The notes below the pieces were generated by a model. It made no database searches. It was not told the DNA's origin and saw only the letters and a program-made list of their open reading frames with translations. A program made the position numbers and the translations under genes. Shown one piece after another: positions 1 to 64,000 of a stretch of 64,000 nt of DNA (positions within the stretch are counted from its first letter, which is position 1; each line of letters starts with the position of its first letter). Where the stretch lies: positions 26,288,001 through 26,352,000 of the forward strand of contig OX597830.1 in the NCBI GenBank assembly GCA_951406725.2, given 5' to 3'. The stretch comes from Octopus vulgaris. Taxonomy: Eukaryota.

Positions 1-1112
1 AATAGGCAAGAAAAAGATGACATGCATATTCATTATTTAACCGTTTCGGCAGATTCGGACATCAATATTTTGTTATATTTTGTCACAGGAGAACAACTTT
101 TTGACGAATGTTCATTTATAACACTCAATTCATTAAGGCAACGGATTTTGGAATGGCTGAAGCTATAAACAAAGCATCGGCTCTTTATAAATTTATTAGT
201 TCAGGGTGTTCAGAATCCCTTGTGCTAATGAATCGAGTATGTTATGAACACACATTCATTGTGAAGAATCTATTCTCCTGTGACCAAAAAAAGAGAAAAA
301 AAAACAGTGATTAGTATATTCAGGTTCGAATCTGCCGAAACGTTTTTGCTTCTTGCTTCACCGTACGTATGGCGATCTAAGAAAATTATGCACTCTAGAA
401 AAGAAAATATAGTTGTGAGAGTCTAAAATACATTTCTTTGCACTCTAGGTCTATCATTTATAATGTTATGAAACCTGTAAAGAAATTATCTTCATAAATG
501 TAGGTTACACAATTCTAAATTGTGACAACATACTGGATGACATAATCGATACACGCTGAATTGAAATATTTAATCGAATTCGATGACATCTGCTTTTGCT
601 GGCATCAGTCAATGAAGTGAAGGTCATGTTAGGGCAACGCCTGTAAAAGTTTATAGTTGATCGTATCCACGGCAATACTTGTGCCTGTTTGATATTTCAC
701 TAATCGATCTCTTGTTATCGAGTGGCGAAGATACCTTTTGAATTAACTGAATGCACTTCGACGCACCGTTATGTGCATACAGATCGCAGACATATGCATG
801 TATGCTTGTATATGTGTATGTATGTATGTATGTATGTATGTATGTATGTATGTATGTATGTATGCATCTATACCTTAGCTGCCTACATATATGTACACAG
901 GCACACGCACATACACGCACACACACACACACACACAAACACACACTCACACACACGCACACTCACACACAAACACACACACACACACATACACATACAT
1001 ATATGTGTATCAGGTGCAAGCGTAGTTGTGAGGTAAGAAGTTTGCTTCCCAATCACATGGTTCTAGGTTCAGTTCCACTGCGTGGCACCTTGGGCAAGTG
1101 TCTTCCGCTATA

Positions 1113-1595
1113 GACTACCAGTCTGATAAGGGTACACCAGGCACATGCATCACGACCATGTGTGCGCGATATGGTGATCTCATATCAAGATAAACAGCAC
1201 ATGACCTTGCAGGTAGGGCCCAATTAGAATTTTCTTCAGGTCGAGTAGCCCATCCCACTCGAAAGGTCCCTGAATAAGGGTTGTTTAAGGATGTTGAACA
1301 AAACACCCATATCTCCAGAGGTGAATTATTCAAACCCCAAAGAATCCCTCTCAACACACGGCTATGATGCTCCCCCACTACTTCTGCTCGTGATCAGAGA
1401 TGCACATATCGCCAGCCACTAAGGGACATGCTCAACTGGTTAAGGTCAAACAACTGACAAGAAAATCTGTGGTATTGAGCAGAATATTTGCTGTCGCCCA
1501 TTTTTTATACCAAGACAAAACAATGTACATGATAACACTTCCAATCAGTTAAGATTAGAAGCCACGAGAGCCACTGCCTGGTACTGCATCAGGGC

Positions 1596-1597
<2 letters not shown>
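1113..1597. mobile_element. Dispersed non-coding element (family C) abutting (ATT)n; second copy at 51080-51608
   Basis: The two copies align over about 480 bp. The 51 kb copy has (ATT)n on both sides. Confidence 0.75.
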
Positions 1598-1683
<86 letters not shown>

Positions 1684-1839
1684 ATTATTATTATTATTAT
1701 TCATGTCACTGAATATTATTATTATTCAGGATTTATAAGCCCTAAAATTCACTCTATAATTGCCCACAGGCAATAATAATAATAACAACATCGAAAAATA
1801 CCTTAGGAATGAGAACCCAGGTTCGAAATTTCTTCCAAT

Positions 1840-1883
1840 ACACCTGATGAAGGCTGGAGGGTATATCTGCCGTAACGTTGTGT
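1840..1883 (+). ncRNA. Degenerate hammerhead motif in a PLE-like repeat next to (ATT)n
   Basis: ACAC|CTGATGA|aggctg...ctgcc|GTAA|C GTT|GTGT. GAAA is mutated to GTAA. Confidence 0.55.
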
Positions 1884-3643
1884 TAACAAAAACCAAGATG
1901 AGAACAAATATCCGTCTAATGTAAATATATTCGCCATGATAAATCGCTAGCCACACATTCTTTATTTTCTCTCCTTCTTTCTTTCTGTCTTCCTTTCTGT
2001 GGGCTCGAAATGTTAAAGACTTTTTCACTTCCTGAGCGTTAAACTAATACATCTGTTTGTTGTCTACACCACCAGTCTATATATAGATTTTTTTCCCCTG
2101 TAAATTTGGATTTATTCCCTAATATTTATTATATATATATATATATATATTCTAAGTTAAACTCTAATACAGTGCAATAAATACAATTACAGTGTAATAA
2201 ATATTCATGGAATAAATTTGCGTGTACATACACTATGGGCTACTCTGGTAGTTGAGAGGAATATAAATAGAATAGTAAACGGCAGAATAGCTTGAAATTT
2301 TTATGTGTTGCATAATTAATTGTTTTCTACAGCTGTTTCCGTAGAGTAAAACATCATTACTATTTAATTACGTAATTAACATAATATCACATTTAAATGT
2401 AATGAATAATCAAATTCTGTATCAAGAACACTGCACAAATAAATACGCAATATACACGCATAAGCACAGGAAGCCCGTGCAGTTAAGAGGCTCGGTTTGC
2501 GTCCACGTGATTTCGGGTCCTGTCCCACTTCGCGGCACATTTGGGCAAGTGTGTTTTACTGTAACACCGGGTAGGTCAATGCCTTGTTAGTGAATTGGTA
2601 GATGGAAACTGAGTGGAAGCTAGTTACATACATAAATATATCTGTGTGTATGTGTGTGTGTCTTTGTTTTTCTCCATCACCATTGATTGACAACCAGTGT
2701 TGGTTTGTCTGCGCCTACGTTACTTAATGTTTCAGAATTACAGGTATACTAAATGTATAAGGGAGTAATTCGGAAACAATACCTCTAATTCAATTACCCT
2801 TTATATTCGATACCGTATTTTACAATATCTTATGCTTATCCACCCGTAATGAAGAGAATAGTTCTTTTTATTGCTCTAATATATACTGTGTACGTCTACC
2901 CGTATGATAATCTAATTCCTTTTATATATTTATTTAGAATGTCTTTATCATGACTTTCTAAACAATATACTTAGAATATTCTTTTTTTTTCTTATATACT
3001 AAAGTATCCCATTATTAGGTTCTAAGTTTAATTTCTATCCTTATTCTATATATTGATTTAAATTTTCTCAATTTAATATTATAAATTTGCTAAGTTATAA
3101 ATTACTGCCTTCCATATCCTTCAATTCTAATTTTCACCACTAAAGTTTATGACTTATCTCTTTTGGTTTTTCATTATCTTCTTCTTTATTTGATAATCTA
3201 AGTATTGGCCAAGCCTATCCTTCTTTCTTCCAGTTATCACCCCTTCCCATCAGACATTTTCTTACTACCAGCCTAACAACGTACCCTCTTATGTAGATAA
3301 AGCTATATATATGGTTCCAGTATAGTTGATTGACATTAATTGATATATCCCCATTTACTAGGCAACTCTCTATGGATTTAATTCTAAATGGCTGAAGACT
3401 ACATACTACATAAGGTTTTCTAAATCTAAGTAACTACATCACCACTCCTGTTATCTTGACGTTCCACTATTCCTTCTGCTACACTCTAAATAATAGTAGG
3501 CTTAACAAGGTATGCATTATTTTTTTTATAAATTCAATCTGCCAGAGATATAACAAAAGGAAACAATGTTAATATTTTGTTTTCCATTATTGATGTGCAT
3601 TTATTAAAAAAAATGTTTATACTTTATGTTTGAAGTCTATGCG

Positions 3644-3731
3644 TTCATCCGACGAGAATGATTTCTTTCAAATTGATGTAAATGTTTCCATTAATCAATT
3701 AAATGGAGTCACTTGAAGTGGACGTAATGAA
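3644..3731 (+). ncRNA. Degenerate hammerhead motif (same family as 29046-29131 and 63556-63642)
   Basis: TTCAT|CCGACGA|...aaattgatgtaa...|GAAG tggac GTA|ATGAA. The stem II interior is shared with the other two copies. Confidence 0.45.
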
Positions 3732-3985
3732 TTGATACCTGTACATCTTTGTTACTTATTTATGTTTTGTTCACCTAAATTGGAATCTGCACTTCGGAAA
3801 TACTAAAGAAAGCACATTTATATAAAGGGCATGGCTGAATTACCAAGAGTGAATATCTTCACATAGGTGGATTGCGTTGTCTACACACACGACAGGATTA
3901 TTGGGTACAAATACCACTACACAGAGTCTTGTTATTCGATATTCAAAAAATATCATTCGTGTCTGCAGAGTATACCGAACATGTA

Positions 3986-4784
3986 AGAAAACTGACAGCT
4001 GTGAGTTGAAAGGTCTGTATCTGTGTGTTCGATTATGTTTACTGTAGGGAAAGGAAAGTAGATAGCGAAAGGGAGAAAGAATAGGGCGAGGTGAGAGGCA
4101 ACGCAAGAATGGATAGTAGTAATTGGGAATATAAGAAAATCTTTTTGACTATTGGGGTGAAATATATCAAAAATTTTTTTGGGAAATCGAGGGGTTATCT
4201 ATATTAGTCACTATTTATATGAATGAAAGGTGTGTCTTTTCCAGTGTAAGCACCTGTAGGATCTTTCGACGATTGTATTTATTAAAGGGCCTTTGGCGAA
4301 TAAAATATGAAAAAGGCAGAAAATTTTGAATGAAAGGTGTGTCTTTTCCAGTGTAAGCACCTGTAGGATCTTTCGACGATTGTGTTTATTAAAGGGCCTT
4401 TGGCGAATAAAATATGATAAAGGCAGAAAATTTTGTGGCATCTGTAATTCCGAACTTTTTCATATTTTGTTCGCCAAAGGCCCTTTAATGAACACAATCG
4501 TCGAAAGATCCTACAGGTGCTTACACTGGAAAAGACACACCTTTCATTCATATAAATAGTGACTAATATAGATAACCCCTCGATTTCCAAAAACAATTTT
4601 GCTATATTTCACCCCAATAGTCATAAAAGATTTTCTTATGTTCCCAATTACTACTATCCATTCTTGCGTTGCCTCTCACCTCGCCCAATTCTTTCTCCCT
4701 TTCGCTATCTACTTTCCTTTCCCTACAGTAAACATAATCGAACACACAGATACAGACCTTTCAACTCACAGCTGTCAGTTTTCT
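3986..4784. repeat. Long imperfect palindrome with ~330-bp arms and an internal 108-bp tandem duplication
   Basis: 3986-4314 is the reverse complement of 4456-4784. 4220-4327 is repeated at 4328-4435. The ORF track shows mirrored ORFs. Confidence 0.9.
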
Positions 4785-5112
4785 GACATCTACCCATCCA
4801 CAAACACAATCACGCATTCAGACACACACATACACACATTAAGACAGTTATATACAGACACACACACAGGCACTCATTCACAAAAGAAATCATTTAAACC
4901 AACCATTCTTTTGACCTGCACTCTCTCACCTTACTATTCTTATGCCTCCCTCTTCCTACTTCGTTTGAACTCTTGAACCTTTAGAAACTTCTAGATTCTT
5001 CTACATTCAGCCACTCTGACGTCACTCATTATAAAGAGACACTCATTATCGCCATGGGCTCCTTGAGAGCGGTCAGCTAAAAGTTTTTTGTGCATTTTGA
5101 TGTCGACATAAG

Positions 5113-5210
5113 TTCCTTGATTTTCCTGATGAGAAATCTGCATAATGTACTCCTTATTCCTTCGGAATTAGGAATATGCAGCCTTCGAAACATATGTCGA
5201 GAATAAAGGA
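5113..5210 (+). ncRNA. Type I hammerhead ribozyme with canonical core and long stem II
   Basis: tccttgattttc|CTGATGA|gaa..ctgcata...tatgcag..ttc|GAAA|catat GTC|gagaataaagga. Stem I about 12 bp with one mismatch, palindromic stem III ACATATGT, predicted cut after 5198. Confidence 0.82.
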
Positions 5211-5404
5211 TATTTGTTAACTAGTCGTTCAACTCCATTCTTTCATATACTTATAATTTTAAAATAACATACAAATTTCCGCACGAAGACACGTAGTCTA
5301 TGCCCTAGGGACGTAGCTTCAACCGTGTCCTTTCTGATGTGAATTTGCTACCCAGGTATCGGTTATCTTTCGAATTATCCTTAATAAGATAATTCATTCA
5401 ATTA

Positions 5405-5483
<79 letters not shown>

Positions 5484-5837
5484 TCTTTTACGTGTTTCAG
5501 TCAATTGACTGCGGACTTGCTAGAACACCACCTCGAAGGGTTTTAGTCAAACAAAGCCTGGTACTTATTTTATCGGTTCTTAGGCCGAACCACTAAGTTA
5601 CGTGGACGTAAACACATAACACCGGTTGTCAAGTGGTAGTGGTGAACACTCACACACACACACAAACAAACAAGGGCAAACATGTATATGTGTATACAGA
5701 TGACGGATTTCTTTCAGTTTCCCTCAACCAAAGCATCTCACAAGGTTTTGGTTAGATCGAGGCTGAAGCAAAAGGGACTGAACCAGGACCCGTTTGGTTG
5801 TGAAGCAAGCTACTTAACACACAGACAATCTACCTAC

Positions 5838-5919
<82 letters not shown>

Positions 5920-6108
5920 GTCTGGCTATCTATCTATCTATATACATGTAAGTATACATCTTCCTTTTTCATTCATTCATTCTTTTTTCTTTCTTTCCTC
6001 CCTTCTTTCTTTTTTTCCTTCTTTCTTTCATTCTTTCTTTCTTTCTGTATGTCTGTCTGTCTCTGTTTACCTCTGTTTGTCTGTCTCTCTCTCACTCTCT
6101 CACTCTCC

Positions 6109-6167
<59 letters not shown>

Positions 6168-6199
6168 GCTCTCTGTCTCTCTGTCTGTGACTGTGTCGC

Positions 6200-6895
6200 C
6201 GTCCCTCTCTATCTCTCTCTCACACCTATACAATAAATGCATGCTTGTTGTGTGTGTGTATATGTGTGTGTGCATGTGTATGTGTGTGTATTTGTGTATG
6301 TTTTACCGAAGCGTTGGAGACGTCCTCGATATCGTTTCGCCTGACCGAACACAATAAACCGGACAGAGAGAACTACTTCCCCTAACTGCAGGTAAATGTA
6401 GAGCTTTTGTCTGGTACAGCGATTTGATTGTCGGTAGAAAAGAGCACCTGATTAGTTGGCCATCTACAAACGTCATAGAACATATAATTGATACTTTAGA
6501 GATGAATCAGAGGAAAACATTAGGGGGAAACACGCGCCGAGTTGAGGTGAGGGTAGTGTATGAACATGGAACGTTTGGGGCGTTATGAATGTTGTTATTG
6601 AGTTAGCAACCTCAATACCTTTTTAACAAATTAGGAATAATTCTGTATTTCACTATCTGTTCCAATTCAATGCATTGCTGGTTCAAATTCCGATGCCTTT
6701 TATTATAGACAGACCTCCTTGTGTCATTGTGGTACGAAATAGAATTTTTCGGTTTTCCCTCTCGGCTAAAAATTAAACACACACACACACATACACACAC
6801 GCACACACGCATACACACACAGACTCCCATGCACGTACTCACATACACCCCCACATACACCCGCACAAATGTGGGCGTAGTCATTACTATTTATT
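6200..6895. repeat. Local duplication, paralogous to about 10380-11340
   Basis: About 470 bp of unique sequence (6310-6780 versus 10498-10950) plus matching flanks occurs as a direct repeat about 4.2 kb apart. Confidence 0.85.
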
Positions 6896-8167
6896 CAGAA
6901 AATAATACTCAAAATATTCATAGAAGTTTTATCCTTTTGTTAAAATTCCATTCTTGATAATCTTCTTGATTATCCGAAATTTTAACTTTATACAATAAGA
7001 CAATATTGTTTGAAATGATCTTTAGAAATTACTTGATTTATCTCTTTCTTAAATGGCTCTACCCTCCTGAGACCATTATATAAATAACCCTTCTAAACAA
7101 GTACTTGTGTAGGGAGTAACAATAATAACTTCTTAAACCTATAATATAGCCCTTAATTTAAAAAAAAAGATTAGTGTAAAATATGATTGTTCCATGACTT
7201 AAATATTCCTTTAGCCGATACCAAACATCAGTCTTTTATAGATATTAGCTAAATAAGTAAATATATAATTTTTAGTCTAATATATCATACTTTTTCTAAA
7301 AATCTTCTCTATTGGTGTTAACAAGCTACATATACTTTACCATAGTATTAGTAATTAAGCTATTTTATTTCCTTTTCTATGGAGCTCTGCCCTACTTGAT
7401 TATTTTTAAAAAAATTTTTATTCTTTTATAATTAGCCTTTATTTATTTATAAGATTAATCTAATTTTTGTTTCTCTATAAATTCATACTTAGCTTTATAT
7501 AAAACTAAACTAATATACTCACTACTTATAAAAAAATACTGCTTAGATTAAAATTTTATTAATATATAATTACCCCAAAACTTCTTTATTAATACCAGTA
7601 TATACCAATTAAACAATATTCACAGATACCCTCTGATGAGTTAGTATTTAAATATACAATATGTATAAATATTAAACTATAATTTCTTTTCCTCCCTCTA
7701 TTGCGGTAAAAGTTTGGTATATACTCAAAAGTATTCATAAATTTCTATCCTTTGTTATAATCTTCTTAATGAGCCTTTCAATAAACCTAAACTTTAACTG
7801 TATACATAGCAACATTGTTTTAAAATATTTAACTATAGTACCACATCATAAAACTTTTCCTGTTCTATTATCAATAGTCTGCTAGTGGGCGACCCCCTTA
7901 ATTATCAGCTAACATCTTGTTTTAAGTTTTCCCTTACTAAACCTAATGATATTGTTTATAATAAATCTTGATTTTTTATGACTATACCAACTAGAATGTC
8001 TGTCTACTCACTGAAACCTACCCCTAACAGATACTGTCCTCTGTTCTCTCAGCCTTAGATATACAAGGGATTTGATAAACTAGTCTATAAATTAAAACTG
8101 ACCCATGAAGATAAAAAGTCTTCTTGACAATCTTAGTAACTTCTATGCTGAAATAGAGACATGTTCT

Positions 8168-8220
<53 letters not shown>

Positions 8221-8249
8221 CCCCCCTCTCTCTCTCTCTCTCTCTCTTT

Positions 8250-9073
8250 GGAAGAAACTCCTCACTAAAACAGCCATACTCTCTTCCTTCAAGGGAACCG
8301 CTCACAGCATCTAACAATATCAGAGACCTGGGTGTAATTGTTGATGACGATCTCAGTTGGAGTGCACACATCAACAAGAAGGTCGATATAGCTCGTAGGA
8401 TGAGTTCCTGGATCTTAAGAACTTTCCGGTCCAGAGAACAAGGTGTCATCATATCACTTTTTTCCTCCTTTGTACGGCCACACCTTGAATACTGCTGCCC
8501 ACTGTGGTCTCCTCACACAAGACAAAACATCTCCAGAATTGAGTCATCCCAGAGGGCACTCACTAAACGCATTGTAGGCATGGCTGCTCTCGATTATTGG
8601 GATCGCCTTAAAGCCTTGAAACTTTACTCCCTCCAGCGTCGCCGTGAGCGGTACATCATTTGTACGATGTGGAAAATATACCGCCAACTTTGCCCAAACG
8701 ACCTAAACATTAGCTTCAAGGTTCATCCAAGACTTGGACCACGGGCTATACGTCCCCTGCCCAATTCAAGATCACAACATACATGTACACTGCAACATAA
8801 TTTCTTTTCCTCAACAGGCCCTGCCCTATTTAACATTGTCCCGAGAGAGATCAAAGAGGAAAAGGATCCCATCAACTTTAAACAGAGTCTGGATAGATTC
8901 CTTCAAAGAATACCAGATAAGCCACCCATAATTGGATACAACTCACCCAACAAGAACTCACTACTTGAACAAAACTTGACTTAAACAGGATTCAAATAAT
9001 CCTATCAGGTGGTGCTATTAAGTTAGACATGGCCTGGACCAATCTTTGGTCGAAACATATCTAAGTTTATCTA

Positions 9074-9079
<6 letters not shown>
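8250..9079 (+). mobile_element. 5'-truncated CR1/L2-group LINE (C-terminal ORF2, 3' UTR, short tandem tail)
   Basis: RDLGVIVDDDLSWSAHI upstream of ORF 8400-8984 (FVRPHLEYCCPLWSP..LKLYSLQRRRERY). Tail of repeated tatctaagtt, then (TA)n. Confidence 0.85.
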
Positions 9080-9151
<72 letters not shown>

Positions 9152-9240
9152 TGTATGTATGTATGTATGTATGTATGTATGTATGTATATGGAAAAAAAC
9201 TCAAGATAAAAAATGCTAAAATAATTTTAGAAAAACATTT

Positions 9241-9276
9241 CAGTACCGATTTCAGTCATTGAGACTTTTTCAACTG
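9241..9276 (-). ncRNA. Minimal hammerhead motif, U3-A8 core
   Basis: Minus strand reads CAG|TTGAAAA|AGTC tcaat GACT|GAAA|tcg GTA|CTG. Confidence 0.55.
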
Positions 9277-9498
9277 TGATTATGGAAAACAATTAAAGTT
9301 TGGAAAAATTAAAATAAAAGTTTTTTTAAAAGAATATTTGCATAGTATTCAAATACAAGTAGCGTTTCCTTGTTTCTGTCTGTTTCTGTCTCTCTTGTTT
9401 ACTCATGTGGGTTCGAGGTCATTGTGAATTCTTGGCAGAAGAAGAAGAAGAAGAAGAAGAAGAAGAAGAAGAAGAAGAAGAAGAAGAAGAAGAAGAAG

Positions 9499-9542
<44 letters not shown>

Positions 9543-9780
9543 CCCTGAATGCAAACGCACACACACATACACACGCACACATTTATATATAAACCACGGA
9601 AGAACATTTCTCGAACTAACTGTGGCAATGTGAAGTGGGATGCTTTGTTCAAGGATAAAAGTTAGTACTCGATCTAGAAACCGAAAAGGCAAGCGAAGAA
9701 TTGGAAGCCGAAAATATTAACCACTGACAATGTGAGAGTGGTTAATGCACGCAGATCATTTTGACTTTACTACAGTATCA

Positions 9781-9840
<60 letters not shown>

Positions 9841-10036
9841 ATGTATACAATGGCTTCCACACAGTTCCCGTTCACTCACAGGGCATTGTTCGACCCAGGG
9901 CAGTAGCAGAAGCACTTGCCCGACTTGTTGTTCAGCGGAACTTAAACTAAATCCATTTGAGTGCAAAGTGAACTTTCTAAACACATAGCCCAGCCTGCGT
10001 CTCTGCCAGCGCCACTGTCTGTCTATCTATCTATCC

Positions 10037-10083
<47 letters not shown>

Positions 10084-10088
10084 CATCC

Positions 10089-10144
<56 letters not shown>

Positions 10145-10957
10145 GTCTGTCTTTTGTTTATTTATTTCTCATTTCTCACTCTCGTTCTCTCTCTCTTTCT
10201 CTCTCCATGTCTCTCTATTTATCTCTCTATCTTTCTGTCTGTCTGTCTGTCTCTGTATCTATTTGTCTGCCTGTCTGTCTGTCTCTCACTCCCTCTCTCT
10301 CTCTCCCTATCTATCTATCTAGCTAGCTAGCTAGCTAGTTAGCTTTCTGTCTGCCTGTCTATCTCCGTCTGTCTCTGTCCCTCTCTATTTCTCTCTCACA
10401 CCTATACAATAAATGCATGCTTGTGTGTTTGTGCGTGCATGTGTATGTGTGTGTGTATGTGTGTATTTGCTTGCGCGCGCACGTGTGTATTAACGTAGCG
10501 TTGGGGCGTCCTCGATATCGTTTCGCCTGACCGAACACAATAAACCAGACAGAGAGAACTATTTCCCCTAACAGCAGGTAAATGTAGAGCTTTTGTCTGG
10601 TCCAACGATTTCACTGTCGTTAGAAAAGAGCATCTGATTAGTTGGCCATCTACAAACGTCATAGAACATATAATTGATACTTTAGAGATGAATCAGAGGA
10701 AAACCGTGGGGGAAACACGCGCCGAGTTGAGGAGAGGGTAGTGTTTGGGGCGTTATGAATGTTGTTATTGAGGTAGCAACCTCAATACCTTTTTGACAAA
10801 TTAGGAATAATTCTGTATTTCCCTATTTGTTCCAATTCAATGCATTGCTGGTTCAAATTCCGATGCCTTTTATCATAGACAAACCTCCTTGTGTCATTGT
10901 GGTACGAAATAGAATTTTTCGGTTTTCCCTCTCGGCTAAAAGTTAAACACACACATG

Positions 10958-11014
<57 letters not shown>

Positions 11015-11035
11015 GCTCTCTCTCCTTCTCATACA

Positions 11036-11310
11036 CACAGACTTCCATGGACATACATACACACACACAAACACACACACAGACTCCCGTGGACATACTC
11101 ACATACACCTACAACCACACACACACACACACACAGACTCCCGTGGACATACTCACATACACCCACAACAACACATGCACACACACACACACACAGACTC
11201 CCGTGGACATACTCACATGCACCCACAACCACACATGCACACACACACACACACAGACTCCCGTGGACATACTCACATACACCCACAACCATACATGCAC
11301 ACACACGCAC
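11036..11310. repeat. Minisatellite with ~60-bp unit (cagactcccgtggacatactcacatacacc...), about 5 copies
   Basis: Unit read directly. The last three copies have an exact 60-bp period. Confidence 0.85.
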
Positions 11311-11613
11311 AAATGTGGACGCAGCCATTACTATTTATGTAGGAAAACGAATATTTCATCGTTATTACAGTTTTAATCTTCATCTTATGAAACTTTTGCA
11401 TCCACATCTTTCCATCAAAGTTGTTACACTATGCGAAGCCTCTTGGCCTAGGTCGGATGTTGCTGGTTTCAGAATCATGATCGTTGATTCGAATACAGGG
11501 CCACACTGCATTACGTAGCCATCCCGAAGGCATTACATGTAACGTTACTCCAGACCACGGCTACACCCTTGACTGTGCACAAAAACAGAAGCACCATATT
11601 CATTAGTATAAAG

Positions 11614-12082
11614 CTGTGGTTTTCAACCAGGGTGCATATGGCCCTTGGGAAACCACATAAGATTTTGTTGCTTATGCTTCTACAATACACAAAATATCTT
11701 AACAATTTTCTGTTTACAACTCCTAATAATATTTAGTTATATAACAAAAAGGCGGCGAGGTAACAGAACGGTTAGCACGCCGGGCGAAATGCTTAGCGCT
11801 ATTTCGTCTGTCTTTATGTTCTGAGTTCAAATTCGGGCGAGGTCGACTTATCCTTTCATCATTTCGGCGTCGATAAAATAAGTACCAGTCACGCACTGGG
11901 GTCGATCTGATCGACTTACCTACCCCATTTCTTTGAACTTGTTGGTATTGGGCTAAAATTTGAAATCGATAATATGTAAGTATGAAATAGGATTTTTTAA
12001 ACACCGAATGATTCTGAGATTCCAATAGAGGAAAATAGGAATCGACGGAGATCCATGGGCAGAAAATGACCGGGAACCACTG
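11614..12082. mobile_element. hAT-type MITE with a nested SINE (about 11748-11965)
   Basis: Termini ctgtggttttc ... gggaaccactg, with 8-bp flanks gtataaag and gtataagg (7/8 identical, consistent with a TSD). Confidence 0.6.
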
Positions 12083-12149
12083 GTATAAGGCAGTTCATAG
12101 ACATCCTTCAATTTCTGACTCGCAGCCGAGCTCCCTCCTCAGATAGATA

Positions 12150-12511
12150 TCGTCGTGGCACTCCGTCGGTTACGACGACGAGGGTTACAGTTGTTCCATT
12201 CAACAGAACAGCCTGCTCGGGAAATTAACGTGTAAGTGACTGAGCACTCCACAGACACGTGCACCCCTTAACGTAGTTCTCGGGGAGATTCAGCGTGACA
12301 CAGAGTGTGACAAGACTGACCCTTTAAAATACAGATACAACAGAAACAAGAAGAAAGAGTGAGAGAAAGTTGTGGTGAAAGAGTGAAGTAGGGTTCGCCA
12401 CCACCCCCTGTCGGAGCATCGTGGAGATTTAGGTGTTTTCGTTCAATAAATACTCACAACGCCCGTTCTGGGAATCGAAACCGCGATTCTACGACCACTG
12501 GGCCATTGCGC
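12150..12511 (-). mobile_element. tRNA-derived SINE, family D
   Basis: Head gcgcaatggcccagtgg..ggtttcgattccc on the minus strand. Homologues at 25037-25347(-), and with a variant tail at 21327-21608(+) and 54263-54513(-). Confidence 0.8.
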
Positions 12512-12594
12512 ACACACATATGTATATCAACGGAACAGCCTGCTCGTGAAATTAACGTGCAATATATACATGTATAACCGACGGAGTGCCACGA

Positions 12595-12632
<38 letters not shown>

Positions 12633-13406
12633 AAGTCAAATTGCGATAAAATAAAAATAATTATTATCGCTGGTATTTCTAGCACAAGCCAAATATTTTT
12701 CATATATCAGTACATTAAGGCGAAATATGTGCTAGGAACACAGAAGCTAGATAAATTTAGTGAAATGAAGATAAAAACATTTACTAACTCGGTTCCTCTT
12801 AGACTGCAGTTTCGTTCTTTTCAGCAACAAAGATAATTTATTTGCTCAGGGAGAATTCATCGGTAAGAGCCCTGTTGTTCTGAGATCCTATATATATATT
12901 TGTTCGCGCCACTATCGCTTGACAACTGGTGTCGGCGTGTTTAAGTCCTGGTTTCGATTTGTTCGACTAAAGGCGGTGCTCTAGCATGGCCGCAGTCAAA
13001 TGACTGAAACAAGTAAAAGAATAAAGCAATATTATGTATACGTGTATAGGTATTTCCCACATTCATCGCATGTCTCTCATAATCCCCAGAAAACCTAGTG
13101 CATGCATGCATACTAAAGCACGTACATACATAAATACATAATGCATGCATGTATGCATACATACACGCATATATACATGCTACTTGCATATATGCATACC
13201 TGTTTACATACATACATATATAAATGCATACTTACATACTTGCATACATATATATATATATATATATGCATACATGCCTACATACATGCATGCATACATG
13301 CACAGCGTCGCTGTGAGGTAAGGGATTCGTTTGTTTACATCCACATAACTCAGTTTGTCGGAAAAGAACGATAGAGTTAAACAGTTAAAAAGATGAAAAC
13401 AAGTTA

Positions 13407-13800
13407 GTGGTAAGTAGCTTGCTTACCAGCCACATGGTTCCGGGTTCAGTCCCACTGCGTGGCATCTTGGGCAAGTGTCTTCTGCTATAGCCTCGGGCCG
13501 ACCAAAGCCTTGTGAGTGGATTTGGTAGACGGAAACTGAAAGAAGCCTGTCGTATATATGTATATATATATATGTATGTGTGTATATGTTTGTGTGTCTG
13601 TTTTTGTCCCCCTAGCATTGCTTGACAACCGATGCTGGTGTGTTTACGTCCCCGTCACTTAGCGGTTCGGCAACAGAGACTGATAGAATAAGTACTAGGC
13701 TTACAAAGAATAAGTCCCGGGGTCGGTTTGCTCGACTAAAGGCAGTGCTCCAGCATGGCCGCAGTCAAATGACTGAAACGAGTAAAAGAGTAAAAGAGTA
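13407..13800 (+). mobile_element. tRNA-derived SINE, family A (internal microsatellite, gtaaaaga tail)
   Basis: Head gtggtaagtagcttgc..ggttcagtccc (A/B-box-like). Further partial or degenerate copies at about 1012-1112, 2465-2730, 5481-5823(-), 15503-15890, 16040-16430, 23830-24230, 41262-41390, 47550-47920(-). Confidence 0.85.
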
Positions 13801-14527
13801 TATGAAGAAACAAAACAAAAATAAAGTACTAATGATGATTTATTCGACTAAATACTGCAGAACAGTGCTCCAGCATGGCTGCAGTCCATGAACTGAAATG
13901 AGAAAAGAAAAAAAGTAAAAGGATGAAAGAGAAGGAGGATCAAAGGAATTTTTCTGTAAAAAGAAACGAATACTATGTCCAAAGACAAGACTGATATTCG
14001 ATATCGCACTGCACTCAAATACCGTGAATTATTTTCCTGCTCTGTAAAACAATACACACACCACGTACTCCCACAGATCTCACGTAATTCACTCTTTGTA
14101 TTATGTATCAAGGCCTGCAACATATTAAAATAAGACAAAAAAGGCGCTCTTATAACTGGTTATCTGCTTTAGCCAATGAGCCATAATGTAATTCTTTCTG
14201 TTATATGGACTATGAATCTACCACAAACTCCAGCCAATGACAAGTTAACAGAAACCCTCTGCGTCTATTCAAACACACAAACACGTTCTACCCCAATACA
14301 TCTCTTTCCTCTCTTAACATCAGTCATTTGGTTTTCCCAAATTTTATAGCCTTTGTTTTTCAAGCTTAAGTTATTTTATTTTATTTTAGTTTTGACGGGT
14401 TTTTTTATGAGGGCGCATCTAGATTAAAAGAATACTCTGAGAGTCGATCAAAATGTTTTGTGGGTCTTTGTGCTCTGAGTTCAAATCCCATCCAAAATCA
14501 ACTTTGCCATTTATTATTCCTTTATTA

Positions 14528-15330
14528 GTCACAATGGGAAGTTCTGATTCAGCAGAAATAGCTGATTTGGTCGGTATATATATACTTAATGAAATGGCAG
14601 ACCAGTTCCCATGCATCAATGGGGGTCTATATCGTGATGATTGTTTACTCTACCTTCAAAATGTTTCTAACCACAAAGTACAAAAGGTTAAGAATAGTTT
14701 AGTTAAGTTTTTCCGTACAATGGGCTTAGGCATCGTTTTTGAGGATGATGTAACGAAAGCCAACTTTTTAGACATTACACTTAACCTACACAATAATTCG
14801 TACTTCCAATACCACAAACCATCAATCAATCTTAAGTGTATTAGCCAATCCAGTAATCATTCTAGAGCAATTACTAAGAATTTAGTTTAAAATATTTAAT
14901 TGAGATTGTCTAAGTTATCTTGTCTGTGTTACTGTTATTCTCCTTTTCCCGTCTTTTACTGTTTATATTTTGTACTGTCTTTACTATCCTGTTTTTGTTA
15001 ACATTTTACCCCACCGCAAAAAAATCTCAAATTTTATTTAATTTGCTTTTCGCGGGAAGGAACGTTTCACCGAAGTCGCGTCTCGCCTTCACCTTCGATA
15101 GCGGAGTAGATGAAACCATGGCGACTGAAGAAGGGGAATTTTCGTTGTGTTATATGTCCTGTACTCGTTGTTTGAGAAAAATGTCCAGTTCCTTGGTTTT
15201 GTGTTTATGTTTTCGTTTCTCATTGTGTTCGACGTATTTTTGGTGTCCTATACCCATATATGCATGTGTATATACATGTAGATGTAGGTACGTACATATA
15301 TGTATGTATATATGCATATGTTTTATTTAT
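14528..15330 (+). mobile_element. Penelope-like element fragment: RT core remnant joined to pLTR-like sequence
   Basis: VTMGSSDSAEIADLVGIY..GGLYRDD..NFLDITLNL..YHKP..SNH is a PLE-type RT. Stops follow at about 14890. The sequence at 14920-15330 resembles 31985-32450. Confidence 0.8.
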
Positions 15331-15337
15331 TAATTCG

Positions 15338-15404
<67 letters not shown>

Positions 15405-15896
15405 TAATCCAAACAAGAAAACACAGAAAAAAAGAGAAAAAATGAGAAAAAAACACAGCAACGCAGGACGTAGAACAATTAAAGTATTATTGACGCTTAT
15501 CGCAGGCGTGGCTGTGTGGTAAGTAGCCTGCTTACCAGCCACATGGTTCCGGGTTCATTACCACCGCGTGGTACCTTGGGCAAGTGTCTTCTGCTATAAC
15601 CTCGGGCCGACCAAAGCCTTGTAAATGGATTTGATAGACGGAAACTGAAAGAAGCCCGTATGTATGTATGTATGTGTATATGTTTGTGTCTGTGTTTGTC
15701 CCCCACCAACATCGCTTGACAACCTTGACAACCTTGATAACCTAGCAGTTCTGCAAAAGAAACCGATAGAATAAGTACTAGGCTTACAAAGAATAAGGCC
15801 TGTGGTCGATTTGCTCAACTAAAAGCGATGCTCCAGCAAGGCCGCAGTCAAATGGCTGAAACAAATAAAAGAGCAAAAAGAGTGAGTAAAGAGTAT

Positions 15897-15956
<60 letters not shown>

Positions 15957-16472
15957 GTGTATATATATGTGTGTGTGTGTGTGTGTATGTGTGTGTATTT
16001 ATATATATTTGTGGATGCTTTCCCGATTTACTCTCACTGCGTGGCATCTTAGTTAAGTTAGTTAATCTTGAGCAGATGTCTTCTACTGTAGTTTAAGGCC
16101 GACCAAAACCTTGTGAGTAGATTGGTAGACAGAAACTAAAAGATGTTCGGTATGTATGTATGTATGTATGTATGTATGTATGTATGTATGTAGGTAGGTA
16201 GGTAGGTAGGTAGGTATTTGTGTGTCTGTGTTTGTCTGCCCCCTCTACATCGCTTGACAACCGATGGTGGTGTGTTTACCCCCAGCGTAACCTAGCAGTT
16301 CTGCAAAAGAGACCGGTAGAATAAGTACTAAGCTAATCAAAAAATAAGTCATGGGGTCGATTTGTTCGACCAAAGGCGGTGTTCCAGCATGGCCGCAGTC
16401 AAATGACAGAAACAACAAAAATAATAAAACATATACATATATATATAGGCGCGCGTGTGCGCATGTGTATTT

Positions 16473-16534
<62 letters not shown>

Positions 16535-16766
16535 GCCTTTCGAAACACGAGTAGAATGCAATAAAACGATTTCTGTTCAATCTTCGTTCAACTCCATTTC
16601 TTCAATTCACTAATAATATTAAAATTCAATTATCCGCACCAACGCACGGTTGCAACACCATATGGTTGTACCTCCAACCGTGCTGTCTTCTGCTGTGATT
16701 TTTGCTACCAAGGTATCGGTTAAACTTTTGATTAATCTGCAACAAGTTTATTCATCTTTCTATTTC

Positions 16767-16859
<93 letters not shown>

Positions 16860-16986
16860 TATATATATGTAAAAAATGAAGTTCGAAAATGCTGCTATAT
16901 TATACAAATTTTTAATTTTTATATATACATTATAATATGTTTCGTTTTTACAAATATATACCTACTCGTATACGAGCTAATCCTAT

Positions 16987-17024
<38 letters not shown>

Positions 17025-17099
17025 CGCATACACTTACACACACATACACGCGTATATTAATCGACAATAACAATCTTAGAGGAGACACACAATAATACT

Positions 17100-17319
17100 T
17101 CGGTGCAAGTTTACCTGATAGGCACACCTGTGGCTGTCGTCCTCGTCGTCTTCATAGCAGTAGTAGGAAACTTGTAGAGTTACACGGGAGGAGTAGCATT
17201 AGGAGAGCTAAGAGAGTTAAGTTGCATACTGACACGGATAGGCAACGGAAATAGCCTTGTCAAGTTTACTTCGCGTATCTATCAGACCCAAAGTGAAGTC
17301 CTTATACTATTCACAAAAT
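17100..17319 (+). other. Candidate non-coding first exon (5' UTR) of the SLC3-like gene; start approximate
   Basis: Island of non-repetitive sequence ending in a strong donor AAAAT|GTAAGT (GT at 17320). The ATG exon has an acceptor, so an upstream exon is required. There is no transcript evidence. Confidence 0.3.
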
Positions 17320-18459
17320 GTAAGTTTGTGTCTAAGCGTATGTAGATATATATATATATATTTGTTTGTATCATGCATACATGTTTGTGTGCATGGATTA
17401 ATGCTTGAAAATCCGTATCCGTTTGACTGTATGTATGTATGTATGTATGTATGTATGTATGTATGTATGTATGTATGTATGTACACACACACAAACACAC
17501 ACACACACAATATATATATATATATGTATGTATGTATGTATATTTATTTATATTAAGGGCATTACAACACGTAAATGCCTCACGCTATTCTCTTAAAGTC
17601 AAAACTACCATAATAAATATCTATTATGAGTCCCTATTATGAGTTCCTAACAGCGTGAGGCGTTTACGTGTAGTAATGCCCTTAATATAAATAAATATAT
17701 ATATACATATACAGTTTTTAGAGTGCCCCCTTTTTAAAACCATACTTAAAAAAAGAATTTTTTCGTCACAAAAAAAAATAAGATTACAAAATAAAACAAA
17801 TTTGGGAGTTAAATGGTGTGGGGACGGACGGAAGTCTTTCCTTTTATTTTATTTTATCTTGGTATCACCTACAGCAATATTATTTGTGATTAATTCTTTT
17901 TAGAATCACAGAAGCTTATCATAAATCATTCTTTATTAAAGATTTCTTTTACGGTTTTTCTACTTCGTGTGCTCAGTGAAAAACGGTTACAAACAGACTA
18001 GCTTATCTTCTCGATCACAAATAGATACGTTTACAGCACAATACATTTCCACAAAATATAACAAAAGCTAACATGAGTAGTAGAACGATGTTACCCATGA
18101 GGATATATACCTCGCTGAACGAATAAAATTGACGATAGTCTAACCTACTTAGCGACGAGAGCTCATTACTCTAAAAGTTTAGTTTCAGTAATAAGCTAAC
18201 CTGTAGTCTATATATGTATATATATATACATATAAATTAGAAAAAAAACCCACCTTTTATCAATTCAATAATGAAATATTAAATTATACCATCTAGACAA
18301 TTACATATTATAGAAAGATTAAATATAAGATAAAACATATAACGATGATTAAGTAATGTGCAAAATAATAAATAAAACGTATATATTATATTTTGTGAAA
18401 TTTGATTTAGTAATTCTAAATTGAATCTTTCTCTGTAAGTTTGAAATAATATTCCCTCA

Positions 18460-18545
<86 letters not shown>

Positions 18546-18736
18546 CAGTAATATACAGTAATATATGTAAATCATATAAGTGATGAGTTTTCAAAATAAC
18601 TTGTAAAAATTACTTTGTATGATTATACATTAATCAAGTTATAAAAGCAGGTGCGTGTGTATAATATACATTCACTCATGCATATATATATACGTGTCTA
18701 TGATTTTGTATGCAAGTATGTATATATGTATGTATG

Positions 18737-18778
<42 letters not shown>

Positions 18779-19246
18779 TTTATTCAAAACAGAATTTTCT
18801 GCTGCTTTGAATAAAGCATATTACTCTACCACTGGTATTTGAGTACTCTTTTTTCCACCTTGTTTCACATTTATGCGTTTACTCCGGTATATATATATAT
18901 ATACACACACATACATACATACATACATACATACATACATACATACATACATACATACATACATGTGTGTTATATTACATACATATAAGAGGGATGACCA
19001 CAAAGTGGATATCCATAGGATAGAAGTAAATTTTCTTGAGAACATCCCTTTCTTAGTGGTAAGACAATAGGGTGGGTGGACTTCTAGCATACGGATATCC
19101 ACTTAGTGGTCATCCCTCTTATATGTATGCAATATAATTTTTCTGAATCTTCAGATTTTTCTATATGCTAGACCACAGGTTTTAAATTGATATTAATCAA
19201 ATTAATATTAAATTTTTCACCTTTATTATTTTAAATTTTATATGTG

Positions 19247-19284
<38 letters not shown>

Positions 19285-19370
19285 GCATGTCTATACTCTT
19301 GTAAAGTAGTGCGTGCATAATACGCATACACAGACACTCACACACAAACACACACACACGCACACACATG

Positions 19371-19418
<48 letters not shown>

Positions 19419-19514
19419 AGCATGCACACACACACACACACACACAGACAGTCTCACCCACAGTCACAAAAATATGTATACAGAGTGAACTGCTACATTA
19501 TATACATATGTGTG

Positions 19515-19558
<44 letters not shown>

Positions 19559-19684
19559 ATTACATACTACTATTACTATTTATTGTACTTTATTGATTTG
19601 AAATAAGTTTTTTTTTTATAGTATGTGTTTTCTATACGGTGTGAATAACATATTTATTGTATTGCTTAATAGTGGTTTTTCTCT

Positions 19685-19735
<51 letters not shown>

Positions 19736-19739
19736 TATA

Positions 19740-19825
<86 letters not shown>

Positions 19826-20002
19826 AAATAATTAAAGGGCGGGCAGCAGGCTGCCTCGCCGCATATCGGAGGAATTAGAAATGGCAGTCAAAGACTGTTT
19901 TTTCCATTTTCTATAAGTGGATTTTCCAAATACGACGAACCCTGCGATTCACATACGCAAAAAACGGAGTAGCAAATAAACGAAACCAATCTCTTACCGT
20001 TA

Positions 20003-20064
20003 ATGATGAACATGTTTCTAGATCACAAGCACGAAAATAGCTTGATTTCCTTTATCAACACCAT
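20003..20064 (-). ncRNA. Hammerhead motif, U3-A8 core, base of stem II degenerate
   Basis: Minus strand reads ATGGTG|TTGATAA|..CAAGC...GCTTG..|GAAA|cat GTT|CATCAT, with palindrome ACATGT. Confidence 0.5.
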
Positions 20065-20238
20065 ATTCGATATGATTTAGCAAATGCCACAGGCCCTCAC
20101 TTCTGACCAAGCGACATCAGATAGTGGGGGGAGGTGTGCATATGTTAAAACTAAGTAATGACTGAGAACGTAAAATAATTTGCCGGTAAATAATTGTTGG
20201 TTATATGAAAAACCACTGAAAAATTATTTACCATTTTT

Positions 20239-20275
<37 letters not shown>

Positions 20276-20579
20276 GTATATATATTGCATATATATAATG
20301 TAATATATTTGTATAATATATGTATATATATATATATATATATATAGGTATGTATGTGTGTGTGAATATATATATATATATATAATACATATATAATATA
20401 TACACATAATATATAGAATATATATATACACATTATATACACAATATATGTGTGTGTCTGTGTGTGTGTGTGTGTGTGTGCGTGAATGTATAATTTCTTC
20501 ATTTGCGAATGAAGACTGCCATTGGTTTTATGTTAAGTAACCAATAGTAACCTTAAATTCACAAATAAAGAAATTTTGT

Positions 20580-20857
20580 GCTCCAATGCGGTGTTGAGCA
20601 CCTATTTTCATCGTTCGACGGCTTTTTTTTTTTTTCAACAAATTTTATTCAACAAAAACAATATCAACATTTAACAAAAACATCTCTAAATGACGGTCTG
20701 GCCATCTGCCAAGCAAACGGGAAGCAGTGATTGAAGTAGATGGTGAATATGCTCCGGAATAATCATTTAAAGATGTTTTTGTTACATGTTTTTGTTTCAT
20801 TGTTTTTCTTGAATAAAATTTGTTGAAATAAGCCGCAATAATTATGCACCAACCCAA
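20580..20857 (+). mobile_element. Mariner 3' fragment
   Basis: Remnant LPSKREAVIEVDGEY of the transposase C-terminus and right TIR attatgcaccaacccaa followed by TA. Confidence 0.6.
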
Positions 20858-21149
20858 TATATAAAACATGCACTTGGATACGCACATATACATGCATACA
20901 TACACATAAACGGTTAAATGTGTTTTTCAAAGGGTTACTCACTGTCACTTTGCAATTGTAGTCATAACATGCATCAAATTGTTTTGTCTTATATACACAA
21001 TTATCGTATGTTTATTATGTACACACGCAAACGCGTGAATGTCTGTCCGTCACTGTCTGTCTGACCGTCTATATATCTTTCTGCTTCTCTTTTTGTCTGT
21101 CTGTTTCTCTTTTTGTCTGTCTCTCTCTCTATCTCCCATTTCTCTCTCC

Positions 21150-21196
<47 letters not shown>

Positions 21197-22929
21197 CTAT
21201 GGATATATGTGTGTGTGTGAGTAACTGTGTCTCAGGTAAGTAGTCGGCCAAAGACGATAATACAACAATTTACCTTTGTTGAGCCTCCCTCACCGCTTCG
21301 AATGAATTAACTACTAAGTATGGTAGCAATGGAAGTCAATGGCCTAGTGGTTAGAGCAGCGGGTTCGAATCTCGGACAGGGCGATGTGTGTGATTATGAG
21401 CAAAACACCTAATCTCCCCGCGACTCCAGCAGAAGGTAATGGCGAACTTCTGGTGACTCTTTCGCCACAACTTTCTTTCACTCTTTCCTCCTGCATCTAG
21501 TAGCTCACCTGCGATGGACCGGCGTCCCGTCCAGGTGGGGAACCCGTACGCCAATGAAGCCGGGAATCCGGCCCGTTATGGGCCAGGCATGGCTTGAAAA
21601 GGAACAAACAAGTACGGTAGCAAATAGGTGTATGAGAGAGAAGTTTGGAAATGAGATATTTCGACATAGTTATAAAACTAAAGGACAGTGTCTTCTACAT
21701 GAATATCAATGGCTGCACGATTATTGGTTCTACTCTTCGAAGAAGCACTAACTGGTGCTAAATAATTGTCTCTGATTTAAGCACGCGGCCAGCAATATTT
21801 TAAAGACTGTGGAAGTCGAGACAATCGACTCCTGTGCTTGGTAGGCATTTTATTTTATCAATCCACAAGGTTGAAAGGCGAAGTTGACATCGGCATGATT
21901 TGAACTCGGAAAGAACGATATATAATATTTCCCCCGACGCTCTCAACGATTCAGCCAGCATGCCTTGATTGCCCGTATAGATTTCAATGGATTACGTGGT
22001 GTGAGTCATTGTTGTTGCTATTGTTTAGCTGAAGACTAACAGTTTGGGTCTATAAGAAATGGGTCTTGCCGGCACATCGGTCTGAGATGCAGAAAACCAA
22101 GGAAAGGTCCATGAATATCTGATGTATAACCGATCCCGAAATAAAGACTCATGCTTCTTTCAGTTTTAAAAGGACTCGTCTCAAAGCTCCGAGAACATTG
22201 TTAGTCTGTCTTGAATATTTCCTTCGAAGTTCCTCTCAACAATTGTCCAACCAGCGGTGTAGCTTTGGTTTTGACACTCCTGTATTGTAGCTAAACTGCC
22301 CGCTAAACGCAACATAACATCGACTACAACTAACACATATATCAAGTGACTGCCCTCACCATGTTTTAAGGACCCCACGGTGCGCCATTGGATCCATCTG
22401 ACCAGGTATTCCCTTGTGACGAACGGTTATACACACAACCGCCCTCTATGTTAAAAAAAATATATTCTACGATATGTTCTTTTTATTGCCATGAATAAGT
22501 TATAATGTGAGTTGTAAACAATCAGGCACTTGTAGTTACTTGCTGATTAGGTGAGCACCACCTAGATTGGATCCATTATGGTGTGATTTACAGCAATCCT
22601 TCGGGTGGGTGTTACGTTCCAAAACCTCCCACAGATACTAAAATGGTATAAGTGCCTGTCGGCCGCAGGATTCCGCGATAAAAATTTACATATATTAGCC
22701 AGAAAAATCCGCGATTCACCGAGTGCGCGATAGGGGAACCACGATGTACTGTGTGCGTAATAGTTGAACCATAATGTGGTCAGGAATTACTGTAGTTGTA
22801 TCTATTCTTTTACTTGTTTCAGTGATTAGTCTGTGACCATGCTGGGGCACCACCCTCAACAGATTTAGTCAAATGAATCAACCATAGTACTTGTGGTTTT
22901 TAAAAGAGTGGTACTTATTATATACATGC

Positions 22930-22995
<66 letters not shown>

Positions 22996-23073
22996 CGGGC
23001 TTTCAGTTTCCATTTACCAAATGCACCTAAGGGTTTGATGCTATAGTAGAAGACAAATGTTTTTAATGAGACT

Positions 23074-23242
23074 AGGCGTAGGAGCAGTTGTGTGGTAAGT
23101 AGTTTGCTTACGAACCACATGGTTCCGGGTTCAGTCCCACTGCGTGGCACACTGGGCAAGTGTCTTCTACTATAGCCTCGGGCCAACCAAAGCCTTGTAA
23201 GTGGATTTTGGTAGACGGAAACTGAAAGAAGCCCGTCGCATG

Positions 23243-23277
<35 letters not shown>

Positions 23278-23510
23278 GGGGGTTGTATATGTTTGTGTGT
23301 CTGTGTTTGTCTCTCTAACATCACTTGACAACCGATGCCGGTGTGTTTAAGTTCCCGTAATTTAGCGGTTCGGCAAAAGAGACCGATAGAATAAGTACTA
23401 GGCTTACAAAGAATAAGTCCTGGGGTCGATTTGCTCGGCTAAAGGCGGTGCCCCAGCATGGCCACAGTCAAATGACTGAAACAAATAAAAGAGTAAAAAG
23501 AGTAAAAAGA
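23074..23510 (+). mobile_element. SINE family A, full length
   Basis: Aligns end to end with 13407-13800. Confidence 0.85.
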
Positions 23511-23981
23511 GAGACACCAAAGCAAAAATCCGAAGTAGCTCACCTTGTCAACTACTAATATTTTTCTTTCAAGATTTATTCACTGAAAAACACGTTCGTA
23601 TTATACTGTGAGGAAAACACAAACAGTCCTTGAATTCGTGTGACTCACTCGTAATGTAGGTCAGCGTTTTTGCTTTGTTCTTCGAGGAATGTTTAGAGCT
23701 ATAATTAAAGAATTTACATTATGACCATGGGACGTAAGACTGTCCATACCCATCATTCATATAGCATGAACGATTTTGTTATATACGAGCAGAAATATAT
23801 ATCATGTATGAATGTATTTATGTATGTATGAGCGGTAAGAAGCATGCCTCCCAACCACATGGGTCCGGGTTCAGTCCCACTGCATGGCACCTTGGGCAAG
23901 TATCTTCTGTTACTGGCTTGGGCCGATCAAAGCTTTGTGAGTGGATTTGGTAGATGGAAACTGAAAGAAGACCGTTGTATA

Positions 23982-24017
<36 letters not shown>

Positions 24018-24386
24018 TGTACGTATGTATGCATGTATATGTTGTGGGTGTTGACAACAGATGTTGGTGCGTTTATATCCCCGTAACTTAGCGGTTCGGC
24101 AAGAGAGCCCAATAGAATAAGTACTAGGCTCACAAAGAATAAGTCCTGGGGTCGATTTGCTCGACTAAAGGCGGTACTTCAACATGGCCGCAGTCTGACT
24201 GAAACAAGTAAAAGAGTAAGAAAGAGAATAAAAGGGTGTATACACACACATATGCACGCACACACGCAAGCACACACACACATACACACACACATACATA
24301 CACATAACTAAAAAACGTGTAGAAGATAAACATATGAATATAAATGTATATATACGTTTATAGATACGTTCATACATGCGCATATG

Positions 24387-24490
<104 letters not shown>

Positions 24491-25623
24491 AATAGAGAGA
24501 GAGAGAGTAAAAGAGAAAGAGAGAGACATTTGTCAGATGTAGGTATATTTAGTATGTCTATACATATATAAGTTACTGATCTGATATTAGTGAGATCAAC
24601 AAGAAAACAGTGTACTCCACCCATTGAAAGATAGATATATTTAATATACACCGTATTTAAATTCGTGTTACTATTAGTTTCATGCTGTGAAAACACGATA
24701 ATCTGACCAGCTTGTATAACGTATTGTGTTTCCAAGCAATCTTTCAGCCTCAAATATACATGGCAGATGTCTTTTGAAAAGAACGAGAAGGGACACTGGC
24801 TTTCAAGAAAACATGAGAAAGGTACAAGAAAATATAGAGACCCCTATCGGTCATGAATGACCATGGGATTGCACCTAGAATGTTACCCTCCGAGGCACAA
24901 GTCTGGGCAAGCTTGTTTATGGAAGACCAGCAATCGCCCATGCATACCAGCCTCCTCTCTCTACGCCACCGATGTTATCCAAGGGAAAGGCAAAGGCCGA
25001 TACAGCTTGGCACCTGTGACGTCGCAGTTCATTTATTAACGTGCAAGTGGCTGAGCACTCCACAGACATGTGTACCCTTAACGTAGTTCTCGGGGAGATT
25101 CAGCGTGACACAGAGTGTGACAAGGCTGGTCCTTTGAAATATAGGTACAACAGAAACAGGAAGAAAGAGTGAGAGAAAGTTGTGGTGAAGGAGTACACCA
25201 GAGTTCACCACCACCCTCTTCCGGAGCCTCGTGGAACTTTAGATGTTTTCGGTCAATAAACACTCAAAATGCCCGGTCTGGGAATCGAAACCGCGATCCT
25301 ACGACCTCGAATTCGCTGCCCTAACCACTGGTCCATTGCGCCTCCACAGAAGAAAATATGGAATGAATAAAAAGGAACAAAGTTAAGATTTGCGTCCTTT
25401 TGGCCCTTCCTTCATCTTGTTTTCACAAAGATCAGCGTCTTCCCTTATTTTCGAACACTAGCGTCCTTTCTTAATTTTAATTATCATTTTTTTTTTTTTC
25501 AATAGTGACCATTATTTCATTCTGAAATATTGCTTGAAAGCACACGAAACGCTATACAGGTTTATCAGATTATCGTGTTTTTGAGAAGCATGAACCTAAT
25601 AGCAGCTCGAATTTAACTCTTGT

Positions 25624-25668
<45 letters not shown>

Positions 25669-26105
25669 TTAAAAAAAAACCATATATGTATTACATATAT
25701 ATATGTGTGTGTGTGGTAAAATGCTTGTATCCCAACCACATACATCTGGTTACGTGTCATCTACTGTAGCTTCGGGCCGACCACACACATACACACACAC
25801 AAAGACACATATGGATATACACATCCATGCATAACAAACGCACGTACACACATAGTCACGCAAACCCATACATATAGACACACTCAAACATGCACACACA
25901 AGGAAACAGAGGTACCCACACAAATACACGCACACGCACATATACAAACACACAAACATGAACACGCAAACGCATGACAATGCAGAATACATACATACAA
26001 ACGTACACACACGCATATATATATACATATATGCATTCACACACATGTATACATGCATACATACATACACACACAGACCCATACATACATACATACATAC
26101 ATACA

Positions 26106-26136
<31 letters not shown>

Positions 26137-26550
26137 GTGTCTTTAAAGTTAGCATCATTATCGTTGTCAATACCATTAATGCTACCATTATTATCATTCA
26201 TATTATTATTAATAAAGCTTACATTAGAAATTAGTATGATGCTAACTTTAATGACACTTTAGAAATTAGTTTGAAGTAATATAATGTACTATTGACTGTG
26301 TATATTTGCATCTAGGTACTAATATGTGTATGTTTATTATCACAATATTAAGTTGGAAAACAGAAACATTGAATGTGGAACATATATATGTTTACTAATT
26401 TATATTATTTATTTACATCATTATGTATATGTATATTTTTATATGTATAGGAGTGTGAGTATATGCACTCATATGTATATGTATATGTTGTATTATGGGT
26501 ATGTACCCACACCCATGTGGGTATATATGTAGACTGATTTATATTACATA

Positions 26551-26677
26551 ATCTCCGAAGAAGCCTTATGATATTTTTGTAAATGTCTCATTTATATCTA
26601 TATATTGACCTACCATAAAAGGCTAATATTGGTAAAATGAGACATACTTATCTACATGGCCGAAACAGCTGTAAGAT
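26551..26677 (+). ncRNA. Hammerhead motif with extended stem II
   Basis: ATCT|CCGAAGA|agcc..atgtctcattt...aaatgagacat..ggcc|GAAA|cagct GTA|AGAT, with palindrome ACAGCTGT. Confidence 0.6.
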
Positions 26678-27081
26678 ATAATCTATACTTATATTTATAT
26701 TTACTTATATTTATATTCTCTTTTATATATATTCTACTTATTATACAACATTACTCTTTTATGTACATTCCTTTATGTACACTGATTTGTTCTGCTTTTT
26801 TATGTTTAACCCTACAGTCTCTTATGTGGTGGTTTAATAAAGTATGTGATTGAGTATTATCTGGTAATTGATATTTGATTTAGATGTATTTCTCTATTTT
26901 CTTATTTTGTATTAGTAATTTGTGGTAAATCATTTTACCTTTGCCCATATAATACAGTTAATGAATTGATTGCATCGCAATCATTAACATTTATGCATTA
27001 ACTTTGTTGGGTGCTTCACTAGCAGTATATTGGATATATGTTATCCCATGGAGGGTTGCATTTACAACCCCTATCTCAATT

Positions 27082-27141
<60 letters not shown>

Positions 27142-27247
27142 GTATGTATGTATGTATTTATAAGTATATACATACACATATGTATATGTGTATATATTTA
27201 TATATATATGTATATATATACATGTATATATATATACATATATATAT

Positions 27248-27301
<54 letters not shown>

Positions 27302-27551
27302 ATACATACATATATACATATATATATATGTGTGTGTATTATGCATACACGTATATATGCAATATATGTAAATTTGGTGTGTGTGTGTAAGCGCGCGCCG
27401 GCGTGCTGCATACAAGCAGACCTTTATATACAGAAAAAGAATCGTAAAGACAAAGAATAAGAGAAGTATGGAGTGAGAGAAAAAGAGATATTTAAGCAGT
27501 AAGATATATTAATCTATTGTTGATTTTTTTCTTTCCTTTTTTCGTAGAATA

Positions 27552-27930
27552 ATGGTTCAATCCAAGAAATATAACATAGGAGATGGTGTGTACACCATAC
27601 ATAGTACAGATAATTTAGTAGTAAACGGTGAAACCCCTCCTCAACCTCCGGCCGAAGACGAATTGGATGACTTCGAATTCATTGGGCTCAGTTTGGACGA
27701 AGTTCGAGAACGATGTGAAGAGAGAAAATGGCGTATGATGCGTAATGTGGTTCTTTTCGCAACGGTCATTTTGATTGCTGCTCTCCTAATCACTGCAGTT
27801 GCGTCAGCATTGAATCACCCGAGGTGTAGAGAGCAGCCTCACGTGAACTGGTTCGATGATGCAGTCTATTACAGGATCTATGTTCCGATGTTCCAAGATA
27901 GCGATTCAGATTGTGTTGGCGATATCAAAG
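27552..27930 (+). CDS. SLC3 heavy-chain (rBAT/4F2hc-like) gene, coding exon 1: cytoplasmic N-terminus, TM helix, Cys92, start of GH13-like domain
   Basis: Acceptor tttttcgtAG at 27546-47, ATG at 27552, donor GT at 27931 (phase 1). Translation GLSLDEV..KWRMMRNVVLFATVILIAALLITAVASALNHPRCREQPHVNWF..YYRIYVPMFQDSDSDCVGDIKG fits the SLC3 N-terminal/TM/PRC pattern and the GH13 beta1 region. Confidence 0.92.
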
Positions 27931-28131
27931 GTGCAAACTATTTCTTCTTTTCCAGTTTCCTTCATTTTTTAATGTTTTTTGTTTGTTGTTTGAAATTATT
28001 TTCTTATTTTCTGTTTTTGAAACAAAAGATTTTTCTTTTCATTTCATTTCTCCATTCATTTATGGTATATTTTCTTTCTGAGTAGTTTACTTGAAAAATT
28101 CTTTCGTTACTGAAATCCTATTTGAGTTTTA

Positions 28132-28676
28132 TTGGGTTGTCCGGAAAGTTCGTACCGATTTATCTTTCGACTTATTTTATAACATGGTTGAGTCCATAAA
28201 ATAGGATTTGACTACACCTCCATTTAGAGCACAGTTTAAGCTATCTTTTCGTGGAAGAAGGTTTATGTTCCTATAACCTGTGTTAATGCTGTAACCCTTT
28301 AAAATGGAAGATAAGAAAATTCATTTTCGGCTCTTGATGCTTTGGGAACCAGACAAAGATTGCTGCAGCTCGGCTGGGATGTGTTACCCCACCCTCCATA
28401 TTCACCAGATATTGCTCCTTCGGATTTCCACTCTGCAGAATAGTCCTAATGGTAAAAATTTTAATTCTTTGAATGACGTAAAAAGATAGCTTGATGAATT
28501 CTTTGCCATGAAACCACCTCAATTCTGGGAAGAGGGTATTTTCAAGTTAAAGGTAAGATGGAGACACATTGTGCAACAAAATGGTTCATATTTGGTTAAC
28601 TAAAATTGTAATAGCAAGTATTTATTGACCTTTTTCATTCCTTTAAAAATCGGCACGAACTTTCCGGACAACCCAA
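28132..28676 (+). mobile_element. Internally deleted mariner element
   Basis: ~30-bp TIRs ttgggttgtccggaaagttcgt..gattt, TA at both ends, transposase remnants MEDKKIHFR and WDVLPHPPYSPDIAPSDFH. Confidence 0.9.
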
Positions 28677-28716
28677 TACACACACACACGCATGCATACA
28701 TACATACATACATACA

Positions 28717-28805
<89 letters not shown>

Positions 28806-29045
28806 AAATTCAGTTGAATTAGGTACTTAAGTTGAAGCACCAAGTTAGTGCGGTATTAACCGTACATCTCCCAGTAAGGTGAATAAAGTCAAAATCAGCA
28901 ACAGGATATCAAGAGGTGATGCAGTACGACCTTTTCAAGCGACTCCATTTATGGTATATTTTCCTTCTGTTCTATTAGAAGATTTGAGTAAAATTATATT
29001 AATGTGTCCTACTGATTAAAAAAATTCTATTAATTTATTTATTTA

Positions 29046-29131
29046 TGCAGCTGAGTATAGCACTGCATTTAAATTGATGTAATGATTGCATTGTTCAATT
29101 AAATGGAACCGCTTGAAACGGTTGTACTGCA
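29046..29131 (+). ncRNA. Degenerate hammerhead motif inside the fold-back element at 28882-29166
   Basis: TGCAG|CTGAGTA|..aaattgatgtaa..cgctt|GAAA|cggtt GTA|CTGCA. G8 is mutated. Confidence 0.45.
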
Positions 29132-29158
29132 ACCACTTGATATCCTGTTGCTTATTTT

Positions 29159-29208
<50 letters not shown>

Positions 29209-29212
<4 letters not shown>

Positions 29213-30626
29213 ATAGTTATCGCCATACTAATATGGCATTCTTATAAAAATAAGAAAAAAGCTGTCCGCTTATTAGCTCCATGAGGCCATCGCCTTAAGT
29301 TAGCTATTTGATACACAAACTGTATCCATATAACCTTCGAACAAGGGAGGTCAGTCGCTCCACACTACTTGACCGGCAGCTACAGACGCGTTTCGGGGTA
29401 TTGCCCTTTTCAATGCAGCGTAGCCAGCCAGTAGGTGTCGCTTCCGACAATCTCTGTTCGATGGTTTTATTTACCTAGTTTCGGTGGAATACATCCACTT
29501 GTTTTCAATAATAGAAATATTAAAATAACTAAGTCTCTCTAAAAGAGAACAGCGGCAGCGTTCCCGGAAAATAATAGTTATCGCCATACTAATAAAACCA
29601 TCGAACAGAGATTGTCGGAAGCGACACCTACTGGCTGGCTACGCTGCATTGAAAAGGGGCAATACCCCGAAACGCGTCTGTAGCTGCCGGTCAAGTAGTG
29701 TGGAGCGACTGACCTCCCTTGTTCGAAGGTTATATGGATACAGTTTGTGTATCAAATAGCTAACTTAAGGCGATGGCCTCATGGAGCTAATAAGCGGACA
29801 GCTTTTTTCTTATTTTTATAAGAATGCCATATTAGTATGGCGATAACTATTATTTTCCGGGAACGCTGCCGCTGTTCTCTTTTAGAGAGACTTAGTTATT
29901 TTAATATTTCTATTATTGAAAACAAGTGGATGTATTCCACCGAAACTAGGTAAATAAAACCATCGAACAGAGATTGTCGGAAGCGACACCTACTGGCTGG
30001 CTACGCTGCATTGAAAAGGGGCAATACCCCGAAACGCGTCTGTAGCTGCCGGTCAAGTAGTGTGGAGCGACTGACCTCCCTTGTTCGAAGGTTATATGGA
30101 TACAGTTTGTGTATCAAATAGATAACTTAAGGCGATGGCCTCATGGAGCTAATAAGCGGACAGCTTTTTTCTTATTTTTATAAGAATGCCATATTAGTAT
30201 GGCGATAACTATTATTTTCCGGGAAGGCTGCCGCTGTTCTCTTTTAGAGAGACTTAGTTATTTTAATATTTCTATTATTGAAAACAAGTGGATGTATTCC
30301 ACCGAAACTAGGTAAATAAAACCATCGAACAGAGATTGTCGGAAGCGACACCTACTGGCTGGCTACGCTGCATTGAAAAGGGGCAATACCCCGAAACGCG
30401 TCTGTAGCTGCCGGTCAAGTAGTGTGGAGCGACTGACCTCCCTTGTTCGAAGGTTATATGGATACAGTTTGTGTATCAAATAGCTAACTTAAGGCGATGG
30501 CCTCATGGAGCTAATAAGCGGACAGCTTTTTTCTTATTTTTATAAGAATGCCATATTAGTATGGCGATAACTATTATTTTCCGGGAACGCTGCCGCTGTT
30601 CTCTTTTAGAGAGACTTAGTTATTTT

Positions 30627-30635
<9 letters not shown>
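29209..30635. mobile_element. Retrozyme/Penelope-like array: about 1.07 inverted units (29209-29594) followed by about 2.9 tandem 362-bp units (29591-30635), each carrying a hammerhead motif
   Basis: The unit start aataaaaccatcgaac recurs at 29591, 29953 and 30315. Copies differ at only a few bases. The inverted unit has a 361-bp period. Flanks are (TA)n and (CT)n(TA)n. Confidence 0.9.
29643..29684 (+). ncRNA. Minimal type I hammerhead ribozyme with U3-A8 core (also at 30005-30046 +, 30367-30408 +, 29379-29419 -)
   Basis: GCTGCA|TTGAAAA|GGGG caata CCCC|GAAA|CGC GTC|TGTAGC: 6-bp stem I (one G-U), 4-bp stem II, palindromic stem III ACGCGT, GUC cleavage triplet. Confidence 0.8.
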
Positions 30636-30716
<81 letters not shown>

Positions 30717-30776
30717 ATATAATATTTATAGACATACACATTCACATATATACATATACATACATACATATGTATG

Positions 30777-30846
<70 letters not shown>

Positions 30847-31002
30847 TAACTGCGTAAAAATCAATACGAAGAGTACTCCATCCAAATACAGTTCAATATT
30901 ACTGAGCATTTCAACTACATATACTTATCGCGTTGCTAATAATTTCCAGTACATCAGGTGCATATATATATATATATATATATGATATTTCTTCTTTTAC
31001 AG

Positions 31003-31182
31003 GGGTCGAGATGCAACTGGATTATTTGAAGGATATCGGTGTGGATGCTATATCTCTGAGTCCCATATTTGATGGAACATCCGTTGACAGCGACCTCAAT
31101 GTTGTCAACCATACGACTATTGACAATAAATTCGGCACTGAAGATGACATTAAGAGCCTTATTGCAGCCGCACACAAAAAAG
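31003..31182 (+). CDS. SLC3-like gene, coding exon 2 (180 nt)
   Basis: cttttacAG|GG ... AAAG|GTaatc, phase 1 to 1. Encodes GVEMQLDYLKDIGVDAISLSPIF..IDNKFGTEDDIKSLIAAAHKK, a typical GH13 segment. Confidence 0.93.
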
Positions 31183-31309
31183 GTAATCAAGTTAATATTG
31201 TAAAAGCAATAGTAAAAGTTGTTGTTCCTGTTGTTATTGTTATTGTTATTATTTGTCTTACACTATGATCTGGTGGAGCAATCCTCTGTTGAAATGAATA
31301 TGAAATTTA

Positions 31310-31455
31310 CAGTCGTAGCCAAAAGTTTGGAACATTTTTTAGAAATTAAACTTGGTATGCCTTAATTAAAAATACATACAACGTATATATTTTGGCATTT
31401 AATACCAAAATTCTAATTTTCTGACCAATGTTCCAAAATTTTGGCCTAGTAATAG
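31310..31455. mobile_element. Tc1-like MITE relic
   Basis: ta|CAGTcgtagccaaaagtttggaacatt ... aatgttccaaaattttggc inverted termini. Confidence 0.5.
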
Positions 31456-31472
31456 TATATTGCGTGGAGGCA

Positions 31473-32329
31473 CATATATGTACAAATTACATCTATATGT
31501 ATATATACATGCATGAGTACAGGACACCACAAATAAACGTAGAACACAACGAGAAACGAAAACATAAAATCATACAAGGAAACGGACTTTTTTTAACAAC
31601 GAAAAAACAGAGTATTTATTATATTGTTATTATATGACCGAACGCACGCGTTGTTTCTCTTCTGCAAGTAAGTTTTTATTTGAATAATCATGACGCGCAC
31701 TCTTACTCTTTACTTGACCTTTCCTCCCTGCCTGTCTGTCTTCCTCTCTACTTGTCTCTCTCCTTATTTTTCACCCTTTCTGGTTTCTTCCCCCCCCCCT
31801 CTCTCTCTCTCTCTCTCTTTCTCTCTTCTCCTCCTCTCTCTGGCCGTTGACCGGAGTGCTACTAAAACTTTCTTTCAACTCGTGCTTTCAACAAGCATAC
31901 ATCGACTTCTCTGTCTTTCGCAAGCCGATTTTTCACATGCGTTCGCACTAATTTTTCCACCGTCTTGGCCTAAAAAAGCCCTTATTGTTGGTTTCCTTGT
32001 CCTGTTATTCTTTATATGTACTGTTTTTTCTTTTTTTTTTCTTCATTTGTATTGCTTTTACGTCCTGTTCTTGTCACTTGTTTTATCCCTCTGCAAAAGA
32101 ATTTTATTTAATTCCTTTTGCAGGAAGGATAGTTTCAGCCTGGCCGTGTTCTGCCCTTACCTTCGAAACACGCATTGAGTCGAACCAGGGGCAGCTGATG
32201 AAGGGGAATTTTCCTTGTATTGTTTGTCCTGTACTCTGTTTTTTCGTTGTTAAAAAAAAGTCCGTTTCCTTGTTTGATTTTATGTTCTCGTTTCTCGTTG
32301 TGTTCTACGTTTATTTGTGGTGTCCTGTA

Positions 32330-32383
<54 letters not shown>

Positions 32384-32504
32384 TGTATATATACATATAG
32401 ATGTAAGTATGTACATATATGTATGTATATATGCATATGTTTTATTTATTTATTATATTGTTATTATATGACCGAACGCACGCGTTGTTTCTCTTCTCCA
32501 AGTA

Positions 32505-32510
<6 letters not shown>
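31473..32510. mobile_element. Non-autonomous Penelope-like element with inverted 5' copy and terminal direct repeat
   Basis: About 31473-31614 is the reverse complement of about 32231-32420. About 31615-31678 recurs directly at about 32449-32510. The element ends at (TA)n. Confidence 0.7.
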
Positions 32511-32558
<48 letters not shown>

Positions 32559-34130
32559 ACAAGTTTAATTTCCTAAAGTGAAGTTAACTGCTCCACATCG
32601 AGCGAAAGTGCTATATTGGCGATCCAATTTTGCTTGAAATTCTTGCTCATCAGTATAACAACTCCATCGCTGATTCTCCATAAGAATCTTAATTCGTTTG
32701 GTAAATTCTATATACTGGAAGGTAGGATTTGGCTTAAATGTCAGCGATGGAGTGTTCCCATTGGTGAGCTTTAATTTCTAGCAGAGTTAACTCCCCTGTC
32801 AGTACACGGACTCGTGCTATGTTTGTGGCTATAATGATCTCTAACTCTTGTTTCTAGCAAAATCGGTGCTTTCCTGCACCGCCAGTCACTATTAGTAACA
32901 GCTGAATGTGTCCTTTTTTGGTTTTATACTGCGTTTAGCTACCTTTATTATTTTATATATATTTATGGATATGTGTGCGTGGGCGTATTTCCCCCACCCC
33001 ACCCCAACCACACACATATTGCATGTATTGCCGCTATTGTTTTCTAGTATGTCTGCTTCTTTGCCATATGCGTTCGTATACCGCAGCTCGTAAAGTTACT
33101 TGCAAATATAGGTCATCGCAATAAACTCATTTCGTAATGGCTTTTGACAATATAGTTTCTTAAAGAAATATAGCACAGTAAAGTGGAAGACATTTTAATG
33201 ACATGTCATTCATTGAAATTAATAACGAATATGTTATTGAGATTATTTGTGATTAACAGTATGCTGTTATGATCCATTCCACGATTCGCCACTATTCACT
33301 CAGGTCTTTTAAACAGCTCTTTTTGCCTTTCCTAACAAGTTTTCACCTCACTTCTTTTATACAACGCTTTCTTTGACATGGAATGAAAAGAACCCATGCT
33401 ACAACAGCGCATTGAGAGATTTTAATCGACCAAATCGTCTCCAATGTTTTTTTAATTTTTGAAGTCTGACATTTAACAGCCTGCTATGTCCAACCGTTTA
33501 ATTACGGGAACGTAAACAAAGCAACGCAAGTTGTCAAATAGTGGAAGGAACATTAACACAAAGAGGCACATGACACTTTGACGGAGCCGTTTTGGTGCCA
33601 CTTATTTAGCGACCCTGGTTTCAGGTTGACTTGTTTGATATCAGACTTTTTTGATGTTTGTCTTGTTTAAATGTTACTCTTATTCTCTATCTCAATTCCT
33701 CCCTCTCTTCTCTGCTCCCTGTCTGTCTATTTGTCTGTCTGTCTATTTGTCTGTCTGTCTCTGTCTCTGTATGAGGAGATAGAGTGAGCTTGTGTCATTC
33801 ATGTTCAATGAATAAATTATAATGTCTCTCTCTCTTTTCTCCTTCTGCCCTTCCTCTCTCTCCCTCTCCCCCCATCTCCCCCCCCCCCCATCACTCTCTC
33901 TCTCTCTGTATGTGACGAGACGTTTACGTGGCGTGTTTGCCTCAATCGCCGAAAGATACTGTCGCAAAATCAGGTTTTCTATCCAGTCAACCGTGTCAAA
34001 TTGTTAACACTCAAACAGCTGCGCCCGATCGACTCATTCTGAAAACAAAGACATGCACACACACACACTACACACACACACCACACACACACCACACACA
34101 CACCACACACACACACACACACACACCACA

Positions 34131-34181
<51 letters not shown>

Positions 34182-34704
34182 CGTGTGCGTGTGATTGTTT
34201 CGACTTCTGATATCCTGCTTCCGGTGGCATTTCCATTAAAAAACAACAACAAAAACAATGTTACGTTATTGGCACACTATTGTCATACCATTGCCACAGT
34301 ATTGCAACCAATTTTGTAATACGGTTCCTCATTTAACTGATTTTTCCTCAGTCGTCCGTTTTGGAAAACATGAAATTTTGTTCATGTTTCTTTTTACTTT
34401 AGTCCTTAAGCAGCATCCTGACCCATACTTTAGGAAATATTTGATGTTTACTTTCATTCAATGTTTCCTTCATACACGATGGCCATCGGAGATTAAACTG
34501 AATGTAGCGTGATGTAGATGGGAACATTTAAGAAGGGTTTCTTCTATAAATATTAAGTTAAGACCTTATCATCTTTTCACTTCCTTCAGTCATTAGACTG
34601 CGACCTTTCTGGAGCACCACGCTGAAGGGTCTAGTTGACTAAATCGACCACGATACTTTATTCTGCCGGCCTTTTTTCGCGCAACGGCTAAATTACAGAA
34701 TTTA

Positions 34705-34861
34705 AGGAGTGGCTGTGTGGTAAGTAGCTTGCTTACCAACCACATGGTTCCGGGTTCAGTCCCACTGCGTGGCACCTTGGGCAAGTGTCTTCTACTATAG
34801 CCTCGGACCGACCAAAGCCGTGTGAGTGGATTTGATAGACGGAAACTGAAAGATGCCTGTC

Positions 34862-34913
<52 letters not shown>

Positions 34914-35185
34914 GTATGTATGTATGTATGTATGCATGTATGCATGTATGTGTGTGTGTACGCGCGTTTGTGTCTGTGTTTGACCCCCACCCCACCCCAA
35001 CATCGCTTGACAACCGATGCTGGTGTGTTTACGTCCCCGTAACTCAGTGGTTCGGCAAAAGAGACAGATAGAATAAGTATTAGGCTAACAAGGAATAAGT
35101 CCTCGGGTCGAGTTGTTCGACTAAAAGTGGTGCTCCAGCATGGCCGCAGTCATATGACTGAAACAAGTAAAAGAAAGAATAAAGA
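34705..35185 (+). mobile_element. SINE family A
   Basis: Same head, core and tail as the other copies. Confidence 0.85.
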
Positions 35186-36250
35186 AAGAAAAAACCAATA
35201 ATGGTTTGTTTTAGTTCCGTAACACAAACACAAAGAAACATACACACGCACGTACACACACACACACGCACGTACACACATACACACCACACACAAAGAA
35301 ACAGACACAAACACACGCACACGTACACATACACAAACACACATATATATTTATATATATATTTCTTTACTACCCACAAGGGGCTAAACACAGAGGGGAC
35401 AAACAAGGAGAGACAAACGGATTAAGTCGATTACATCGACCCCAGTGCGTAACTGGTACTTAATTTATCGACCCCGAAAGGATGAAAGGCAAAGTCGACC
35501 TCGGCGGAATTTGAACTCGGAACGTAACGACAGACGAAATACGGTTACGCAGGTCGCCCAGCTAACGTTTCTGCCAGCTCGCCGCCTTTTAATATATATT
35601 TATATATATGAAGGGCTTCCTCACTGTTTCCGCCCAGTAAATCCGCTCACAAGCCACTTGTTAGCTCGGGGCTATAGTAGAAGACACTTGCCCAAAGTGC
35701 CGGATTGTTGGATTCGACCTGAAACCACGTTGTGGCAAAGAGGACTTCTTAACCTCAAAACCATGCTTATGTCTAATGATCAAAACATTTATAATTGTTT
35801 TAATAATTCATTTCTCAGACAGTTAGACCATTACTTATTAAGTGAAGACTAACGTACGTAATGCAATGGGCCGAAGATTCGTAATTATTCAGTTATTACT
35901 TCACTTGGGATGGAAGAGAAAATTCATTACACGTAATGATGAACGCTTATAAATAAAATCACGAAAGACGATTCAGAAATCCTTCAATTAAAAATTAATC
36001 TAAGAATCGAAACTAATTAAAAATTGAATGGCGATGTAAAGTAGTGAATTAGTGTGATTATGATCTTGTATGGGGGTAATTCTGCCGGTGTTTCGGTTTA
36101 ATTAAACCTCCTCAGTACATTAAAATTAGTTTAAATTCTAGAATTATTTCTCTTGCCATTCTTGGTATAAATCAATCAGTATGGTACAGACTAATCATTA
36201 ATATAATTATTGCGACTATAATTCCAATTAATTAATGCATTTTTCGTTTT

Positions 36251-36294
<44 letters not shown>

Positions 36295-36958
36295 CCTTTT
36301 ATTGAGTTTGCAGTTCACCGTCTGGCGATTGTCTTGGAGGTGTCCTGTGTCAAAAAATATCATTCGTAGCAGACGTTTTCTCGACATCGTTCACACGCGC
36401 CTGACTCGGGCTCAGAAATAACAGAGTTGTTATCTATAATCGTAATAATTAAAAGTAATCCAAATTCAATGTTTTCCCGAAAAAATAAATTTCTATAGAG
36501 ATTAAGATTTAAATTCCATTCTATGAAAAGTTTCCATTCTACAATATTCTTAAAGGAAGGAAAAATTATCCAGCGACTCAGGCCAATACGAGCGAGCGTG
36601 GTAGGTGTAAAAGATTAACTGGCATCTCTTGTCAAGTGTACAGGTGACAGATCGCTGACGTTTGTTGTGTGCTGCTGTCGTTATTCGATTGCTGTTACTC
36701 TGTGCGTCTGTTTGTAAAGATCGGTTGTATTTTTCCTTAATTTTACCATTAAATTAGAAATGGAGAAAGACATAGTGCTAGATATTGAAAAAAAAAGGCC
36801 ATTTGAAGCTAGAAATAAAGCGGAAAAACGTGAAATTCTTCGAGCAGGCATGTGTCTTATAAGAAATCTGTGATGAGCGCTGATGACCTGGAGTCACCTC
36901 TGATGTATATATGTATATATATCTGTGTGTGTGTGTATGCACGTACAAATGGATGTAC

Positions 36959-36989
<31 letters not shown>

Positions 36990-37039
36990 TGTATGTATGT
37001 ATGTATGTATGTTTGTATGAATGCATATATATATATATA

Positions 37040-37098
<59 letters not shown>

Positions 37099-37100
<2 letters not shown>

Positions 37101-37508
37101 TCCTTTACTCTTTTACTTGTTTCAGTCATTTAACTGTGGCCATGCTGGAGCACCACCTTTAGTCGAGCAAATCGACCCCAGGACTTCTTCTTTGTAAGCC
37201 TAGTACTTATTCTATCGGTCTCTTTTGCCGAACCGCTAAGTTACGGTGACGTAAACACACCAGCATCGATTGTCAAGCGATGTTGAAGAGACAAACACAG
37301 ACACACAAACATATATACAAACACACATACATATACATACACACATATACATATATACCACGGGCTTCTTTCAGTTTCCGTCTACCAAACCCACTCACAA
37401 GGCTTTGGTCGGCCCGAGGCGACAGTAGAAGACACTCGCCCAAAGTGCCACGCAGTGGGACTGAACCCGGAACCATGTGGTGCGTAAGCAAGCTACTTAC
37501 CATACAGC
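37099..37508 (-). mobile_element. SINE family A
   Basis: Reverse complement of the family consensus. Confidence 0.85.
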
Positions 37509-37672
37509 TACTATAAGCATATGTGTATATGTCTGAGAGAGTGAGAGAGACCGGGAAGAAGAGTGAGAATGAGTATGTTGGCAGATGAGGAACAACTACT
37601 GAGATCCAACATTATCACTGTTGCTAATACCCCCATCACTACTACCATTTATAATGTATCCTTACTAATAAA

Positions 37673-37727
<55 letters not shown>

Positions 37728-37743
37728 TGTCAACATTTTCCAG

Positions 37744-37883
37744 GTATATACGTGGTACTTGATTTTATTCCTAACCAAACAAGTAAAAAACATGCGTGGT
37801 TCGTGGAAAGCAACAAAGCTGATCCTGGAGACAAAAAAAACTACTATGTATGGAAAGCAGGTTCAAGTTTGCCAAATAACTGG
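37744..37883 (+). CDS. SLC3-like gene, coding exon 3 (140 nt)
   Basis: ttttccAG|GT ... TGG|GTaaag, phase 1 to 0. Encodes GIYVVLDFIPNQTSKKHAWF..YYVW..LPNNW (GH13 conserved region I and domain B). Confidence 0.93.
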
Positions 37884-37940
37884 GTAAAGTACAGTTTTCT
37901 TGTTGCTGCTGTTGTTGTTGTTGTTGTTGTTGTTCTTCTT

Positions 37941-38033
<93 letters not shown>

Positions 38034-38034
<1 letters not shown>

Positions 38035-38346
38035 TATGTTTGACTTTTGCTTTATGTCTGTACAAGTTGGCTCCAAGTCTCACCCAGAGAACTCAAGAGA
38101 CAACAGGCTGGAAGTTCTGTGCCATATATTTGGGGGTTTTTTTTGTTTTTTTTTGGTGTTGTACTAGTGAATGTCTAATGCATAAAAAAAAAAAATTTTT
38201 TAAAAAAGAATAAAAAAAAAGTTTGTGTTAAACCTTGGGATTACATAGAGAGTATTTTGCGTAGGATATGAGCACTATCTTTTGAATTTCTGCCATTTTG
38301 GGGTTTCCTGGTATCTGAGTTAGGTAGCAATCAGTCCCTTTCGCTA
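38034..38346 (-). mobile_element. Short 3' fragment of the same R4/Dong-like element
   Basis: Near-identical to the 3' end of 38472-38820, with deletions. The 3' end lies in (TAA)n. Confidence 0.85.
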
Positions 38347-38354
38347 TTCTTCTT

Positions 38355-38467
<113 letters not shown>

Positions 38468-38471
38468 CATT

Positions 38472-40221
38472 CTATGTTTGACTTTTGCTTTATATTTGTA
38501 CAAGTTGGCTCCAGGTCTCACCCAGAGACCTCAAGAGACAACAGGCTGGAAGTCCACGTTGTTGTTATGCCTAGGGTGCCATATACTTGGGGTTTCTTTG
38601 GTGTTGTACTAATGAATGTCTAACAAATAAATAAATAAATAAATAAAATAAAAAAACATTAAAAATAAATGAAATAAAAATGGTTTGTTTTAAACCTTGA
38701 GATTACATAGAAAGTATTTTACGTAAGATATGAGCAGTTCCCATGAGCACTATCTTTTGAATTTCTGCCATTTTGGGGTTTCCTGGTATCTGAGTTAGGT
38801 AGCAATCAGCCCCTTTCGCTATCATTCCCAGGGCACCTATGACAACAGGTATTGTTTTAGTCTTCAGCTTCCACATTTTGCTAATTTCTATTTCAAGATC
38901 TTTATATTTGCTCAGTTTTTGGTAGGTCTCGACAGATACGTTTATATCGATTGGGACAGTCATATCAATGAGGAGGCATGTTCTTTGTCTGAAGTCTTTC
39001 AATATGATGTCTGGCCTATTTGCATCTATCTTTCTGTCAGTTTGAATGGTGAAGTTCCAGAGGAGTGAGATGTGGTCATTTTCAAGCACTGGAGGTGGTT
39101 TGTGTTCCCACCAGTTTTTTTCATGGGGCAAATCCAGGTTTTTGCAAATTACCCAGTGAATATATTGTGCAGCTCTATCATGCCTGTTGAGATAGTCTGT
39201 AGGCGCTAGAAGACTGCACTTGGAGACAACATGATCAATGGTTTCATTTTGTTGTTGACATACACGACATGTTGGGCTACTGCCGTTCTTTGATATGTTG
39301 GCCTGGTAGTTTCTTGCTGGTATGCATTGATCTTGAGCTGCTATGATAAACCCCTCTGTTTCAGATTTTAAGCCCGAGGCCATTATCCGTTGATGGGTCA
39401 AAGCTTTGTCAATATCTGCATTATTCGCTCTCTTTGGGTATTTGCCATAGAGAGGTTTTTCTTGCCATTTATCATTCAGAATATCTAAGGCCGCAGTTTT
39501 AGCACGGGTTTTCATGCGCTTAGCTTTTTCTGTGCTTGTTTCTTGCGTGTCTATCTCTAATTCCGAAATTTGTTGTATTCGGAATTCACTTAGGTATTCC
39601 TTTGCCTGTTTTGTTACTGAGTATGATGCTTTCTTGTTTTCATGTTTTGAGACAAGTTTTAACATCCAGTCCTCAGACTTTTTCAGGTAGGTGTTTAGGC
39701 CAATTGTAGCAATCTTCATTATTATTGCCAGTTGTAAAAGACCACGGCCTACCTCTTTTCTTGGCAGATAAAGTCGTTCTGTATCTGCCTTAGGGTGGTG
39801 CATTCATATTTTTCTGTCAAGCTGACATATTTCAGTTAACGATATTGAAACTGTAAGTCACGACTGGTATTGCTAATGCATTGATCGCTTCGATCCTGTT
39901 TCTTGCATTCAGCTCTGTCTTGAGTATTGCTCTCACTCTTCGATAACATTCTCTCCTGATCCTTTCCTCCATCTCTGAATGCCTTATTTTGAGAGAGGTA
40001 TTAAGGCTAAACAAAAGAGAAGTGGTGATAGTGAGTCACCCTGGAAAATGCCACATGAACTTTTTACATCACTAGCATTTAGAGATTCATTGTCACTGTT
40101 CAAAGTTAGTGTGGTTCTCCATGATCTCATACTTACAGTCAAAAAGTTTCGCAGAGTAGGTGCTATCTTATACATTTCCAGGCATTTCTTAATCCAGTTA
40201 TGTGGTAGGCTATCAAAAGCG
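38472..40221 (-). mobile_element. R4/Dong-like non-LTR retrotransposon (RT remnants, CCHC, restriction-like endonuclease), internally deleted
   Basis: AFDSLPH and GIFQGDSLSPLLF (RT); CRVC..ETIDHVVSKC, RHD, NRPDI, KLSKY (RLE). The 3' end runs into (TAA)n. Confidence 0.88.
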
Positions 40222-40243
40222 AACTGAAAGAAATCCTGTCGTG

Positions 40244-40299
<56 letters not shown>

Positions 40300-40444
40300 T
40301 ACATACATGCATATGTATAAAGTATTGGTGTCTATTTGACTAAAAGTTCAAGGTGGTGCCCCAGCAAGGTTGCAGTCTATATATATGCACAAATATATAT
40401 ACACATACACACATGCATACACATATTGAACTTCACTTTGTGCT

Positions 40445-40489
<45 letters not shown>

Positions 40490-40531
40490 ATATTTCGGAA
40501 TGATATTGCATTTAGCCAATAAAAATCTTGC

Positions 40532-40581
<50 letters not shown>

Positions 40582-41466
40582 TATATATATTTATAAATTA
40601 TATATATATACATATATACACATATATATATGTAATGTGAAATAATAGTTTCACTATGTATTATTATTATATACGTAGTGAAACCATATAAAAGTGAAAC
40701 TATTACATCACGTTACAATAGAGATGTTATTGTTTCACTTTTGACACGTAATACCGAAACAGTCTAAGAGTTTGCTCCAGGCTCGCGTTATACAAGAAAT
40801 TGAAAATCGTTTTGGCCCATGACACTCCATGGAACCTATGTAGTGCATGTGTAAAATTCGAATGAAATCGGTCGGGTAGTTCTCGAGTTTTAGTGATGCA
40901 CACATACAGACAGACACATTCCCAGTTTATATATGTATATATATATGTGTGTGTATGTGTGTGTGTGCGTGTGTGTGTCAAAAGTGGTGACCTGGCAGAA
41001 TCGTTGATTCGCTGGGCAAAATGCTAAGCGGCATGTCGTCCGTGTTTACGTTCTGAGTTCAAATTCCACCGTTGTCGACTTTGCCTTTCATCCTATCATG
41101 GTCGATAAAATAAGCATCAGTTGAACCCTTGGATCGAAGTAATCGAATTACCTCCTCCCCTGAAGGTGCTGGCCTTGTGCCAATATTTGAAATCGATATC
41201 TGTGCGTGCGCGCAGGCGCGCGCGTGAGTGTGCATGTGTGTTTGCATATGTAGATGCCGCGGGCGTGGCTGTGCGATAAGAAGTTTGCTTCCCAACCATA
41301 TGGTTTCGGGTTCAGTGGCACTGCGTGACAGTTTGGTTAAGTGGCTTCTACTATAGAATCAGACAGGCCAAACTGAAAGAAGCTCGTCGTATGTATATAT
41401 ATTGATTGATTGATTGATTCTAGTTTCAGCTCATGAGCTGTGGCCATGCTGGGGCACCGCCATTTG

Positions 41467-41548
<82 letters not shown>

Positions 41549-41549
41549 G

Positions 41550-41641
<92 letters not shown>

Positions 41642-41733
41642 TATATATATATATATATGTATATATATGTGTGAGCACCGCCAGCAATTTTTTTTCCTCT
41701 GTCTTCCCTTCTCGGGATCTTTCCTTCTCCTTT

Positions 41734-41768
41734 GTTTCCGACGAAGAGCTCCGCTCGAAACGTTAAAC
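41734..41768 (+). ncRNA. Minimal hammerhead motif (identical copy at 43582-43616)
   Basis: GTTT|CCGACGA|A GAGC tcc GCTC|GAAA|C GTT|AAAC. Stem III is a loopless ACGT palindrome. It lies in a ~170-bp repeat (about 41690-41866 and 43535-43714) that ends at (TA)n. Confidence 0.6.
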
Positions 41769-41861
41769 CCTCCTTCTTCCCTTCTTCCCTGAGCGTCCAA
41801 TAATACTTTATTTGTTCCACGTCCTCGCGTTGCTGTGTTTTTTGTGTTTTCTTGTTTGGAT

Positions 41862-41972
<111 letters not shown>

Positions 41973-41978
41973 GTATTA

Positions 41979-42014
<36 letters not shown>

Positions 42015-42149
42015 TGTATGTATGTATGTATGTATTATAACAAAAGGCAGGTGTTTCCACACAGGAAAAAATATAGGAAAATGTGTTGTTGAAAATGCAC
42101 CTAAATTTCAAAAACTCGCAAATATTTAAAATACATTTATTTACATATA

Positions 42150-42191
42150 TACCAAACTAGTTTCAACAATATTTTTTGTTTATCAATGGTA
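42150..42191 (-). ncRNA. Hammerhead motif, U3-A8 core (inverted mutated copy at 43876-43917 +)
   Basis: Minus strand reads TACCA|TTGATAA|acaa aaaata ttgtt|GAAA|cta GTT|TGGTA, with palindrome ACTAGT. Confidence 0.55.
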
Positions 42192-42689
42192 AAAGTTTAA
42201 AATCAGAAAAAACGTCTTTAAAAGTTTCAATGTTGACAAATTAAAATGTTTCAATGTTGATAAATTAACATGTTCAAAACAGAAGGTGCAAGTTTGAATG
42301 TTCATAGCAGTCAATAAAATTAAAACTGTATATCAGTTTGTTTGAATGTACAAAGTTCATTAATTTTAGTGGTGATCGACAAGTCATACTGAGAAAAACA
42401 AGTGTGAAATGAAATAGTAAAAGAAGAGAATTTAGTTTTCAGTTTTCTCAGATCCTCTTCTAATACACGATTTCGCTTGTAGTGGTATGTTTTGGGATCA
42501 GATGAATGTATAATTTTTTTTCCGCGAGCGGATCTGATTCTTGATTCGTTAAAATTCTGGTGACGTTTTTTCTTCCGTAGTCAAGCTTGTCGTTCTGCTT
42601 GGCTGGTTTCCTTGTGGATATGTCATTCCGGTTGGTTGGTTGGTTCTCTTAATGGGTAATTTCGTTGTATTTGCTGAAGTTCGGTTTTG

Positions 42690-42820
42690 ATTGGTCTGGA
42701 GTTAGGTGAGGTCAGCAACTCGTGTTTGTAGAATTTCATTGGACTGGAGGTGGGTGAGGTCAGCAACTGGAGTTTATAGAATTTCATTGGACTGGAGGTG
42801 GGTGAGGTCAGCAATTGGTG
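42690..42820. repeat. 48-bp tandem repeat, about 2.7 copies
   Basis: gaggtcagcaa occurs at 42708, 42756 and 42804. It reads LLTSPTSSPMKFYK in the minus-strand ORF. Confidence 0.8.
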
Positions 42821-42875
42821 TTTGTATGGTGATTTGAAGTTGCGGTTTCGGAACCTGGGTAAAAGATTGATACCC

Positions 42876-43284
42876 TTTACTCTTTTACTCTTTTACTCTT
42901 TTACTTGTTTCAGTCATTTGACTGCGGCCATGCTGGAGCACTGCTTTTAGTCGAACAAATCGACCCCAGGACTTATTCCTTGTAAGCTTAGTACTTATCC
43001 TATCGGTCTCTCTTACCGAACCGCTACGTAACGGGTACGCAAACACACCACCATCGGTTGTCAAGCAATGTTAGGGGGGGGGACAAACACAGACACAAAC
43101 ACACACACATTTATATACATATACATATACACGACGGGCTTCTTTCAGTTTCCGTCTACCAAATCCACTCACAAGGCTTTGCTCCGCCCGAGGCTACAGT
43201 AGAAGACACTTGCCCAAGGTACCACGCAGTGGGACTGAACCCAGAACCATGTGGTTGGTAAGCAAGGTACTTACCACACAGCCA
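42876..43284 (-). mobile_element. SINE family A
   Basis: Reverse complement of the family consensus. Confidence 0.85.
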
Positions 43285-43710
43285 TAAACTGTTTTTAAAA
43301 AAGAAATTTTTTGTTGTTCCGGGTTGTTTCTTTTTTTGTGTGTTAAAATTGAGACTTTTCTTTTTACTGCTTTTTCTTCTTTCTAAAAGATATTCAGCTG
43401 ACAAAAACTTTCTTTAAATGCAATAATGAAAAACGTGAGAACCAGATCATGTTTTAACTTTATTCAACTTATATATTATTCTATACACATTTACACAAAT
43501 ACGGAAAAATTTGACAGCGTGTGTACCGTTGGCGCTTTTTTTTCCTCTGTCTTCCCTTCTCTAGATCTTTCCTTCTCCTATGTTTCCGACGAAGAGCTCC
43601 GCTCGAAACGTTAAACCCTCCTTCTTTCCTTCTTTCCTGAGCGTCCAATAATACTAAATTTGTTCCACGTCCTCGCGTTGTTGTGTAATTTTGTGCTTTC
43701 TTGTTTGGAT

Positions 43711-43781
<71 letters not shown>

Positions 43782-44340
43782 ATAACAAAAGCGTGGGTGG
43801 TGTTTCCACGAAGGAAAACATTTTAATTTGTCAACATTGAAACTTTTAAAGATGTTTTTTCTAATTTTAAACTTTTACCATTAATAAACAAAAAATATTG
43901 TTGAAACTAGTTTGGTATATATGTAAATAAATGTATTTTAAACATTTACGATTTTTGGAAATTTAGGTGCATTTTCAATAACACATTTTCCTATATTTTT
44001 TCCTGTGTGGAAACACCCCCCTTTTGTTTCATATATATATATATATATCTTTATCTATATATTTATATTTATATATAATTAAGGTTAGCTGAGTTAGAGG
44101 TTAAAATAACCGTCTAAGGGATAGAAGTATCCGTTACACTACCGGTATATTATATATGTTTAACCATGGGCATACATATGCAGGCATATTATGCTCATAA
44201 ATTAGAGGTAACGACAAAGATAAAGATGAGTTTATCAATAATCAAGATTTAAAGAAAACAGAAAATGGAGAAATATTGATGAACAACAATTGAATGATAT
44301 CAATTATTATTTATTAATTCAATACAAATAGACTGCATCC

Positions 44341-44454
44341 CATCTAACAGCTGTTTCTGCTTCCAATGTTGTGTGGTACTGCCGTTGATATGCTAAAAAT
44401 ATTTATCATATGTGGTAATAAAACCAATCTGAAACATGGAGATTCATCAGAGTG
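44341..44454 (-). ncRNA. Degenerate hammerhead motif (stem III as in 26551-26677)
   Basis: Minus strand reads cact|CTGATGA|...|GAAA|cagct GTT|agatg. Confidence 0.45.
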
Positions 44455-45098
44455 AAGAATAAATAAATAAGAGCATAGAGAAAAAAAAAGAGAAAAGTTG
44501 AATATGGTTGGAATCATACCATTTTAGCTTGTGTCTTTTTGGGACGTTAAAATAGACACAAGTAAAATGGTATGATTACAACCATATTCAACTTTTCCCT
44601 ATTTCTTCTCTAGCCGAGTTCGACTTTGTCTTTCATCCTTTCGGGGTCGATAACTTAAGTACCAGTTGCGTACTGGGGTTGATCTAATCGACTGGACCCT
44701 CCTCCAAAATTTCAGGCCTTGTGCCCATAGTAAAAAGGATTCTTCTTCTTCTTCTTCTTCTTCTTCTTCTTCTTCTTCTTCTTCTTCTTCTTCTTCTTCT
44801 TCTTCTTTTTATTATTATTAAGGCAGCGAGCTGGCAAAAACGTTAGCACATCGGGCAAAATGCTTAGCAGTATTTCGTTTGTCTTTATGTTCTGAGTTCA
44901 AATTCCGCCGGGGTCAACTTTGCTTTAATCCTTTTGGGGTCGATAAATTAATACTATTAGAGTCGATCTAATCGACTGGCACCCTCCCCAAAAATTTCGA
45001 GCCCTTGTGCGTAGAGTAGAAAAGATTATTATTAATAAAAAGAGTATTATTAATACTATTATTATTATTATCATTATTATTATTATTATTATTATTAC

Positions 45099-45218
<120 letters not shown>

Positions 45219-45546
45219 GTGATGATGACCTAAGATTGAATCTAAGCATCAATGAGAACCATCTGAGTAGTCTCTTCTAGGTCGACTTTGCATTTCATCC
45301 TTTCGAGGTCGATGAAATAAGTACAAGTTACGCACTGGGGTCGATGCAATCGATTAGCCCCCTTCCCTGCAAATTTTCCAGGCCTTGTGCCTTGAGTAGA
45401 AATTATAATTATCGTTATTCACTGAGGTCGACTTTGCCTTTCATCCTTTCGGGGTCGATAAATTAAGTGCCAGTTGAACAAGATGGCTGCCCTTGTGGTA
45501 AAATTTGAAGCCATTATCATAATCATCATCATCATCATCATCATCA

Positions 45547-45640
<94 letters not shown>

Positions 45641-48600
45641 CATTATTATTATTATTATTTGTGATGGAGTGTGGAGGGAAGGGGGATGGTTTAGTTCCTA
45701 TTGCTGATAGCTCGGATGACCATGTTGAGTTTCCTCATTGACGTATAGTAATACAATAGTCACTTTACAAGGCACGTGTGTATGTGTGTGTGTGCATGTT
45801 GTATGTGTGTGTATGTGTGTGTGTGTGTGTGCATGTTGTATGTGTGTGTATGTGTGTGTGTGCATGTTGTATGTGTAGTTTATTCTGCATGTGTTTGTAT
45901 CTATTGTTCGTATCTGTTCACCTTATCGTGTGCCTGTTTCACTATTTTATTTTTTGTGTATGCGTCTAGTTTACTGTATGTGTCTCCTTATGATGTATGC
46001 GTGTGTCTACTTTTTAGTGTGTGCACATGTGTCTACTTTGTTGTGTGTGTGTCTGTGCGTGTCTGTGTTATTGTGTAAGAAGAAGCACATTTCTGAGGTG
46101 CACCACATGAACTGCAATCTCGGTTTTGCAACATACTGTTGTTCCATCTAACTGCTGCGATTGTTGACTTGGGTTACACATTACTAAACAATCTTGTAAA
46201 ACTTGCAAGACAAGTGAGGGAAACTCACTTGTGGCCTCTCGAAGTGTTAGAAATAGCAGTTAACATCCACTTCTACTCACCAAAAGAAAAAAAAAATAAT
46301 AAATGTTAAATAAACAAATTGGTCCTGGTAGGAATGTCTAACGATGGCTCTGATCCATCAGGATTCACTTGGAGCTAAACATCAACACAGTAACACCACC
46401 ACCACCACCATCATCATTACTAAACAGTACGGTAAAACTGCGAGACAGTGGGGGAGACTCACTTTGTCCTCTCGCCCTGTTAGAAATAACAGCTAACCTC
46501 CACTTCTACTCACTTCCAGTCGTCTTTTCTTTTATATATAGTGTGTCTAAGACAACATTATACAATGTATCTAAGGCGGCGATCTGTCAGAAACGTTAGC
46601 GTACCGGGCGAAATGCTTAGTGGTATTTCGTTTGCCGCTATACGTTCTGAGTTCAAATTCCGCCGAGGTCGACTTTGCCTTTCATCCTTTTGGGGTCGAT
46701 TAAATAAGTACCAGTTACGAACTGGGGTCGATATAATCGACTTAATCCGTTCGTCTGTCCTTGTTTGTCCTCTCTGTGTTTAGCCCCTTGTGGGTAGTAA
46801 AGAAATAGGCATTTCGTCTGTCTTTACGCTGAGTTCAAATTCCGCCGAGATCGACCTTGCTTTTCATCCTTTCGGAGTCGATAAATCAAGTATCTGTTGC
46901 GTATTCGGGTCGATCTAATCGACTGGCCCCCTCCCCCAAAGTTTCGGGCTTTGTGCCAAGAGTAGAAAAGATTATACAATATCTGTCTAGTTTTCTTTGC
47001 TCCTGATACAAGAGAACGATTACATTTTAATGTAATAATTTGACCTAGGTAGCAACACATGGTGGAACTGACTATACACTGAAGTAATTTTATACATGTA
47101 CTGTTTCGATATTGCATTGCATTTGAATGTTTCGTTAATGAAATTTCATTTCAATTATATCAGCAATTTTGTTGAATTTGGGTTCGGTCATCATACCGCG
47201 AATAAACACACGCACAGGTTCTATTTCAATTCTTTATTTTTATTTGCCAATTGGATTACCATTTAAGCTATTGACTAATGAACTAAACAGCTAACCAATT
47301 CTCAAATAAAAATGAAGTGAAATGGGACCAGAGCAGTTGTTTATTATTAGCATAATGACCGTCCCAAGATACAATAAATTACGTTTACATACACGAGTCG
47401 ACATCAAGAACCTTGTACTCCCAATAAAAAAACAAAATACATTACTTATGTTCGAGTTAAATGCATCAACTAAATTCCCCATTTTTGTTAATAGGGCACA
47501 CTTGTTAGTCTGTAAGGAGCGAAAGGTATTATTTTACTCTTCTATTTATTAGTGCTGGAGCACTAATCAAATGGATCGACCACATTACTTATTTTTAAGT
47601 CTGGCACATATTCTATCGGTCTTTTTTGCCGAACAGCAAAGTTATGGGAACATAAACGTACCAACACCGGTCGTCAAGTGGTGATGTTGGTGGAGGGAGG
47701 CCAAACACAGACACAGATGCACACACAGACACATACACACACACACACACACAAAAATATACGTATATACGACTTGCTTCTTTCAGTTTCCATCTACCAA
47801 ATCCACCCACAAAGCTTTGGTCGGCCCGAGGCTATAGTAGAAGACACTTGTTCAAAGTGCCACGCAGTGAGACTGAACCCAGAACCATGTGGTTGAGAAG
47901 CAAGCTTCTTACCACACAGCAACAATTATAATCAGACTCTGAATATATCTTAAATCAAAAATTATATTCTCTAATTTAACGAAATTTCTCTACCTGGATT
48001 TCACTCGACAGGTCTGAATTGAGTTCTTTCTCAGCGCAGCAGTACAATTATCTTAAAAGGGGATTAGTTACATAACCGCCAAGGTTTCAGAACCATGCGC
48101 TACTCACTGTCACATCGATCAATGAAAATCAGTGTTTATAACTTTGAAACATAACTGCAGGAATTTATAAGCGTAATTTTCATTAAAAATGTGAAGTCTT
48201 ATGCATAAAGTTGGAATCGCAAAACTGATCACCACCAGTAACAGCAGCACCAATACTATCCCCACCATAGCCAATACCACCTCCACCTTAACTCCCACGG
48301 CCAATACCATCACGACCACCCATCACCACCTCCACTTCCACTGTCACTATGAAATGACGAAACTTTGAAATCGTTATCTGCATATGCAGTATACCACCAT
48401 TAAGAAACTCGCTCATTTATAGTTAAGGAAGGCGTAGCAGCGAGACCAAAATATTTGTTTGTTTATTTATCTATTTAGACTCTGCTGTGTCAAGATTAAG
48501 GTAAAATACAACCAAAAGTACTTGACTTGTTACGTTAACCACAGTCGGAGGTTACACTTGACAGAGGATTGTTTCAATAGGCTTACTTCATTGAAGGAAA

Positions 48601-50254
48601 TGAGGGAAACACTCATTACGACGATAGTGCAAGTAAGGAAACGTGAGCTTTTTGATAAGAGAAATGCATATCTCATTGTGTTTCCAAAGCAATTTCTCGA
48701 CTGAATTGGCGGATGTACGTCAGAGTAGACTCCATTGTTCTTTAAAAACAAAAAAAACAAAAACAAAACAAAACAAAATCCCTGGGATGGGGGTTTGGTG
48801 ATATTTCAATATCAGTATCGATAATTGTACTGCAGCTAGTGATTATATCAGATAAGTTCCATTGTAATGAAATTTATAGTGCGGTGCTTTGGTCGAACTG
48901 TTAGAGCGGCGGAGAAAAAATGCCCTGGGACATTTATTCTATTGCTTTACGTTTGAGTTCAAACACCGCCATAGACGAGGTCAACTTTGCAGTATATTGG
49001 ATAATATCTATCCAATATACTGCTGGTAGAATACCCAGTTATTAATACATAAGTGTTTTTTATTGAATTGCAATTACATTACCGAGTGTACTAAATGGGT
49101 GAGAGTAAAGAGTTATTTTACCATTAATTTATAGAGCAATAAGAAAATGGAGGGAATCAATAGGTGGTATTCATCAACTTTTAGACATTATATTATGTCA
49201 ATTTATTTATTTATTTACTAAAATGACAATTACAAGAATATATATACATGTATAACATTTGCTTTACATATAAGATATATAAAGATATCAGTAGTTATTA
49301 AAATATATAACATACAGGAATAGAATCTGTTGTACGCGTGTGAAATATAGCCTGTCACAAAATTCTCCATCGACAAACTCCAAATTTTTATGCTCTTGCT
49401 TCGGGTGAGATGGCAAGGCGAACTTAGAAACGAAACCGTGTGGAAACGGGCAAATTATCAACCTATCGAAACCCTGATTAAAAGGAGGTAATAGGTTTGA
49501 CTGGGATGCACCCTATGGAAAGCTGTTTCCAACATTACAAAGCAAATCAAGGCAGCTAAGTGGCAGAATCGTTAGCACGCCGGCAGTATACTTAGCGGCA
49601 TTTCGTCCGTCTTTACGTTTTGAGTTTAAATTCCGCCAATGTCGACTTTGCCTTTCATTCTTTTGGGGTCGATAAATTAAGTACCAGTTACGCACTGGGG
49701 TCGATGTAATCGATTTAATCCGTTTGTCTGTCCTTGTTAGTCCCCTCTATGTTTAGCACCTTGTAGGCCATAAATAAATAAGAATCGTTAGCACGCCGGG
49801 TAACATACTTAGCGGCATTTCGTCCATCGTTACGTTTTGAATTCAAATTCCGCCAAGGTCGACTTTGCCTCTCATATTTTCGGGGTTGAAAAGATAATTA
49901 CTAGTTTGCCACCTTACTCCGAAATTATTGGCCTTGTGCCAAAATTTGGAATCAACAAGGGAAATCCTTTGATGGACGCCCCCAAGGGAAACAGAAGCGT
50001 AACAGAACAAAAACAACGTGGCGGAGGTCCACAGAAACTGAAAAACTGGCAAACAGCTACACCTGGAGATAACTGCTGTCCAATACAAAAGATTGATACA
50101 GATAAAGATCTCTTGTTGGAGTCTTGTATTCTAGGTGGAATTAAAGGATTAAGAAGATAGTATGGTGTAAAGATAAGATATAGTCTATTGGCGTGATGAA
50201 ACAAGTGAGATGAATATATGATGTGTGCAATAAAACGTTTCTATATTTTTACAG

Positions 50255-50380
50255 TTGACCATCAATGGCAGTGAGGCGTGGACCATTTCAAGTGACAGAT
50301 CTGCCTTCTATTTGCACCAACTCAGTCCAGATTTACCAGATCTCAACCTATACAGCAGAGTCGTTATTGATGAACTCAAT
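50255..50380 (+). CDS. SLC3-like gene, coding exon 4 (126 nt; absent from the ORF track)
   Basis: tttttacAG|TTG ... AAT|GTaagt, phase 0 to 0. Encodes LTINGSEAWTISSDRSAFYLHQLSPDLPDLNLYSRVVIDELN (GH13 YLHQF..QPDLN region). Confidence 0.92.
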
Positions 50381-51040
50381 GTAAGTAACTCACAAACCAT
50401 GATATATCTTTGAACTACAATGCCTTTGTTGTTATTGTTAGTCTTGCTCCTGTCGTTGTCGTTGTTATTGTTATCATTTGGTACCCGTCAACTTTGATTC
50501 ATAACCTATCATCAACTAGGTATTCCAATCTCAATTTTAAATTGAAAAAAAAAAAAAATTTTTTCACATAAATTATCAAGGAATACATTATCAAATGTTT
50601 CCCAGGTTTTTCAGATACTAAGTACCAGTTACGCATTGGGATCGATGTAATCGATTTAATCCGTTTGTCTGTCCTTGTTAATCCCTTCTATGTTTAGCAC
50701 CTTGTAGACAATAAATAAATAAGAATCGTTAGCACGCCGGGTAACATACTTAGCGGCATTTCGTCCGTCGTTACGTTTTGAATTCAAATTCCACCAAGGT
50801 CGACTTTGCCTCTCATTTTTTCATATAGATTTTGATATCTATTTCTAACGTATCAACTAATTCATAAAACGATCCGGCGGCTTTGAACGTAAATAACTGA
50901 TCGCTGTCGTTTTCGTCCCATTCATGAAAATGAAAAGCGATGAGATACTCATGTTAGAATCTGCCAGAAGATACAGTGAATGAATAGGTATGCTGTATAT
51001 ATATAAATATATATATATTATACATCATTGAAACAATATA

Positions 51041-51079
<39 letters not shown>

Positions 51080-51623
51080 GAGTGAGAGGGCAATGTATGC
51101 CATCAAAGTGAGAAATAAATGAAGCCCAGTATACCCATCATGACTACCCGTCTGATAAGGGTACACCAGGCATATGCATCACAATCATAAGTGCGTGACA
51201 TAGTCATCTCATATCAAGATAGACAGAGCATGACCTTGCAGGTGGGGCCCAGTTAGAATTTTAGTCCGGTCGAGTAGCCCATCCCTCTCAAAAGGGTTGT
51301 TTAAGGATGATGAACAAAACACCCGTTTCCAAAGGTGAATTATCCAAACCCCAAAGAATTCCTCTCAACACATGGCTATGATGTCCTCACTATTTCTACT
51401 CATGATCAGAGATGTACATATCGTCAGTCACAAAGGAACATGCTCAACTGGTTATGGTCAAACATCTGACAAGCAAATTTGTGGTATTGAGCAGAATATT
51501 TGCTGTAGCCTATCTTTTATACCAAAACAAAACAATGTACATGATAACACTTCCAATCCGTTAAGACCAGAGGCCATAAGAGTCACTGCCTGGTACTGCA
51601 TCAGAACATTTATTATTATTATG

Positions 51624-51691
<68 letters not shown>

Positions 51692-51872
51692 CATTGTTAT
51701 TATCGTTGTTGTTGTTGTTGTTTCCTTTCATTATAACTTTATTTCATCTGTCTTAGTACTTGGCATCCGTCGGAAGCCAAGAGTAGCAAAGAGGAGCAAA
51801 GAGTAGCAAAGAGTAGCAAAGGTGCTTTTATTTTGCTATGCAAGCTAAATTTATCACCGCATTTATTCCATT

Positions 51873-52890
<1,018 letters not shown>

Positions 52891-53229
52891 GGCACATGTA
52901 TATTTCGTTGCTAAAGCATGATGGTGAACCAGTTTCGATTTGATTTCTAACAGGTCATAGTCTCCCTTACAAGCTTATTTGGAATACGGTGTTGTCATAA
53001 ACGACACCATAATAATCGCTGAACTTCCATCATAGACTTCTCGCTATTCTTCACTATAATGTCGCCATAACCGCCATAATAAGACTCATTCACCTCAATT
53101 CATTTGCATAAACAAAATGGCGGCGTTAAACAAAAGGAAAAATTATTATAAATCAATGGTTACAATATAATTTTTATATGTATTATGTAAGTACGTACGT
53201 ACGTATGTATGTACATATGTATGTATGAA

Positions 53230-53337
<108 letters not shown>

Positions 53338-53395
53338 CGCGTCTCTGTATGTATGCATGTATGTATGTATGTATGTATGTATGTATGTATGTATG

Positions 53396-53428
<33 letters not shown>

Positions 53429-53692
53429 GCCTGTCTGTCTGTCTATCTATCTCTCTATCTGGCTGGCTGTCTGTGCGTATTTTGTCTTATGTGTGAGTGC
53501 ATCTCTGTATGTATATATGTATGTATGTATTTATGTATGTATGTATGTTTGTATGTATGTATGTATGTATGTATGTATGTATGTATGTATGCATGCATGC
53601 ATGCATGCATGCATGTATGTATGTATGTATGTATGTATGTATGTATGTATGTATGTGTGTATGCTTTTTTATTTTATTTATGTATATTCCAG

Positions 53693-53809
53693 CAAATCCT
53701 TCACTACTGGATCTCACTTGGTGTTGATGGTTTTAATATTCGTCACTCGGGGTTCATGTTAGAAGACAGTGAGCTGAACAATGACGTGCAATTAAATTCA
53801 AACAAACCA
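53693..53809 (+). CDS. SLC3-like gene, coding exon 5 (117 nt)
   Basis: attccAG|CAA ... CCA|GTaagt, phase 0 to 0. Encodes QILHYWISLGVDGFNIRHSGFMLED.. (GH13 region II with the nucleophile position altered). Confidence 0.92.
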
Positions 53810-54778
53810 GTAAGTCTACAGTATTTTTTTCCAGTTTTTGTACGACTCAGTCAAAGAAAAAGGGTCCAGAAAAGAAGTAAAACCGATTACCCGGTTTCCA
53901 TGGTATATAGTTACCCGAAATGAGAACATTTTTCTTGAATCGGACACCAATCTTTTGCGGGGTTACTCATATTTGAGTGGGCTGGGGCAACGTGAAATAA
54001 AGTTTTTGATCAAGAACACAAAGAACCATCCAGTCCGGGGGAAACAAAACTACGATATTGTTATTTTGAATGAATATCCTAACCTCTATGGTATGCACTT
54101 CCACCCTTTATGTCGGTAGCAATAAGGGGAAGAATAAGTGAGGGATCTTTTTCCCCTCAATCAGATTCTTGGCCCGAAAGCCTTCAACAGAGTGCAATCA
54201 TTAAAACAATCAAATAGTGATACTGAACCGGGATATGTATTACAAATGTTTGTTCCTTCATAAAGGCCGGTTTCCCGGTTTCCTTGGCGTATAGGTTCTC
54301 CACCTGGACGGGACGCTGGTGAGCTCCATGATGAAAGAGTGAGAGGAAGTTGTGGCGAAAGAGTCAGCAGAAGTTCGCCATTACCTTCTGCCGGAGCAAC
54401 GTAGAGCTTAGGTGTTTAGTTCACAAACACACACATCGCCCGGTCTGAGATTGGAACCCGCAATCCCTCGACCGCGAGTCCACTGCTCTAACCACTAGGC
54501 CATGTGCCTCCACTGGATTACATATAGAAACTTCGATATTTAGAGACATAAGTGTGACTCTGTGGATCGCTGTGCACTTACGTAGTGCACTTACATGGGA
54601 TATGAATGTTCCCTTTCTGACTTTAATTTACATAATTTATTCATATTCAACTCTTCCATTTTATTTATGACATAATAATTTAATCCACTAAGAGCAAACG
54701 AAAATATATTTCCTCTTTTTAAGCTTATTTCTTTTATATTTCTATGCTTAATTGTTTATTTCTTTTTTAATTTTATAG

Positions 54779-54888
54779 AATCCCTATGACAACATGGAAC
54801 ACAAAAATTCCTTTGGGTTAGGGTATAATATGGTACTGTTAAAACTATGGCATCATATTATCGAAGACAACCAGGGCCAGAATGGAAG
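54779..54888 (+). CDS. SLC3-like gene, coding exon 6 (110 nt; absent from the ORF track)
   Basis: Long polypyrimidine tract, ttttatAG|AAT ... GGAAG|GTacgt, phase 0 to 2. Encodes NPYDNMEHKNSFGLGYNMVLLKLWHHIIEDNQGQNGR and restores the frame between exons 5 and 7. Confidence 0.85.
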
Positions 54889-55281
54889 GTACGTAGTTTT
54901 AGGATAATATATGCGGTTTCAACGACTTTTAACTGTCTTTTCTGCGCTAATATCTAATTAGAACATTTCTTTAAATTATCAAGATATCTTATTTCTAAAC
55001 GCAAATATACACATACAACACATACAAACACACAGACAAGCATACACAAAACCTTTTCTCTATCTAGCTGTCTCTCTTCTCTCTCTTCTGTATCTCGCTC
55101 TATTCCTCTTGGTCTCTCGGACTGAAATATCTTTGGACAAATAGTCACTGTATTTCACTCTGACACCGATGCTGTCGGGTGTTTTTTTTTTCTTTTTTGG
55201 CTAAGCTGCTAAGTGACGGGGATATAAACAAAACAAAACCGCTTGTTAAATGTTGTAGGAACAAACGCAAATACGCACACA

Positions 55282-55350
<69 letters not shown>

Positions 55351-55494
55351 ATGACAGATTCTTCAAACAATTTTAGTCAGGACCACCGGGCTGACATGGG
55401 AGGCAGCCAAAAACCACGCCAATGACCGCAAAAAGGGGAAAACAACTGTTGAGGCTCTATGCTCCACAAGGGGTAAAAATGATTAAGAAGAAGA

Positions 55495-55530
<36 letters not shown>

Positions 55531-55539
<9 letters not shown>

Positions 55540-56699
55540 GTAAAAATAATTACAGACATGGACAAGAACATGAAACACCAAAGAGACGACACAAGAACCA
55601 CAGGACGGGACATTCGAAGCCCTCAGTCATCAGTCAAGAACCAGATCATCTTAGCAATTTCGGCTGATTAATCTTGAGATTGCTCCGATCTGGGCAGCCC
55701 GCCAAGGGAAATCTAAGCCAAGCGCATTAGATCCCCTGGAGGAAAGCTTCGAATGTATACAACACGAGGACGGAAAACGAACGAAGTACACGAACAAAAA
55801 TACAGAATACGTGACACCAATAAGAATACAAAAACGTAAAAACAATGACGGTAAAGATAAAAAACAAAACAAAACCAGGACGTAGGACAAGGGTCTTTCG
55901 ACAGGACGAGTTGAGTTTAGGGCTGGCTTATGAAGTTGTGCCTAATGGCCGCAGGGAGACGAACAAATACGTGTTGCTTCGGCGACTGCTGGAACGAAAA
56001 GGGCGCTCAGCAGTGGCTAGCGGTCACGTGAGAACAAAAGACAGGAGAAAGGGACAGATGAAAAGAGAGAGAAGGTGGACGAGGGAGGAGAAGAAAGAGA
56101 CAGATCGAGGGGACTGGAGTTGAGAGAGATAGAGAAACGTAGAAGGGGGGGGGAAGACGGATGGAGAGGGAAAGAAAGGAAGGGGAATAAGGGAGGAGAG
56201 AGAGAGAGAAAGAGACAGATCAAGAGTCGTATCAATGCTAGAGAAAAAATATACTTATCGTATAAGGACAATTGTGGATACGTAGCCGCCGATTATATAT
56301 GTAAACAGTAAAAATAATTACAGACATGGACAAGAACATGAAACACCAAAGAGACGACACAAGAACCACAGGACGGGACATTCGAAGCCCTCAGTCATCA
56401 GTCAAGAACCAGCTCATCTTAGCAATTTCGGCTGATTAATCTTGAGATTGCTCCGATCTGGGCAGCCCGCCAAGGGAAATCTAAGCCAAGCGCATTAGAT
56501 CCCCTGGAAGAAAGCTTCGAATGTATACAACACGAGGACGGAAAACGAACGAAGTACACGAACAAAAATACAGAATACGTGACACCAATAAGAATACAAA
56601 AACGTAAAAACAATGACGGTAAAGATAAAAAACAAAACAAAACCAGGACGTAGGACAAGGGTCTTTCGACAGGACGAGTTGAGTTTAGGGCTGGCTTAT
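55531..56699 (-). mobile_element. Partial-tandem (pLTR-like) element: 400-bp direct repeat with 768-bp period, between (TA)n tracts
   Basis: 55531-55931 is nearly identical to 56299-56699, and the ORF track shows identical 79-aa ORFs. PLE identity is inferred from architecture only. Confidence 0.7.
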
Positions 56700-56713
56700 A
56701 TATATATATATAT

Positions 56714-57110
56714 GTGGCTGTGTGGTAAGTAGCTTGCTAACCAATCACATGGTTCCGGGTTCAGTCCCACAGCGTGGCATCTTGGGCAAGTGTCTTCTGC
56801 TATAACCCCGGGCCGACCAATGCCTTGTGAGTGGATTTGGTAGACGGAAACTGAAAGACGCTTGTCGTATATATGTATATATATGTATGTGTATGTGTGT
56901 GTTTGTGTGTCTGTGTTTGTCCCCCTAGCATTGCTTGACAACCGATGCTGGTGTGTTTACGTCTCCGTCACTAGCGGTTCGGCAAAAAAGACCGATAGAA
57001 TAAGTACTGGGATTACAAAGAATAAGTCCCGGGGTCGATTTGCTCGACTAAAGGCGGTGCTCCAGCATGGCCGCAGTCAAATGACTGAAACAAGTAAAAG
57101 AGTAAAAGAG
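56714..57110 (+). mobile_element. SINE family A
   Basis: Same head, core and tail as the other copies. Confidence 0.85.
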
Positions 57111-58034
57111 AGAGAATATATATAATTCTTGTTCGAGAATGTTGTTTTCAGTGACTTCGAAGTTGGGTTTGGTTGCATTAAAGCTAATTTTACTTCATAT
57201 ACTTTCGATTGAGTAAAAATCATCTACAGGTGTTGTGTGCTTGAGTGTGGGTGGACATTAGGATTTTATAGAAACGTGTTTGAGAAAAACATTTATTGAT
57301 TAAATTTGAGGTTATATTAAGACGTAGAATTTGTTCATGCATATCAAACTTTGTAAACAAGTCTGTACGAGTTTCTCTTTTGTTAGCTAGGCACAATCGG
57401 GATCAATATCCTTTTGCTTCGAGAATATCTGTGCAATACATTAGCCTTCAGTAAATGGGTGTGTGGGCTGGTTTTTCACAAAAAGAATATAGTTAGATAG
57501 TAAGTTTAGTCTGGTTTTGTCTTCACTTGTTAATATTTAGGGCATTTCCTGTTGTCATATTTAAGTTTGGGATTATAAGTCAAGCATATCCTGGCTTTGT
57601 TGGTACAAAGAATTGTTTTTCTTGTTCAAAAAAGCGTTTGAGTAGAGGTTTCATGTTTATATTTCCCTCGTGGTGTTCATTGTTCTATAAGCAATTTGCT
57701 ATGTATATAGCAATTTTAAACTTCCTGCTTTGTGGAGGTAGAGCGTATTTGGTGTTTCATAAATTTTCTTCAAATTTTGTTCTAGTTATATAATAAATAG
57801 GGGTTGTTATAGAAGGTTGTTATTTATGTATAAAGATGGGAACAAAAATATGATTTAGAAAAACATCGCAACAAACTTTTTCCAACTACCACTTCTCCGA
57901 ACATCCTTAAGGAGGTGTCTTCACCCCGAAATATAAAAATACATGGCAAAAGCATAACTTTGTTCTGTTTTTTTCCATTTTGTATTTTATTCTGTATCTA
58001 CTGGCATTGTGCCGGCTTTACACAACTACATTCT

Positions 58035-58122
<88 letters not shown>

Positions 58123-58381
58123 ACAGGCAAATAACGTCTTGAACTATAATAGAACCCCCAATGAAACCGAGTTTATTGAGCGAGGTACTTTAAGAAAAGT
58201 CACCAGACTGGATACATCTGTCCCAAAGGATGAACAGTATCTCACCCGAGAGGAATTGATGAAAGATGGGTCAAAACGATCGTTGTGAATAATAGTAACG
58301 AATCACGTGAATTCCATTACATATATACATGCATACACATACATACTTACACACACACGCACACACACACACACACACACA

Positions 58382-58489
<108 letters not shown>

Positions 58490-58680
58490 TATACACATAC
58501 ATGAAGTAAAAACAGCTCTGGTATAATAAATATTGTTAACTACATATACTAATGTATATGCTTTGTGTATTTTCCGCTGGCTGCAATAGCATAGCGTACT
58601 ATACATCTCTCATGTCGCCGGTGTTAAAACACCTTAGGGCCATGGACAGGCGAGATAACCCACCCTCAATCCCATTTGGG

Positions 58681-58729
58681 AGTGATGGACATCGATGTTT
58701 CGCCATTTTTGTGGTTTATCAACACCACC
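58681..58729 (-). ncRNA. Minimal hammerhead motif, U3-A8 core
   Basis: Minus strand reads GGTGGTG|TTGATAA|ACCA caaaaa TGGC|GAAA|catcgat GTC|CATCACT. 7-bp stem I and 10-nt palindrome ACATCGATGT. Confidence 0.68.
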
Positions 58730-59107
58730 TACCCGCTTAGGTTGAAGGCGAGTTAACAAGCCAGTCGAGCGATTTATATGTTCATGGCTTGTAAAATCAT
58801 GAGCTGGTATGCCCGGAAATTGCATACGTAAGAGAAAATTTACATATGAAGGAAAAGCAGCTGTAGTATAATAAATATTATATGCATATACATTAGTATA
58901 TGTATTTATCAATATATATACATATAGATATAAAACACGCGTAAGCATTGTGAGACTGATAACCTGGTGTAGAACTCAATATAAGTATGTTTCAGGACAA
59001 AGCATTAATCGAGTACAGAGTGGTAATAAGAAAATGAAATGACAAAGAAATAAACGATTATCTTATGAACTTCATTAGTTTAAGCATCTCTAGTGGCATT
59101 ATATATT

Positions 59108-59163
<56 letters not shown>

Positions 59164-59199
59164 TCATGTATATGTATGTATGTGTATATGTGTGTGTGT

Positions 59200-59483
59200 A
59201 TGTGTGCCTGACTGGCATCCGTGTCGGTGACACGTAAAAAGCACCAACCGATCGTGGCTGTTTGCCAGCCTCCTCTGGCCCCTGTGCCGGTGGCATGTAA
59301 AAAGCACCCACTACACTCACGAGTGGTTGGCGTTAGGAAGGGCATCAAGCTATAGAAACACTGCCAGATCAGACTGGAGCCTTGCGCAGCCTCCTGGTTC
59401 CTCAGACCCCGGTCGAACCGTCCAGCCCATGCTGGCATGGAAAACGGACGCTAAACGATGATGATGACGATGATGATGATGAT
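59200..59483 (+). mobile_element. SINE 3' half with (GAT)n tail
   Basis: Duplicated gtaaaaagcacc motif, gttggcgttaggaagggcatc, and a ggacgctaaacgatgatgat tail. Confidence 0.55.
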
Positions 59484-59757
59484 ATGTCAGTACATTCTAT
59501 CGTACCTGCGTGCCTCACCATGACTACAGCCACCAGTCATCCAACCTAGACCTTCCACTAATATCCTCGTGTCCGGCAATGTGTTTGACTAGAGCATGCA
59601 CCAACGCACCCACGTTCATAAACGCACGCCCCAACAAGCCGGTCCCTTATCAAATAGACTGTCTTCCACCCACCCTCTATATACACTCTCTCTCTCTACA
59701 CACACACTGGTAAGATCAGCCGTGATAGATATGTAACACTGTACATTTCAGATAATA

Positions 59758-59810
<53 letters not shown>

Positions 59811-59811
59811 C

Positions 59812-59861
<50 letters not shown>

Positions 59862-59869
59862 CGTAATAT

Positions 59870-60084
59870 CAGTAGTCCCCACCCAGCGGATCGCGAACCA
59901 GTACCGGGCCGCCCTGAAAAAATACATTTTAAAATCATGTTTTATCTTAACTGTCGCACTCTGCTGGGTGTTTATTTTATTTAGCATTATATATGTATTA
60001 TGTAAGTGATAATTAATTATGTATTATGCCCGTCATTGTTCTTTTGCGTCATCTGATCCGTGGAAAAATTGTCTTGGACAGCTG
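59870..60084. mobile_element. hAT/Charlie (MER1-like) MITE relic ending 24 nt before exon 7
   Basis: cagtagtcccca...gaaccagtaccgggccgc and tccgtggaaaaattgtctt..ggacagctg resemble Charlie-type subterminal motifs as I recall them. Confidence 0.5.
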
Positions 60085-60108
60085 CTTTAAATAATGACCC
60101 TTTTTCAG

Positions 60109-60304
60109 ATCACTGATGACTGGAATGGATAGCTGGGACCGATCTATCCCATCATACAGGGATCAGTTTGGTGTTACCAACTTTCCTCATTTGTCCTTCT
60201 GCACAGTTATGAATGTCGATGTTAACTGTGATGGCAGCTGTATGAAGAATTTTGTCGAAGAAAATCTGAAGAATGTTACCATTGGAAAATCTCCCACATG
60301 GATG
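60109..60304 (+). CDS. SLC3-like gene, coding exon 7 (196 nt)
   Basis: tttttcAG|A ... TGGATG|GTaacg, phase 2 to 0. Encodes SLMTGMDSW..FPHLSF..SPTWM. Confidence 0.88.
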
Positions 60305-60320
60305 GTAACGTCACTTTTTA

Positions 60321-61100
<780 letters not shown>

Positions 61101-61186
61101 ATCTATCTACCTATCTAGCTAGCTAGCTAGCTAGCTAGCTAGTTATGATAGTCAATCAGTGTCTGTCTGTCTATCTATTTATCTAT

Positions 61187-61266
<80 letters not shown>

Positions 61267-61449
61267 GTCACAACCTGTTTGTCGGTCAGTCTATCTGTGT
61301 GTCTGCTTGTCTATGTGTCTGTCTCTGTCTATCCTTCTATTTATTTACCTACCTGTCCATCTCCCTTCCTCCCTTCTTCCTACCTACCTACCTCCCTACC
61401 TACCAACAAACTTACATACCTATCTAACACTTTGACTAACTGTCGGTCC

Positions 61450-61514
<65 letters not shown>

Positions 61515-61542
61515 GCTGTCTAATCGTATATTATCTTTACAG

Positions 61543-61821
61543 CTCGGCAGTGACACAATCAGCCGCTTCTCTACGAGATTAGGAAACTACACGAAACGGA
61601 GTGAAGTATTGACGATGATTGCATTGTTATTGCCTGGTTCTACAGTTCTCTACTACGGTGATGAATTAATGATGCCCGATATTGGTCAAGCAGATGAATC
61701 TTCAGTATCAATCTCACAACCTTGGCGCACACCAATGAAGTGGGACAACTCTTCCTCCAGCTATGGCTTCTCAAATGCCACATGCAGTTCTGTCTCGAGT
61801 AACGATGCAATGCAAGTGACG
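61543..61821 (+). CDS. SLC3-like gene, coding exon 8 (279 nt); gene probably continues beyond the window
   Basis: ctttacAG|CTC ... ACG|GTaaga. Encodes [43 protein letters not shown] (GH13 LPGxxxxYYGDE and RTPMQW motifs). Confidence 0.9.
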
Positions 61822-61990
61822 GTAAGAACGTAACAGAATTTTCTTTCCTCCGCTTAGTATTTTCTCGCATACACAATCCAACGAGCGGGACATGCATACA
61901 CGCTTGCACACGCACACACGCGCACATGCGGACAGGCTATAGTTCCCAGTGTGCGTGTGTGTATGTGAGTATATCTATCTATCTATCTAA

Positions 61991-62219
61991 AAGACGGCGA
62001 GCTGGCAGAAACGTTAGCACGCCGGGCGAAATGCTTAGCGGTATTTCGGTTGTCGTTACGTTCTGAGTTCAAATTCCGCCGAGGTCGACTTTGCCTTTCA
62101 TCCTTTCGGGGTCGATAAATAAATACCAGTTTCGCATTATGGTCGATGTAATCGACTTAATCCCTTTGTCTGTCCTTGTTTGTCCCCTCTATGTTTAGCC
62201 CCTTGTGGGCAGTAAAGAA

Positions 62220-62220
<1 letters not shown>
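61991..62220 (+). mobile_element. tRNA-derived SINE, family B (Nin/Deu-like core)
   Basis: ggcgagctggcagaaacgttagcacg..gagttcaaattcc..gcctttcatcctttcggggtcgataaa. Other copies at about 11748, 21775(-), 35361-35587(-), 40982, 44612, 44820, 45280, 45425, 46573-46970, 49550-49950, 50619. Confidence 0.85.
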
Positions 62221-62263
<43 letters not shown>

Positions 62264-63504
62264 GACACGCGCTGAGACTGCGGCATCTCTGGCTCTATGT
62301 AGACGACGGTGAACAGGTGTGGTCGCCGTTTGTGAGGCACGCTTTCCCGCAGCTCGTCTCCATGACCGAACTGCAGTCGTGGATCAAAAGAGGCCGAGGA
62401 AGGGCGAATGGCACCGCGAGTGTCGCGTTGCTCTCAAGCAACTCTGCCGTCCTGGGTCGACCTTAAGTGACTTCAACACAACCAAAGCATTCTATAGGGG
62501 TTTAGTGGAGGGGAGGTACGACGACGAGCTCGGGGCGAACCTGGACGTCGACGAGGAGTACCTGACCCGCCTGTTCAGGACGACTTTCGGGCCAGGGCCC
62601 ATGGACAACTTCCAGAGATCCCTGGCCTGGCAGTGCTACCGAGAAGCGCTACCCGTTCGGGATAAGCTCTACAGACACGGCTCGAGAAACACGGGGCCGA
62701 CCTGCCCGAGATGCGGTCAGAGCGACGAAACCGTTCTGCACGCACTCGTTCAGTGTCCAACAATTTCCGACCTGTGGGCTTATGTCGAACAACTGCTGTC
62801 ACGTGTGGGACGAGTCGGTTTATCAGCTGAGTCTATCGTCAATATTGTCACGCCTCCTTCCTTCAAACGGGAAGGAAGAGCTATTTTCATCATCCTTGTG
62901 GCTATGGCGAAAGAATGTATCTGGTGGACGCGTCTGAAAGGATTGGAGACAAACACTTTCCTCTCTGGTCAATCTCTCATCAACTTCTTCAAGTACCACT
63001 TGAAAAGGAAAGTGAGAGTAGAGAGGCAAGTTTTGTCTAGCGAATGCTTTAAAAAAAGATGGGTGAATGTAGCAAGAATGGCACGTATGAATGACGAAGC
63101 CACCTTGAGCATAGTCCTATGAACCCAGAAATCGAAAACAGAGAGTTGCTTATTTGCAAAAAAAAAAAAAAAAAAGAAATATAAAATGTGACATCATTGA
63201 CCGAGGTTACCGTGGTCTTTTCCGTAGGCTTTTCTTTGCACGGGTAAACCTCACCTGTCCTCCCCTTTTCACTTCATATTGACATTTCTGTGATAACGAT
63301 CCCTATTGATCAATTTTTTTCCTCCCCCTTTTTTTAAACCCCCTTTTTTTTGTCCTCTTTCTCTCCTTTTACGATCCCTTTTGATCGAAACTCCCCTTCC
63401 TTTTTTTTTTTTTTTTTTTTTTTTTTCTTAAACCTTCAAAAGAAAAGCTCTACCTTGTAATTTGTTCTATCTGTGTGCAGCCCTGTGTGGCTAATAAAGA
63501 AACA
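62264..63504 (+). mobile_element. 5'-truncated Tx1/L1-clade retrotransposon inserted in (TCTA)n
   Basis: ORF 62319-63122 has a zf-RVT-like LPVRDKL..CPRCGQSDETVLHALVQC. Pyrimidine-rich 3' UTR, AATAAA at 63493, TCTA repeats on both sides. Confidence 0.85.
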
Positions 63505-63555
63505 TATCTATCTATCTATCTATTTATCAAAGTAACAAGAATGTTCAGGCATCAA

Positions 63556-63642
63556 TACATTACGGCCGTTTCGAGCGGCTCCATTTAATCTATCAATGAA
63601 AACATTACATCAATTTGAAAGAAATCGCTTTCCTCAGATGTA
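63556..63642 (-). ncRNA. Type I hammerhead motif, canonical core
   Basis: Minus strand reads TACAT|CTGAGGA|aagcg...cgctc|GAAA|cggcc GTA|ATGTA, with palindrome ACGGCCGT. Confidence 0.68.
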
Positions 63643-64000
63643 GATGACCATATAGATTTCCAACATAAAGGATATACCATTTTAAATAAATTTTTATCAA
63701 TACTAACCAAAATAATTACATTGTTTCCTTATGTTATATTTGTGACCCAATGAGTTTAAGGGGGAAAAAACCCTGTCTTATCAAGCCTATTATAATTTAG
63801 AGAGTAGCAGAGGAAAACAGTGGGTGTCAAGATATAGGCGTGGTGAGATAATTATTTATATTTAGAATGTTTTACACAGCATGTAGTCTACAACTATTTA
63901 GAATTAAATCCATTGGGAGTTGACAACTATGTACTAGTTGATGTTAATAAATCAATTACTGTCAGACAATCTCAAAGACCCTTATTTTACTGGAACCATA

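What the first reader, a model, noticed from the sequence alone, without database searches (positions are those of the whole stretch)
29209..30635. Young intronic retrozyme-like array: tandem 362-nt units, each with a U3-A8 hammerhead, plus an inverted unit
Seen: three head-to-tail, near-identical 362-bp units without a track ORF, preceded by one inverted unit and flanked by TA/CT microsatellites. Each unit contains GCTGCA-TTGAAAA-GGGG-caata-CCCC-GAAA-CGCGTC-TGTAGC, and stem I extends further (ggctggc/gccggtc). Known: animal non-LTR retrozymes are tandem repeats of a few hundred nt with type I hammerheads that self-cleave to monomers and circularise. They are thought to be mobilised by Penelope-like elements, whose minimal hammerheads with palindromic stem III act as dimers. 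Inference: the tandem units are in the same orientation as the SLC3 gene, so its pre-mRNA could fold adjacent motifs into a double hammerhead and release 362-nt monomers or circles. I am not aware of a described cephalopod retrozyme of this type but cannot search.
Basis: partly seen in the sequence, partly recalled or inferred. Interest (0 to 1): 0.9.

Follow-up and report, generated by a model that had tools for sequence, protein, structure and literature searches.

The report
Hammerhead retrozyme targeted by site-specific LINEs
The array is one of several hundred young copies of a small non-coding repeat with a predicted self-cutting RNA, likely spread by Penelope-type jumping genes (a known kind), and elsewhere in the genome a second jumping gene sits again and again at one exact base just upstream of that ribozyme, a target not found in the papers searched.

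Summary
Observation confirmed: 2.9 tandem 362-nt units plus a 386-nt inverted arm in an intron of an SLC3-like gene, each with a U3-A8 type I hammerhead whose stems covary across subfamilies. About 1,000 exact motifs occur genome-wide. It is an animal non-LTR retrozyme; U3-A8 is already published for Penelope-like elements (PLEs). New: 31 of 33 two-armed loci pair one short with one long 3' end (62-nt tail), the PLE signature, so PLE machinery likely moved it; no autonomous partner was found. The surprise lies outside the window: an intact L1/Tx1-type LINE has 21 of 24 matched 3' ends at unit base 27/28 (17-bp duplication), just upstream of the hammerhead. Related elements hit the homologous site in two older retrozyme subfamilies, and its nearest relatives are tied to U1 snRNA, with an unchanged endonuclease loop. 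Targeting guided by read-through RNA is a testable hypothesis. The scan noted similar Tx1-into-Penelope-end targeting in another genome (unchecked).

The parts
29164..29209 (.). (TA)23 microsatellite abutting the short 3' end of the inverted arm; likely the insertion target
   Evidence: same flank type at most ends of other copies
29209..29594 (-). Inverted arm, 386 nt: unit bases 240-362 + 1-264; outer end is the SHORT 3' end (base 264); one G missing in stem II
   Evidence: locus L008
29379..29419 (-). Hammerhead motif of the inverted arm (antisense to the host gene)
29591..30635 (+). Tandem arm: units 29591-29952, 29953-30314, 30315-30635; outer end at unit base 321 is the LONG 3' end class (321-326)
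29643..29684 (+). Hammerhead 1 (U3-A8 core, 4-bp stem II, palindromic stem III); predicted cut after 29678; extended stem I spans about 29628-29701
30005..30046 (+). Hammerhead 2; predicted cut after 30040
30367..30408 (+). Hammerhead 3; predicted cut after 30402
30578..30635 (+). PLE-type 'tail': sequence between the short and the long end, present at this end of the insertion only
   Evidence: tail concept from PMC11167929
29617..29633 (+). Empty LINE target site (unit bases 27-43, duplicated as a 17-bp TSD at occupied loci); also at 29979-29995, 30341-30357 and, on the - strand, 29429-29445
   Evidence: no young LINE in the window
30633..30840 (.). (TC)15 then (TA)n/mixed microsatellite abutting the long end
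27552..27932 (+). Upstream coding exon of the SLC3-like host gene
   Evidence: PF16028 E=1.5e-7
31005..31181 (+). Downstream coding exon of the host gene
   Evidence: PF00128 E=8.9e-15

Best explanation
The array is a recent copy of a non-coding 362-nt repeat family with a conserved U3-A8 hammerhead fold that was likely inserted into a TA microsatellite by a Penelope-like element's enzyme, and whose unit serves elsewhere in the genome as the fixed insertion site of L1/Tx1-type LINEs. Shown: family size, covarying stems, head-to-head arms, one short plus one long 3' end per locus, LINE ends at one base. Inferred: multimeric or circular RNA from one source binds a PLE RT-endonuclease dimer; the two cut DNA ends prime at two internal sites 62 nt apart and the two cDNAs join head-to-head; adjacent hammerheads would cut as dimers and could give 362-nt circles. 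The LINE likely inserts by its own priming at base 27/28, leaving the downstream hammerhead whole, and is sometimes carried along by the retrozyme's ends.
For: End rule 31 of 33 two-armed family-A loci, 0 short+short or long+long; 10 of 13 in subfamily B; matches the tail made by two internal RT start sites in an anole PLE (PMC11167929) and the tandem/inverted layout with a tail at one end (bioRxiv 2021.04.23.441226). Locus-level variants are shared by both arms (e.g. L083, L086, L027, L018), so both arms come from one source. Structure: 95.2% of 414 cells paired, 6 of 23 pairs with changes on both sides, slid controls at most 48.3% and 1 pair; core 0 of 360 changed against 5.1 expected; monomer folding z = -7.2. 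A young PLE with an intact 781-codon RT + GIY-YIG frame, a similar U3-A8 motif, (TA)n flanks and two 3' ends exists in the genome. LINE: 21 of 24 matched ends at the site; a 5'-truncated young copy joined at base 43 in an older retrozyme variant (L196), LINE-TSD-LINE arrays, and all four combinations of a LINE variant with a flank variant.
Against: No PLE with sequence similarity to the unit among 50 GIY-YIG loci (150 of 6136 candidates scored) or 20 further loci; the candidate PLE's tail is about 35-40 nt, not 62. Cleavage, circles and expression are untested; PLE-type motifs cleaved weakly in vitro and 8 of 9 Xenopus dimers not at all. Variants shared by only some units of an array (L002, L004, L025, L093, L131) do not fit copying round one monomer circle. 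Loci were picked as best full-unit matches, so the sample is biased to long young arrays. The compensatory changes mostly mark the A/B split and count as a few events.
Confidence: 0.85

Rival explanations
1. The unit is the terminal repeat (pLTR) of an autonomous PLE not yet found, and the arrays are just truncated copies of it.
For: PLE insertions are tandem/inverted and 5'-truncated; Xenopus retrozymes are related to PLE pLTRs; only 150 of 6136 GIY-YIG candidates were scored.
Against: Arrays of up to 9-10 units run unit-to-unit with no coding sequence; same-strand motif pairs kilobases apart held LINE-type inserts or separate loci, not a PLE frame.
Confidence: 0.08
2. This locus matters because the SLC3 pre-mRNA releases 362-nt monomers or circles from it.
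For: Tandem is sense in an intron; two adjacent motifs fold as a double hammerhead; mussel retrozymes of this size give abundant circles.
Against: The inverted arm is predicted to pair with one unit in all four prefixes folded and in the whole; the lowest-energy register leaves hammerheads 1 and 3, not neighbours, free; about 500 other loci (estimate) could be the source of any circle.
Confidence: 0.25
3. The LINE is not site-specific: it landed once in a retrozyme and the composite was then spread by the PLE machinery.
For: L166/L217 has a LINE tail inside a head-to-head arm, and L197 has LINE plus a foreign 27-262 piece inside another array; all 11 two-armed LINE-bearing loci keep short+long ends by alignment (8 of 11 confirmed by motif reading); most copies are full-length.
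Against: L196 (young LINE, older flank, truncated 5' end joined at base 43), a 69-bp LINE tail at the site in L201, LINE-TSD-LINE arrays, four-way mixing of variants, and separate lineages at the homologous site in subfamilies B and D; one origin for A- and D-site LINEs is rejected, p-AU 1.8e-60.
Confidence: 0.12
4. Ordinary satellite DNA amplified by unequal crossing-over, with a chance hammerhead look-alike.
For: Some variants are shared by neighbouring units only.
Against: Dispersed short arrays on many contigs with fixed ends, covariation, conserved core.
Confidence: 0.02

Closest known systems
Animal non-LTR retrozymes (Cervera and de la Pena 2020, PMC7229834; mussel repeats of 350-390 bp)
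   Same: Tandem non-coding units of about 360 bp, GC under 45%, type I hammerhead in each unit, highly self-paired monomer.
   Different: U3-A8 core; head-to-head arms with paired short/long ends documented here ('inverted' and 'target site' do not occur in that paper's main text); cleavage and circles not shown here.
Penelope-like elements and their minimal hammerheads (PMC4209133; PAc of anole, PMC11167929; non-autonomous Chlamys elements, bioRxiv 2021.04.23.441226)
   Same: Palindromic stem III, U3-A8 variant, tandem/inverted insertions, tail at one end, AT-rich targets.
   Different: No coding frame; tail 62 nt instead of 30-40; longer stem I; no matching autonomous partner found.
Target-specific Tx1-clade LINEs: Tx1 in Tx1D, Keno in U2, Tx1-Mar in Mariner-N4, others in U5, 5S, satellites, LTR and Harbinger elements (PMC4494074)
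   Same: ORF1 zinc knuckle plus APE-RT frame, one insertion base in a multicopy target, fixed duplication length, nested arrays.
   Different: Target is a hammerhead retrozyme (three subfamilies, homologous site) and, for close relatives, the U1 snRNA 5' end; neither target appears in the passages read; clade placement not tested by a reference tree.

Membership tests
animal non-LTR retrozyme | Tandem units of about 170-400 nt, non-coding, GC under 45% | tested here: met
   362 nt, longest frame 55 codons, GC 41.7%
animal non-LTR retrozyme | Type I hammerhead in each unit, conserved among copies | tested here: met
   U3-A8 variant, no Rfam hit
animal non-LTR retrozyme | Dispersed multicopy family | tested here: met
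   1003 exact motifs; 188 matches in 40 of 1091 candidates scored
animal non-LTR retrozyme | Highly self-paired monomer | tested here: met
   z = -7.21, 0 of 100 shuffles as stable
animal non-LTR retrozyme | Self-cleavage and accumulation of circular RNA | not testable with these tools
   only assembled contigs were available
non-autonomous Penelope-like element | Tandem plus inverted 5'-truncated arms with a tail at one end only | tested here: met
   31 of 33 two-armed loci
non-autonomous Penelope-like element | Insertion in AT-rich or microsatellite targets | tested here: met
   (TA)n at most listed ends; pre-insertion alleles not seen
non-autonomous Penelope-like element | Sequence similarity to the terminal repeat of an autonomous PLE | tested here: inconclusive
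   none among 50 GIY-YIG loci and 20 more; search far from exhaustive; only motif-level likeness to the 781-codon family
target-specific Tx1-clade LINE (the inserted element) | ORF1 with CCHC knuckle, ORF2 with APE endonuclease, RT and C-terminal zinc motif | tested here: met
   PF00098; PF03372, PF00078, PF13966; endonuclease nearest to L1-type structures
target-specific Tx1-clade LINE (the inserted element) | Insertion at one base of a multicopy target with a fixed duplication | tested here: met
   21 of 24; 17-bp duplication
target-specific Tx1-clade LINE (the inserted element) | RT phylogeny inside the Tx1 clade | not tested
   no named Tx1 reference among 39 homologues; best named hit a Ciona pol-like protein at 27%; the Tx1 label rests on resemblance

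The most novel reading that the evidence does not exclude
A LINE lineage has repeatedly adopted hammerhead retrozymes as its landing pad and changes target (retrozyme D, U1 snRNA, retrozyme A) through RNA rather than protein: it is co-transcribed with its host repeat, the downstream hammerhead cuts the transcript 62 nt past the LINE's end, and that leftover target sequence pairs with the nicked DNA and guides priming. The retrozyme would act as promoter, processing signal, guide and occasional vehicle for a hyperparasite, giving a natural RNA-reprogrammed site-specific retrotransposon.
Probability: 0.3. Interest if true: 0.85.

Novelty: new variant of a known kind. Interest (0 to 1): 0.6.

Why it matters
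The array alone is an ordinary member of a known class. Two things lift it. The strict pairing of a short and a long end gives direct genomic support for PLE-driven spread of animal retrozymes, so far argued from homology and co-occurrence, and names two priming sites to test. The LINE that inserts at one base beside the hammerhead, with relatives on U1 snRNA and on two older retrozymes, is a young, apparently intact system in which one can ask how a site-specific retrotransposon changes target, and whether flanking RNA or the endonuclease decides it; that bears on targeted insertion tools.

Tried and rejected
Rfam at gathering threshold: no hit in the window. Coding role: rejected. Autonomous partner: not found; the one hit near a PLE (L049) was a separate older retrozyme copy. 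Pure monomer rolling-circle copying: not supported as the only route. Expression: no RNA holder listed; four runs laid were contigs only and cannot show ends, strand or level. One search used a misregistered structure string and was dropped in favour. The pattern missed the window subtype and counts older subtypes only (550). One search gave 0 because its last letter excludes on-target junctions; it only shows no off-target end with that young marker and a non-G there. One search queried the ORF1-only element by a coordinate slip; its loci were used. A weak Bee_toxin match (E=0.086, below cut-off) on the host membrane segment is chance. Endonuclease loop identity is not proof of RNA guidance: other residues differ and loop swaps are not modular (PMC1950540). 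Look-up of earlier notes on this genome: none.

Full report
1. Observation. The array is as described: 29591-30635, period 362, 2.9 copies, with a 386-nt inverted arm at 29209-29594 joined head-to-head. Units 1 and 2 differ at 2 bases; the inverted arm lacks one G in stem II. No frame over 55 codons; GC 41.7%. Flanking exons carry PF16028 and PF00128 on the + strand. In four public runs kept as contigs, the 362-nt back-joint (3 of 4 runs) and opposite-strand joints (2 of 4) occur, so tandem and inverted forms exist outside this assembly; at 30122 most depth reads C, so unit 2's A is private or an error. This locus itself was not verified.

2. The hammerhead. Rfam finds nothing at gathering level. 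Two adjacent motifs fold as a double hammerhead through the 6-bp palindrome. A second subfamily (B, about 80% identical) allowed a test: on 18 sequences, 95.2% of 414 cells pair and 6 of 23 pairs change on both sides, against at most 48.3% and 1 pair when partners are slid; these mostly reflect the A/B split, so a few events. In 30 B copies the 12 core positions show 0 of 360 changes against 5.1 expected from base-matched rates, P about 0.006 (copies chosen by similarity). The cut monomer folds with z = -7.2. U3-A8 was described in about 1,300 Schistosoma PLE motifs, and such motifs cleaved weakly as dimers (PMC4209133, parts 1-2 of 4 read). A later paper on dimeric PLE hammerheads (Lunse 2017) is recalled, not read.

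3. Family. 188 matches in 40 of 1091 candidates scored; 1003 exact window-type motifs and 550 of older types, controls 0; about 500 loci by scaling 80 motifs in 42 loci of contig C1. A third, distant subfamily D aligns along the unit (score 196; 100 shuffles mean 125, maximum 157), has a U3-G8 core in 22 of 25 copies and 2771 candidates.

4. Insertion signature. Of 41 family-A clusters in 40 loci, 33 have two arms pointing outward; 31 pair a short end (unit base about 263) with a long end (about 326), 2 have one irregular end, none pair like with like; 8 are one-armed. In B, 10 of 13 two-armed loci do so, 1 is long+long, 2 irregular. The window locus is 264 + 321. PLE insertions have this layout with a tail at one end (bioRxiv 2021.04.23.441226, passages), and the tail lies between two internal RT start sites of a predicted dimeric enzyme (PMC11167929, parts 1-2 of 4). 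Variants shared by both arms (L083, L086, L027, L018 and others) show one source per locus; variants in only some units (L002, L004, L025, L093, L131) argue against copying only round a monomer circle. A young PLE family with ORF1, a 781-codon RT-CxxC-GIY-YIG frame, a U3-A8 motif, TA flanks and short/long ends exists and is my candidate driver, but shares no alignable sequence with the unit. A 2026 preprint already argues that animal retrozymes are non-autonomous PLEs and found 8 of 9 dimers inactive (parts 1-3 of 5 read, supplements closed). Mussel retrozymes give circles (PMC7229834, passages and section 14).

5. Host pre-mRNA. The inverted arm is predicted to pair with one unit in the whole RNA and in four prefixes: first hammerhead 1, later hammerhead 2. 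At most two motifs stay free.

6. LINEs in the unit. Two loci ended at unit base 43 and ran into a 5.36-kb LINE with 512- and 1140-codon frames, intact in L132 and several others; the unit resumes at base 27, a 17-bp duplication. All 16 5' ends at 94% or more in the first 400 nt follow base 43 (of 30 loci shown; a 17th, L151, has a deletion there). Of 30 3'-end loci shown, the 20 at 98% or more sit at the site; the other 10 do not. A genome-wide exact pattern gives 24 ends: 21 at the site, 1 at U1, 2 elsewhere; its last letter drops some off-target ends such as L182, L184 and L192. Independent insertion is shown by L196, a 5'-truncated copy 1-4 substitutions from the youngest group but in an older retrozyme variant whose own base starts the duplication; by a 69-bp tail at the site in L201; by LINE-TSD-LINE arrays on C2; and by all four combinations of LINE variant 4550 with flank variant C78T. 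Carriage by retrozyme ends also occurs (L166/L217, L197).

7. Other targets. One older relative is followed by a whole U1 snRNA (RF00003, 125 bits) and two begin with its first 17 nt; several off-target ends start with 4-7 bases matching U1's start. An ORF1-only element of about 1.7 kb has 15 of 17 distinct resolved ends at the homologous site of B (12) or D (3) (20 loci, 2 unresolved, 2 sharing an end), and a full LINE with 83-89% ORF2 identity sits at the D site. On 800 nt of ORF2, A-site copies nest among U1-linked ones; one clade for A+D is rejected (p-AU 1.8e-60), as is one clade for U1 copies (2.8e-6) (groups named after the first tree, L219 left out, root on a long branch, recombination not modelled). 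So at least two switches. The endonuclease hairpin loop is the same in A, D and most U1-type copies, though other residues differ; that loop matters but is not modular (PMC1950540, passages). R1Bm needs downstream target RNA for accurate priming (second-hand, PMC7265360, passages). Hence the guided-targeting hypothesis, at 0.3.

8. Prior art. Tx1 families target Tx1D, U2, U5, 5S, satellites, Mariner, LTR and Harbinger elements (PMC4494074, passages and section 15). Searches listed no paper on a LINE targeting a retrozyme or on a cephalopod retrozyme; a squid genome paper only counts 235 hammerheads (PMC6962438, passages). Subscription papers and Repbase were not searchable. Two unchecked scan notes describe Tx1 targeting hammerhead-bearing Penelope ends in other DNA; I read them after my own analysis and did not test them.

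9. Verdict. The array is a new member of a known class; the paired-end evidence and the LINE targeting make it a new variant worth testing. Interest 0.6.

Noticed in passing
L131, L132, L193-L207, L217 (e.g. G000:C4:56828700-56834100): Young 5.36-kb L1/Tx1-type LINE inserted at unit base 27/28 of this retrozyme with a 17-bp duplication; five-copy nested array at G000:C2:73044600-73069000.
   Followed up: yes
L190/L211 (G000:C18:49051800), L208-L210: Older relatives of that LINE are tied to the U1 snRNA 5' end; a nested pile of LINE pieces lies upstream at C18:49.00-49.05 Mb; L208 lies between two U2 genes.
   Followed up: partly
L213, L241-L245, L247-L266: ORF1-only element of about 1.7 kb, without RT, at the homologous site of retrozyme subfamilies B and D, often in tandem.
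   Followed up: partly
L267-L291: Distant retrozyme subfamily D with a U3-G8 core and an 8-nt stem III palindrome; many two-armed loci again show two end classes.
   Followed up: partly
L061-L076, L078: Young PLE family (ORF1 plus 781-codon RT-CxxC-GIY-YIG frame, Neptune/Nematis-like by the motif described) with a U3-A8 hammerhead-like motif and two 3' ends in TA tracts.
   Followed up: partly
window 30633-30663: The long end stops 5 nt early and runs into (TC)15; whether the tract pre-existed or arose by slippage during priming is unknown.
   Followed up: no
window 62313-63119 and 60480-60706: Fragments of a more distant LINE of the same type (62-68% identity to the young family); used as outgroup.
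   Followed up: partly
window 31488-31686 and 32240-32520: A 120-nt inverted pair and a 74-nt direct pair in the next intron, possibly another small element with inverted arms.
   Followed up: no
window 14441-14887: 149-codon frame with a YRDD motif resembling a PLE-type RT fragment (by eye, untested).
   Followed up: no
public runs X1-X20: Runs under seven different organism codes hold 83-100% of the unit's sampled words; only four runs were laid.
   Followed up: no

What the first reader, a model, noticed from the sequence alone, without database searches (positions are those of the whole stretch)
29586..29600. The tandem array begins exactly at the predicted cleavage site of a second hammerhead-like motif
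Seen: each unit holds a second, less regular motif (29911-29957: TATT-A-TTGAAAA-caa-GTGG-atgtatt-CCAC-c-GAAA-ctag-GTA|AATAAAA). The forward array starts at 29591 with AATAAAACC, the first base after that GUA triplet, and joins the inverted unit through a 4-nt AATA microhomology. Inference: the reverse-transcribed template had a self-cleaved 5' end, which would be a footprint of ribozyme activity and imply two ribozymes per unit. The microhomology blurs the breakpoint by 4 nt and this motif has a non-standard core, so coincidence is possible.
Basis: partly seen in the sequence, partly recalled or inferred. Interest (0 to 1): 0.7.

Follow-up and report, generated by a model that had tools for sequence, protein, structure and literature searches.

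The report
Retrozyme array starts at second hammerhead
A small, protein-free jumping RNA element carries one well-formed and one worn self-cutting ribozyme motif, and this copy begins exactly where the worn one would cut, which may be a trace of RNA self-cleavage but may also be an RNA-folding or chance effect.

Summary
Observation confirmed. A 362-bp unit is inserted as 2.89 forward copies (29591-30635) plus a head-to-head inverted copy (29594-29209) in a (TA)n tract, joined through AATA. The first forward base equals the predicted cut of motif 2. The element fits a non-LTR retrozyme (non-autonomous Penelope-like element) with a well-formed type I hammerhead (HHR1). Motif 2 is hammerhead-derived (3 of 20,000 shuffles match), and its U3-A8 core is a published variant. 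It is, however, imperfect next to the core, masked in the predicted fold, and has lost A15.1 in 8-32% of family contig depth. The single junction has a 2-6% chance probability. In contigs of four public runs, 2 of 9 usable junction ends fall within 2 nt of this site and none at HHR1's; both are single, ambiguous contigs. The site is also a 2-nt hinge between two RNA helices, so stalling predicts the same break. Odds: cleavage footprint 0.40, folding hinge 0.25, chance 0.27, transcript start 0.08. No cleavage is shown. The scan holds no look-alike of this sequence; a similar idea was rejected in another genome.

The parts
29164..29209 (.). left (TA)n tract, target side of the inverted copy's 3' end
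29209..29594 (-). inverted copy, 1.06 units (unit 240-362, 1-264); 3' end points outward; one G lost in HHR1 helix II
29591..29594 (.). AATA microhomology at the head-to-head junction; its left edge is the predicted motif-2 cut register
29591..30635 (+). forward array, 2 x 362 + 321 bp; two private substitutions (30122, 30226)
29643..29684 (+). HHR1, copy 1: type I hammerhead, U3-A8 core at 29649, 6-bp helix I, 4-bp helix II, palindromic helix III, cut after 29678
30005..30046 (+). HHR1, copy 2 (cut after 30040)
30367..30408 (+). HHR1, copy 3 (cut after 30402)
29379..29419 (-). HHR1 in the inverted copy, helix II shortened by a 1-nt deletion
29911..29956 (+). motif 2, copy 1: degenerate minimal-type hammerhead, U3-A8 core at 29916, predicted cut after 29952
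30273..30318 (+). motif 2, copy 2 (predicted cut after 30314), read through intact
29468..29513 (-). motif 2 in the inverted copy, read through intact
29890..29906 (+). strand predicted to pair with and mask motif 2's core and helix III (most pair probabilities 0.84-0.98)
29954..30100 (+). predicted long rod with HHR1 at its tip; begins 1 nt after the motif-2 cut
29826..29841 (+). near-palindromic hairpin (unit 236-251) in which the inverted copy's 5' end lies
30633..30840 (.). right (CT)n(TA)n tract at the forward array's 3' end
27600..31184 (+). host SLC3A-like gene: exon pieces 27600-27950 and 31002-31184 flank the insert, which lies between them, forward array in sense
   Evidence: Pfam SLC3A2_N, Alpha-amylase; intron status inferred

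Best explanation
The insert is a young copy of a high-copy non-LTR retrozyme, a non-autonomous passenger of Penelope-like elements (PLEs); I put about 0.9 on this identity. Inferred steps: (1) a PLE protein cut both strands in a (TA)n tract; (2) it primed two cDNAs inward from two preferred internal start sites, unit ~321-326 and ~264, the PLE 'tail' pattern; (3) the two cDNA 3' ends, ending in complementary TATT and AATA, annealed and primed second strands, giving the head-to-head layout. The forward cDNA ended at unit 1 because its template had an end, or a cleavage/ligation scar, at motif 2's GUA: motif 2 is a worn PLE-type minimal hammerhead that cuts only occasionally. Shown: layout, motifs, microhomology, recurrent 3' ends, two further junctions at the site. 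Inferred: every enzymatic step, including cleavage. The confidence given is for the cleavage-footprint part.
For: Array start flush with the cut; 2.2% of 4-nt-microhomology junctions would be compatible. The array is a cut-to-cut trimer lacking its last 41 nt, and its 3' end (unit 321) lies within 5 nt of the family's recurrent (TA)n-joined end behind 29916 (33 contigs in X1, 12 in X5). The site was fixed, where 2 of 9 usable junction ends enter at 29951-29952 and 29953; P about 0.006 if uniform. One of these joins 29858, near the other 3' start site (29855), to 29953 across 7 extra letters, as run-off plus template jump would. Motif not chance; U3-A8 core known (PMC4209133). Precedent: R2 elements cleaved at their own 5' end give variable 5' junctions, postulated to be primed by chance microhomology (PMC3774820 abstract). 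Head-to-head copies, tail and microsatellite targets are PLE traits (PMC8557442, PMC3846280). PLE protein cuts and extends both strands and starts at two internal sites (PMC11167929).
Against: Motif 2 has an A.A mismatch at 2.1-1.1 unless A29915 bulges, and no G10.1-C11.1 pair. It is masked in the predicted dimer fold: helix I probability 0.00, gap 4-10 kcal/mol against 1.1 for HHR1. A15.1>G is 8.5-32% of depth in all four runs. Alleles that restore pairs 2.1-1.1 and 10.1-11.1 did not lower the folding gap. HHR1 has no junction at its cut (0 of 9), and the insert passes 4 HHR1 and 3 motif-2 sites uncut. Neither of the two inversion joints touches a cut site, nor does the inverted copy's own 5' end. 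Both supporting joints are single contigs with 28-29 letters on the short side. One is flagged 'between: not known'. In the other the 7 extra letters match the native upstream heptamer at 4 of 7, so a deletion in a diverged copy fits too. In the one PLE tested in vitro, uncut RNA was the main substrate and no RNA-seq reads began at the hammerhead cut (PMC11167929).
Confidence: 0.4

Rival explanations
1. Coincidence. The forward cDNA was 5'-truncated at an arbitrary point, perhaps during rolling-circle copying of an HHR1-made circle, and joined by an AT-rich microhomology that happens to overlap the motif-2 site. Motif 2 is an inactive relic.
For: 2.2-5.6% chance for one post-hoc junction; AATA occurs 5 times per unit. 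7 of 9 junction ends lie elsewhere. The circle model (PMC7229834) explains read-through of all seven ribozyme sites and offers no 5' end. A second hammerhead-bearing repeat in the window has its head-to-head junction about 95 nt upstream of its cut.
Against: Two more junctions at the same pre-specified site in runs X2 and X4; P about 0.006 under a uniform null, which ignores AT and alignment-edge bias.
Confidence: 0.27
2. Structure-defined hotspot without cleavage. Reverse transcriptase leaving the long HHR1 rod stalls or switches template at the 3' base of the hairpin that masks motif 2, and so ends at 29952-29953.
For: 29952-29953 are the only two unpaired bases between the masking helix (ends 29951) and the rod (starts 29954). 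One supporting joint enters at 29951-29952, slightly upstream of the cut. The inverted copy's 5' end also lies in a hairpin. That reverse transcriptases pause at helix bases is my own knowledge, not from a call.
Against: Seven such helix ends exist per unit and no listed junction entry lies 1-2 nt 3' of the other six, though 30056 is 2 nt past the one at 30054 on an inversion joint of unknown polarity. The enzyme passed this hinge three times in this insert. All folds are predictions.
Confidence: 0.25
3. Unit 1 is a transcription start or another processed 5' end (the sequence there is AATAAA), unrelated to ribozyme chemistry.
For: PLE terminal repeats are reported to hold promoter-like motifs (PMC3846280 passage). 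Full-length cDNAs would end at a start site.
Against: No TATA-like element 25-30 nt upstream (read). The match to the GUA register would then be a second coincidence. No RNA data.
Confidence: 0.08

Closest known systems
Metazoan non-LTR retrozymes (Cervera and de la Pena 2020, PMC7229834; Li et al. bioRxiv 10.64898/2026.07.22.740005)
   Same: Non-coding tandem unit of 362 bp (mussel repeats are 350-390 bp), canonical-sized type I hammerhead in each unit, strongly self-paired predicted circle (z -6.7 against base shuffles), high copy number.
   Different: Each unit has a second same-strand hammerhead-type motif 88 nt upstream of the first, and both cores are U3-A8. I found no such two-motif unit in the texts read. 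circRNA and cleavage are untested here.
PLE pseudo-LTR minimal hammerheads (Cervera and de la Pena 2014, PMC4209133)
   Same: Motif 2 has a short helix I, a longer helix II, unpaired nucleotides after A9, near-palindromic loop 3 and the U3-A8 covariation.
   Different: Two to three unpaired nucleotides after A9 rather than one, no G10.1-C11.1 pair, bulge at 2.1; no linked PLE open reading frame was found.
Complex PLE insertions with an inverted 5'-truncated copy and tail (PMC8557442, PMC3846280, PMC11167929)
   Same: Head-to-head inverted copy, microsatellite target, microhomology join, two 3' ends of which one is longer.
   Different: End offset is 57-62 nt against the reported 30-40 nt. No palindrome spans the junction. 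Published work saw no RNA ends at the hammerhead cut.
R2 retrotransposon HDV-like ribozyme defining the 5' junction (PMC3774820)
   Same: The proposed logic: a self-cleaved 5' end is copied to run-off and joined by chance microhomology.
   Different: Different ribozyme and element class; shown in vitro for R2, not shown here.

Membership tests
non-LTR retrozyme | short non-coding tandem repeat (about 150-450 bp), GC below 50% | tested here: met
   362-bp unit x 2.89; no ORF of 100 aa over the insert; AT-rich as read
non-LTR retrozyme | type I hammerhead with 6-bp helix I, 4-bp helix II, short palindromic helix III in each unit | tested here: met
   HHR1 pair probabilities 0.94-1.0, folding gap 1.1 kcal/mol, helix III homodimer -7.5 kcal/mol. 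Rfam gave no hammerhead hit at gathering or E<10, so this rests on the descriptor and the fold
non-LTR retrozyme | [quoted passage not shown] | tested here: met
   three consecutive HHR1 copies; 1182-4459 contigs laid per run
non-LTR retrozyme | self-cleavage and accumulation of monomeric circular RNA | not testable with these tools
   only contigs were available; needs in vitro transcription and northern blot or RT-PCR
non-LTR retrozyme | target-site duplication | tested here: inconclusive
   both flanks are dinucleotide repeats
active hammerhead (motif 2) | core with 3-8 pair, G5 A6 A9, G12 A13 A14 A15.1, U16.1 H17 | tested here: met
   window allele complete with U3-A8; A15.1>G in 8.5-32% of family depth
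active hammerhead (motif 2) | helix I paired at 2.1-1.1 and G10.1-C11.1 closing helix II | tested here: not met
   A.A at 2.1-1.1 unless bulged; C opposite C or A at the base of helix II. Family alleles 29915T and 29941T would restore a pair at each place; their linkage is unknown
active hammerhead (motif 2) | catalytic fold accessible in its own context | tested here: not met
   predicted masked; gap 4.0-10.0 kcal/mol over four windows, 5.4 without the masking strand; prediction only
active hammerhead (motif 2) | cleavage after H17 | not testable with these tools
   needs a biochemical assay
PLE-mobilised insertion | head-to-head inverted 5'-truncated copy, microsatellite target, tail | tested here: met
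   tail longer than reported
PLE-mobilised insertion | sequence shared with the pseudo-LTR of an autonomous PLE | not testable with these tools
   no genome held; no relatives in the collections scanned

The most novel reading that the evidence does not exclude
A two-ribozyme retrozyme with divided labour. A worn PLE-type minimal hammerhead (motif 2), normally locked by a complementary strand, marks both where the PLE enzyme starts (3' ends at its 5' border) and where templates end (5' ends at its cut). A canonical hammerhead (HHR1) was added just downstream as a separate module. Diverged contigs that share 29875-29957 but run on unaligned, and one that skips 29958-30070, hint at a sister family with motif 2 alone. 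Genomic junctions would then record hammerhead cleavage in vivo, which I did not find shown for PLEs or retrozymes in the texts read, and would catch a retrozyme being built from a PLE end.
Probability: 0.25. Interest if true: 0.68.

Novelty: new variant of a known kind. Interest (0 to 1): 0.42.

Why it matters
The in vivo role of hammerheads in Penelope-like elements is described as unknown (PMC7761336, PMC8557442 passages). The one biochemical study found cleavage dispensable and saw no RNA ends at the cut (PMC11167929). Rolling-circle copying of circles and copying of linear cut multimers predict different 5'-end distributions. This family has thousands of contig variants and two candidate cut sites 88 nt apart, so one genome-wide junction histogram can test the two models, with HHR1 as an internal control. 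If the site is not enriched, this is an ordinary retrozyme insertion with a relic second motif.

Tried and rejected
Rfam: 0 hits at gathering in the window and only two chance hits at E 1.8 and 5 over both motifs. Genome-contig scan: 1 locus, a 20-nt chance match. Viral-contig scan: 2 loci with no similarity to the unit. Run search: no RNA holder listed, which says nothing on expression. In one search, no '5' loose end before 29953' is among the 24 rows shown of 365, and the window's own junction is not listed. Neither is informative, because unique-flank junctions are singletons and contigs drop rare forms. A type III reading of motif 2 using 29890-29915 was considered by eye and rejected: four extra bases separate the triplet from helix I. 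An HHR1/motif-2 heterodimer through helix III is unfavourable (+0.2 kcal/mol). Stronger conservation of HHR1's core than motif 2's is not significant (0 of 15 against 1 of 15 variable sites; P 0.30 and 0.68). The idea that minor alleles make motif 2 fold better was tested and not supported. 'Non-standard core' as an argument against activity is rejected, since U3-A8 is published. Lunse et al. 2017 was not available. No supplements were read; PLE consensus files there might already hold this family.

Full report
OBSERVATION. The window is microsatellite-rich animal DNA; a cephalopod host is my recalled guess from its SINE-like repeats and was not tested. The insert lies between two exon pieces of an SLC3A-like gene. 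It consists of a forward array of 2.89 units of 362 bp (29591-30635) and an inverted copy read 29594->29209 (unit 240-362, 1-264), 99.7% identical, with (TA)n on the left and (CT)n(TA)n on the right. AATA at 29591-29594 belongs to both copies, so the break has five possible positions. The leftmost is the base after the GUA of motif 2.

THE TWO MOTIFS. HHR1 (core 29649, cut after unit 88) has a 6-bp helix I, a 4-bp helix II and a palindromic helix III, the canonical animal type I layout defined in PMC4209133 (parts 1-2 of 4 read). It folds at the tip of a long rod only 1.1 kcal/mol from the catalytic arrangement. Motif 2 (core 29916) has a complete U3-A8 core. That covariation is reported in the same paper, so the core is not an argument against it, and HHR1 shares it. 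A relaxed descriptor finds both motifs but hits only 3 of 20,000 shuffled units (descriptor written after seeing the motif). Motif 2 is nonetheless imperfect. A29915 must bulge for a 4-bp helix I, and the conserved G10.1-C11.1 pair is absent. The strand 29890-29906 is predicted to pair over its core and helix III; the catalytic fold costs 4-10 kcal/mol, or 5.4 without that strand. Rfam recognises neither motif.

CHANCE. Among all 358 head-to-head junctions with 4-nt microhomology that this unit can form, 8 (2.2%) have a forward start compatible with the motif-2 cut; allowing either end and either motif gives about 5.6%. For one junction picked after the fact this is suggestive only.

FAMILY EVIDENCE. 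No genome was held. I laid contigs of 4 of the 24 listed runs (X1, X4, X2, X5; three organism codes, three studies) on one unit, 29740-30120; 4459, 2546, 1919 and 1182 contigs were laid, so this is a high-copy family. (a) 3' ends recur: (TA)n follows 29916 in 33 contigs of X1 and 12 of X5, and 29855 in one contig of X2. These match the insert's two outer ends (unit 321 and 264). The main 3' end is thus at the 5' border of motif 2's core. (b) Twelve distinct joints were listed. I dropped five: four that wrap the reference ends, and one landing on its first base. The seven left give nine candidate entry points: four skips, one of unknown kind, and both ends of two inversions. Two enter at the motif-2 site (29812>29951 with one letter of slack, X2; 29858>29953 with 7 extra letters, X4); none enters at HHR1's cut (30041). 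Under a uniform null with a 5-nt window P is about 0.006. Caveats: single contigs, 28-29 letters on the short side, likeness set to 85, one flagged 'between: not known'; in the other the extra letters match the native heptamer at 4 of 7, so a deletion in a diverged copy also fits. One run may be the window's own source. (c) Variants: motif 2 shows A15.1>G at 8.5-32% of depth, plus changes at 29915, 29924 and 29941; HHR1's core shows none, but this contrast is not significant. The alleles at 29915 and 29941 restore pairs next to the core yet do not improve the predicted fold. (d) Two contigs about 87% identical match 29875-29957 and continue unaligned, and one joint skips 29958-30070. This hints at a sister family with motif 2 but without the HHR1 segment.

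MECHANISM. The layout is that of PLE insertions: inverted 5'-truncated copy, tail and microsatellite bias (PMC8557442, PMC3846280; passages). A purified PLE protein cuts and extends both target strands and starts at two internal RNA sites (PMC11167929, parts 1-2 of 4). I infer two inward cDNAs started at unit ~321 and ~264 whose 3' ends, TATT and AATA, annealed. The unit itself fits non-LTR retrozymes (PMC7229834, parts 2-4 of 6; bioRxiv 10.64898/2026.07.22.740005, parts 1-3 of 5). Why the forward cDNA ended at unit 1 is the open point. Cleavage by motif 2 would make the array a cut-to-cut trimer short of 41 nt, and has a precedent in R2 elements (PMC3774820, abstract only). Against it: the insert reads through three motif-2 and four HHR1 sites, the better ribozyme leaves no trace, and PMC11167929 saw no RNA ends at its hammerhead cut. 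On a circular template a cut cannot end a third round, unless an abnormal ligation scar at that site stalls the enzyme (my own knowledge of viroid-like RNAs, not checked here). A strong rival is structural: 29952-29953 are the two unpaired bases between the masking hairpin and the HHR1 rod, one of seven such helix ends per unit. A second hammerhead-bearing repeat in the window has its head-to-head junction about 95 nt from its cut, so such junctions need not be cut sites. Odds: cleavage-related 0.40, chance 0.27, hinge 0.25, transcript start 0.08.

COMPARISON AND NOVELTY. It works like, and by all features testable here is, a non-LTR retrozyme moved by PLE machinery; cleavage and circular RNA are untested. 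Motif 2 fails two structural tests for an active hammerhead and is filed as hammerhead-derived, not as a proven ribozyme. I found no report of a retrozyme unit with two same-strand hammerheads, or of PLE or retrozyme junctions mapping to a hammerhead cut, in searches and the texts read. Others seen as passages: PMC7761336, PMC8490949, PMC13282606. Lunse et al. 2017 and the Terminon paper were seen only as citations, no supplements were read, and the library lacks most subscription papers, so absence is not established. The scan's notes hold no look-alike of the sequence; one note on another genome rejected a similar cut-end idea (not checked here).

VERDICT. Real observation, known kind of element, an unusual second motif, and a testable but unproven footprint. 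New variant of a known kind; interest 0.42.

Noticed in passing
window 42039-42251 (-) and 43783-44028 (+): A different hammerhead-bearing repeat: U3-A8 core at 42186 (-), 5-bp helix I, palindromic helix III, 3' end about 115 nt after the cut at a microsatellite. A 95% identical copy at 43816-44028 has a G5>A core change and a short head-to-head inverted piece of its own 3' end, with (TA)n on both sides.
   Followed up: partly
window 43580-43615 (+): Hammerhead-like remnant (core variant, short helix, GAAAC, palindromic helix III) in a repeat that ends at the (TA)n tract at 43715; a related copy lies near 41800-41866.
   Followed up: no
window 14441-14890 (+): 149-aa frame with a YRDD motif; no Pfam hit; atlas look-alikes at 0.92-0.97, some clusters carrying RVT_1 or HTH_animal in 11-27% of members. 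Possibly a PLE-type reverse transcriptase fragment.
   Followed up: partly
window 27600-31184 (+): Host SLC3A-like gene; the forward array is in the sense direction of the presumed intron, so the pre-mRNA would carry three HHR1 copies and could form double-stranded RNA with the inverted copy.
   Followed up: partly
window 29890-29951 (+): The strand upstream of motif 2 is a near-complement of its core and helix III, resembling the ribozyme-blocking folds described for plant retrozymes and viroids rather than most animal retrozymes (PMC7229834). The main 3' end falls at this hairpin's loop.
   Followed up: partly
reference 29958-30070: Diverged contigs share 29875-29957 but not the HHR1 segment: possible sister family with one motif.
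   Followed up: no
joint 29834>29777 (run X4): One end is unit 244, the same base at which the window's inverted copy breaks, in the hairpin 29826-29841; orientation not given. Possible second breakpoint hotspot.
   Followed up: no
window 38703-39803 (-), 8157-8984 (+), 62313-63122 (-): LINE-like reverse transcriptase fragments; zf-RVT below cut-off for the first, the others judged by eye.
   Followed up: no
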